In this document: one piece after another, positions 1 to 30,961 of the stretch | Layout: each line of letters starts with the position of its first letter | How positions within the stretch are numbered: position 1 is the stretch's first letter | Assembly (NCBI GenBank): GCA_040905465.1 | Contig: JBBDRK010000032.1 | Span: 12,236-43,196, forward strand | Length of the DNA stretch: 30,961 nucleotides | Direction of reading: 5' to 3' | Source: Trueperaceae bacterium | GTDB taxonomy: Bacteria > Deinococcota > Deinococci > Deinococcales > Trueperaceae | Made by a program: the position numbers and the translations under genes | Notes under the pieces: model-generated | Database searches by the model: none | Told to the model about the DNA's origin: nothing | What the model saw: only the letters and a program-made list of their open reading frames with translations

Positions 1-66
1 CGGCAGCGGGTATCGGTCGTGCCGCCAGACGGCGCGGCCGACGGCAGCGGGTATACTCTCGTGCCG
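1..66 (+). repeat. Short direct repeat upstream of mutS2; the second copy carries the -10 box
   Basis: CGGCAGCGGGTAT at 1-13 and 42-54, each followed shortly by TCGTGCCG (17-24, 59-66); TATACT at 52-57. Confidence 0.6.
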
Positions 67-2366
67 TGATCGTCGCCGACGCAACACTCGAAAAGCTGTC
101 GTTTCTCCGAATCCGGGCGGCGCTTGCCGAACGCTCGTCGACGCGCTTCGGTGTCCGACTGGCGCTGGAACTGGCGCCGCTGACCGACGCAGACGAGGTG
201 CAACGGGCGCTGGAGCGATGCGACGAGGTGCTGGCTGGTGGCGATCTGTCGCTGGGCGGCATCGAGGACATAGAACCGCTGCTGGCCAGGCTGCGTGAGG
301 GTGGCTTCGCCGACGGCAGCGAGCTCCTGGAGATCGCCTATACTCTCGACTCGGCCGCTCGTGTCAAGCGGGCGATAGTTGCATCCGGCCGCCCCCGGCT
401 GACCGAGCTGGCGTCGGGAATGGGGTCCTTCGACGGCGTGCTGAGGCAGGTGCGTGAGCAGTTGGACGCCGACGGAAACGTCAGAGACGACGCCACTCCC
501 AAATTGCGCGACATACGCCGGCGCCTGAATCCGCTTCGCAATCGGATCCGGGAGCGGCTTCAGCAGCTTCTCGGGCACTATTCCGAACATATCCAGGACG
601 CCATAGTCACCCTTCGACGCGATCGCTTCGTGATCCCCGTCAAAGCCTCCTCGCAGTCGCGAGTGCCCGGGATCGCCCTCGACAGCAGCGACTCAGGTGC
701 CACCGTCTTCATCGAGCCTTCCTCGATCGTGCCACTCAACAACGAGCTGGCGCTGCTCGAGTTCGAGGAGCGTGACGAGGTCCGGCGGATCCTGATCGAA
801 CTCGGCAGGCGCCTGTCCACGGCGCCGGGCGTGGACGAAACCCTGGAACTGGTCGGCCGGCTCGATCTCAGTCAGGCCGGCGCGGCGCTGGCTCGCGACT
901 GGCGGCTGGTTCGGCCCACCTTTTCGGGCGGTGGCCGGGTCCGCCTCCAGGGCGCGCGCCACCCGTTGATCGAGGGCTGCGTCCCGAACGACCTGGAGCT
1001 CAGCGCGGATCTGCGCCTGCTGGTGGTAACGGGCCCGAACGCGGGCGGCAAGACGGTGTTGATAAAGACCCTCGGACTGGTTGCGCTGATGGCTCATTGC
1101 GGCCTGTTCGTGGCGGCGTCGAAGGAGTCGCCCGCGCTGCTGCCGCGTTTCGAGCGGCTGCTGGTAGACATCGGCGACGAGCAGAGCATCGAGGCCAGCC
1201 TGTCGACCTACGCCGGGCACCTGACCAACCTGCGCCGCATCGTCGACGAGGCCGACGAGCGCGTTCTGGTGCTGATCGACGAACTCGGTTCCGGCACCGA
1301 TCCCGACGAGGGGGCGGCACTGTCGCAGGCGATCCTCGAACGGGTGCTGGCTGCCGGCGCGCGTGGCCTGATCACCACTCACCTGGCGCCGCTCAAGGTG
1401 TTCGCATCCCAGAGTTCGGGCGTGCAGAACGCGGCGATGCGTTTCGACGTCGATCGGCTGCAGCCGACGTATCGGCTGACGGTAGGTCAACCGGGCAGAT
1501 CGTACGCCCTGGCGATAGCGCGGCGGCTCGGGCTGGCCGGCGATCTCCTGAGCCGCGCCTCCGAACTCCTCGGCCCGGCGGGTGAACGGCTCGAGTCGCT
1601 GCTCGAGGAGCTCGACGCTCAACGCGAGACGTTGCGGCTGGAGCTGAAGGAAGCTCAGGAGGCGGAGGAGCAAGCCTTGCGGGAAGCCGAGCTGCTTCGC
1701 CGCCAGATAGAGATCCTGCGCGGCAAGGAAGCCGACGTGCTGGCGGCCGCGGCAGAACGTGCCGACGAGCTGTTGCATGACACGCTGCAGCGCGCCAAGG
1801 AGTTGAAGCGGACCGCCACGAGCGATCCGGCCAGGCGCCCGCAGGCGCTTGAAGAGATCCACAAGCTGCGGCAGGGTGCGCGCAAGGAAGCGGTCGGCCG
1901 CCAGCCCGCCAGGACGGTGGAGCGCTGGGAACCCGGAGCGCTCGTGCGGGTGGACGCCTACGACGCCGAAGGTCCGATCGTGGAAGTCCGCGGCGACGAC
2001 CTGGTGGTTCAGCTGGGACTGTTGAAAGTGGAAGTGCCGCGCCGCGAGGTGAAGCTGGTCGAGCGTCAGGTGGCCAAGCCGAAGTCCGGCGCGGCACCGC
2101 CCCACCCGGCTGGCGCCGGCCGCGTCGAGGAGCTCAATATCCGCGGCGCACGCGTCGAGGAGGGTCTCGAGCAGGTTCGTGAGCTGATATTCGAAGCGCA
2201 CGCCCTCAAGATGGAGAAGGTCCGGATCCTTCACGGCAAGGGCACCGGCGCCTTGCGTGACGCGGTGCGTTCCTACCTCAAGGACGAGAAGCGCGTGGAG
2301 AGGTTCGAAGACGCCGTGCCGTATGAAGGCGGGCACGGGGTAACGGTGGCGTATCTGAGGCTGTAG
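66..2366 (+). CDS. mutS2: Endonuclease MutS2
   Basis: 766 aa; Walker A GPNAGGKT, IGDEQSIEASLSTY and LIDELGSGTDP MutS ATPase motifs, coiled coil, C-terminal Smr domain (ILHGKGTGALR). Confidence 0.97.
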   Translation: MIVADATLEKLSFLRIRAALAERSSTRFGVRLALELAPLTDADEVQRALERCDEVLAGGDLSLGGIEDIEPLLARLREGGFADGSELLEIAYTLDSAARVKRAIVASGRPRLTELASGMGSFDGVLRQVREQLDADGNVRDDATPKLRDIRRRLNPLRNRIRERLQQLLGHYSEHIQDAIVTLRRDRFVIPVKASSQSRVPGIALDSSDSGATVFIEPSSIVPLNNELALLEFEERDEVRRILIELGRRLSTAPGVDETLELVGRLDLSQAGAALARDWRLVRPTFSGGGRVRLQGARHPLIEGCVPNDLELSADLRLLVVTGPNAGGKTVLIKTLGLVALMAHCGLFVAASKESPALLPRFERLLVDIGDEQSIEASLSTYAGHLTNLRRIVDEADERVLVLIDELGSGTDPDEGAALSQAILERVLAAGARGLITTHLAPLKVFASQSSGVQNAAMRFDVDRLQPTYRLTVGQPGRSYALAIARRLGLAGDLLSRASELLGPAGERLESLLEELDAQRETLRLELKEAQEAEEQALREAELLRRQIEILRGKEADVLAAAAERADELLHDTLQRAKELKRTATSDPARRPQALEEIHKLRQGARKEAVGRQPARTVERWEPGALVRVDAYDAEGPIVEVRGDDLVVQLGLLKVEVPRREVKLVERQVAKPKSGAAPPHPAGAGRVEELNIRGARVEEGLEQVRELIFEAHALKMEKVRILHGKGTGALRDAVRSYLKDEKRVERFEDAVPYEGGHGVTVAYLRL

Positions 2367-2474
2367 TCCCGGCGAACGGGCTCGAGAGCGGGGCGCCGAA
2401 GGCCGCTTGCGAGCCGGCCGGGGCGCTGGATGACGTGGTTATGCCCTCCGTCACGCCGTGACATACTTCCCTCC

Positions 2475-3116
2475 ATGACTCAGGCGGCCCCGGTGATAGC
2501 GTTCGACCTCGACGGCACGCTCGTCGATTCATTGGAAGACATAGTTGCAAGCTTCCGACACGCCTTCGAGGAGCTCGGCCTCCCGTCGCCAGACGAACCA
2601 TCGGTGCGGCAGCTCGTCGGCAGGCCTCTCGACGAGATGTATGGGACGTTCGTGCCTAAGGGCCGGGTGGCGGCCCTGTCAGCTGCCTACCGCCGTCATT
2701 ACCCGAGGAACTTCACGCGTCGAACGCGAATCTTTCCCGGCGTGCTGGAAGTGCTGGGGGCGCTGCGCACCCGCGGTTACCGGCTGGCGGTGGCGACCAG
2801 CAAGCGAACCGCCATGGCCGAGGCGCTGGTAGCGGCTGTCGGGCTGGCGCCTCATGTCGATCACGTGCAAGGGACCGACGAGTTCGCACACAAACCGGCT
2901 CCCGACGTGGTGCTCCGGGCAGGGGAGGCCCTAGCCGGCCGCGTCGCCTGGATGGTCGGCGACACCGTAGGGGACATCCTGGCGGGCCGTGCTGCGGGCG
3001 CGGCGACCTACGGCGTCACCTGGGGTACCCATGACGAGGAGACACTGGCCGCTGCACGGCCCGATGTGCTCGAGCCGAATCTGGACCGTCTGCTCGAGCT
3101 TACCCGGATCGATTAG
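2475..3116 (+). CDS. HAD-superfamily hydrolase (phosphoglycolate phosphatase-like)
   Basis: Motif I FDLDGTLVDS, motif II ATSK, KPAP and MVGDT; start moved to ATG 2475, 7 nt after CATACT. Confidence 0.93.
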   Translation: MTQAAPVIAFDLDGTLVDSLEDIVASFRHAFEELGLPSPDEPSVRQLVGRPLDEMYGTFVPKGRVAALSAAYRRHYPRNFTRRTRIFPGVLEVLGALRTRGYRLAVATSKRTAMAEALVAAVGLAPHVDHVQGTDEFAHKPAPDVVLRAGEALAGRVAWMVGDTVGDILAGRAAGAATYGVTWGTHDEETLAAARPDVLEPNLDRLLELTRID

Positions 3117-3285
3117 GCCGCATTCACGCGCGGCGTTTGCGACGCGTTGGGTCTAGACGCGGGGCATGAATTTACTCGAGGCGAGTTGGCTCGCTGACAT
3201 GGCTCTTTCGGTTCCCTGGGTTGGTTATTACGCTGTTGCCACCTACGGTACAAAATGACTGCGATACCGGCGATTTCCACTAGGC

Positions 3286-3299
3286 ATTTCGGCCGAAAT
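3286..3299. promoter_or_regulatory. Perfect 14-bp palindrome, candidate operator
   Basis: ATTTCGGCCGAAAT in a lower-GC intergenic region; GCGATTTC (3270-3277) also complements GAAATCGC (3295-3302). Confidence 0.35.
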
Positions 3300-3488
3300 C
3301 GCAATCGATCTGCGCAAATGACCAGAAGAGGCCGGGAATTACAGAGAAACGGTATGCTTGGGCCAGCCTTTGGTTCCAACACTGTAATAACGCGTCCAGG
3401 GAAACGACACGGCATATTACGGTCGGCGCTGGCGCGGTGCCCGGTCGGGCAGTCCGTCGGCAGCCGGAACGGCGCGGTAGCATGCTCC

Positions 3489-4175
3489 ATGGACAACAGC
3501 GAAAAGCAGTACGTCATCGACGCGTTGGCGGAGGACTCGTGGCGGATGTTCCGCATCCTCGGCGAATTCGTTCAGGGCTTCGAGGAGATGAGCGACGTGG
3601 GCAAGGCGGTCACGATCTTCGGCTCCGCCCGCCTGCGCTCCGACAGCGACGTCTATCATCAGGCCGAGAAGCTTTCGCGCGAGCTAGCCGACAAGGGCTA
3701 CACCGTCATCACCGGCGGTGGTCCCGGCATCATGGAGGCGGGGAACAAGGGCGCGTTCGAGGTGGGTGGGCGGTCGATCGGTCTGAATGTGAACCTTCCT
3801 CACGAACAGGCTCCGAACCCGTACCAGAGCGATACGCTGTCGTTCAAGTACTTCTTCGTGCGCAAGGTGATGTTGGTAAAGTACTCGACCGCGTTCGTGG
3901 TCTTTCCAGGTGGCTTCGGCACCATCGACGAGATGTTCGAGGCGTTGACCCTGATACAGACCAAGAAGATCAAGCCGTTCCCGGTGTACCTGGTCGACGT
4001 CGACTACTGGCGGGGCCTACTCCAGTGGATCAACGGCACGCTCCTGCGTAGCGGTGCTGTCTCCGAGGCGGATATGGGCCTGTTCAAGGTGGTCGACGAC
4101 GTCTCCAGCATCCCGGGCGAGATCGAGGAATACTACGCCGAGATCGGGCACGCCGGTTTCGAGGTTCCCGACTGA
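3489..4175 (+). CDS. LOG family protein (TIGR00730 Rossmann fold, nucleotide phosphoribohydrolase-like)
   Basis: TIFGSAR, TGGGPGIMEA, FKYFFVRK and PGGFGTIDE motifs; start at ATG 3489 (MDNSEK). Confidence 0.95.
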   Translation: MDNSEKQYVIDALAEDSWRMFRILGEFVQGFEEMSDVGKAVTIFGSARLRSDSDVYHQAEKLSRELADKGYTVITGGGPGIMEAGNKGAFEVGGRSIGLNVNLPHEQAPNPYQSDTLSFKYFFVRKVMLVKYSTAFVVFPGGFGTIDEMFEALTLIQTKKIKPFPVYLVDVDYWRGLLQWINGTLLRSGAVSEADMGLFKVVDDVSSIPGEIEEYYAEIGHAGFEVPD

Positions 4176-4190
4176 GCAGCATAAAACTCA

Positions 4191-4310
4191 TTGCCGGCAA
4201 ACGTCGACGTCGACGGCGTCGAGTCCAAAGTCCGCAACGGCATGTTGCAGCTGCGGATGCCCAAGGTGGCCGAGGCGAAGGTGCGCAAGATCAACGTGGA
4301 TCACGAGTAG
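4191..4310 (+). pseudogene. C-terminal fragment of an Hsp20/alpha-crystallin small heat-shock protein
   Basis: Frame reads LPANVDVDGVESKVRNGMLQLRMPKVAEAKVRKINVDHE*, matching the sHSP LP..VD...A...NGVL.L.LPK...K.RKI.V C-terminus; in-frame TAA at 4182-4184 and no N-terminal half. Confidence 0.8.
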
Positions 4311-4394
4311 CCGGCTGGCCATCGGTACAGGCGGGAGCCCGCCACCGGTCTAGCGGGCCGCAGCGCGAGCAGGAGTTTGGACCGATAAGTGACA

Positions 4395-4419
4395 GTGATA
4401 CCGCAGTTTCCGGTATCAC
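4395..4419. promoter_or_regulatory. 9-7-9 inverted repeat, candidate operator or hairpin
   Basis: GTGATACCG-cagtttc-CGGTATCAC with perfect arms. Confidence 0.4.
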
Positions 4420-4617
4420 GGCATCTTTCCGCTCCGCCCAGGCTCTGTTGTAATCGAAGAGGGTGCGGGGATACAAATCCCGGGCAGCGGTAGAAGATGA
4501 TCCGGCGCGCTACTCGATTCATCGCTTCCACAGGATCATCTTTCCCGTTGTCGCTTTGCCAGTTTCGGCGACGGCGTCAGGCGCCGTCACCGGCACCGTT
4601 CCAGCAGAGGGGGGCCT

Positions 4618-4902
4618 ATGCTCGAGCAGGTGAGCAAACTAAGGCGGGATGTCGACACGACCAGGAGCGCAATCGAGAGCCTTCTCGACGATTACGGGCT
4701 GTTCATCGACCACGACATGGCAGGGGTGATCTCGAGCTACGTGCGGGCGCTGCACCTCGATTTCGAGTTGGCGCTTTCCGCCGGGCGGTCAGAGGAACTC
4801 GCCCGGATACTCGAGGACATGCTCGAACTTCATAGCGACACACGCGATCGCTTGTTGAAGGGCCGCCTGCAAACCGGGATGGCGTCGCCGTTGGAGTCGT
4901 GA
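4618..4902 (+). CDS. Hypothetical protein, 94 aa, predicted helical
   Basis: GAGGGGGG ribosome-binding site just before the ATG; protein-like composition; no family recognised. Confidence 0.7.
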   Translation: MLEQVSKLRRDVDTTRSAIESLLDDYGLFIDHDMAGVISSYVRALHLDFELALSAGRSEELARILEDMLELHSDTRDRLLKGRLQTGMASPLES

Positions 4903-4915
4903 CTGCGACCGACGC

Positions 4916-6040
4916 TCAGACGTCCGGGCAACTTTCGGTGTAGGGGGGCAGCGCGCCGTTTCCGAAGAGTTGAGCTGCCAACGGATAGACGTCGCAGGCG
5001 CCCAGGCCCTCTCCGAGATAGGATTCCTCGCCCCGCCAGATCTCCACGTGCGGGTGGGGATCGTCGCGGGTGCCCTGCACCGCCTCCAGCGTGCCCGAGT
5101 TGCCGGTAGCTGCGATCAGGTCGCCCTGCCGAACCTGGGCACCGACGCGGACCCCCTCGCTGATCGCCGAGAGGTGAGCGTAGCGGGAGACGAAACCGCC
5201 GGGATGACGAATCCACACCTGACGCCCGCGCAGCTTGTCGAGAATCTCGTCAGGAGTGCTGAGGTTGCGTTGAGCGGTCACGATGATCTGGTCGTACTCC
5301 TCGGCCGTCATCTCCAGGTAGTCGTGGTCGGCGCGGATGACTTCTCCGCCGGCGACGGCGCTAATGCCGGTGCCATAGTCGATTGCAACGCTCACCGTGC
5401 CGTCGTAGAAGTCGAAACCTTCGTGAGTCCCGTTCCGATACGCTCGTAGCGCACCGGGCAGGTGAGTGGCCCGCGAGCTTATCGTCGCGCCCTCGACCGG
5501 GACCGTGTAGCCGCTGGGCCACATCGGCGTGAACGGCTTCGTCGCCAGCTCATCGAGGCGGGCGAGCAGCCAGGTGCTGGCGACCTTGGGGTTGCGGCGG
5601 GCTAGGTCGGCCGCAGTCTGCCCGTCACTGTTGGTAACGGTCGGGTCGGCTCCGGCGAACATGAGGAGTTGCACCGTCTCAGCGGCCTGGGTGTCGCGCG
5701 CGGCGTACATAAGGGGAGTCCAGCCGGAATCGGTCGTGGTGTTCACGTCCGCCCCGGCCGAGATCAAGGCCGTTACCAGCGACTGGTCGGCGTTCTGGCT
5801 CACGGCGTACATCAGCGGCGTCTGGCCGAACTCGTCACGCGCGTCTACCGCCGAACCTGCCGCGACCAGCGCCTGCAGGCGGTCGATCTCCCCAGCCTCG
5901 ACGACTTCGAAGAGCGAGGACTGGGCCTGGCGAGCGCTCGTGGTGCCGCCCGGCAACGGCAGGCGAACGACATCGAGTTGCCAGAGGGCCACGACGGCTC
6001 CGGCGGCCACGATAAGCACTGTCAGGACAAGACGCAACAT
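4916..6040 (-). CDS. Exported or membrane-anchored ankyrin-repeat + M23 peptidase fusion
   Basis: N-terminal hydrophobic segment; ankyrin repeats (GQTPLMYA, GWTPLMYA, GQTAADLA); M23 zinc motifs HEGFD, YAHL and HPHVE. Confidence 0.9.
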   Translation of the reverse strand: MLRLVLTVLIVAAGAVVALWQLDVVRLPLPGGTTSARQAQSSLFEVVEAGEIDRLQALVAAGSAVDARDEFGQTPLMYAVSQNADQSLVTALISAGADVNTTTDSGWTPLMYAARDTQAAETVQLLMFAGADPTVTNSDGQTAADLARRNPKVASTWLLARLDELATKPFTPMWPSGYTVPVEGATISSRATHLPGALRAYRNGTHEGFDFYDGTVSVAIDYGTGISAVAGGEVIRADHDYLEMTAEEYDQIIVTAQRNLSTPDEILDKLRGRQVWIRHPGGFVSRYAHLSAISEGVRVGAQVRQGDLIAATGNSGTLEAVQGTRDDPHPHVEIWRGEESYLGEGLGACDVYPLAAQLFGNGALPPYTESCPDV

Positions 6041-6195
6041 GACCGAAACGATACGCCCACGGCTGCCGCCAGGCGGTCAAAAACACCACGCCGGTTCCGC
6101 TCGCCCGCTCGGTCCGGATGCCGAGACCGGTTGGTAAGCAGCTGTTGTCTCAACCGGGAGCCGTGGCGCCTGGCGCAGCGGTATTGTAGGCACCC

Positions 6196-7581
6196 GTGCC
6201 GCGTCCCTTCCTGACAGAAACCAGAAGCCTGCTCACCCTGGCCGGACCGCTCGTGCTCGCTCAACTCGTGCAGGCGGGGATGGCTTTCGTGGATACGGTG
6301 ATGGTGGCGAGGCTGGGTGGCGAGGCGCTGGCCGGTATCGCGCTGGGAGCGACCACCTACATGCTCCTGACTATCTTCCTCCAGGGAGTGGTGTTCGCCG
6401 TGGGGCCGCTGGTTTCGCACGCCTACGGCGGCGGGCATTACGGGGACGCGGGGCGCGCGGCGCGTCAGGGTCTGTGGCTGGCGCTCTTCCTGTCGCTGCC
6501 GGCCTTTCCCGTGCTGTTGAACGCCGAGTCGCTGCTGTTGGCTATCGGACAGGAGCCGAGCAGTGCCCGGCTTGCCGGCACCTACCTGTCGGCCGCGGCA
6601 TGGGGGTTCCTTCCGTCGCTGCTGCTGGTGGCGCTGCGGGCGTTCCTCGAAGGGATCGGCGACACCCGGCCGATAATGCTGCTGATGACCGTCGGCCTCG
6701 CCGCCAACATAGTGCTCGACGAGACGCTCATGTTCGGACGGCTGGGATTGCCGGCGTTGGGTGTGGCCGGAACCGGCTACGCCACCTCCCTGGTTCACAT
6801 CCTAATGGTGTTACTGGCGGCTGCCTACATCGCCTGGCGGCACCGGAAGTTCGCGGCGTTCGGCGCGCCTCGCCGTCCGAACCCGCGCCTGCTGGGAGAG
6901 CTTGCCCGGCTGGGAATTCCGATCGGACTCACGCTGGGCTTCGAAGCTGGGTTGTTCGCAGTTACTGCGCTGCTCATGGGCATCGTGGGCAGTGTCGAGC
7001 TCGCCGCGCACCAGATCGCCATTCAGAGCGCCACGATGACGTTCATGGTCGCGGTCGGTCTGGCAGTCGCCACCTCGGTACGCGTCGGCCAGGCGTCGGG
7101 CCGCGGCGACTACCGAGCCGCCCGCCGCGCGGCCCTCACGGGTGTAGCCGTCAGCGTGGTGGCGATGATCTTTTCGGCATCGCTCTTCTGGCTGGCGCCG
7201 GTAGCGGTGATAGGCATCTTCATCGACCCGGGACTCGCTTCCAACGCCGAACTGGTGCGGCTGGCAACGCTCTTCCTCGGCATAGCGGCTACCTTCCAGA
7301 TCTTCGACGGGATCCAGGTGAGCGCGGCAGGGGCGTTGCGCGGCTACAAGGACACCGCGGTCCCGATGGTCATCTCACTGGTTTCGTACTGGTGCGTGGG
7401 AATCGGTGCCGGTACGACCCTGGCGTTCGTCTTTGGCTGGGGAGGCCGCGGCTTGTGGACCGGCCTGGTTCTGGGACTGGCCACCGCTGCGGTTCTGTTG
7501 CTGGCTCGGCTGGGCTGGCGCTCGCGGACTTTCGGCCGACGCCGGGGTACAATGCCCGCCGTGTTGGGAAGGAGATCCTGA
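6196..7581 (+). CDS. MATE family efflux transporter (NorM-like)
   Basis: About 12 hydrophobic segments; VDTVMVARLG, LAAHQIA, TSVRVGQ and FQIFDGIQ...GALRGYKDT MATE motifs. Confidence 0.95.
   Translation: MPRPFLTETRSLLTLAGPLVLAQLVQAGMAFVDTVMVARLGGEALAGIALGATTYMLLTIFLQGVVFAVGPLVSHAYGGGHYGDAGRAARQGLWLALFLSLPAFPVLLNAESLLLAIGQEPSSARLAGTYLSAAAWGFLPSLLLVALRAFLEGIGDTRPIMLLMTVGLAANIVLDETLMFGRLGLPALGVAGTGYATSLVHILMVLLAAAYIAWRHRKFAAFGAPRRPNPRLLGELARLGIPIGLTLGFEAGLFAVTALLMGIVGSVELAAHQIAIQSATMTFMVAVGLAVATSVRVGQASGRGDYRAARRAALTGVAVSVVAMIFSASLFWLAPVAVIGIFIDPGLASNAELVRLATLFLGIAATFQIFDGIQVSAAGALRGYKDTAVPMVISLVSYWCVGIGAGTTLAFVFGWGGRGLWTGLVLGLATAAVLLLARLGWRSRTFGRRRGTMPAVLGRRS
7548..7553 (+). promoter_or_regulatory. 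Candidate internal -10 box (TACAAT) for the downstream small-protein gene
   Basis: TACAAT lies inside the MATE 3' end, upstream of the AAGGAG RBS and ATG 7581. Confidence 0.5.
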
Positions 7582-7709
7582 TGGAAGTTTTCGTGTCGAT
7601 CATGTTCTACAGCGTCCTGGTGCTCGCGGCCCTGTCGATCTTCGGCGGCGCCCTGGTTGCTCTGGCCGTCTGGCTGGTGGACAACTCTGAAGAACACCAC
7701 GCCCACTGA
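7581..7709 (+). CDS. Small single-pass membrane protein, 42 aa
   Basis: MEVFVSIMFYSVLVLAALSIFGGALVALAVWLVDNSEEHHAH; AAGGAG RBS; ATG overlaps the MATE stop (TGATG). Confidence 0.8.
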   Translation: MEVFVSIMFYSVLVLAALSIFGGALVALAVWLVDNSEEHHAH

Positions 7710-8214
7710 TTCACCCGGCGGAGCCGCCCATCGCAGCTCGGTACCCGGCTCTCTCGGCGTCTTCCTCACTGACCCGCACCCCGGCCGAGCTTCGGCAACC
7801 GCTGCCCTGCGTTCCGTGTTCGCCGGGATGTTCCTTGCCCAGGTAGCGATGGCCGGAGCAGTTGCGGTGGCGATCCTGGCGTTGGCCGGGTCGTTGGCGG
7901 CGCGCCCGTCGGCGCTGGGGCCGGTGCTGGCCGGCCTCGGTCTGCTGCAGTGCGTTTTCGGCGTCTTTCTTCCCGAGTCGATCGCCCGGCCCGGCACCAA
8001 GGGGAGCGCCTTGTCGGCGACATTGCTGGGCGCGGTACTGCTGGCAACGCCGGCCTGGTTCCTGATGTTGGCACTCATAACCTCGCAACGAGCTCTGCCG
8101 CTGGCAACGCTCGGAGTCGCGGTATTCGCCGGCTACGCACTCGGTTTCGTGCTGACCGGCCGGTTCGCCCGGCGAGTGGCGGCGTCCTCGGCCGGCTTCG
8201 ACGAAGACGATTAG
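7657..8214 (+). CDS. Hypothetical membrane protein (about 4 TM segments); start uncertain
   Basis: Four hydrophobic segments and an acidic tail (FDEDD); the true start may lie downstream of 7709, e.g. ATG 7828. Confidence 0.7.
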   Translation: MLWPSGWWTTLKNTTPTDSPGGAAHRSSVPGSLGVFLTDPHPGRASATAALRSVFAGMFLAQVAMAGAVAVAILALAGSLAARPSALGPVLAGLGLLQCVFGVFLPESIARPGTKGSALSATLLGAVLLATPAWFLMLALITSQRALPLATLGVAVFAGYALGFVLTGRFARRVAASSAGFDEDD

Positions 8215-8369
8215 GCGCCGCGGGCTGCCGCGGGTCGTGTTACATCTTCTAGTGGGTGTATCGGCACTCAGTGCCATCCGACCCGGTATTCGCCGTTCGT
8301 TGGTCACCGGTCGAGAGCGGTTCGGAGTTTCGCTGTCGGCTCCTGCCGGCCGTCGACTTAAGGAGGAGC

Positions 8370-8915
8370 ATGGAGTTTCTGCGGCTGTTCTACGCCTTTG
8401 CCAAGGTCGGCTTGTTCGGCTTCGGGGGTGGCCCCTCCATGATTCCGCTGATGCAGGAGGAAGTGGTCGAGGTGCAGGCCTGGCTCAGCAGGGAGGAGTT
8501 CCTGGACGCTTTCGCCTTCGGTAACACGCTTCCTGGGCCCATTACGACCAAGATCGCCGGCTATGTCGGCTACAAGATAGCCGGAGTCGGTGGGGCCATC
8601 TCCGGATTGATCGGAATCAGCGTGCCGACGGTCATCGCGATGCTTGCACTGGGCGGCCTGTATGTTCGTTATCGTGAGGCGGAAGCGCTTACGGGCTTCC
8701 TGCGCGGTGTGCGGCCGGTCGTAATCGCCCTGTTGCTGATGGTGGTATGGCAGTTCGTGCCGAGTGCATTCGGACCGCCGAGCCAGTGGCTGGGTGCGTG
8801 GGCGCTTTGGCTGCTCGCGGTCAGCGCCTTCGTCCTGGGGGTGTTTTTCAACGTGCATCCCGCGGTGCTGATAGTCGCCGGCGGACTGCTGGGCATCTTC
8901 GTACTGCGGGCCTGA
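8370..8915 (+). CDS. Short-chain chromate ion transporter (CHR family)
   Basis: AGGAGG RBS; FGFGGG, WLSREEFLDAFAFGNTLPGP and GVRPVVIALL CHR motifs. Confidence 0.93.
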   Translation: MEFLRLFYAFAKVGLFGFGGGPSMIPLMQEEVVEVQAWLSREEFLDAFAFGNTLPGPITTKIAGYVGYKIAGVGGAISGLIGISVPTVIAMLALGGLYVRYREAEALTGFLRGVRPVVIALLLMVVWQFVPSAFGPPSQWLGAWALWLLAVSAFVLGVFFNVHPAVLIVAGGLLGIFVLRA

Positions 8916-8965
8916 CCTCCCGGAAGGTCAGCGGAGCGCCCGAACGCGACTCGAGAGGATAGACC

Positions 8966-10549
8966 GTGGACTTCAGCCAGCCCTACCCTTCACGCCGCCC
9001 GCCGCTACTGGCGCGCAACGTAGTCGCCACTTCCCAGCCGCTTGCCTCGCAGGCGGGCGTGGCGGCGTTGCAGGCGGGTGGCAACGCGGTAGACGCCGCA
9101 CTCGCGGCCGCCATAACGCTCACTGTCGTGGAACCCACCGGCAACGGGATCGGTTCCGACGCTTTCGCCATCGTATGGGACGGGCGCGAGTTGCACGGCC
9201 TGAACGCTTCCGGCCGCTCGCCCTCGTCCTGGACGCCCGAGCGTTTCGCCAGCCAGGGTGCAGTGCCGGAAAGGGGCTGGGATAGCGTCACCGTCCCCGG
9301 CGCCGTGTCGGCGTGGGTGGAGCTCTCTGGTCGCTTCGGAGTGCTGCCGTTCGAGCGGTTGTTCGAGTCGGCCGTCCGCTACGCGCGCGAAGGCTACCTG
9401 GTTTCTCCGCAGGTGGCTCGGCTGTGGGCGATGGCGGCCGCCAAGTTCTCGGACTTCGCCGAGTTCAGACGGGGATTTCTTCCGTCCGGGAAGGCACCGT
9501 CGCCGGGCGAGCTGTTCCGCTATCCCGATCAGGCCGCCACTTTGGAGCGTATTGCAAGCAGTAACGGCGAGGAGTTCTACCGCGGCGAGCTGGCGGCCAG
9601 GATGGCGGCGGACGCAGCAGCCAACGGCGCCGCCCTGAACGAACAGGACCTGGCCGAGCACAGGGCGGACTGGGTCGGCACGGTAGCGGGCGAATTCGGC
9701 GAGGTCGCCTTGCACGAGATACCGCCCAACGGTCAAGGACTTGCCGCATTGTTGGCGCTGGGCATCCTCAGGCATCTGCCGATCGCCGATTTCGAGGTCG
9801 ATTCCGCCGACAGCATTCACCTGCAGGTAGAAGCTATGAAGCTGGCCTTTGCCGACGCCTACCGTTATGTGGCGGACGCCGAGGCGCTCGAGCTGCACCC
9901 CGGCGAGTTGCTGGACGATGGCTATCTCGCCGAACGAGCTCGGTTGGTCGACCCGGCCAGCGCCGGCGACCCTGGCTACGGCAGGCCCGCGGACAGCGGG
10001 ACAGTCTATCTTTGTGCGGCGGACGCCGGCGGCATGATGGTCTCTTTCATCCAGTCGAACTACCGCGGCTTCGGATCGGGAGTCGTGGTGCCGGGTACCG
10101 GCATCAGCCTGCAGAACCGGGCGGCCGGGTTCACCCTGGAACCGGGCCATCCGAACCGGCTGGGGGGCGGCAAGAGACCGTTTCACACGATCATTCCCGG
10201 ATTCCTCATGCGCGCCGGAGATCCGCTCCTCGCTTTCGGCGTGATGGGCGGCCCCATGCAGCCGCAAGGCCACTTGCAGATGGTGTTGCGGACGGTGCTG
10301 CACGGTCAGAACCCGCAGGCGGCCTGCGACGCGCCACGTTGGCAGGTGTTGCGGGGTCGCGAGGTGGCGGTCGAGCCGGGCTTCCCGGGGCGAACCCTGG
10401 ACGAGCTGTCCGCGCGCGGGCACTTGCTTCGGCGAACGGCGCCGGAGGAGAGTTTCGCGTTCGGTGGCGGTCAGCTGGCGTGGCGTGGTCCCGAGGGATA
10501 CGTGGCGGCCTCCGACCCGCGAAAGGACGGCCAGGCGGCCGGCTTCTGA
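8966..10549 (+). CDS. ggt: Gamma-glutamyltransferase family protein
   Basis: GGNAVDAA, VVEPTGNGIGSD, catalytic Thr in SGTVYLCAAD, KRPFHTIIP, GVMGGPMQPQGH and SDPRKDG. Confidence 0.95.
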   Translation: MDFSQPYPSRRPPLLARNVVATSQPLASQAGVAALQAGGNAVDAALAAAITLTVVEPTGNGIGSDAFAIVWDGRELHGLNASGRSPSSWTPERFASQGAVPERGWDSVTVPGAVSAWVELSGRFGVLPFERLFESAVRYAREGYLVSPQVARLWAMAAAKFSDFAEFRRGFLPSGKAPSPGELFRYPDQAATLERIASSNGEEFYRGELAARMAADAAANGAALNEQDLAEHRADWVGTVAGEFGEVALHEIPPNGQGLAALLALGILRHLPIADFEVDSADSIHLQVEAMKLAFADAYRYVADAEALELHPGELLDDGYLAERARLVDPASAGDPGYGRPADSGTVYLCAADAGGMMVSFIQSNYRGFGSGVVVPGTGISLQNRAAGFTLEPGHPNRLGGGKRPFHTIIPGFLMRAGDPLLAFGVMGGPMQPQGHLQMVLRTVLHGQNPQAACDAPRWQVLRGREVAVEPGFPGRTLDELSARGHLLRRTAPEESFAFGGGQLAWRGPEGYVAASDPRKDGQAAGF

Positions 10550-10649
10550 TCCGGACCCGAATTGGCGTCCGGCCGACACAGATGGACGCCCGGCACGTTA
10601 GGCTCGGAAGAGGCCGTTTGATCGAGCACGGCCGGGGAAGGAACGAGCT

Positions 10650-11084
10650 ATGAACAGCGCACAATCCGGAAATGTCGTTCGGGTGCACTACACCGGTCGG
10701 CTGGACGACGGCAGCGTGTTCGACTCTTCACATGGACGCGAGCCACTGGAATTCACCTTGGGCGGGGGCCAGGTCATCTCGGGCTTCGAACGCGCCGTAG
10801 CGGGCATGGAGGTAGGGGAAACCCGCTCGACCAACGTGCCGGCGGACGAGGCCTACGGACCGCGACGCGAGGACCTGGTCCTGGAGATCGACCGCGAACA
10901 GATCCCCGAGGGCGTCGAGGTGTCGATAGGAACCCAGTTGCAGTTGCAGCAGGAGAACGGCCAGGCGGTGCCGGTTACTGTTGCCGAGGTCGGCAACGAA
11001 AGCGTAACGCTCGATGCCAACCACCCGTTGGCCGGCAAGGATCTGAGCTTCGAGCTCGAGCTGGTGGAGATCGAAGGGACCTGA
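10650..11084 (+). CDS. FKBP-type peptidyl-prolyl isomerase (SlyD/SlpA-like, no His-rich tail)
   Basis: VHYTGRLDDGSVFDSS, PLEFTLG, EAYG, insert-in-flap domain and DANHPLAGKDLSFE. Confidence 0.95.
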   Translation: MNSAQSGNVVRVHYTGRLDDGSVFDSSHGREPLEFTLGGGQVISGFERAVAGMEVGETRSTNVPADEAYGPRREDLVLEIDREQIPEGVEVSIGTQLQLQQENGQAVPVTVAEVGNESVTLDANHPLAGKDLSFELELVEIEGT

Positions 11085-11092
11085 ACGGAGAG

Positions 11093-11109
11093 CCGGACGG
11101 GCAGTCCGG
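11093..11109. terminator. Small hairpin between convergent genes
   Basis: CCGGAC-gggca-GTCCGG between the PPIase and GlsB stops; no U tract. Confidence 0.35.
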
Positions 11110-11112
11110 TCC

Positions 11113-11367
11113 TCAACGTTTCCTGCGCACCGCTCCGACGATCCATAACAGGACGACGGCGCCCAGAACCGCGACCAGCAAGCTGTAGATGTTGAATCCG
11201 GTCACGCCCTGGCCACCGAACAGGCTGAATACCAGGCCGCCGAGGAACGCGCCCACGACGCCGACGACGATGTCCATGAGGCAGCCTTGCTGGCGGTTCG
11301 TGCCCATGATCAGGCTTGCGATCCAGCCGGCCAGGGCGCCGAAGACTATCCACAGGATGATGTTCAC
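11113..11367 (-). CDS. GlsB/YeaQ/YmgE family (transglycosylase-associated) membrane protein
   Basis: WIVFGALAGWIA...IVVGVVGAFLGG...AVLGAVVLL; GAGAGGAG RBS before GTG 11367. Confidence 0.93.
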   Translation of the reverse strand: MNIILWIVFGALAGWIASLIMGTNRQQGCLMDIVVGVVGAFLGGLVFSLFGGQGVTGFNIYSLLVAVLGAVVLLWIVGAVRRKR

Positions 11368-11456
11368 GTTCGAGCTCCTCTCGCGACGCTTGCGCATGCA
11401 AATATAGCGAGGAGCCAGAACGTTTGCCGTGTCGAGAGCACCGATTCCTCAGGGCA

Positions 11457-11568
11457 GAACCGGCGAGGTGCCGGCCGCAGGCGTCGCGACCGGCGATCCG
11501 GGGGTGCCGCCCAATGACGTCGCGCCCGGCGAACCGGCGAGGTGCCGGCAACAGGCGTCGCGCCCGGC
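11457..11568. repeat. Three degenerate tandem copies of a 36-38 bp unit
   Basis: Units 11457-11494, 11495-11530 and 11531-11568; units 1 and 3 are GAACCGGCGAGGTGCCGGCnnCAGGCGTCGCGnCCGGC (3 differences). Confidence 0.85.
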
Positions 11569-11570
11569 GG

Positions 11571-12581
11571 TCAATATTTCTTGCTGGTGAGCCTGGCTTC
11601 CTGGAGGAGGTGGGCGAGGTCGAGCGCCTTGGCCGTGCCGATCACCACCGCGTCCGTGGGATTCTCGGCGACGGCCACCGGAATGTTGACCTCCCGCTCC
11701 AGGAATGTGTCGAGTCGACGCAACATCGCACCGCCGCCCGTCATCACCACGCCGCGCTCTATCACGTCGGATACGAGTTCCGGTGGCGCCTGCTCCAGTA
11801 CTCGCCTGACTCCGGTCGCGATCTTCTCGAGTGAGCTTTCCAGGGCGGACATTACGTCCGCCGTGGTTATCTCTATCGACTTGGGCATACCGTCGATAAG
11901 GTCGCGACCCCGTACCTCGATGGAGCGGTTCTCGTCTTCACCAACCATCGTCGCGGCGCCCACCTCGCGCTTTATCTGTTCGGCGGTCCGCTCGCCGATG
12001 AGCAGGTTGTGCTGCGCCTTCACGAAGCGCACGATCTCCTGGTCGAAGGTATTGCCGGCGATTCGCAGCGAATCCGACACCACGATTCCACCCATGCTGA
12101 TTACGGCGATGTCGGTGGTTCCTCCGCCGACATCCACCACCATGGAGCCGATCGGCTCGGCGATGTCGATTCCGGCGCCGATCGCGCCCGCCACAGGTTC
12201 TTCTATCAGGTAAGCTTTGCGCGCCCCGATCTCGTTCATCGCCTGCAGGACGGCGCGCTTCTCCACCTCGGTTATTCCACTGGGGATGCAGACCATTATG
12301 TTGGGGCGCAGAAAGCGGCCCGGACCGGAGAGGACCTTGCGAATGAAGGCCTTCAGCATCTTTTCGGTGAGCGTGTAGTCGGCTATCACGCCCTGGTCCA
12401 TAGGCCGGATGGCGGTAATGTTTCCGGGTGTTCGTCCCAGCATTCGGTACGCTTCCGCGCCGACCGCCTTGACTTGAGTGGTTCCCTTGATGACCGCGAT
12501 CACGGCGGGCTCGCGCAGCAAGACGCCCTTGCCCTTGACGTGAATGCGAACGTTGGTCGTGCCGAGATCGACGCCTATCAC
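11571..12581 (-). CDS. mreB: Rod shape-determining actin MreB (MreB/Mbl family)
   Basis: IGVDLGTTN, REPAVIA, IRPMDQGVIADY, GITEVEKRA, IEEPVAGAIGAG, VDVGGGTTD, IGERTAEQIK and MTGGGAML. Confidence 0.95.
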   Translation of the reverse strand: MIGVDLGTTNVRIHVKGKGVLLREPAVIAVIKGTTQVKAVGAEAYRMLGRTPGNITAIRPMDQGVIADYTLTEKMLKAFIRKVLSGPGRFLRPNIMVCIPSGITEVEKRAVLQAMNEIGARKAYLIEEPVAGAIGAGIDIAEPIGSMVVDVGGGTTDIAVISMGGIVVSDSLRIAGNTFDQEIVRFVKAQHNLLIGERTAEQIKREVGAATMVGEDENRSIEVRGRDLIDGMPKSIEITTADVMSALESSLEKIATGVRRVLEQAPPELVSDVIERGVVMTGGGAMLRRLDTFLEREVNIPVAVAENPTDAVVIGTAKALDLAHLLQEARLTSKKY

Positions 12582-12802
12582 CCGCCTACACTAACAACAA
12601 ACGATGAGACGCGCCTCAGGGCCGCCGGAGCGAACATAGCCGGAGACACGGTGCCCCTCCGCCGGTTCAGCGAGCGTGGGGAGACGCGGACGGACCGGGC
12701 GCCTGCCGGAGTTCGGCTCGCGGCATTCAGACTGGTGAGGACGAGGCAGCCGTGAGGGAAATACGGACTGTCATGAGCGCTCAGGGTGCGGGGGAACGGC
12801 GA

Positions 12803-13945
12803 ATGCCTACTGTCGGAATCGTCGGCTCCTACGGGGGCCTCAATATCGGCGACGAAGCGATCTTTACCTGCCTGTCGGAGGAGTTGGCTCACCTCCTTCC
12901 CGATGTGCGGCTCGTGGTCTTCTCGCGGGATGCCGAGCACACTCGCCGGCACTACCCTGTACACCGGGTAGTGCCGGTGCGCGAACTCACCCGCGAGGAG
13001 GTAACCCCCGAGATTCAATCTCTCGACGTTCTGCTCCTGGGGGGAGGGGGCATCCTCTTCGACGACGAGGTACTTACCTTCCTGCGTGAGGTGAGACTCG
13101 CCCAGCAGCTCGGCATACCGACCTTCGCGGCCAGCGTGGGCGCCGGGCCGCTCGAACGGGGTGAGGGACGCAAGGCCGCGCGGATCACCCTGGATGCAAT
13201 GAACGGTGTGACGGTACGCGACCTGGAGGCGAAGCGGCTGCTGGAGGAGATCGGCGTCGAGCGCAATATCGTGGTCACTGCAGATCCCGCCTGGCTGCTC
13301 GCGCCGAGCCCGTTCGATGACGGCATGCTGGTTCGCGAGGGGATCACCCCGGGAGTCCCGTTGGTGGGATATTCGGTTCGCGAGCCTGGTGGAGCCGCGC
13401 CCGGTCTCGATGAAAGCGCCTATCACCGCCTGATCGCCGACGCGGCCGACTTTGCGGTAGAGCGGTACGGAACCGACATCGTGTTCGTACCCATGGAAAG
13501 GGCCGACATCCGGCACGCTCACCATGTGATTGCCGAAATGAGCAACGCCGAGCATGCGACGGTGCTCAAGGGCGGCTATCGGCCCAGCCAAATCCTGGGG
13601 TTGGTATCGCGGTTCGAGTTGGCGGTGGGGATGCGGCTCCATTTCCTGATCTTCTGCGCGCTCGCCCGGGTTCCCTTCCTTCCGCTGCCTTATGCTGGCA
13701 AGGTGAGCAGCATGATCCGTTCACTCGACCTGCCCGTCGAAAGCATGGTGCAAGACGGCCGGGCCGGTCCGTTGCTGGCTTCGATCGACAGGCTCTGGGA
13801 CCATCGCGGGCTTCGACGCGAGCACCTCGAGCGGAAGGTACCGGAGATCCAGGATCGCGCTCGTGTCACGTTGCGGATGCTGCTGGAGGTGTTGGAGGGG
13901 CGACCCTTCGCACAGGTTCCGGCGGACGTTCAGGACGGACGCTGA
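12803..13945 (+). CDS. Polysaccharide pyruvyl transferase family protein (CsaB/WcaK-like)
   Basis: GSYGGLNIGDEAI, LLGGGGIL, VTVRD, TADPA and GMRLHFLI motifs; start could be 12773 or 12803. Confidence 0.9.
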   Translation: MPTVGIVGSYGGLNIGDEAIFTCLSEELAHLLPDVRLVVFSRDAEHTRRHYPVHRVVPVRELTREEVTPEIQSLDVLLLGGGGILFDDEVLTFLREVRLAQQLGIPTFAASVGAGPLERGEGRKAARITLDAMNGVTVRDLEAKRLLEEIGVERNIVVTADPAWLLAPSPFDDGMLVREGITPGVPLVGYSVREPGGAAPGLDESAYHRLIADAADFAVERYGTDIVFVPMERADIRHAHHVIAEMSNAEHATVLKGGYRPSQILGLVSRFELAVGMRLHFLIFCALARVPFLPLPYAGKVSSMIRSLDLPVESMVQDGRAGPLLASIDRLWDHRGLRREHLERKVPEIQDRARVTLRMLLEVLEGRPFAQVPADVQDGR

Positions 13946-13948
13946 CAT

Positions 13949-15373
13949 ATGCCACCGCTCGATCCTCAGAAGAGCCTGCAGCACGTCACCCTGCCGGCGA
14001 GGGAGGCACGCGTGGCCGCCGACGTCGATGTGTTGGTGGTCGGCGGCGGCCCGGCCGGACTCGGCGCCGCGCTGGGCGCCGCCTGGGCGGGTGCCGAGGT
14101 GGTGCTTGCCGAGCGGTACGGGTTCCTGGGCGGAAACGCTACCGCCGCGCTGGTGATGCCGCTGATGTCCCACTTCACCCAGAAGGAGCCGGCCGCCAAT
14201 CCGGACCTCACCCGCTTGCTGCCCGCCGATCATGGACCCGGCGATCCGGTAGTGGCCGGAGCGCTCGAGGTCCTGTTGCACCGACTGATCTCCTCCGGCT
14301 GGGGTCTCGCACCAGACCAGAGCACCGGCTTTACCGTGCCCTTCGATCCCGAGGGGTTCAAGGCGGTCGCGCTGGAGCTGCTCGACGAGGCGGGAGTAAA
14401 GTTCCTCCTCCACTCGTTCGCGTCGTCGACGGTTGGTGAAGACGCTACCGAGGGCGTGGTTTTCGAGACGAAGTCGGGACCGCTGGTGATCTACGCCGAT
14501 GCCGTCGTGGACTCTACCGGTGACGGTGACGTGGCGGCAGCGGCGGGGGCCGAGTATCGGGTCGGACGCGAAGAGGACGGCCTGGTGCAGCCGATGACGT
14601 TGATGTTTCGAATGGTGGAGTTCGAGCGGCCGGACTTCGCCGCCTACGTGCGTGACAACCCGACCGAGTGGCGCGGGGTTCACGGGCTGTGGTCGCTCAT
14701 CGACGACGCTACGCGCGCCGGCGAACTCGACCTGCCCCGGGAAGACATACTGCTGTTCGCGACTCCCTACGAGCGCGAGTTGAGCGTCAACAGCACTCGC
14801 GTAGGCGGTGTGCTGGGCACCGACGTCTGGGACCTCACGCGAGCGGAGTGGGAGAGCCGGCGCCAGGTGAGGCAGATCGTCACCTTCCTGAAGAAACGCG
14901 TGCCGGGCTTCGCCGACGCCTATATGGCACAGAGCGGGATCCAGATCGGGGTGCGCGAGACCCGCAGGATCATGGGTGATTATGTGCTGACGGGCGCCGA
15001 TGTGGTGTCGGCCCAGCGTTTCGATGACGTCGTAGCGCGTGGGGCCTACCCGATCGACATCCACAATCCCAGCGGCAAGGGCACCGTCCTGAAGAGGCTG
15101 CCTCCGGGCGAGGCCTACGACATCCCGTTGCGCTGCCTGCTCCCGCGCGGCGTCGAGCGGTTGCTGGTGGCCGGCCGCTGCATCTCGGGAACACACGAAG
15201 CGCACTCCTCCTATCGGGTTACGCCGATTGCGATGGCGACCGGCCAGGCCGCCGGCGTCTGTGCCGCCCTGGCCTCATCGGAGCGTTCCTCGCCGCGAGC
15301 CGTCTCCAGCTCCCGAGTGCAGGAGGCGTTGCTGGCACAAGGTGCCAACCTCCGAGACCTCGGTCGAGGGTGA
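13949..15373 (+). CDS. FAD-dependent oxidoreductase (FAD_oxidored-type)
   Basis: DVLVVGGGPAG, ERYGFLGG, VDSTGDGD, GVRETRRI, YDIPLRCL, AGRCIS and ATGQAAG; starts 3 nt after the upstream gene. Confidence 0.92.
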   Translation: MPPLDPQKSLQHVTLPAREARVAADVDVLVVGGGPAGLGAALGAAWAGAEVVLAERYGFLGGNATAALVMPLMSHFTQKEPAANPDLTRLLPADHGPGDPVVAGALEVLLHRLISSGWGLAPDQSTGFTVPFDPEGFKAVALELLDEAGVKFLLHSFASSTVGEDATEGVVFETKSGPLVIYADAVVDSTGDGDVAAAAGAEYRVGREEDGLVQPMTLMFRMVEFERPDFAAYVRDNPTEWRGVHGLWSLIDDATRAGELDLPREDILLFATPYERELSVNSTRVGGVLGTDVWDLTRAEWESRRQVRQIVTFLKKRVPGFADAYMAQSGIQIGVRETRRIMGDYVLTGADVVSAQRFDDVVARGAYPIDIHNPSGKGTVLKRLPPGEAYDIPLRCLLPRGVERLLVAGRCISGTHEAHSSYRVTPIAMATGQAAGVCAALASSERSSPRAVSSSRVQEALLAQGANLRDLGRG

Positions 15374-15400
15374 GTTGCCAGAACGGATTGAAGTAGGTAT

Positions 15401-15470
15401 AAAAAAAGAACCTTGGAAGGATCTCCGCCGGGGGGGCAGCGGGGTGCGGAGATGCAACTCCCAAAGTTCT
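15401..15470 (-). ncRNA. Candidate ~70-nt hairpin small RNA with a C-rich loop and U tail
   Basis: 13-bp stem (2 G-U pairs that form only on the minus strand), 8-bp stem, 17-nt loop ACCCCGCUGCCCCCCCG and U7 tail; promoter directly upstream. Confidence 0.6.
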
Positions 15471-15475
15471 AAGAG

Positions 15476-15503
15476 ATTCTAACAGACTCAGCGCATATTG
15501 CAA
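15476..15503 (-). promoter_or_regulatory. Sigma70-type promoter for the candidate sRNA
   Basis: TTGCAA (15503-15498), 16-nt spacer, TAGAAT (15481-15476) with an extended TGn element. Confidence 0.6.
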
Positions 15504-15639
15504 GGCCGTGAGAAGGATGTGGGAATCTTCCCAAGCTCGCCGGCCGGCTCTTTCGGTCGCCCGGTCCGCCTGCACCGACCTATTCGGCGGGTGCGGCGGC
15601 TAACGGGCCGCGGGCCGGCATTGGAGCGGCGGCGATTAA

Positions 15640-16173
15640 TTAGTTCAGCGTGGCGCTCAACGTGACCTGCAGAAGCAGATCCTCGGAAGCAGCCATGGTA
15701 GACCTGGCGCCGACGCGGTAGCGCGTCGCTTCCGAGGACTGCTCGCGGAGCGTGCCATCGTTGCGGTAGTAGCCCGAATCCGAGCCGCTGAGGGCGCTTA
15801 CGTCGGCGCCCAGGTTCGATTCGAAGTCGTTGTCGTCACTGGTGCCCGCCACCCGCCAGGCGAGCAGGTAGTCGGGCTGAAAGCCGGAAAGGGCCAGGCT
15901 CAACGAGTTCGAGCTCAGGTCGGAATAGGAGACCCGGATGATGAAGTTGGTCCCGTAGGTGTAGAAGTTGTTGCTGAGCTGGCCGAGCGAGTAGCCGCTG
16001 CCGAAGTCCTCGGGGGTCGGCGAGTCGGTCATTATCTGCACGCTGACGGAGGGCTGGGCGAGACCGACGGCGCAACTCAGCAGGAGGAGTATCAGCAGCG
16101 CCCGCCGGTACGGCGCTGGGGCGGGCCGCTTGCGACATTGGCTTCTCCACGAGAGTCGCGAGTTCTTGAGCAT
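15640..16173 (-). CDS. Secreted pilin-like subunit (minor), paralog of 16397-16984
   Basis: Signal peptide (RRALLILLLLSCAVGLA|Q); shares LxQLS..YTY..F..R..YS and VGA....ASxDL...VTLxATxN with the upstream gene; GAGGTAGG RBS. Confidence 0.75.
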   Translation of the reverse strand: MLKNSRLSWRSQCRKRPAPAPYRRALLILLLLSCAVGLAQPSVSVQIMTDSPTPEDFGSGYSLGQLSNNFYTYGTNFIIRVSYSDLSSNSLSLALSGFQPDYLLAWRVAGTSDDNDFESNLGADVSALSGSDSGYYRNDGTLREQSSEATRYRVGARSTMAASEDLLLQVTLSATLN

Positions 16174-16308
16174 CTCAGTCAGCCTACCTCAAGAGAGAGT
16201 CGCCTCGTTGGGACAGCCGCGTCGGGCGGCCGGGCTGGTGTGACGCGGTTGGGGCGGCCTTCCCGGGGCCGCGGGGTTGAGGGGCCGGGCCCGAGCGCCG
16301 TAGGGACC

Positions 16309-16355
16309 AACAGTTGGGGCACGCGAAGCGAAGTGCCTCGCGTGCCCCAACTGTT
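16309..16355 (-). terminator. Perfect 18-bp stem-loop after the major subunit gene (terminator or mRNA stabiliser)
   Basis: AACAGTTGGGGCACGCGA (16309-16326) and TCGCGTGCCCCAACTGTT (16338-16355) around an 11-nt loop. Confidence 0.8.
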
Positions 16356-16396
16356 AGAGCAGGACAGGTTCCAGTGAACCCGGGGAAGAGCGGTCG

Positions 16397-16984
16397 TTAG
16401 TTGACGGTCGCGGTGAGGGTGACCGTGGTTTGGGTGAGGTCGGCGGAAGCGGACGCCTTGGCCTGGGCGCCGACCTCGAAGAAGGTGAATTCAGTGGTAG
16501 TCGTGGTCAATGCTTCGAAGGCCACTTGGGGCGGGCCGGCATCGGCATCGCCCTTCACCGAACCGGCGTTAGCGCCGGATGCGGCCGTACTACCGAGTGC
16601 CGTGGCCGTGGTACCGAGGACGACCGGAGCGGTCTTTACAGCAGAAGCGGTGGCGGAGAACGCCAGGAAGCGGTAGGCCACGTCGTAGTCGGCGTCGACG
16701 GCGTCGATCTTGATGTCCAGGCTGAGAGTGCTGCTGGCGGCAACGTTGCTGTAGTCGATCCTGACCGTGAAGGGGTCGCTGTAGGTGTACGCCGACGTGC
16801 TGAGCTGGCGCAGGTCTATCGCCTTCTGTAGGGCCGTCAGATCGGAGCCGGCTTCGTTCTGCAGGGTGACGGTGACCGTGTTGGACGGCATCTGTCCGTC
16901 CAGCGTGAGGCTGTCGCTCTGGGCGAAGCTTGCGGCGATCAGCGCGATCAGCACGGTAGTGCCTAGTATCTTGACGATCTTCAT
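16397..16984 (-). CDS. Secreted pilin-like subunit (probable major fimbrial subunit)
   Basis: AAGGAG RBS; Sec signal MKIVK...AASFA|Q; Ala/Thr/Ser-rich and beta-rich; alternating C-terminal strand TTVTLTATVN. Confidence 0.8.
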   Translation of the reverse strand: MKIVKILGTTVLIALIAASFAQSDSLTLDGQMPSNTVTVTLQNEAGSDLTALQKAIDLRQLSTSAYTYSDPFTVRIDYSNVAASSTLSLDIKIDAVDADYDVAYRFLAFSATASAVKTAPVVLGTTATALGSTAASGANAGSVKGDADAGPPQVAFEALTTTTTEFTFFEVGAQAKASASADLTQTTVTLTATVN

Positions 16985-17107
16985 GTGGTTCTCCTTGGAT
17001 CCTGAATTCGCCCGATCGGGCGCTTATGAGTACAGCCCGGCCAGAGATGCCGGTCCTGGCTGGGCGCTTGACTCGTTCGAGGGAAAGGATGAACACGGAA
17101 GATCATC

Positions 17108-17181
17108 CCTCGGCCGGTTGCGCTTCAAGCTCCATCCACCCCAAGCGCCCATGTGCAGGGTGGACCTCGTCGCTTCCGAGG
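17108..17181 (-). promoter_or_regulatory. Cyclic di-GMP-II riboswitch aptamer
   Basis: CCUCGGAAGCGACGAGGUCCACCCUGCACAUGGGCGCUUGGGGUGGAUGGAGCUUGAAGCGCAACCGGCCGAGG: P1 CCUCGG/CCGAGG, conserved GGAA, kink-turn GA/GA, P3 GUCCACCCU/GGGGUGGAU, pseudoknot GCGCUU/AAGCGC and conserved GCAACCGnCC. Confidence 0.9.
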
Positions 17182-17214
17182 CAGTTCGGCCTAACCTCAG
17201 GTCGAACCTCGTTG

Positions 17215-17220
17215 ATTCTA
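17215..17220 (-). promoter_or_regulatory. Candidate -10 box (TAGAAT) for the riboswitch-subunit transcript
   Basis: TAGAAT about 34 nt upstream of the aptamer, just downstream of the hairpin that follows the chaperone gene. Confidence 0.55.
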
Positions 17221-17250
17221 CAGGTGCGCTCTCATCAAGTCGTCAGATTC

Positions 17251-17283
17251 CCGACATCGATGCGCCCGGCATCGCGATGTCGG
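17251..17283 (-). terminator. Hairpin after the chaperone gene
   Basis: CCGACATCG/CGATGTCGG 9-bp arms plus inner ATGC/GCAT; no clear U tract. Confidence 0.5.
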
Positions 17284-17306
17284 CAGGTTCACACCGCTAC
17301 GGACAC

Positions 17307-18098
17307 CTAGCGCTCCGTCTCGATCGTTATCGTGGTGACCGCTTCGGCTCTCAGTCCTTCCTGGTACTCGAGAACCGCGAACACGCCGTACCGGCCCGCC
17401 GCCAGCTCGGCCGGCAGGGCCACCGGGAAGTCGATGGTGAGCCCGGGAAGCGCCACCCCCTGTTTCTCGATGGTCTCGCTGGCGCCGTCGCTGCCGTCGA
17501 GCGACAGGGTGAGAGTGAAACGCTGATAGCCGTTCCCCGAGTTGCGGATCGTGACCACGACTCCGGCGCCATCGTCGACACTGATTGAGGACAGATTCTC
17601 GATGCCCAACTCGTGCTCGGCCACTCCCTCTATCTCGACGGCCGTCACCATCGCGTAGCGGATGTTGAACATCAGCGCGTTACCCTGCTCGGTATCGGCC
17701 GAGGGCGGAACCTCGACCCCGATGACCCCCCAGTAACCCCCCTCGGGTTCGTCGGGGACGGTGACCGACATCGGAACTTCGGCCGTTTCGCCCGGCTCCA
17801 GGACGAACTCCAGTCGCTCCAGCTCGGCGATCTGAAAGAGGCTCTGGGGCAGGCTCGTGGCCGGAATGTGCTGGAGGGATCCGTTGGATAGTTGGGCGTA
17901 GTCGTTGAAGAAGATCCTCGCCTCGGCCCGGCTGTCGCCGCGGTTGACGATCGTGTAACGAAGAACCCGAGACTCGCCGGGAGCCAGCGACACCTGGCGC
18001 GGCCCGTTGATGTTGACCTGGGCGAGAGCGCTACCCGCTTGAGCTGCGATCATCGCTACGAGAATCGCAGCGGAGAACTTGAGAAGTCCGAATTTCAC
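17307..18098 (-). CDS. Periplasmic pilus chaperone-like protein (PapD/EcpB/DUF916-like, two Ig-like domains)
   Basis: Signal peptide (ALA|Q); LAPGESR..YTIVN, FVLEPGETAEV...VP, GYWGVIGVE and second domain VTIRNSGN...ALPG...GRY; GAGGAGG RBS. Confidence 0.75.
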   Translation of the reverse strand: MKFGLLKFSAAILVAMIAAQAGSALAQVNINGPRQVSLAPGESRVLRYTIVNRGDSRAEARIFFNDYAQLSNGSLQHIPATSLPQSLFQIAELERLEFVLEPGETAEVPMSVTVPDEPEGGYWGVIGVEVPPSADTEQGNALMFNIRYAMVTAVEIEGVAEHELGIENLSSISVDDGAGVVVTIRNSGNGYQRFTLTLSLDGSDGASETIEKQGVALPGLTIDFPVALPAELAAGRYGVFAVLEYQEGLRAEAVTTITIETER

Positions 18099-18111
18099 CT
18101 GTATTCCTCCT

Positions 18112-21100
18112 CTATCGTGGCGGTGCCGGAAGCGGCACGTTGTAACCGGGGATGAGCGGGATCGGAGCGTAGCGATCCACCTCGAACGACACTATCCGCC
18201 GTTCCACCAACCCGTCGGTGAAGGTAACCTCTATCGGCACGTCGACCCGCTCTGCTGCGTCGAGGGGTGATATCGACAGCACCCACAGAAGCTGCCTGCC
18301 CTCCACCTGCCGCTCCCGCGAGCTCTGCAGGTGGCGCAAGTTGGTGATCCGTATGCTGGAGATCTCCTTGGTCGATGTGACGTAGACGGCGAGGGTGATG
18401 CCCGGCGGGACGGTGGCGGACGTGGCGCGGAAAGAGAGCAGCTCGTCGGACCCGGGCAGCGATACGAGGTACTTGGGATCAACCGGGTTTGGCTGAAGGG
18501 GCCGGCCGCGCTCGTCGATCGCTTCTGGCTCCCCGGGCTCCGGCCGGGTCTCGACCGGCCGATCCTGGGCCTCGCCGGCCGAGCTGGCTGGCTCCTCCAC
18601 CGGCCCGAGTTCGGCCGTGGCCACCTTGGTTTCAGCCGCTGGCGCCGGTTCGCCGGTAACGATGGCCTGCACCGTTCGCTGCGCTACCTGCCCCTCCTCG
18701 AACTCGATCGTCACCTCCAGGTTCAATGCGCCGGCGGGGACCGGTGGGACGGGAACCTCCAGGGTCCACGTCCCGCTCGCGCCGTCCGGCCTTTCATGCA
18801 CCGTGCTGGCGCCCGCCGCGCTGATCCTCACCCGCGCGATCGGCGCCGGCGAGGTCACGACGAGCCTGATGGGTTGGTCTCGGCCGGTCAGTAACGAGGC
18901 CAACTCCAGCCTGACTGGGGGCGTAATGGCGCTGGGATCGAGGACGGTCCGCCTGGGCGCCGGTACCGTGAGAAGCAGCTCCTCGTCCTCCTGCCCGAGG
19001 TCCACGGTCAAACGCTCCCGTTCGCCGGACACGCCAACGGTGTACTCGCCGGCGGGCAGTCCGGTCATCCGGACCGAACCGAGCGGCAGCGAAGCGCTCG
19101 CCCAGCGCGACACCGGACCCTGCACCAGCACCCTGACGTCGCGGGCCCGGCCGCTGTCCCTGAGTTCACCGCTATCCCGGTCCCGGTAGCGAACGACGAT
19201 ATCCAGTGCGGATGTCGGAACGGCGGCCAGGGTGACGTCGCCGCCCGGCTGGACGAGAATCGGCTGGTCGGCAACGAACGTGTCGGGCGGCAGGCTCGCC
19301 TCGTCGACCCGTACCTCGCACTCTCCAGGTCTGCCCCGCAACGTGGCGCTGCCGGTGCTGTCGGTCGATTCCGGCTGACCGCACCCCAGCAGGCGGACGT
19401 TGGGCAGCCCGCGGCGCCCTCCCGCGCCTTCGAACTCCACCTGAACCCGCCTTTCGGTGGGGTCGGGACCGTCCAGAAAGGAGGCCAGGGCACGGGAGGT
19501 CGGGATGAAGGTGCTGTAGGAGACACCGAGCCCTACCGCCAGGCCGCCCTCACCACGGATCGGGGCCTCGAGCCCGAGCTTGGCGCTGAAGCCGCCGTGC
19601 GCGGAGTAGGCCGCGCTCACTCGTCCGCTGAGCGAAGCGTCGGCCAACAGGTCCGGGGCTTCTAGACCCAGGCCGGCGGTCAGGGTGCCGGAAGGCAGGA
19701 GCGCGGTGTAGTCGGCGCTAGCGCCAGCCTCCAGGGTCCCCGCGTCGGTCCAGCGCCCGGCCAGGTCGAGCATCACCGGGCCAACGGGAAGCGAGGCGCC
19801 GGCGTGGACTACCGCGGTGCCGGCGCCCAGCAACGGCAATTCACCGGCGAGCCGGAATGACGCCGATCCCACGGCGAACTGCTGATCCGCGTTGAGCAGC
19901 AGACTTTGCGGCGCGGCTCTCACGCCGAATCCGAATCCGCCTGCGCTTGCCCGCAGTGCGGCGTTCGAGAAAGTCCAGTCGTCCAGCGCGGCGCGAAGCG
20001 AGAACGCAAGTGGTCCCAGGCCGGGTAGTCGGGCCTTGTATCTGGAACTGCCCGACACTCTCGTGCCACCCTCCAGCAGCTCGGCAGCCACCTCGAGTCC
20101 GAACGAGCTGGTGGCGTACTGCGCCCTGCCACGCCAGCGAACGTTCTCCGCGCTGGCGAATCTGAGGGAGGCGTGAAACGGGGCCAATCCCGCGCTGACC
20201 TCGGCGGTCACCTCGTCGCCGGCGATATTCAACGCCGCTTGCGAGCGGAGCCGGGGACCCTCGAACACCACTCCGAAGCGAGGCGATTCGTCGGCGCGCT
20301 CCAACGGTATCGCGGCTCCGATAACGATGTCCCCGAGGAACGGCAGTCGCGTGAAGCGCTGGGACAGGTACAAGCCTCTACCGACGTTGCCGGCCGGGCT
20401 CCCGACGCTGCGGTCGGTGAGTTCCAGGCTCGAGTTGCGATAGCGCAGCAACAGCCGGGGTTCGGGAAGTTCGGAGAAGCCGATTCCTCGCGCGCTCAGC
20501 TCCAGGTAGGTGTTGCGACTCAGGCTTCCCACGAACGACACCGAGAACGGTTTCTCAGGCAGTGATAGTGGCTGCCCGAGCGTCGCGCTCGCGTCCGCGG
20601 CAACGGTTGCCAGTAGGCCGTACCCGGCCCGGCGGCCGGTGCCCGCGGCGGTGAGGTAGATCGTCTTTCGGACGGTATCGGCGCCGCCCTCGAGGGTAAC
20701 AGCCAGGGTGCGGTTACCGTTTGTCAGCGCCGGAAGCTCCACGTGAATGGTCGCCGCGCTTCCAGGGGCAACGGTGGTTGCCGGCGCCTTGGCCGCGACG
20801 CCGGAGAACGAGAGCTCGACCCGTCCAGGGGTATTGCCGCTGTTTCTCACCACCAGCGGAACCAGCGTGGAGCGGTCCCGGAACGCCAGCACCCTCTCGG
20901 GAGCCTCCAGTTCGAAGGCCACCAGCCTGGGAAGCTCTACCGTCAGCGAAACCGGGTACGGCTCATCCTCGCCCTCCACCAGGAAGTGAAGCGTCAGCTC
21001 GGTCAGGCGGCCTAGCTGGGCGTTACTGCTGAGCATCACCGGCAGGAGCGGGGCGGCGGAAGGGGAGAGCACCCGCGGGAAGGTGAGCGTGAGAGCTTGT

Positions 21101-21324
21101 GGAAGATCGGCACGCACTCGTCCGTCACCGGAGTCCCAGCCCTGGAACTCGACGCGCAACTCGGCCGCCTCGAAGCGCTCCCCAAGCGCCAGCACGGCCC
21201 GCGCCCGACCGTTCTCGGCCATCACGGTTGTGGCTGACTGCTGTGCCGAGGCGATTCCTGACAACAAAAGCGCGAGCAGAGCCGCAGCCAGGCGCCGTCG
21301 GGCCCTGCCCGAGTACGAGCGCAA
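18112..21324 (-). CDS. Large exported beta-rich protein, atypical usher-like outer-membrane protein
   Basis: Signal peptide (ASA|QQ); N-terminal Ig-like domain (VRNSGN); long amphipathic beta-strand region; SdrD-B/carboxypeptidase-regulatory-like motifs (GLPNV...TDSTG, GLPAGEYTV); duplicated C-terminal domain; AAGGTG RBS before TTG. Confidence 0.65.
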   Translation of the reverse strand: MRSYSGRARRRLAAALLALLLSGIASAQQSATTVMAENGRARAVLALGERFEAAELRVEFQGWDSGDGRVRADLPQALTLTFPRVLSPSAAPLLPVMLSSNAQLGRLTELTLHFLVEGEDEPYPVSLTVELPRLVAFELEAPERVLAFRDRSTLVPLVVRNSGNTPGRVELSFSGVAAKAPATTVAPGSAATIHVELPALTNGNRTLAVTLEGGADTVRKTIYLTAAGTGRRAGYGLLATVAADASATLGQPLSLPEKPFSVSFVGSLSRNTYLELSARGIGFSELPEPRLLLRYRNSSLELTDRSVGSPAGNVGRGLYLSQRFTRLPFLGDIVIGAAIPLERADESPRFGVVFEGPRLRSQAALNIAGDEVTAEVSAGLAPFHASLRFASAENVRWRGRAQYATSSFGLEVAAELLEGGTRVSGSSRYKARLPGLGPLAFSLRAALDDWTFSNAALRASAGGFGFGVRAAPQSLLLNADQQFAVGSASFRLAGELPLLGAGTAVVHAGASLPVGPVMLDLAGRWTDAGTLEAGASADYTALLPSGTLTAGLGLEAPDLLADASLSGRVSAAYSAHGGFSAKLGLEAPIRGEGGLAVGLGVSYSTFIPTSRALASFLDGPDPTERRVQVEFEGAGGRRGLPNVRLLGCGQPESTDSTGSATLRGRPGECEVRVDEASLPPDTFVADQPILVQPGGDVTLAAVPTSALDIVVRYRDRDSGELRDSGRARDVRVLVQGPVSRWASASLPLGSVRMTGLPAGEYTVGVSGERERLTVDLGQEDEELLLTVPAPRRTVLDPSAITPPVRLELASLLTGRDQPIRLVVTSPAPIARVRISAAGASTVHERPDGASGTWTLEVPVPPVPAGALNLEVTIEFEEGQVAQRTVQAIVTGEPAPAAETKVATAELGPVEEPASSAGEAQDRPVETRPEPGEPEAIDERGRPLQPNPVDPKYLVSLPGSDELLSFRATSATVPPGITLAVYVTSTKEISSIRITNLRHLQSSRERQVEGRQLLWVLSISPLDAAERVDVPIEVTFTDGLVERRIVSFEVDRYAPIPLIPGYNVPLPAPPR

Positions 21325-21534
21325 CTTGTCACCTTCTACTGTCGAGGCTCGGCTCGATCAGACGAGAACATGAACCAGAACTCTCCCCACGCCGATCTTC
21401 GTGCCCCGTCCGAACGCAGCTTGCGGTTGATTTGACCGGGATCGGCAGATTGACGTTCACGCTCGGTTATAGCCTTTCCAGCCGCGGTCGCCTGCGCAGT
21501 TTTCTACACCTCGACGGCGTTTATACTTCCCCCC

Positions 21535-22293
21535 GTGCGTCACCCGCCCTTCAGCGCCCTGTCTCGGGTTTACGACTCGATCATGGCCGATGTCGATTAC
21601 GAGTCGTGGTGCGAGTTCGTCGTGCGGGAGGCCTCGAAGCGCGGCTACCGCGGCGGGCCGGCCCTGGATCTGGGCTGCGGCACCGGCAACTCAACCGTTC
21701 CCCTGCACCGGCGAGGCTTCGAGGTAACCGGCCTCGACTCCTCTCCGGAGATGCTGGCGGTGGCGCGCGACAAGCTACCTCAGCTTGATTGGCGTTTAGG
21801 GGAGTTCTCCTCCTTCGACCTGCCGGCACGCTTTTCGCTCGTCGTGTCGATGTTCGATTCGCTCAACAACCTGCTGTCGGCTGACGAGTTCCGTGCCGCT
21901 GCTGCCCGCGTTGCCCACCATCTGCTGCCCGGCGGCCTGTTCCTGTTCGACGTGAACACCGCAATTGGGTTGCGGGAGCTGTGGGAGGGCGGCCGGGTGG
22001 AGGGCTGGGCGGAGGAGGTTCACTACAGCTGGCTGCACAGCTTCGATGCCTACGCGAACCTGGCACGAGTGGAGGCGTCCTGGGAAAGTGGCGGCCGCCG
22101 GCATAGCGAGGTCCATTACGAACGGCCCTTCGAGGCCGACGAGACGGTGGCGCTTCTTGCCGACGCCGGTTTCGAAGAGATAGAGGTACTCAACTTCCCC
22201 GATGGTTCCGTTGCGCCGCCGGACGCGGAGCGTATCTGGCTCTGCGCTCGACTTTCCTCGGGCCGCGGCCAGTCGAGCCCGGGCCGCGGCTAG
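21535..22293 (+). CDS. Class I SAM-dependent methyltransferase
   Basis: YDSIMADVDY, LDLGCGTG, GLDSSPEML, FDSLN and PGGLFLFD. Confidence 0.93.
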   Translation: MRHPPFSALSRVYDSIMADVDYESWCEFVVREASKRGYRGGPALDLGCGTGNSTVPLHRRGFEVTGLDSSPEMLAVARDKLPQLDWRLGEFSSFDLPARFSLVVSMFDSLNNLLSADEFRAAAARVAHHLLPGGLFLFDVNTAIGLRELWEGGRVEGWAEEVHYSWLHSFDAYANLARVEASWESGGRRHSEVHYERPFEADETVALLADAGFEEIEVLNFPDGSVAPPDAERIWLCARLSSGRGQSSPGRG

Positions 22294-22330
22294 TCGAGAC
22301 CAGCCGCTCCCCGACCACTCTAGTCGAGCC
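22259..22330. repeat. 21-bp tandem duplication plus a third partial copy at convergent gene ends
   Basis: CGGGCCGCGGC(C/T)AGTCGAG(C/A)C at 22259-22279 and 22280-22300; CTAGTCGAGCC again at 22320-22330. Confidence 0.7.
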
Positions 22331-23195
22331 CCGCCTGCTCCCGGACGACCCTGGCGATGTTGCTGACGTCCTCATCGCCCAACTGCCTGGCCACCAGTCC
22401 GGTCTCCAACTGCTCCACGTAGGCCGCGATGGGGATCGGCACGCCGAGCGACCGCGCCGATTCCAGGGCGATGCCCAAATCCTTGCGATGCAGCCGCGTA
22501 CGGAAGCCGAGCGGGTACTCGTTGCGGATCATGTTCGGTCCTCGGTTGCTGAGGCCCCAGGAGGCCGCGGCTCCACCCCCGATGGCACGTAGTGCCGCTT
22601 CGATGTCGATACCCGCCTTCAGTCCCAGCGTCAGGCCCTCGGCCACAGCCGCGTAGGTGCCGGCGATGATCACCTGGTTCATCGCCTTGGCCAGTTGACC
22701 GCTCCCCACCGGTCCGACAAGGGTGATGGTCTTGCCGAGCGCCTCGAGCACCGGCCTCACCCGCTCCAGGTCGGCCTGCTGGGCCCCTACCATTATCGAC
22801 AGCGTGCCCGCCTGCGCACCCTCGCTTCCGCCGGAAACGGGCGCGTCCAGCATGGATACGCCTCGGTCGGCGAGCTGCCGCGCCATACCTCGGGTGGTTT
22901 CGGGACTGATGGTGCTCATGTCGACCAGCAGGCTCCCCGCCGACATGCCGTAGGCGGCACCGTTTTCACCCAGCACCACGGCCTCGGCATCGGGCGTGTC
23001 GGACACCATGGTGATGACCGCCTCGGCGCCGGTCGCCGCTTCGCGGGGCGTGCCGGCTCGCCTGGCCCCCTCTCGCTCAAGCGGAACCTCACGTTCGCGA
23101 GTCCGGTTGTGTACGGTCAACTGGTGTCCAGCCGCCAGGAGCCGTAGCGCCATTGGCGCCCCCATGGTTCCCAGGCCGATGAACCCTATGCGCAT
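22320..23195 (-). CDS. NAD(P)-dependent beta-hydroxyacid dehydrogenase (3-hydroxyisobutyrate dehydrogenase / tartronate semialdehyde reductase family)
   Basis: MRIGFIGLGTMG, DMSTISP, DAPVSGG, catalytic K in GQLAKAMNQ and LHRKDL; GGAGG RBS before ATG 23195. Confidence 0.94.
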   Translation of the reverse strand: MRIGFIGLGTMGAPMALRLLAAGHQLTVHNRTREREVPLEREGARRAGTPREAATGAEAVITMVSDTPDAEAVVLGENGAAYGMSAGSLLVDMSTISPETTRGMARQLADRGVSMLDAPVSGGSEGAQAGTLSIMVGAQQADLERVRPVLEALGKTITLVGPVGSGQLAKAMNQVIIAGTYAAVAEGLTLGLKAGIDIEAALRAIGGGAAASWGLSNRGPNMIRNEYPLGFRTRLHRKDLGIALESARSLGVPIPIAAYVEQLETGLVARQLGDEDVSNIARVVREQAGLD

Positions 23196-23271
23196 TGCTT
23201 CCTCCATTCGTTGGTCGATCCCAGCACTGTGTTTGCCGCCCGGGTTGGACCGACCGATTTCGGCAACGCCC

Positions 23272-26200
23272 TCAAGCCGCGGTGTCGGCCCGGCGCTCAT
23301 GCACAGAGCGCCAGCGGGCGACTAATTGGTCGGGCAAGCGCAGCCTGCTCTCACGTGGACCCTCCGTGCAGGTTAACGCCTCCATCAGCGCCGGAACACG
23401 CAACGCTTCGAATCGGCTACTGCCCTCCACCTCATTTGCGAAGATCCGCAGCAAGGGTTCGTGCAGCGCTTCAAGCGAGAGGTCGGCGAGAGAGTTCGCC
23501 AGCAACCGACCTGCCTGGGCGTCGAGACCGGAGCGAAGTGCCGCCTGGATTTGCAGGGCAATGAGCCACGATTTCAGCCGCAGGTCGGAGCGTTCGAGCC
23601 CGGAACAGAGTTGTGCCAAGGCCTTCAGGCCCTGCTGGGCGAATTCGAAAGCCTTTTCCAGGTCATTTAACCCATTTGACCTGAGCGTGGCCGACGCGAG
23701 ATGCGCAAAGCCTTCGGCGTCGTGGTAAGGGACACGCGAGTCTGTAAGGGCGAAACGAGCTTGGGCGGCTGCGTCGACGGCCTCGTGCGCCAAGAGTGCT
23801 CCCAGCAGGTAGGCCTGACGGCGAAGAGACCACCGGAGCCTGCCGTCCTGTTGCGCGGCGAGGTGCGGTTGAACGCTGGCCAGCAACGATCGGGCATGCG
23901 CGAGGTCGACTGGCTCGTCGACACGTTCCACGGTCCGTGCGTAAGGCGTTAGGTACGGCTGGCTGAGTGACCGGGCGAGGTAGGCGTGAGCAAGCCGCTG
24001 TGTGGCTCGGAGACTCCGATAGCCGGTGTCGATCCCACAGCGACGCCCATAGTCGGCGAAAATGCAGAGCACCCGATCGAGCATGATGATTGCCTGCTCG
24101 AAAGCGCCTTGGGCCAGTGTGGTCAGCGCGTACTCCTCGTCGCACAGCGAAAGGTGGAAGGCTCGCTCCGGGCCCTGCCGAATGTCGCGCGCGGAACCTA
24201 CCGTTTCGCGCGCGGCTGACAGGTCGGCCAGCGACAGGTCGAGCTCACCTCGCATCCTCAGGAGCCTGGCCCGCCGGGTCAGATAGCGCGCCTGCTCGGC
24301 GCTTGGCGCCTGGTTCAGCCTGGCGAGCTCGACGGCATGATCCAGCTCCTCCATCGCAGCATCGAACCTTCCCATCATCGAGAGGACGTCGCCTTTCTGG
24401 AAGGCGACGCGCGCTTCTATCAGCTCGTCGCCGGTCGGGACACTCGTAAATTCGCGCAGCGCAAGTTCCAGGTCGCCCCTGTCTTTGGCTATCATCCCGG
24501 CCCACACGCCTGCCTTGACGACGACCAATCGGCCCTCCCGACCGCGTCCCCGCACCGCGGGCAATCTTGGACGCGCGACCTTCTCGACCAGGTCGGCCGC
24601 CTCGTCGAGCGCCCCGCGCCATCTCGCGATGCTGCCTTGCACGAGCGCTCGTTCGGTCTCGCGCAGCTCGTCGGTTACCGGCGGCCACTTCGCCAGCAGC
24701 GCCTCGGCCCGGTCCACCTTGCCGCGCAGTACCGCTCCTTCGGCTCGCTGGACCAACGCCCAGGCGCGAAGCCCCTGTTCTTGCGAGGAGCTCAGAGCAG
24801 CGAGCGCCTGGATCGCGCCGGGGTGCTCATACGAGCCGAGCCGGACGTAGTGGTTTGCTACTCGCAGCGCGATTCTCTCGAAAACCGGGCCGTTGCGCAA
24901 CTCGGCCTGCGCGGCGGCCCAGAGCGGCCCTATCAGCGGCTGCTGGATGCCGCAGCGCTCCATCCAGCCGCTCAACGAGCGCCATTCCCTGGCTTCGAAC
25001 AGGTGCTGAACGTAGCGGCCGGCGGAGTCGCTCCGTGGATTCAGCTCGGCCTCTATGCGATAGAATTCGCTCGCCCGCAGATTCAAGTGCCGGTGCTGCT
25101 CGGGCCGGCGCTCCCGCAGCTCCTCTTGCAAAAGGCGGGTGAATTGGCGGGAAAAGGCCCGCCAGCTGTCGGCCGTCGACGGTGCCGGGTCGAGGAACGC
25201 GAGTTCGAGAGAGCTCGGCTCGTCATCGAACTCCCGAACGGCACGGAGCGCGACCTGTGAGAAGGCGTGGTACGGCGGCAGCGTGAGGGTGGCCAGCGCG
25301 GTCAGAAAATCCGCGAGTCGTTGCTGTGTGGCGTCGTGAACCAGCGAGGCAAGGCGAACAAGATTGACATCCTTGCCCCTAGGCGAGTCCGGTTCGCCCT
25401 TCGGCAAGCCATCGCGAGCCTCGGTCAGCAGAATCAATGTCCGGAGATCCTCATAGGAGCGCCCGGCGCGCCTGACAAGTTCCTCCTGCTGCGCGGCCTG
25501 CAGTTGAGGCAACCGGGCACGCACGAAGCGGCGCGCCTCGTGGGCGGTTGGTGGTTTCAGGCGTACCGGTTCCTCGAACCCGCCCCTGTCGGTGAGAATG
25601 GCCGTCGGCAGTTCGGTGATGCTCACCAGCATGCACACGTGCGGCAAGCGGGAGAGCGGCTCGAACAAGGAGAACCACAGCCACTCGGGGGCCGCGACCC
25701 GGGGCACCTCGAGTGTGTTCAGCCGCAGTGGCGCCCCGCCTAGATGCTCCACGCCGCCGGAGGATCGCGACAGGTGGGCGAGCAGCACGAGGTCTTCTTG
25801 GCGCAGTCGCGCTTCGTCCAGGATCAGGCGCGCTACTTCGGATTGAGCGTCGGCTTGCACGGCAAACGCACCGGACGGAGAGATCTTTGCTAGCTTCCCT
25901 TCAATAGCCGCCTGTGGGAGGCCCAACGCCGAGCCGAGTCGGACCAGGCCGGCCGAAACGTGCCCGGGCACGAATTCCAGCCTCACGATTCGCGCGCTTG
26001 CCCGAGGCGGTGCTTCGAGAGCCTCCTGCGCGTAATCGATGAGTAGAGTCTTACCGGACCCGGGTCGCCCGGTCACCAGAAGCTTGGGGCGCCCCCCTGC
26101 ACGTACTCCGCTCACGAAAGTCCGAAAGGCCTGGCGCTTCTCCCTCCCCAGCGGCCTTAGGATCTCGGCTTCGGCGCCACCGGAGTCGACTACCAACGCC

Positions 26201-26478
26201 TGGATTTCCGGATCGTGCAACTGCTCGCCCGAACTTTGCCGCCACAGCTCCGCCAGAATATCGAAGAGGACCCTCTTGTCAGACAGCCTGCCCTTATCGC
26301 GATAGATGATATTGCGGACCACGTTGGGATTGGCGTTTCGTAGTTCCATCTGCTTGCGCAACCAGTTGATGCTGCCCTTTATGCCGTGCTCGTCGCGTTG
26401 CTTCCCCGCCGCATCCCTTACCGCGTGCAAGAGCCGACGCCAGGGGCTGGTTTTTCCCGACTGCTGTTGCATGGCCAT
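23272..26478 (-). CDS. Large STAND-like protein: N-terminal HTH-like region, P-loop NTPase, TPR-like C-terminus
   Basis: Walker A LLVTGRPGSGKT; TPR-like helices (e.g. VAFQKGDVLSMMGRFDAAMEELDHA); start at ATG 26478, 7 nt after TAAAAT. Confidence 0.8.
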   Translation of the reverse strand: MAMQQQSGKTSPWRRLLHAVRDAAGKQRDEHGIKGSINWLRKQMELRNANPNVVRNIIYRDKGRLSDKRVLFDILAELWRQSSGEQLHDPEIQALVVDSGGAEAEILRPLGREKRQAFRTFVSGVRAGGRPKLLVTGRPGSGKTLLIDYAQEALEAPPRASARIVRLEFVPGHVSAGLVRLGSALGLPQAAIEGKLAKISPSGAFAVQADAQSEVARLILDEARLRQEDLVLLAHLSRSSGGVEHLGGAPLRLNTLEVPRVAAPEWLWFSLFEPLSRLPHVCMLVSITELPTAILTDRGGFEEPVRLKPPTAHEARRFVRARLPQLQAAQQEELVRRAGRSYEDLRTLILLTEARDGLPKGEPDSPRGKDVNLVRLASLVHDATQQRLADFLTALATLTLPPYHAFSQVALRAVREFDDEPSSLELAFLDPAPSTADSWRAFSRQFTRLLQEELRERRPEQHRHLNLRASEFYRIEAELNPRSDSAGRYVQHLFEAREWRSLSGWMERCGIQQPLIGPLWAAAQAELRNGPVFERIALRVANHYVRLGSYEHPGAIQALAALSSSQEQGLRAWALVQRAEGAVLRGKVDRAEALLAKWPPVTDELRETERALVQGSIARWRGALDEAADLVEKVARPRLPAVRGRGREGRLVVVKAGVWAGMIAKDRGDLELALREFTSVPTGDELIEARVAFQKGDVLSMMGRFDAAMEELDHAVELARLNQAPSAEQARYLTRRARLLRMRGELDLSLADLSAARETVGSARDIRQGPERAFHLSLCDEEYALTTLAQGAFEQAIIMLDRVLCIFADYGRRCGIDTGYRSLRATQRLAHAYLARSLSQPYLTPYARTVERVDEPVDLAHARSLLASVQPHLAAQQDGRLRWSLRRQAYLLGALLAHEAVDAAAQARFALTDSRVPYHDAEGFAHLASATLRSNGLNDLEKAFEFAQQGLKALAQLCSGLERSDLRLKSWLIALQIQAALRSGLDAQAGRLLANSLADLSLEALHEPLLRIFANEVEGSSRFEALRVPALMEALTCTEGPRESRLRLPDQLVARWRSVHERRADTAA

Positions 26479-26529
26479 TGGCCCGATTTTACGCGACCAC
26501 GAGCTCGAGCACATAGTCGTGCACGGGAA

Positions 26530-26553
26530 GGGGCCCGAGTTTCCTCGGGCCCC
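26530..26553 (-). terminator. Terminator-like hairpin after comZ
   Basis: GGGGCCCGAG-GAAA-CTCGGGCCCC, a 10-bp stem with a GNRA loop and a weak U tract. Confidence 0.75.
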
Positions 26554-26571
26554 GCTAACGTTGCAGCGCCG

Positions 26572-28497
26572 TCAGCGGCGGCTGAACGCCACGTTGGAGA
26601 CCGCGAACGAGGTTCCTCCGGCCCCCGGGAGCAGGTCGGAGAGCCTCTCGGCCAGGTTGGGGACGTATAGCACGGTGGGGACTTGCGAACCGGCGTGGAA
26701 TGCGCGTGAGACGATCGAGCCAACGACCAGCGTCTGCTTTGTCATGTACACGTATCCTTCGGCGAACAAGGCCACCGTGAAACGTTGCTGGGCGCCGGCG
26801 CTAAAGACGTTTCGGTCCGCAACCAGCGCCAATACCGAGGTGGCAGGATAGCTGTTCTTCCTGGTGGATGATTTCACCCGGTAAGGGTTGGAACTGGCGT
26901 TTTCGATCTCGGCGCCGCCGCCCTCGTCGCTCACCGCCGCGTTTCCGTCCGCCGGCACGAAGTCGAACTCGAGTTCGTGGCTGCCGCCGCTCCCGCCGTT
27001 CTTGCCGTCAGCATCCTCGGTGAAGAATATGCCGTTTCCGCGGTAGCCTATCTCCCGGCCGCTCGACGCCGGTCCGGTGAACAGGAGGTTATTGCCCCTG
27101 AACACGACGACTCCCTTGGTTCCGCCCACGTACATCTCGTTGTTGGCGCCATCCCATATCGCTTCGACCAGGGTCTCGTCGGTACCGTAGGCGTTCTTGC
27201 GCTTCTTGGCGCATTTGAAGCTGGGGGTCGGGGGGCTCGAAGAGTGGCCCCATTTGATGACGAAGCCCTCGGCCTTGTAAGAGCTCTTGCCGTTGTCCTT
27301 GAAAACCTCCATGGTATCTCCGGCCTGATTAACGCCGAACAGGCCGCCGCTATTGAGCTCATGGTCGTCGAAGCACCCCGGGGTCAAGTAGAGCTGCTCG
27401 TGCGCGGCGTTCTCTTCGGTTACCCCCTGGTATTCCGGCCGGTTGCGGTCGTCGTACGCCAAATCACTCTTGGAGAGCCGGAGTGCGTTCTCGTTGCTCA
27501 TCCCATCTCGCCACGATGCGTTCGTCTCCGGGTTGATATTGTCGAGGTAGGGGAACTTGAACGAATCACCCGCATCGTAGGCCGCCGTCATGCCGTTCTC
27601 CGAGAAGACGTTCGAGTCCAGCGTCCCTCCCTGAATGCCGTCGTTGGTGAACACGCCGCGCAGCGGATCCATGAAAGGTTCAGGGTTTTCGTCCTCCGGA
27701 AATCCGATCTGTCCCGAGCCGCCCAGCTGCACGTAGCCCCGTTTGACGCGCAGGGTCGCGCACAGATCGGTGGGATCCTTGGTCGTGAGGCGCATCGGGT
27801 TGTCGCTCCCGGTGGGGTCGATGCTGGCATTGAGATTGCGGTAGGTGTTGCCGAGCGCGAAGGAGCCGCTCAGATCGAGCGCCTTCTCGGTGCTGGTGAG
27901 GCCCTCGCCGAGCACGTGCACCGAACCGCGGATTTCGGCGCGCCCCTGGATGACGGCGCTGGCGGCGCTGTTCCCGGCGAACACGGCGTTGTTCCACATG
28001 TCGATGGCGGAGATCCGGAATTCGTCGACCATCCGGCCGCGCGCTCCGTTGACGGTCGCCTGCGAGTCGAGGACGATAGCCGAACCGCGCGTGTAGAACT
28101 TGACTCGGGCCTTGCCGGTGACGCCTCCGACCGGGATCGCGATCTCCGGCAGCCACTCGTTTTGCGACACATCGGGTGATCCGTCGCGGTCGGTGTCAAC
28201 GCCGATCGCCAGGAAGTTGCCGCAGGCGATCTGGTTGTCCGGGTTGTTTTCGTTGTAAGCGTCGATATCGTCGGCGTAGTCGTCGAAGTTGTCGATCATG
28301 TACATGTAGAGGCTCACCAGTTCGGCGCGCCAGTAGGCACTGCCCGCCTGCGCTACGGCCAGCGCCTGGCTGGCGGTGGCGTCGTTGCGGCTTAGCCGCA
28401 AGTTGGTGACCGAAAGAATGAGTGAGCCGGCGGTGAGGATGCCTACCACCGACACGACCATCAGCATCGTTACGAGCGCGAATCCCTTGTTTGACAC
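26572..28497 (-). CDS. comZ: ComZ-like competence pilus tip protein (PilX-type N-terminus, beta-solenoid)
   Basis: Prepilin site KG|FALVT lacking Glu5; RNDAT..QAL..AQAG, GVDTDRDG, NAVFAG...GRAEIRG, DLCATLRV.RG.V..GGS.QIG and FPYLD recall Thermus ComZ; last gene after three minor pilins. Confidence 0.85.
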   Translation of the reverse strand: MSNKGFALVTMLMVVSVVGILTAGSLILSVTNLRLSRNDATASQALAVAQAGSAYWRAELVSLYMYMIDNFDDYADDIDAYNENNPDNQIACGNFLAIGVDTDRDGSPDVSQNEWLPEIAIPVGGVTGKARVKFYTRGSAIVLDSQATVNGARGRMVDEFRISAIDMWNNAVFAGNSAASAVIQGRAEIRGSVHVLGEGLTSTEKALDLSGSFALGNTYRNLNASIDPTGSDNPMRLTTKDPTDLCATLRVKRGYVQLGGSGQIGFPEDENPEPFMDPLRGVFTNDGIQGGTLDSNVFSENGMTAAYDAGDSFKFPYLDNINPETNASWRDGMSNENALRLSKSDLAYDDRNRPEYQGVTEENAAHEQLYLTPGCFDDHELNSGGLFGVNQAGDTMEVFKDNGKSSYKAEGFVIKWGHSSSPPTPSFKCAKKRKNAYGTDETLVEAIWDGANNEMYVGGTKGVVVFRGNNLLFTGPASSGREIGYRGNGIFFTEDADGKNGGSGGSHELEFDFVPADGNAAVSDEGGGAEIENASSNPYRVKSSTRKNSYPATSVLALVADRNVFSAGAQQRFTVALFAEGYVYMTKQTLVVGSIVSRAFHAGSQVPTVLYVPNLAERLSDLLPGAGGTSFAVSNVAFSRR

Positions 28498-28499
28498 CG

Positions 28500-29258
28500 C
28501 TACCTCCCGAGGTTGGGAGCGACCACGGTCTGCTCCGCGTAGTGATAGACGAAACCCGGCTCGGTCGTGTAGGTGCTGCCGTCCGAGAAGGTGTAAGTGC
28601 CCTTCTTATCTTGGTAGCCGGGGACCCTGGAGCTGGAGCGGGCAAGTATCTCCAGGTCGACCGAGCGCACCAGCCGCTCGGCGGTCGGCTGATTCTTCCA
28701 GGTGACCAGGCAGTTCTCGACGGGACTTCCCACCGGTTCGGTTCCGGCCGGACAGGAGCTTGTGTTCGGATCGGGAGAGACGAACTGGTTGCTGCGGGTC
28801 ACATAGGCTGCGTTGAGAGCCACCACGGTCGCTACCGTCGGCTGTTCACTCGGCGGCGTGGCATTGGTGTCCGGATACTGAGCGCGCTTGAGCGAGCGCG
28901 GTTCGTCTCCGAGGCTATAGCTGATCCGTTGGCTGGCGGGGGTGGCCAGCGATTCATCGAGGTAGCGGATAACGAAGCCGTCGGCGTTGCCGTTTTCGAT
29001 CGCCCGCAGCCCGAGCATGTCGGCCGGGTCATCGGTAACGGTTACCCGGTAGCCGGCGTTCTGGATATCCCAGGAGAGAAGCGAGAGCGCGATGCGAGCT
29101 GAATCGGTGGCCTCGTTGGTGGCCTTCTGAAATGAGCTGGCCCGTCCTTGCAGGCCCATGAACTGGGCGATCATGCCGAACAACATCAAGGTGATGGCGC
29201 TGGCGATCATGATCTCGATCAAGCTGAAGCCGTTTCTGCGAGTGCCGGAGCGAGTCAT
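28500..29258 (-). CDS. Type IV minor pilin, PilW-like (Thermus PilA3-type)
   Basis: RNG|FSLIEIMIA prepilin cleavage site, DIQNAGY motif and C-terminal PNL; ATG 29258 overlaps the upstream stop (ATGA). Confidence 0.9.
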   Translation of the reverse strand: MTRSGTRRNGFSLIEIMIASAITLMLFGMIAQFMGLQGRASSFQKATNEATDSARIALSLLSWDIQNAGYRVTVTDDPADMLGLRAIENGNADGFVIRYLDESLATPASQRISYSLGDEPRSLKRAQYPDTNATPPSEQPTVATVVALNAAYVTRSNQFVSPDPNTSSCPAGTEPVGSPVENCLVTWKNQPTAERLVRSVDLEILARSSSRVPGYQDKKGTYTFSDGSTYTTEPGFVYHYAEQTVVAPNLGR

Positions 29259-29755
29259 TGTCTCAACGACTCCTTCGGGCAGGGGACGTCTGTGGTGGCG
29301 AACTCGCCCGGGTCCCCGCAGGACAGGTAGCTGGTGATCGCGTAATCCTTCCCGCCGCCCTTGCCCTGCCAGCGGACGGTTATCTTCGCCTCGACCAGCG
29401 CCGGCTTGCTCATCTGCGGGAGACCCTGTGGCCGGTTGCTGAGGACCCACTCCAAGGTGAATCCGGGGTGTTCGGCCGATGCCTCGCTGCCTTCGCACTT
29501 GGGGTAGCCGGCCAGGGAGGTGTCTTTGTCCTCCGGGTCGATGGTCGGACATAGGTTGAAAGGCTGGAAACCGTAGCCGCGGAAGACCTCCATCTGGCGC
29601 ATGGCTATGTCCTTGGCAAAAGCCGCCTCCTGGGAGGAGCGGGTGACCTGAAAGCCGGTTACCTGTGACAGGGCAAGAGCGGTGAACGCGATCCCGGTGA
29701 ACACCAGTGCCACCATCACCTCGATCAGGGTGAGGCCTTGATCGGAGCGTCTCAT
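29255..29755 (-). CDS. Type IV minor pilin, PilV-like (Thermus PilA2-type)
   Basis: QG|LTLIEVMVAL prepilin site; four Cys; GAGGAGG RBS. Confidence 0.9.
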   Translation of the reverse strand: MRRSDQGLTLIEVMVALVFTGIAFTALALSQVTGFQVTRSSQEAAFAKDIAMRQMEVFRGYGFQPFNLCPTIDPEDKDTSLAGYPKCEGSEASAEHPGFTLEWVLSNRPQGLPQMSKPALVEAKITVRWQGKGGGKDYAITSYLSCGDPGEFATTDVPCPKESLRQ

Positions 29756-29761
29756 CTTGAC

Positions 29762-29806
29762 CTCCTCATGCCGATCTCCTCATGCCGATCTCCTATTGCG
29801 ATCTCG
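29762..29806. repeat. 14-bp tandem repeat containing Shine-Dalgarno copies
   Basis: CTCCTCATGCCGAT twice (29762-29789) plus degenerate CTCCTATTGCGAT (29790-29802); the minus strand reads ATCGGCATGAGGAG. Confidence 0.8.
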
Positions 29807-30385
29807 TTATTCACGGGTCACCTGCACCCGTCCTTGGGGCTCGAGGGTAACGACGTAGCCTTTCCCGCCGTCGGTCGGACGCAGGATTATCTCTCCGGTC
29901 GCGGCAAAGTACGCGCCGGTCGACGCGCGGGGAAGCCCGCGAACGTCGAACCACACCCGGGGCGAAGATCCGAAGTCGGCCGACACCACCGTCATGCGCC
30001 CGAACTCCTTGGAAAGCGTACGGTCGAGCATTTTGGCAGGGTCGAGTTCGAGGCCGTTATCGGGATCGCCGTCGAGGTCCCCGTCGGGAATGGCGCTCCG
30101 GCTCGGATCGGCATAGATGCAGTAGCCGGTGCAGGCGGCGTTGTCGAAGTCGAAGGCGACGTTGGTGTTCAGCCGGATCCCCTCGGTGCGGGCCCGGTTC
30201 AGGTCGGCGGCCAGCACCCGCGCTGCTTCACGTGCCTGCAGGCTGCCGCGCGGCATGGCGATGAATCCGATGCCCGCCATTACCCCTATGATGGCTATTC
30301 CGATCAGCAGTTCAATCAGGCTGAAGCCGTGCTGGGGCGAGCCGCTGGCGGCGCGAGGTTGGGCTGTGGTATCGGTTAGCGGCAA
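29807..30385 (-). CDS. Type IV minor pilin, FimT/GspH-like (Thermus PilA1-type)
   Basis: HG|FSLIELLI prepilin site; AARVLAADLNRARTEGIR, FDVRG and C-terminal QGRV; start at TTG 30385 after a GAGGTG RBS (GTG 30394 is an alternative). Confidence 0.9.
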   Translation of the reverse strand: MPLTDTTAQPRAASGSPQHGFSLIELLIGIAIIGVMAGIGFIAMPRGSLQAREAARVLAADLNRARTEGIRLNTNVAFDFDNAACTGYCIYADPSRSAIPDGDLDGDPDNGLELDPAKMLDRTLSKEFGRMTVVSADFGSSPRVWFDVRGLPRASTGAYFAATGEIILRPTDGGKGYVVTLEPQGRVQVTRE

Positions 30386-30465
30386 GTCGTTCACCTCTGC
30401 AATCGCACCGGTCTGTCGTGGGCGTCCCTGCTCACGGTCTGGCGAAGAGACGCCCCTGCCCGCTG

Positions 30466-30497
30466 ACGCCCTTTGGGGCGCGTGCCCTAAAGGGCGT
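30466..30497. other. 14-bp near-perfect inverted repeat in the pilin-operon leader
   Basis: ACGCCCTTTGGGGC / GCCCTAAAGGGCGT with one non-Watson-Crick pair; neighbouring GGGCGTC/GACGCCC arms at 30420-30455. Confidence 0.55.
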
Positions 30498-30752
30498 GGG
30501 AGGCAGGCCAGGTAATTGTGTTGTAGCAGCAGCGAGGGCTGGTCCGCCTCCCCAAAGCGGGGGAGAACTCTTCCCTGTGGCGAATCTCTCAGGACCGGTC
30601 CGGACACTCGCGTCTCCGCTCTTTCGGTTGCGCTGGCTCTGTCAGCAATCGTCGGATGCCACAAGCGGCTCGCCCCTGCCGAGCCCGCGCACCGATTGTC
30701 GGCGTCCGCTCTGGACACGTGATTTCCGGCGGCCGATGCTATGCTCGACGGC

Positions 30753-30961
30753 ATGGAAGTTCTTGCCAGGGCCGTTGCCGGAGAGCGCCTGACGGCCGAT
30801 GAGGCTCTCACGCTGTACCGTGCCCCGCTGTTCGAGTTGGCGGCGGCGGCTGACGCCCCGCGGCGCATCCGCACCGTCCCCGATGAGGTCTCCTACCTCA
30901 TCGACCGCAACATCAACTACTCCAACGTCTGTACCATCGGCTGTTCCTTCTGCGGTTTCTA
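30753..30961 (+). CDS. mqnC: Radical SAM cyclic dehypoxanthinyl futalosine synthase (5' part, runs off the window)
   Basis: MEVLARAVAGERLTADEA...SYLIDRNINYSNVCTIGCSFCGF with CxxxCxxC; missing from the ORF track because it is truncated; MqnE/CofH paralogs not fully excluded. Confidence 0.8.
   Translation, partial: MEVLARAVAGERLTADEALTLYRAPLFELAAAADAPRRIRTVPDEVSYLIDRNINYSNVCTIGCSFCGF

Follow-up and report, generated by a model that had tools for sequence, protein, structure and literature searches.

The minus strand of the window, i.e., the whole stretch of 30,961 nucleotides from a Trueperaceae bacterium that was analysed, very probably carries a gene for a small RNA (sRNA) of about 70 nt, folded as a single hairpin and belonging to a family that, judging from the searches described below, is confined to the Trueperaceae (Deinococcota) among the genomes covered. 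The RNA family is new, the kind of RNA is already known, and both the gene and its structure look well supported by the comparison of the family members. The reading that is considered the most probable (with a probability of about 0.6) is that of a stand-alone sRNA gene whose product may pair, through a C-rich apical loop and without Hfq, with G-rich RNAs. The Trueperaceae, which are related to Deinococcus, tolerate radiation and salt. A stand-alone hairpin sRNA had been proposed at this place in an earlier note on the same DNA, and the proposal is borne out at the level of sequence by the maintenance of the promoter, of the structure, and of the loop across 28 of the 36 genera sampled.

The elements of the putative gene and the neighbouring genes are reported in Table 1. 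The layout that the earlier note had described, i.e., a TTGCAA hexamer placed 16 nt before an extended −10-like element and followed by a hairpin and a U-run, was found again in all its details by the reading of the sequence, by the fold, by the promoter scan, and by the GC profile; the same applies to the two G-U pairs confined to the minus strand and to the higher AT content of the segment. The 21-bp hairpin (15470-15407, minus strand) begins about 5–7 nt past the −10-like element, and its promoter is the only promoter-like site disclosed by the consensus scan in the region 14800-16400 (0.1 ± 0.3 sites in shuffled sequences). The minimum free energy (MFE) of the minus-strand fold is −28.7 kcal/mol (z = −4.25), and none of the 200 shuffled sequences was as stable; the plus strand reaches −24.1 kcal/mol (z = −0.82), a value matched by 40 of the 200 shuffles. 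Such a weak plus-strand fold is expected, since the two G-U pairs (U15465-G15412 and G15460-U15417) exist on the minus strand only. The GC content is 0.51–0.52 across 15400-15549 versus 0.59–0.72 in both flanks.

Table 1. Position of the predicted sRNA, of its elements, and of the neighbouring genes in the window.
Feature	Position	Strand	Basis or remark
−35-like hexamer TTGCAA	15498..15503	−	sequence reading and promoter consensus scan
Spacer from the −35 to the extended −10 element	16 nt	−	sequence reading
Extended −10-like element TGt-TAGAAT	15476..15484	−	sequence reading and consensus scan
Predicted sRNA, ~70 nt	15401..15470	−	fold and covariance model R1, 93.9 bits
Outer stem, 5′ arm AGAACUUUGGGAG	15458..15470	−	partner 15407-15419
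Segment uuGc between the outer and inner 5′ arms		−	sequence reading
Inner stem, 5′ arm AUCUCCGC	15446..15453	−	partner 15421-15428
17-nt apical loop ACCCCGCUGCCCCCCCG	15429..15445	−	unpaired in the MFE and centroid structures
Inner stem, 3′ arm GCGGAGAU	15421..15428	−	fold and alignment
Single c between GCGGAGAU and CUUCCAAGGUUCU		−	sequence reading
Outer stem, 3′ arm CUUCCAAGGUUCU	15407..15419	−	fold and alignment; continues into UUUUUU
U-run, intrinsic-terminator-like 3′ end	15401..15407	−	U15407 doubles as the last base of the stem
Orphan cluster, four genes (177, 195, 263, and 1070 aa)	15640-21324	−	
Three further ORFs of the cluster	16397-16984, 17307-18098, 18112-21324	−	
Methyltransf_25 gene	21535-22293	+	family match

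The RNA folds into a single rod, whose sole long unpaired part is the apical loop, with 12 C among its 17 nt. From the conserved promoter and its spacing, we infer that the region is transcribed with a 5′ end at 15470/15469, the 3′ end being placed at the U-run. Since the hairpin would extend from the start to the terminator, the whole RNA would consist of a stem displaying a 17-nt C-rich loop. The terminator scan of the region 14800-16400 did not report the element itself, because its rule admits only loops of 3–8 nt and therefore misses a hairpin with a loop of 17 nt.

The genome from which the window comes (3.53 Mb, 64.9% GC, 95% complete) harbors a second copy of the element on another contig (C74:61068-61144, minus strand), and these two copies are the only matches of R1 in it. 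The second copy is endowed with its own promoter (TTGCAA-17 nt-TGCATAAT) and with a U-rich tail; its inner stem and loop are identical, letter by letter, to those of the window copy, and its outer stem (AAGCUUUGAGGA/UUCUCAAAGCUU) is unlike that of the latter. A total of 50 distinct members of the family were gathered, 47 of which were aligned, leaving out one lacking its 3′ half (L044) and two truncated by contig ends (L054 and L055); members with a variant loop, such as L023, were missed by the pattern used for the gathering. The covariation in related genomes that the earlier note had indicated as a check is present: compensatory changes occur in 17 of the 21 pairs, for a total of 94 cells, among the 47 members. 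In the full structure, 87.4% of the 985 cells are paired, versus 41–55% when the 3′ partner is slid by 1–3 columns, and none of 500 column shuffles equalled the observed value on any of five measures. RNAalifold predicted 15 pairs, 11 of which show compensatory changes.

The two stems are conserved in different ways. Compensatory changes are found at all 13 pairs of the outer stem. In the inner stem, 93.3% of the cells are paired, and the sequence hardly changes at the six pairs closest to the loop, with CG in 42–44 of the 47 members at four pairs. Of the 12 invariant columns of the alignment, 11 fall in the loop. The 6-bp stem and the C-rich loop form an invariant module of 29 nt. The loop is unchanged across host loci whose GC content ranges from 0.39 to 0.77; one-base variants of its length exist (8 C in L011, one extra C in L022), and divergent paralogues retain chiefly GCUGCCCCC.

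G-U pairs occur often within the outer stem (e.g., 21 GU at one position and 9–10 UG at two others), and their frequency points to an RNA read from the minus strand. Each of them corresponds to an A-C mismatch on the opposite strand; together with the strand asymmetry of the folding, this argues against an element acting at the DNA level, such as a protein-binding palindrome or a recombination site, even though an inverted repeat may be functional on DNA too. A short coding gene could also be envisaged, since a 60-aa ORF (TTG ORF 15457-15275) begins within the hairpin; however, the one-base changes in loop length would shift its frame, no spacer separates GGGAG from the TTG, and the downstream flanks are not conserved. 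Either of these two possibilities is therefore regarded as hardly believable.

The promoter is conserved as well. In 37 of the 46 members with enough flanking sequence, a TANNNT motif starts 41–32 nt before the loop core, versus a mean of 3.1 (maximum 6) out of 46 in 45 control windows; the remaining nine members carry, in the same place, either CATAAT or TAATAAT (six cases) or TAnnnC after TTTACA (three cases). The complete arrangement TTGNNN-N15-19-TANNNT precedes the stem in 12/46 members versus 0–1 in nine control windows. A T-run is located 3′ of the stem in 32/46 members, the lineages with the highest GC content having a weaker tail that is only U/C-rich. Neither beyond about −60 nor past the tail was any conservation found in the gathered members. 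As far as the sequences tell, a promoter located directly upstream of the hairpin is kept independently of the neighbouring genes.

Concerning the distribution of the family, R1 (E ≤ 1e-3) matched 65 of the 121 Trueperaceae genomes sampled, distributed over 28 of the 36 genera; among the 77 genomes with a completeness of 90% or more, 46 were positive. The positive genomes contain 1–5 copies each (24.6–93.9 bits, most of them full-length at scores of at least 35 bits). Two genera of the family gave no match in any of their genomes (0/12 and 0/11), five negative genera (95–98% complete) were still negative at E ≤ 1, and genome G050 of the same 121-genome sample, which is flagged as unpublished and supports none of the conclusions, had no match either. 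When a sample of 151 genomes of the phylum was searched, the Trueperaceae matches scored at least 39 bits, with the only exception of one at 22.6 bits, and the best match outside this family reached 25.7 bits. The weak matches (up to 25.7 bits) in Deinococcaceae, Thermaceae, and a third sister family were discarded as apparent coding sequence or chance; the six outside matches that were inspected fall in apparent coding regions and have neither a promoter nor a U-run. BLAST on 40 relatives gave a consistent picture, with clear matches (E < 1e-6) in about 18 of the 24 Trueperaceae genomes and only short chance matches in four sister families, where the inspected ones are located in apparent coding sequence. 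Lastly, the exact 22-mer CCCCGCTGCCCCCCCGGCGGAG occurs in 39 places among 185,579 species genomes, and the corresponding records are labelled Truepera or Trueperaceae (32), Deinococcales (2), and ‘uncultured bacterium’ (5).

The author of the earlier note could not assign the hairpin to a family, and neither do the databases. The search of the window against Rfam 15 (E ≤ 10) retrieved only five sub-threshold chance matches, i.e., ZFAT-AS1_3, SBRMV1_UPD-PKf, mir-1908, sR23, and narK. The first one, at 15386-15472 on the plus strand, has a score of 22.7 bits versus a gathering score of 70 and refers to a model of a human lncRNA fragment without structure, and it was taken as a chance match. The same search with 17 member loci gave no match at E ≤ 0.01, and no covariance-model homology to 6C, RsaE, sX13, or any Rfam 15 family was detected. 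No small RNA of Truepera or Trueperaceae was found in the open-access literature.

The element is embedded between two convergent genes, ending at 15373 (plus strand) and at 15640 (minus strand). The former encodes an FAD-dependent oxidoreductase (PF12831, E = 5e-126); the latter belongs to the orphan cluster of Table 1, which the earlier note had labelled a fimbrial operon. The four ORFs of the cluster gave no match in Pfam or NCBIfam. Two of the products, of 177 and 195 aa, are distantly related paralogues whose N-termini resemble signal peptides; for the longer of the two, a protein-language-model look-up retrieved clusters bearing the names type 1 fimbrial or SCPU/Csu-type (0.92–0.94). With these language-model neighbours behind it and no counterpart among the Pfam and NCBIfam families, ‘fimbrial’ is better considered a lead than a finding.

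Two types of gene neighbourhood can be recognized. In the relatives with the window-type setting (type A), a divergent Methyltransf_25 gene starts about 100–150 nt upstream of the element, and a convergent oxidoreductase gene lies downstream (FAD_oxidored in the same genus and in one other genus; in five genomes that are more distantly related, a Zn-dependent dehydrogenase). In two congeners, the element and its promoter are kept and the orphan cluster 15640-21324 is absent. Given that the methyltransferase gene, which in the window lies at 21535-22293, adjoins the element in the relatives, the cluster is, on the basis of gene order, a lineage-specific insertion between the methyltransferase and the sRNA genes. 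In the other setting (type B), which is that of the second copy and is shared by this genome and another genus, the element follows a class II aminoacyl-tRNA synthetase gene and precedes a convergent DUF4397 gene. The existence of two different conserved settings suggests that the RNA is tied to neither neighbour. As for other features of these regions, the Methyltransf_25 gene seems leaderless, TATACT being located 5–7 nt before its GTG in the window and in the three closest relatives (L008, L009, and L010), and TATACT also precedes the methyltransferase start in L021. The window also contains, at 23272-26514 on the minus strand, a 1080-aa ORF with weak matches to AAA_22/AAA_16 and TPR (E ~ 1e-5) and the look of a STAND-type ATPase.

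The second role suggested in the earlier note, that of operon terminator, stands in part. It is possible in this genome, because the scan disclosed no other terminator-like site in 15640-15503; as a conserved role it does not hold, since the two congeners lack the upstream cluster. The ending of the ‘fimbrial’ transcript can thus at most be a local by-product. A more radical version would regard the hairpin as nothing but a long intrinsic terminator, serving either the upstream cluster or, bidirectionally, both convergent genes, with promoter hexamers arising by chance. The position between two convergent gene ends, the stem followed by a U-run, and the lack of other terminator-like sites throughout 14800-16400 agree with this idea. 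On the other hand, the congeners keep the element and its promoter without the cluster, the second copy is located in a different context, the −10 motif lies at a fixed distance in 37/46 members, and the plus strand folds no better than shuffled sequences do and has no U-run after the hairpin. Moreover, the invariance of a 17-nt loop over 28 genera is not terminator-like and does not fit a plain intrinsic terminator of the upstream operon. On this evidence, such an explanation appears highly improbable.

The model proposed for the sRNA gene is the following. Transcription would begin on the first hairpin base, driven by a sigma-70-type promoter (15503-15476), and the hairpin, together with the U-run, would terminate its own transcript. 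The exposed loop, above all GCUGCCCCCCC, would then pair with G-rich segments in one RNA or in a small number of them, thereby altering the translation or the stability of the target independently of Hfq. Since this design is like that of the sRNAs that use C-rich loops to pair with G-rich sequences, Hfq-independent base pairing of the loop is rated as the most likely mechanism. No match to Hfq, CsrA, or Ro (TROVE) was found in the 95%-complete genome, and genes for KhpA- and KhpB-like proteins are present in it. The bacterial Y RNA/Ro (Rsr) system was discarded, as the search gave no TROVE match (the Deinococcus radiodurans control being positive) and no Rfam match.

The earlier note had suggested that the RNA acts in trans on G-rich Shine-Dalgarno regions and that the targets of the loop might be predicted computationally. 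Neither expectation was upheld by the scans. The loop lacks CCUCC, which speaks against an anti-Shine-Dalgarno mimicry, and many genes here look leaderless; the Shine-Dalgarno idea is thus unsupported as stated. In the same genome, a search for complements of at least 10 nt (G-U allowed) retrieved 678 sites, the long ones lying only on the antisense strands of the two RNA genes themselves. In 2630 roughly called initiation regions, the real loop forms 158 duplexes at or below −24 kcal/mol, versus 157 ± 45 for thirty shuffled loops, i.e., with no enrichment; the 14 top candidates showed no functional theme, and two of them had wrong starts. The best single-genome candidate was glpD, with GGGGGGCAGC directly 5′ of its GUG, and it was discarded because the site is absent in all the 28 orthologues inspected. 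Words of the GGGGGGCAG type near starts (4/26) are too few to be meaningful. The comparison was extended to a second, complete Trueperaceae genome (G024), of which 2.4 of the 3.26 Mb were used, obtaining 539 reciprocal-best ortholog pairs: 14 of them are at or below −24 kcal/mol in both genomes, versus 16.3 ± 6.8 for twenty shuffled loops, and the sites of the top candidates are non-homologous. Nothing special emerged from the complementarity to tRNA and tmRNA, nor from the 16S gene of G024 and the ~5 kb downstream of it. The methyltransferase and Zn-dehydrogenase neighbours have either a leaderless look or no complementarity to the loop.

Five lower-GC genomes were searched with the complement of a 15-mer, allowing up to three mismatches, and a clear enrichment was observed in one of them only (G006, 29 versus 2 in the control). 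The matches inspected there turned out to belong to an unrelated repeat, which probably accounts for much of the excess. The end of the repeated element (L149, L164, and L169, in G006, a genome of ~39–45% GC) reads CCCCCC-TTATTAA-GGGGGG-CTA-GGGGGG, followed by a conserved AT-rich stretch, and one of the three copies inspected is located at a contig end. In three low-GC congeners, a 12-mer was found almost only at the RNA gene itself; a 9-mer gave 27 sites versus 3 in the reversed control, and these were rejected, being mostly located in apparent coding sequences, with two of them corresponding to Gly-Gly-Gln ABC-signature codons. A further observation concerns contig C18 of the genome under study, which harbors near position 30714 (plus strand) a homopolymer palindrome made up of a run of ~18 G, a U, 6 G, and at least 12 C.

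These target tests have a low power, due to the crude gene calls and starts, to the GC-rich genomes, and to scans run with no accessibility model. Their outcome lowers the case for a broad regulon and is compatible with one or a few targets.

KH domains have a preference for C-rich RNA, and the invariant 29-nt module may be viewed as the binding site of a conserved protein, e.g., of the KhpA/KhpB-type KH family, which the RNA would either titrate or guide. According to this possibility, the stem-loop would be a docking site for such a protein, or for an RNA of a G-loop/C-loop network, and would contain no mRNA seed. Several observations are in agreement with it: the inner stem is near-invariant in its sequence, beyond what pairing requires, the 17-nt loop is constant across hosts of very different base composition, complementary sites are not enriched with respect to shuffled loops, and KhpA-/KhpB-like genes are present where Hfq was not found. 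In addition, KhpA and KhpB are reported to bind sRNAs in Deinococcus radiodurans (bioRxiv 10.1101/2025.09.18.676964), as stated in that preprint. The conservation of the inner-stem sequence, taken by itself, agrees with a protein or a fixed RNA partner no less than with a seed. However, the two neighbourhoods of the element differ and neither contains a gene for an RNA-binding protein, and what the divergent paralogues retain, chiefly GCUGCCCCC, is seed-like. On the whole, protein docking is deemed possible but unlikely; if true, the minimal hairpin would be, for Deinococcota, a regulator of a novel type, either a ribonucleoprotein or an RNA sponge.

A different scenario involves contig C52 of the same genome, which harbors, at ~660-900 (minus strand), a structured leader whose three hairpin loops are of the UUGGGAG type; a tiny ORF (MKNTGKRIFYSVVF...) follows it. 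At a distance of about 2 kb, at ~2915-3000 (plus strand), the contig carries an RNA made up of two hairpins, with CCUCCCAA/ACUCCCAC loops and a tail of seven U. The co-occurrence of this G-loop leader and of this C-loop RNA, and the fact that the 5′ arm of the window RNA matches one of the leader loop motifs at 10/12 positions, might suggest an RNA–RNA network in which CUUUGGGAGUUG, in the 5′ arm, mimics the UUGGGAG loops and acts as a decoy for the second C-loop sRNA. However, the CUUUGGGAGUUG motif is buried within the 13-bp stem, and most family members carry CUUUGAGGG in its place; the resemblance is thus lineage-specific and may be due to chance, and this possibility appears very improbable.

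Coming back to the preferred reading, i.e., a stand-alone sRNA gene whose loop pairs with G-rich RNAs, the RNA would be a nearly minimal regulator, in which one hairpin is also its own terminator. The fixation of 17 loop bases in host genomes spanning from 39% to 77% GC suggests a strong selection on an interaction. The R1 covariance model is ready to be used for annotation, and the family offers a clean system in which to test RNA regulation independent of Hfq in the Deinococcota. It might also be, after the CUCCCAA-loop RNA of contig C52, the second member of a possible lineage-wide use of C-rich loops. The two RNAs share C-rich hairpin loops and a U-tail within the same genome; unlike the window RNA, that of C52 has two hairpins, a different loop sequence, no match to R1, and a complementary leader nearby, whereas the window RNA is without a complementary neighbour.

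Outside this lineage, RsaE/RoxS of Firmicutes are abundant and conserved sRNAs described as acting through C-rich loop motifs on G-rich mRNA sites. The sX13 sRNA of Xanthomonas, likewise abundant and conserved, reportedly acts in the same way, through C-rich loop motifs on G-rich sites of mRNAs (PMC3771888). Both differ from the window RNA in having several hairpins and short CCCC/UCCC motifs, in place of one 17-nt loop that is invariant throughout, and neither shows homology to it in Rfam 15. RepG of Helicobacter pylori uses as its seed the C/U-rich terminator-hairpin loop, which pairs with a G-repeat in the leader of an mRNA, and its single known target is tlpB. In the window RNA, too, the sole exposed segment is the loop of the terminator hairpin; the sequence and the host are unrelated to those of RepG, and the duplex scans disclosed no G-rich partner here.

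The last term of comparison is the 6C sRNA of Actinobacteria, which has two C-rich loops. In the account of the Mycobacterium representative (B11/6C), the C-rich loops are described as binding several mRNAs without an RNA chaperone (PMC6486639). The window RNA differs from 6C in having one C-rich loop, in belonging to another phylum, and in showing no similarity to it either in sequence or by covariance model. As in the 6C case described there, and in a genome where no Hfq was found, it is a small RNA of high-GC bacteria that presents a C-rich hairpin loop.

Follow-up and report, generated by a model that had tools for sequence, protein, structure and literature searches.

How a riboswitch placed directly before a pilin-like gene would control it, and in which direction, is the question raised by a locus from a Trueperaceae bacterium. 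The window, that is, the whole stretch of DNA analyzed, comprises 30,961 nucleotides, and the locus is read on its minus strand. The reading that we hold with moderate confidence, built on folding models, is that upon c-di-GMP binding the riboswitch acts as a translational OFF switch for the pilin-like genes. The aptamer class is known; the platform, in which a predicted SD-sequestering helix is combined with a decoy, would be a new form.

Aptamer and gene context

The cluster and the aptamer comprise the following features.

18112..21324 (-): first gene of the cluster, 1070-aa secreted multi-domain protein (Pfam, ESM neighbors)
17307..18098 (-): 263-aa secreted two-Ig-domain protein, PapD/WxLIP-like, putative chaperone (ESM Atlas, profile, complex model)
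17215..17222 (-): promoter-like motif TGTAGAAT, possibly a TAGAAT -10 box or a copy of a GTAAGA-type motif (sequence reading)
17183..17208 (-): 5' hairpin directly before P1, existing only if the TSS is near 17208 (predicted folds)
17103..17186 (-): c-di-GMP-II aptamer (RF01786)
17181-17176 with 17113-17108 (-): P1, CCUCGG/CCGAGG (sequence reading)
17174-17172 with 17130-17128 (-): P2 (sequence reading)
17165-17158 with 17141-17134 (-): P3 (sequence reading)
17148-17143 with 17125-17120 (-): pseudoknot GCGCUU/AAGCGC, complementary at 6/6 positions (sequence reading)
17120-17114 (-): CAACCGG (sequence reading)
16397..16984 (-): putative regulated gene 1, 195-aa secreted protein of an orphan family with a pilin-like Ig fold (AF2 model)
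16307..16357 (-): 23-bp perfect hairpin, 40 nt past the 195-aa stop codon, without a U tract (fold)
15640..16173 (-): probable regulated gene 2, 177-aa paralogue of the 195-aa protein (BLASTP, jackhmmer)

A preliminary description of this DNA had proposed a class-II c-di-GMP aptamer and suggested a cmscan run as a check. This search, made with all 4227 Rfam families, gave a single match at or above the gathering threshold in the whole window: RF01786 at 17186-17103 (-), with 66.2 bits (E 6.5e-13, model positions 1-84 of 84), which is 12.7 bits higher than the Rfam gathering cut-off of 53.5 bits. By covariance model the region is a class-II c-di-GMP aptamer, predicted to bind this ligand, and each sequence motif that had been named was found in place in the minus-strand reading. 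Eighteen standard pairs fit the Rfam consensus structure (six contiguous and one outer in P1, three in P2, eight in P3), and the conserved unpaired nucleotides GGAAGC, GGAGC and GCAACCGG are found. The kink-turn, also named in that description, is a feature of the class-II crystal structure. Covariation of P1 and P3 was seen in 11 relatives, where 8 of 31 predicted pairs have two-sided changes, and the pseudoknot 5-mers are complementary at 5/5 positions in 47 of the 48 parsed aptamers of the lineage, through four pair combinations. Of 128 genomes, 115 contain the aptamer, a single genome having as many as 22 matches, and the family numbers more than 550 aptamers. The 13 GGDEF matches in the genome of the window indicate that c-di-GMP is made there.

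The aptamer departs from the expected unpaired nucleotides at two sites. It carries CGA where UGA is expected, as do four other aligned aptamers, and UGA at the site where 46/49 aligned aptamers have AGU, the U at the first position of this site being its own alone in the aligned set. The second departure would fit an aptamer that has decayed or taken another ligand, leaving the leader as a constitutive structured 5' UTR. The same could be said of a paralogous cluster in this genome, where the aptamer is sub-threshold (39.9 bits) and its pseudoknot is complementary at 3/5 positions, and of a third paralogous cluster without an aptamer; jackhmmer found no link among the small proteins, nor among the large proteins, of the three clusters. 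Yet the score of the window aptamer is well over the cut-off, P1, P2, P3 and the 6-bp pseudoknot are intact, and P1 and the loop both have complements in the platform, an arrangement that is sensible only if the aptamer still switches. We therefore regard decay or a change of ligand as quite improbable.

The riboswitch had been described as lying inside the operon. Its position between the chaperone-like and subunit genes is indeed kept in Deinococcus sp. SM5_A1, but the promoter-like motif at 17222-17215 may start a transcript. A related motif lies at most 150 nt upstream of 15/49 aptamers, whereas 0.019 such motifs would be expected per 150 nt of this genome, and since it is common there the switch may head its own transcript. 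A GTAAGA-type motif is seen upstream of related riboswitches, and TGTAGAAT could be one copy; a consensus sigma-70 scan of 16500-17800 returned no promoter. Folding of 17208-16955 gave the 5' hairpin at 17183-17208 without constraints and under five of six constraints, the P1-forbidden fold having it one pair shorter. A hairpin spotted by eye past the 263-aa gene and ahead of the riboswitch was considered as a terminator and discarded, being absent from the MFE structure; the fold of 17310-17225 (z -0.36) was no better than shuffles.

Predicted sequestering helix and folding order

Downstream of the aptamer, a platform of about 120 nt would control translation of the pilin-like gene starting at 16984, and probably of its downstream paralogue, through the following elements.

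17085..17107 (-): anti-SD/anti-start strand, directly 3' of P1 (MFE and duplex energy)
16973..16996 (-): 3' strand of the sequestering helix, with SD AAGGAG at 16996-16991, start codon AUG at 16984-16982 and the first codons (folds and homologues)
17084..17111 (-): apo-state hairpin, GAGGGAUGA at 17111-17103 with UCAUCCUUU at 17092-17084 (growing-transcript folding)
17078..17084 (-): UCCCUCG, alternative partner of CGAGGGA at 17112-17106 (exact complement)
17061..17070 (-): decoy CAAGCGCCCA, partner of loop 17151-17142 (exact 10-nt complement)
17009..17025 (-): second copy AAGCGCCC at 17025-17018, in a hairpin CGCCC-GAUC-GGGCG at 17022-17009 (sequence and folds)

The preliminary description had seen the switch in several anti-aptamer helices. 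An alternative-pairing platform does exist, but the helix that would give the output had been missed, and no direction had been given. This helix, 17107-17085 with 16996-16973, has 21 bp, is interrupted, and appears in the MFE structures of both 17215-16975 and 17208-16955. Its duplex energy of -22.6 kcal/mol was reached by 0/1000 shuffles and rivaled by 28 of 61876 windows on both strands of the 31-kb window. The best of these 28 (-42.3) was taken as the region's own antisense. The start position of the 195-aa gene agrees with that of seven homologues. The probability of the SD being unpaired was 0.00 to 0.10 in the unconstrained and holo ensembles, and 0.41 to 0.96 with the decoy helix enforced.

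The E. coli thiM TPP riboswitch is a translational OFF switch with an anti-SD/anti-anti-SD relay. A relay of this type would operate in three parts here. The strand directly 3' of P1 (17107-17085) would be the anti-SD/anti-start strand, able to bury 16996-16973. The 3' P1 strand together with the next five bases (17111-17103) would act as the anti-anti-SD, folding back on 17092-17084. The decoy, a copy of the 3' pseudoknot strand at 17070-17061, would pair with the P3 loop at 17151-17142. Without c-di-GMP, the fold-back hairpin would displace P1 as soon as 17084 has been made, the decoy would then take the loop and keep the aptamer from binding ligand, and the SD would emerge unpaired, with translation ON. 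With c-di-GMP bound to the intact aptamer, P1 and the native pseudoknot would be locked and the anti-SD strand would stay free to pair with the emerging SD and start codon, with translation OFF. The anti-SD strand starts right next to P1 but shares no base with it, so that burial of the SD is still possible when P1 is closed. As in thiM, ligand would close P1 and free the anti-SD strand; the aptamer and ligand differ, and the window adds a second lock, the decoy on the pseudoknot loop.

We infer this order of events from folding of the growing transcript. P1 had a probability of 0.81 with the 3' end at 17105 and fell to 0.05 once 17084 was transcribed, when the fold-back hairpin, in which both the 3' P1 strand and the core of the anti-SD strand are occupied, reached a mean pair probability of 0.94. 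The decoy helix, after transcription of the decoy, stood at 0.55 to 1.00 with the 3' end at 17061-17050, and P1 with the anti-SD:SD helix reached 0.98 only after 16973 was out. The order was unchanged for 5' ends at 17191, 17208 and 17300. For a transcript running from 17300 to 16955, however, the ensemble reverted to the apo-type fold, which indicates that the balance depends on the flanks.

Two captures of P1 that had been proposed earlier were retained only in part. UCCCUCG is an exact complement of CGAGGGA at 17112-17106, but its mean pair probability stayed at or below 0.14 with the 3' end at 17078-17009, where the overlapping hairpin 17111-17103:17092-17084 held 0.86 to 0.93; it was thus minor until the SD was out. 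The UCCCUCG helix led with the 3' end at 16996-16985 (0.89 and 0.62), and enforcing it gave a fold of -96.5 kcal/mol. UCCCUCGAA also lies 3' of the aptamers at two related loci (L001 and L002). Relatives point to the same logic: at L001 the aptamer coexists with an SD-burying helix, and in a set of 11 leaders the CCC of the loop-complementary element pairs with GGG at the start codon. The 5' CGAGG (17211-17207) is present in the sequence, but its capture of the 5' P1 strand had a probability of 0.04 to 0.21 and requires transcription to start upstream of 17211-17207.

The leader appears to have a bistable design. In a nested model without ligand, the OFF fold is the MFE structure (-99.9 versus -95.2 kcal/mol), so that the switch would depend on folding order and on roughly summed pseudoknot terms; rough sums that include the pseudoknot helices gave -101.9 kcal/mol for ON and -102.7 kcal/mol for OFF. 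The P1-forbidden fold was tried as an apo model and left the SD buried in the window, and across 14 leaders the "apo" and "holo" accessibilities were within 0.01 of each other. This test was dropped as uninformative because P3 and the decoy helix cannot coexist in a nested fold.

Translation had been put forward as a possible level of control, given that no U-tailed terminator was evident. The scan of 16500-17800 agreed, with 0 U-tailed terminators found where shuffles expect 0.7, and since no intrinsic terminator was found translation control is the sensible reading. The main output could instead be transcriptional or act on RNA stability, through Rho-dependent termination or through attack by RNase on the C-rich leader, with a secondary role for SD pairing. 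An untranslated leader is a usual target of Rho, the leader is C-rich at 17100-17030 and in part single-stranded in the apo fold, and stability had also been raised in the preliminary description. We hold this to be unlikely: the scan speaks against it, the 21-bp helix covers exactly the SD, start codon and first codons, which points to initiation, and Rho or RNase effects would follow translation being off, in the same direction.

The direction of the switch is set against a precedent. In C. difficile, class-II switches are described as acting via termination or splicing, with genes on (PMC6366702, PMC9481103). Cdi-2-4, upstream of pilA1, controls transcription termination (PMC6366702), and another switch controls a group I ribozyme (PMC9481103). 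Cdi-2-4 resembles the window in belonging to the same aptamer class (RF01786) and in lying directly before a major fibre-subunit gene, other assembly genes being controlled separately (PMC6366702). The window switch is instead predicted to be OFF, without a terminator and with an SD-sequestering helix plus decoy. Under the opposite logic, c-di-GMP would turn the genes ON through decay or Rho termination of the apo form, the holo fold being opened otherwise. The four C. difficile switches, the best-studied set, are all ON, one of them controlling a major pilin gene, and c-di-GMP commonly promotes adhesive fibres (PMC6366702). However, the anti-SD strand adjoins P1 without overlap, so that a closed P1 frees it, the sole strong competitor for that strand uses the 3' P1 strand, and 16500-17800 lacks a terminator. 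Moreover, relatives with this type of element lie before genes for GH26 hydrolases that are secreted (4 loci) and for an S8 protease (1 locus), enzymes that could plausibly be repressed when c-di-GMP is high. An ON switch therefore seems to us a minority prospect.

Proposed decoy and its recurrence

The preliminary description had pointed to an exact complement of the pseudoknot loop at 17070-17061. Loop UGGGCGCUUG (17151-17142) and CAAGCGCCCA are exact reverse complements at 10/10 positions, and the feature recurs across related genomes. The loop:decoy duplex amounts to -18.4 to -21.0 kcal/mol in the window, and the value of -21.0 kcal/mol was unmatched (0/30 dinucleotide shuffles of the downstream 190 nt, window alone). 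For the survey of relatives, which is the stronger test, the motif [AG][AG]G[CT]GCCC was sought 11 to 120 nt downstream of the aptamers. It was present in 15/41 aptamers with a GGGCGC[CU][UA] loop (14/40 without the window), the definition having been made after this first set had been seen, and in 8/24 of a second set. Controls on the same 41 aptamers gave 1/41 upstream, 4/41 in the reverse complement of the downstream stretch and 4/41 in that of the upstream stretch, and the background at the same loci was 5.6% of all 110-nt windows. Against this background the binomial P values are 1.7e-8 (14/40) and 3.1e-5 (8/24), overstated because the genomes are kin. Over both sets, a loop-complementary element lies 11 to 120 nt downstream in 22 of 64 other aptamers of related genomes. 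At one locus (L012), loop GGGCGCCUG and element CAGGCGCCC show a compensating change. The decoy is, by this recurrence, a real element.

Exact-match and motif counts separated the decoy from background better than duplex energies did. Mean loop-versus-flank energies, tried as a measure, shifted little in this GC-rich DNA (-16.3 downstream, -14.8 upstream, -15.1 reverse complement, -15.3 shuffles). Exact matches to the loop of at least 8 nt were also found in the reverse complement (6/49), because tandem aptamers repeat the loop in the sense orientation.

The recurrence of AAGCGCCC near the RBS, also noted earlier, stood at 17025-17018. The hairpin at 17022-17009 was seen in the unconstrained, holo and P1-forbidden folds, and an element followed by GGGCG is also found 3' of the aptamers at two related loci (L023 and L026). 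The 3' arm of this hairpin mimics the aptamer loop.

Elements of the AAGCGCCC type might alternatively be the C-rich arm of an SD-sequestering hairpin, with no loop pairing and with a resemblance to the pseudoknot strand that is incidental. The CCC of the element pairs with GGG just ahead of the start codon in the 11 related leaders (11, 10 and 10 of 11), and in the window MFE structure GCCC (17065-17062) pairs with GGGC (17038-17035). The element:SD pairs never vary in these leaders and so carry no information for or against that helix. The part matching the loop, AAGCG or GAGCG, would be superfluous for a mere run of C, enrichment of the strict 8-mer is confined to the downstream side and the sense orientation, the window match extends over all ten positions, and eight tandem arrangements have the element followed by a second aptamer, with no start codon. 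An incidental likeness is accordingly hard to credit, and we retain the decoy as a competitor for the pseudoknot loop.

ZTP, fluoride, preQ1-II and SAM-II riboswitches have pseudoknot-competition platforms: either the 3' pseudoknot strand is overlapped or competed for by the platform, or the pseudoknot itself includes the SD. They resemble the window in coupling gene control to ligand-stabilized pseudoknot formation; the window would differ in that the competition is for the loop strand and comes from a second, downstream copy of the 3' strand that is longer by CCC. Among pseudoknot riboswitches, preQ1-II, preQ1-III, SAM-II and SAM-V are listed as turning translation OFF (PMC7583470). Tandem c-di-GMP-II riboswitches have been reported as 59 doublets and 9 triplets, mostly in Paraclostridium (PMC9481103). 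The window switch is a singlet, unlike these, and its relatives carry many doublets and triplets. In related genomes the decoy often sits between both aptamers of a doublet, an arrangement that the tandem description in PMC9481103 does not mention. In D. deserti, class-II riboswitches are listed as long 5' UTRs (PMC4007540), and a described Deinococcus class-II platform or decoy pseudoknot was not found in the literature outside subscription journals and supplements (e.g., table S13 of PMC4007540).

The leader is conserved in a related strain, of which one contig from a DNA sequencing run has 26 differences over 16780-17091; of 24 listed, 23 fall in the ORF part and one (17047) in the leader part of 107 nt. 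The single orthologous locus obtained (L072) carries a shorter platform, of 57 nt and lacking the decoy, and its fold was no better than shuffles, so that no orthologous platform was at hand for a test of covariation. When 61 genomes were searched at the DNA level, matches beyond the genome of the window were limited to the aptamer core, the 195-aa family profile matched in 2 of 128 genomes (this one and a marginal second), and a metagenome scan for the orthologous platform found none.

Predicted fibre genes and significance

The 195-aa protein matched no Pfam or NCBIfam family, and a word-based search found only itself; seven relatives exist among 1.84 billion representatives. Its AF2 model (pLDDT 78) has chaperone-usher pilins as its best structural matches (Z 6.9 to 6.0), and a Foldseek search of the PDB gave no match at E <=0.001. 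The 177-aa protein is its paralogue (BLASTP E 6e-06; jackhmmer E 2e-51 after iteration). Between both subunit genes, the fold of 16400-16290 (-62.1 kcal/mol, z -7.9; 0/200 shuffles as good) contains the hairpin at 16307-16357, which was not called by the terminator scan and may be an attenuator or stabilizer.

The 263-aa protein has a predicted signal peptide and no C-terminal membrane helix. Its single-sequence model was poor (pLDDT 50.7); its ESM Atlas neighbors are auto-named PapD-like or fimbrial chaperone (TM 0.72 to 0.83), and its family profile matches EfmWxLIP1 (PDB 9i25_C) over nearly the whole length (E 5.6e-4). The predicted complex with the 195-aa protein has an ipSAE of 0.85, against 0.00 for the best of three controls, which supports binding of the pilin-like protein by the putative chaperone; in this model strand 143-151 of the 263-aa protein runs along the C-terminal strand 187-194 of the subunit. 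The 1070-aa protein shows only a weak CarboxypepD_reg match in Pfam, ESM neighbors with CarboxypepD_reg, SpaA and SdrD_B domains, no PDB sequence with E <0.1, and an orthologue in L072 (33% identical, E 9e-64).

The WxL (Elr) pilus of Enterococcus belongs to a system described as confined to Bacillota (bioRxiv 10.64898/2026.10.17.759780). Its hallmark is a WxL-domain pilin next to a chaperone that pairs DUF916 (PF06030) with DUF3324 (PF11797). The cluster shares with chaperone-usher and WxL pili a small secreted subunit of pilin-like Ig fold, with WxL pili a neighboring two-Ig-domain protein related to WxLIP1, and with chaperone-usher systems a predicted chaperone structure near the PapD-type Atlas clusters. 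It differs in that no usher domain, WxL domain or sortase signal was recognized: Pfam matches at E <=0.01 to the usher PF00577, PapD_N or PapD_C were absent from the 1070-, 263-, 195- and 177-aa proteins, NCBIfam gave no match above its cut-off, and a WxL domain was not found in the 195- or 177-aa proteins. PF06030 scored below threshold (E 0.0043, 17.5 bits; cut-off 27.3).

A wider proposal, which we put forward tentatively and consider rather doubtful, is that the lineage rebuilt its class-II switches, so that a downstream decoy of the pseudoknot strand shuts the ligand-free aptamer and on release helps to bury the RBS. In the window such a switch would gate subunits of a donor-strand-exchange fibre with a periplasmic WxLIP-related chaperone, in a diderm outside Bacillota and without a recognizable usher.

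The genes downstream of these riboswitches mark out a putative c-di-GMP regulon in Deinococcus-like bacteria, consisting of pilin-like fibres, GH26 hydrolases, a subtilase and lipoproteins. If the proposed mechanism is true, a family-wide platform turning translation off would show that one aptamer class lends itself to wiring in both directions, and a decoy competing for the pseudoknot loop would be a compact, easily mutated design. The gene context suggests, moreover, that fibres akin to the WxL type, built by chaperone-guided donor-strand exchange, also occur outside Bacillota.

The riboswitch and its genomic setting

When the whole window was compared with 4227 Rfam families using cmscan, the only match at the gathering threshold was c-di-GMP-II (RF01786) at 17186-17103 on the minus strand, which covers the full model with 66.2 bits (E 6.5e-13; cut-off, 53.5 bits). 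This covariance-model check agrees with the identity proposed in the preliminary description, and the sequence motifs listed there were all found on the minus strand where it had placed them. Mapping of the consensus structure gave 18 standard pairs across P1, P2, and P3. The aptamer carries UGA at 17127-17125 (minus strand), where 46 of 49 aligned aptamers have AGU, and the A of this triplet lengthens the pseudoknot to 6 bp. Judged by its sequence, the riboswitch is a real member of this known class, with predicted ligand binding.

Features of the leader and its genes (short motifs and loop read from the sequence)
18112-21324, minus: gene of the 1070-aa large secreted protein, first in the gene order
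17307-18098, minus: gene of the 263-aa chaperone-like protein, between the 1070-aa gene and the riboswitch
17211-17207, minus: CGAGG
17181-17176 with 17113-17108, minus: P1, CCUCGG with CCGAGG
17151-17142, minus: loop, UGGGCGCUUG
17125-17120, minus: pseudoknot partner of the loop, AAGCGC
17084-17078, minus: UCCCUCG, complement of CGAGGGA at 17112-17106
17070-17061, minus: anti-pseudoknot element, CAAGCGCCCA, exact 10-nt complement of the loop
17025-17018, minus: second copy of the element, AAGCGCCC
16397-16984, minus: gene of the 195-aa pilin-like subunit, directly after the riboswitch, with AAGGAG (16996-16991) before AUG
15640-16173, minus: gene of the 177-aa paralogue, after the 195-aa gene

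The genes that come next are on the opposite strand. RF01786 matches the genome (3.53 Mb, 81 contigs) at five places, four of which exceed the cut-off, and GGDEF matches number 13. RF01786 is present in 115 of 128 genomes of the family; single genomes have as many as 22 matches, and the total exceeds 550 (150 listed and 407 further counted). Deinococcus radiodurans was the only control genome with a match. Aptamer doublets and triplets are numerous in the family, the second aptamer often having a different loop/pseudoknot pair (GCAUC with GAUGC). At one related locus, L012, a c-di-GMP-II-GAG variant (RF03169, 64.2 bits; 1690-1777, plus strand) stands back to back with a canonical doublet, and the products encoded after it are a small secreted protein and a 263-aa-protein homologue.

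The riboswitch had been described as lying inside the operon. Its position between the chaperone-like and subunit genes is kept in Deinococcus sp. SM5_A1 (L072), the source of the sole named relative of the regulated protein. This is the only orthologous locus, and in it the gene of the large protein (E 9e-64, 33% identity) is followed by that of the chaperone-like protein (E 3e-50, 37% identity), the aptamer (55.5 bits), and the subunit gene. Two paralogous clusters in the window's own genome, G000:C49:57857-62589 (L005, L066) and G000:C49:186182-181909 (L067), encode an 883-917-aa protein together with a chaperone-like protein and small secreted protein(s). In the first cluster a sub-threshold aptamer (39.9 bits, pseudoknot 3/5 complementary) stands at the head, before the subunit genes, which come first there; the other cluster has no aptamer. 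The constant position of the aptamer is directly before the subunit genes.

As to the operon description, the switch may be transcribed from a promoter of its own. Consensus scans of 16500-17800 returned no sigma-70 promoter and no terminator, in line with the earlier remark that no U-tailed terminator is evident. The sequence TGTAGAAT (17222-17215) is similar to a motif of the GTAAGA(A/G)T type. Such a motif occurs in the 150 nt preceding the aptamer in 15 of 49 cases, versus 0.019 expected per 150 nt, and at loci L001-L035 its distance ahead of the aptamers is 30-100 nt. In seven of these 15 stretches it reads as a pair of direct repeats with a period of 11 nt (spacing read from the sequences), the proximal one starting about 15 nt ahead of a TAnnnT box. 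These repeats resemble an activator site shared by c-di-GMP-riboswitch genes, or an unusual -35 region of such genes. Farther downstream, a 23-bp perfect hairpin without a U tract (16357-16307, minus strand; region fold -62.1 kcal/mol, z -7.9) is found 40 nt past the stop codon of the 195-aa gene, and may set the ratio of the two subunit genes.

The regulated subunit and its candidate chaperone

The 195-aa protein has a signal peptide and matches no Pfam or NCBIfam family; of 1.84 billion representatives, just 7 are its relatives. Its structural model, built on 8 sequences (pLDDT 78), best matched the chaperone-usher pilins CS17 (Z 6.9), CfaB (6.6), and FimA (6.0), values that, being below 8, may reflect a common fold only. 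The 263-aa protein has a signal peptide and no C-terminal membrane helix. Its predicted structure lies near Atlas clusters automatically named PapD-type or fimbrial chaperones (TM 0.72-0.83), and its family profile matches EfmWxLIP1 (E 5.6e-4), which points to a relative of the WxLIP/PapD-type chaperones. A recent preprint demonstrates that WxLIP-type proteins act as chaperones of donor-strand-exchange pili, and it reports the WxL chaperone-pilin system from Bacillota only (bioRxiv 10.64898/2026.10.17.759780).

Modeling of the pair supports binding of the 195-aa protein by the 263-aa protein. The ipSAE was 0.85 (best of three controls, 0.00); 116 of 157 solved complexes attain the mark applied, as do 2 of 215 mismatched pairs, rates that hold only roughly here because our own alignments were used. 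Three runs shared at least 82% of contacts, with a partner pLDDT of at least 77, and in the predicted complex strand 143-151 of the 263-aa protein runs in register along subunit residues 187-194. This result may owe to the likeness of the pair to solved chaperone-subunit complexes.

A recurrent element complementary to the pseudoknot loop

The complementarity of 17070-17061 to the loop, noted in the preliminary description, is exact over 10 nt and recurs in related genomes. For 49 aptamers with flanks from 26 genomes, which were aligned, each aptamer position was compared with its own downstream 185 nt in an unbiased 7-mer scan for complementarity. A single peak was observed, at the loop GGGCGCU(U), with counts of 13-31 versus 1-8 for the upstream flank; exchanging downstream regions among aptamers gave 7-19 at this peak, a control raised by the near invariance of the loop. 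Exact loop complements of at least 8 nt occurred downstream of 8/49 aptamers and upstream of none, the 6/49 reverse-complement matches arising because tandem aptamers repeat the loop. Among the 41 aptamers with loop GGGCGC[CU][UA], the wobble-tolerant 8-mer [AG][AG]G[CT]GCCC was found 11-120 nt downstream in 15 (14 of 40 without the window), against 1 upstream and 4 for each reverse complement.

Since this motif was defined after the data had been seen, the count was repeated on 30 new loci, which left 25 after removal of 5 repeats of earlier loci. Of these, 24 had the GGGCGC[CU][UA] loop, and the 8-mer was present downstream in 8, upstream in 2, and in reverse complement in none. The background is 5.6% of all 110-nt windows in the same loci, giving binomial P values of 1.7e-8 and 3.1e-5 for the first and second sets, both overstated because the genomes are kin. 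At L012, the loop GGGCGCCUG is accompanied by the element CAGGCGCCC, a compensating change. Together, the downstream enrichment, its replication, and this change argue that the 10-mer of the window is one case of a recurrent platform element.

Alternative folds of the leader and direction of the switch

The alternative-pairing platform proposed earlier held for the recurrent anti-pseudoknot element, and had overlooked an anti-SD helix (17107-17085:16996-16973). Its first strand lies immediately 3' of P1 and complements the SD, start codon, and earliest codons. The helix consists of 10+3+3+5 pairs broken by small interruptions and occurs in the MFE structure. The duplex energy is -22.6 kcal/mol, attained by none of 1000 shuffles and by 28 of 61876 windows on both strands of the 31-kb stretch, most of which are taken to be the region's own antisense (best -42.3) and neighbors of the site.

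With the aptamer enforced, the probability that AAGGAG is unpaired was 0.00-0.10. With the helix between the 10-mer and the loop (decoy helix) enforced, the best fold was -95.2 kcal/mol versus -99.9 for the MFE.

Predicted decoy-enforced fold
17111-03 with 17092-84, minus: fold-back hairpin, GAGGGAUGA with UCAUCCUUU
17169-64, minus: pairs with the 5' P1 strand
17070-17061, minus: decoy helix present; SD 0.41-0.96 unpaired

Folding transcripts of increasing length gave the following mean pair probabilities. P1 stood at 0.81 with the 3' end at 17105 and dropped to 0.05 at 17084, where the fold-back hairpin reached 0.94; the decoy helix followed at 17061-17050 (0.55-1.00), and P1 plus the anti-SD:SD helix (0.98) appeared only once 16973 was transcribed. 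This order was identical for 5' ends 17191, 17208, and 17300. Extending the 17300 transcript to 16955 returned the ensemble to the apo-type fold, so the two states are close in energy. Because nested folding excludes P3 and the loop:downstream helix together, pseudoknot helices were added by hand, giving about -101.9 kcal/mol for the ON fold (SD free) with P3 kept and -102.7 for the OFF fold (SD buried) with the native pseudoknot, sums that omit the same pseudoknot penalty. In these models the leader appears to have what a switch requires, namely near-isoenergetic folds, the ON fold first, and a balance that ligand could tip while the aptamer is intact.

P1 (to 17108) and the anti-SD helix (from 17107) adjoin and are compatible, while the fold-back hairpin overlaps both, so a closed P1 would favor burial of the SD. 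We therefore lean slightly toward a translational OFF switch, in which the ON fold would form first during transcription and ligand arriving at the intact aptamer would tip the balance, closing P1 and burying the SD. Counting against this reading is the best-studied set, since each of the four class-II switches in C. difficile is ON (PMC6366702).

Relatives, including the enzyme contexts given further below, lend the OFF reading indirect support. In 11 element-type leaders, RNAalifold paired the CCC of the element with GGG just 5' of the start codon in 11, 10, and 10 of 11, and these pairs are invariant. The full-length MFE of one related locus, L001, contains the aptamer and a long helix across the SD. 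The L072 platform, by contrast, is a different stretch of 57 nt without a decoy. A contig of a related strain from X2, a soil-metagenome sequencing run, has 26 differences across 16780-17091; of the 24 listed, 23 fall in the 205-nt ORF part and 1 in the 107-nt leader part, which mildly supports the platform. One X2 contig joins an aptamer-like stretch, which has 7 differences in 76 nt, directly to the SD region (window 16998/17106), the 107-nt platform being absent. With a likeness threshold of 80 and a shorter side of 31 nt, it may, at low confidence, represent a relative with a minimal platform.

No description of such a platform was found in the literature searched. As modeled, the combination of pseudoknot decoy and anti-SD relay, predicted to act as an OFF switch, would be a new variant recurrent in the family. 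Downstream of the element-type switches, 4 of 16 scanned proteins were secreted GH26 glycoside hydrolases and 1 an S8 protease of the subtilase type (L020, L022, L018, L023, and L026), possibly matrix-degrading enzymes under c-di-GMP control.
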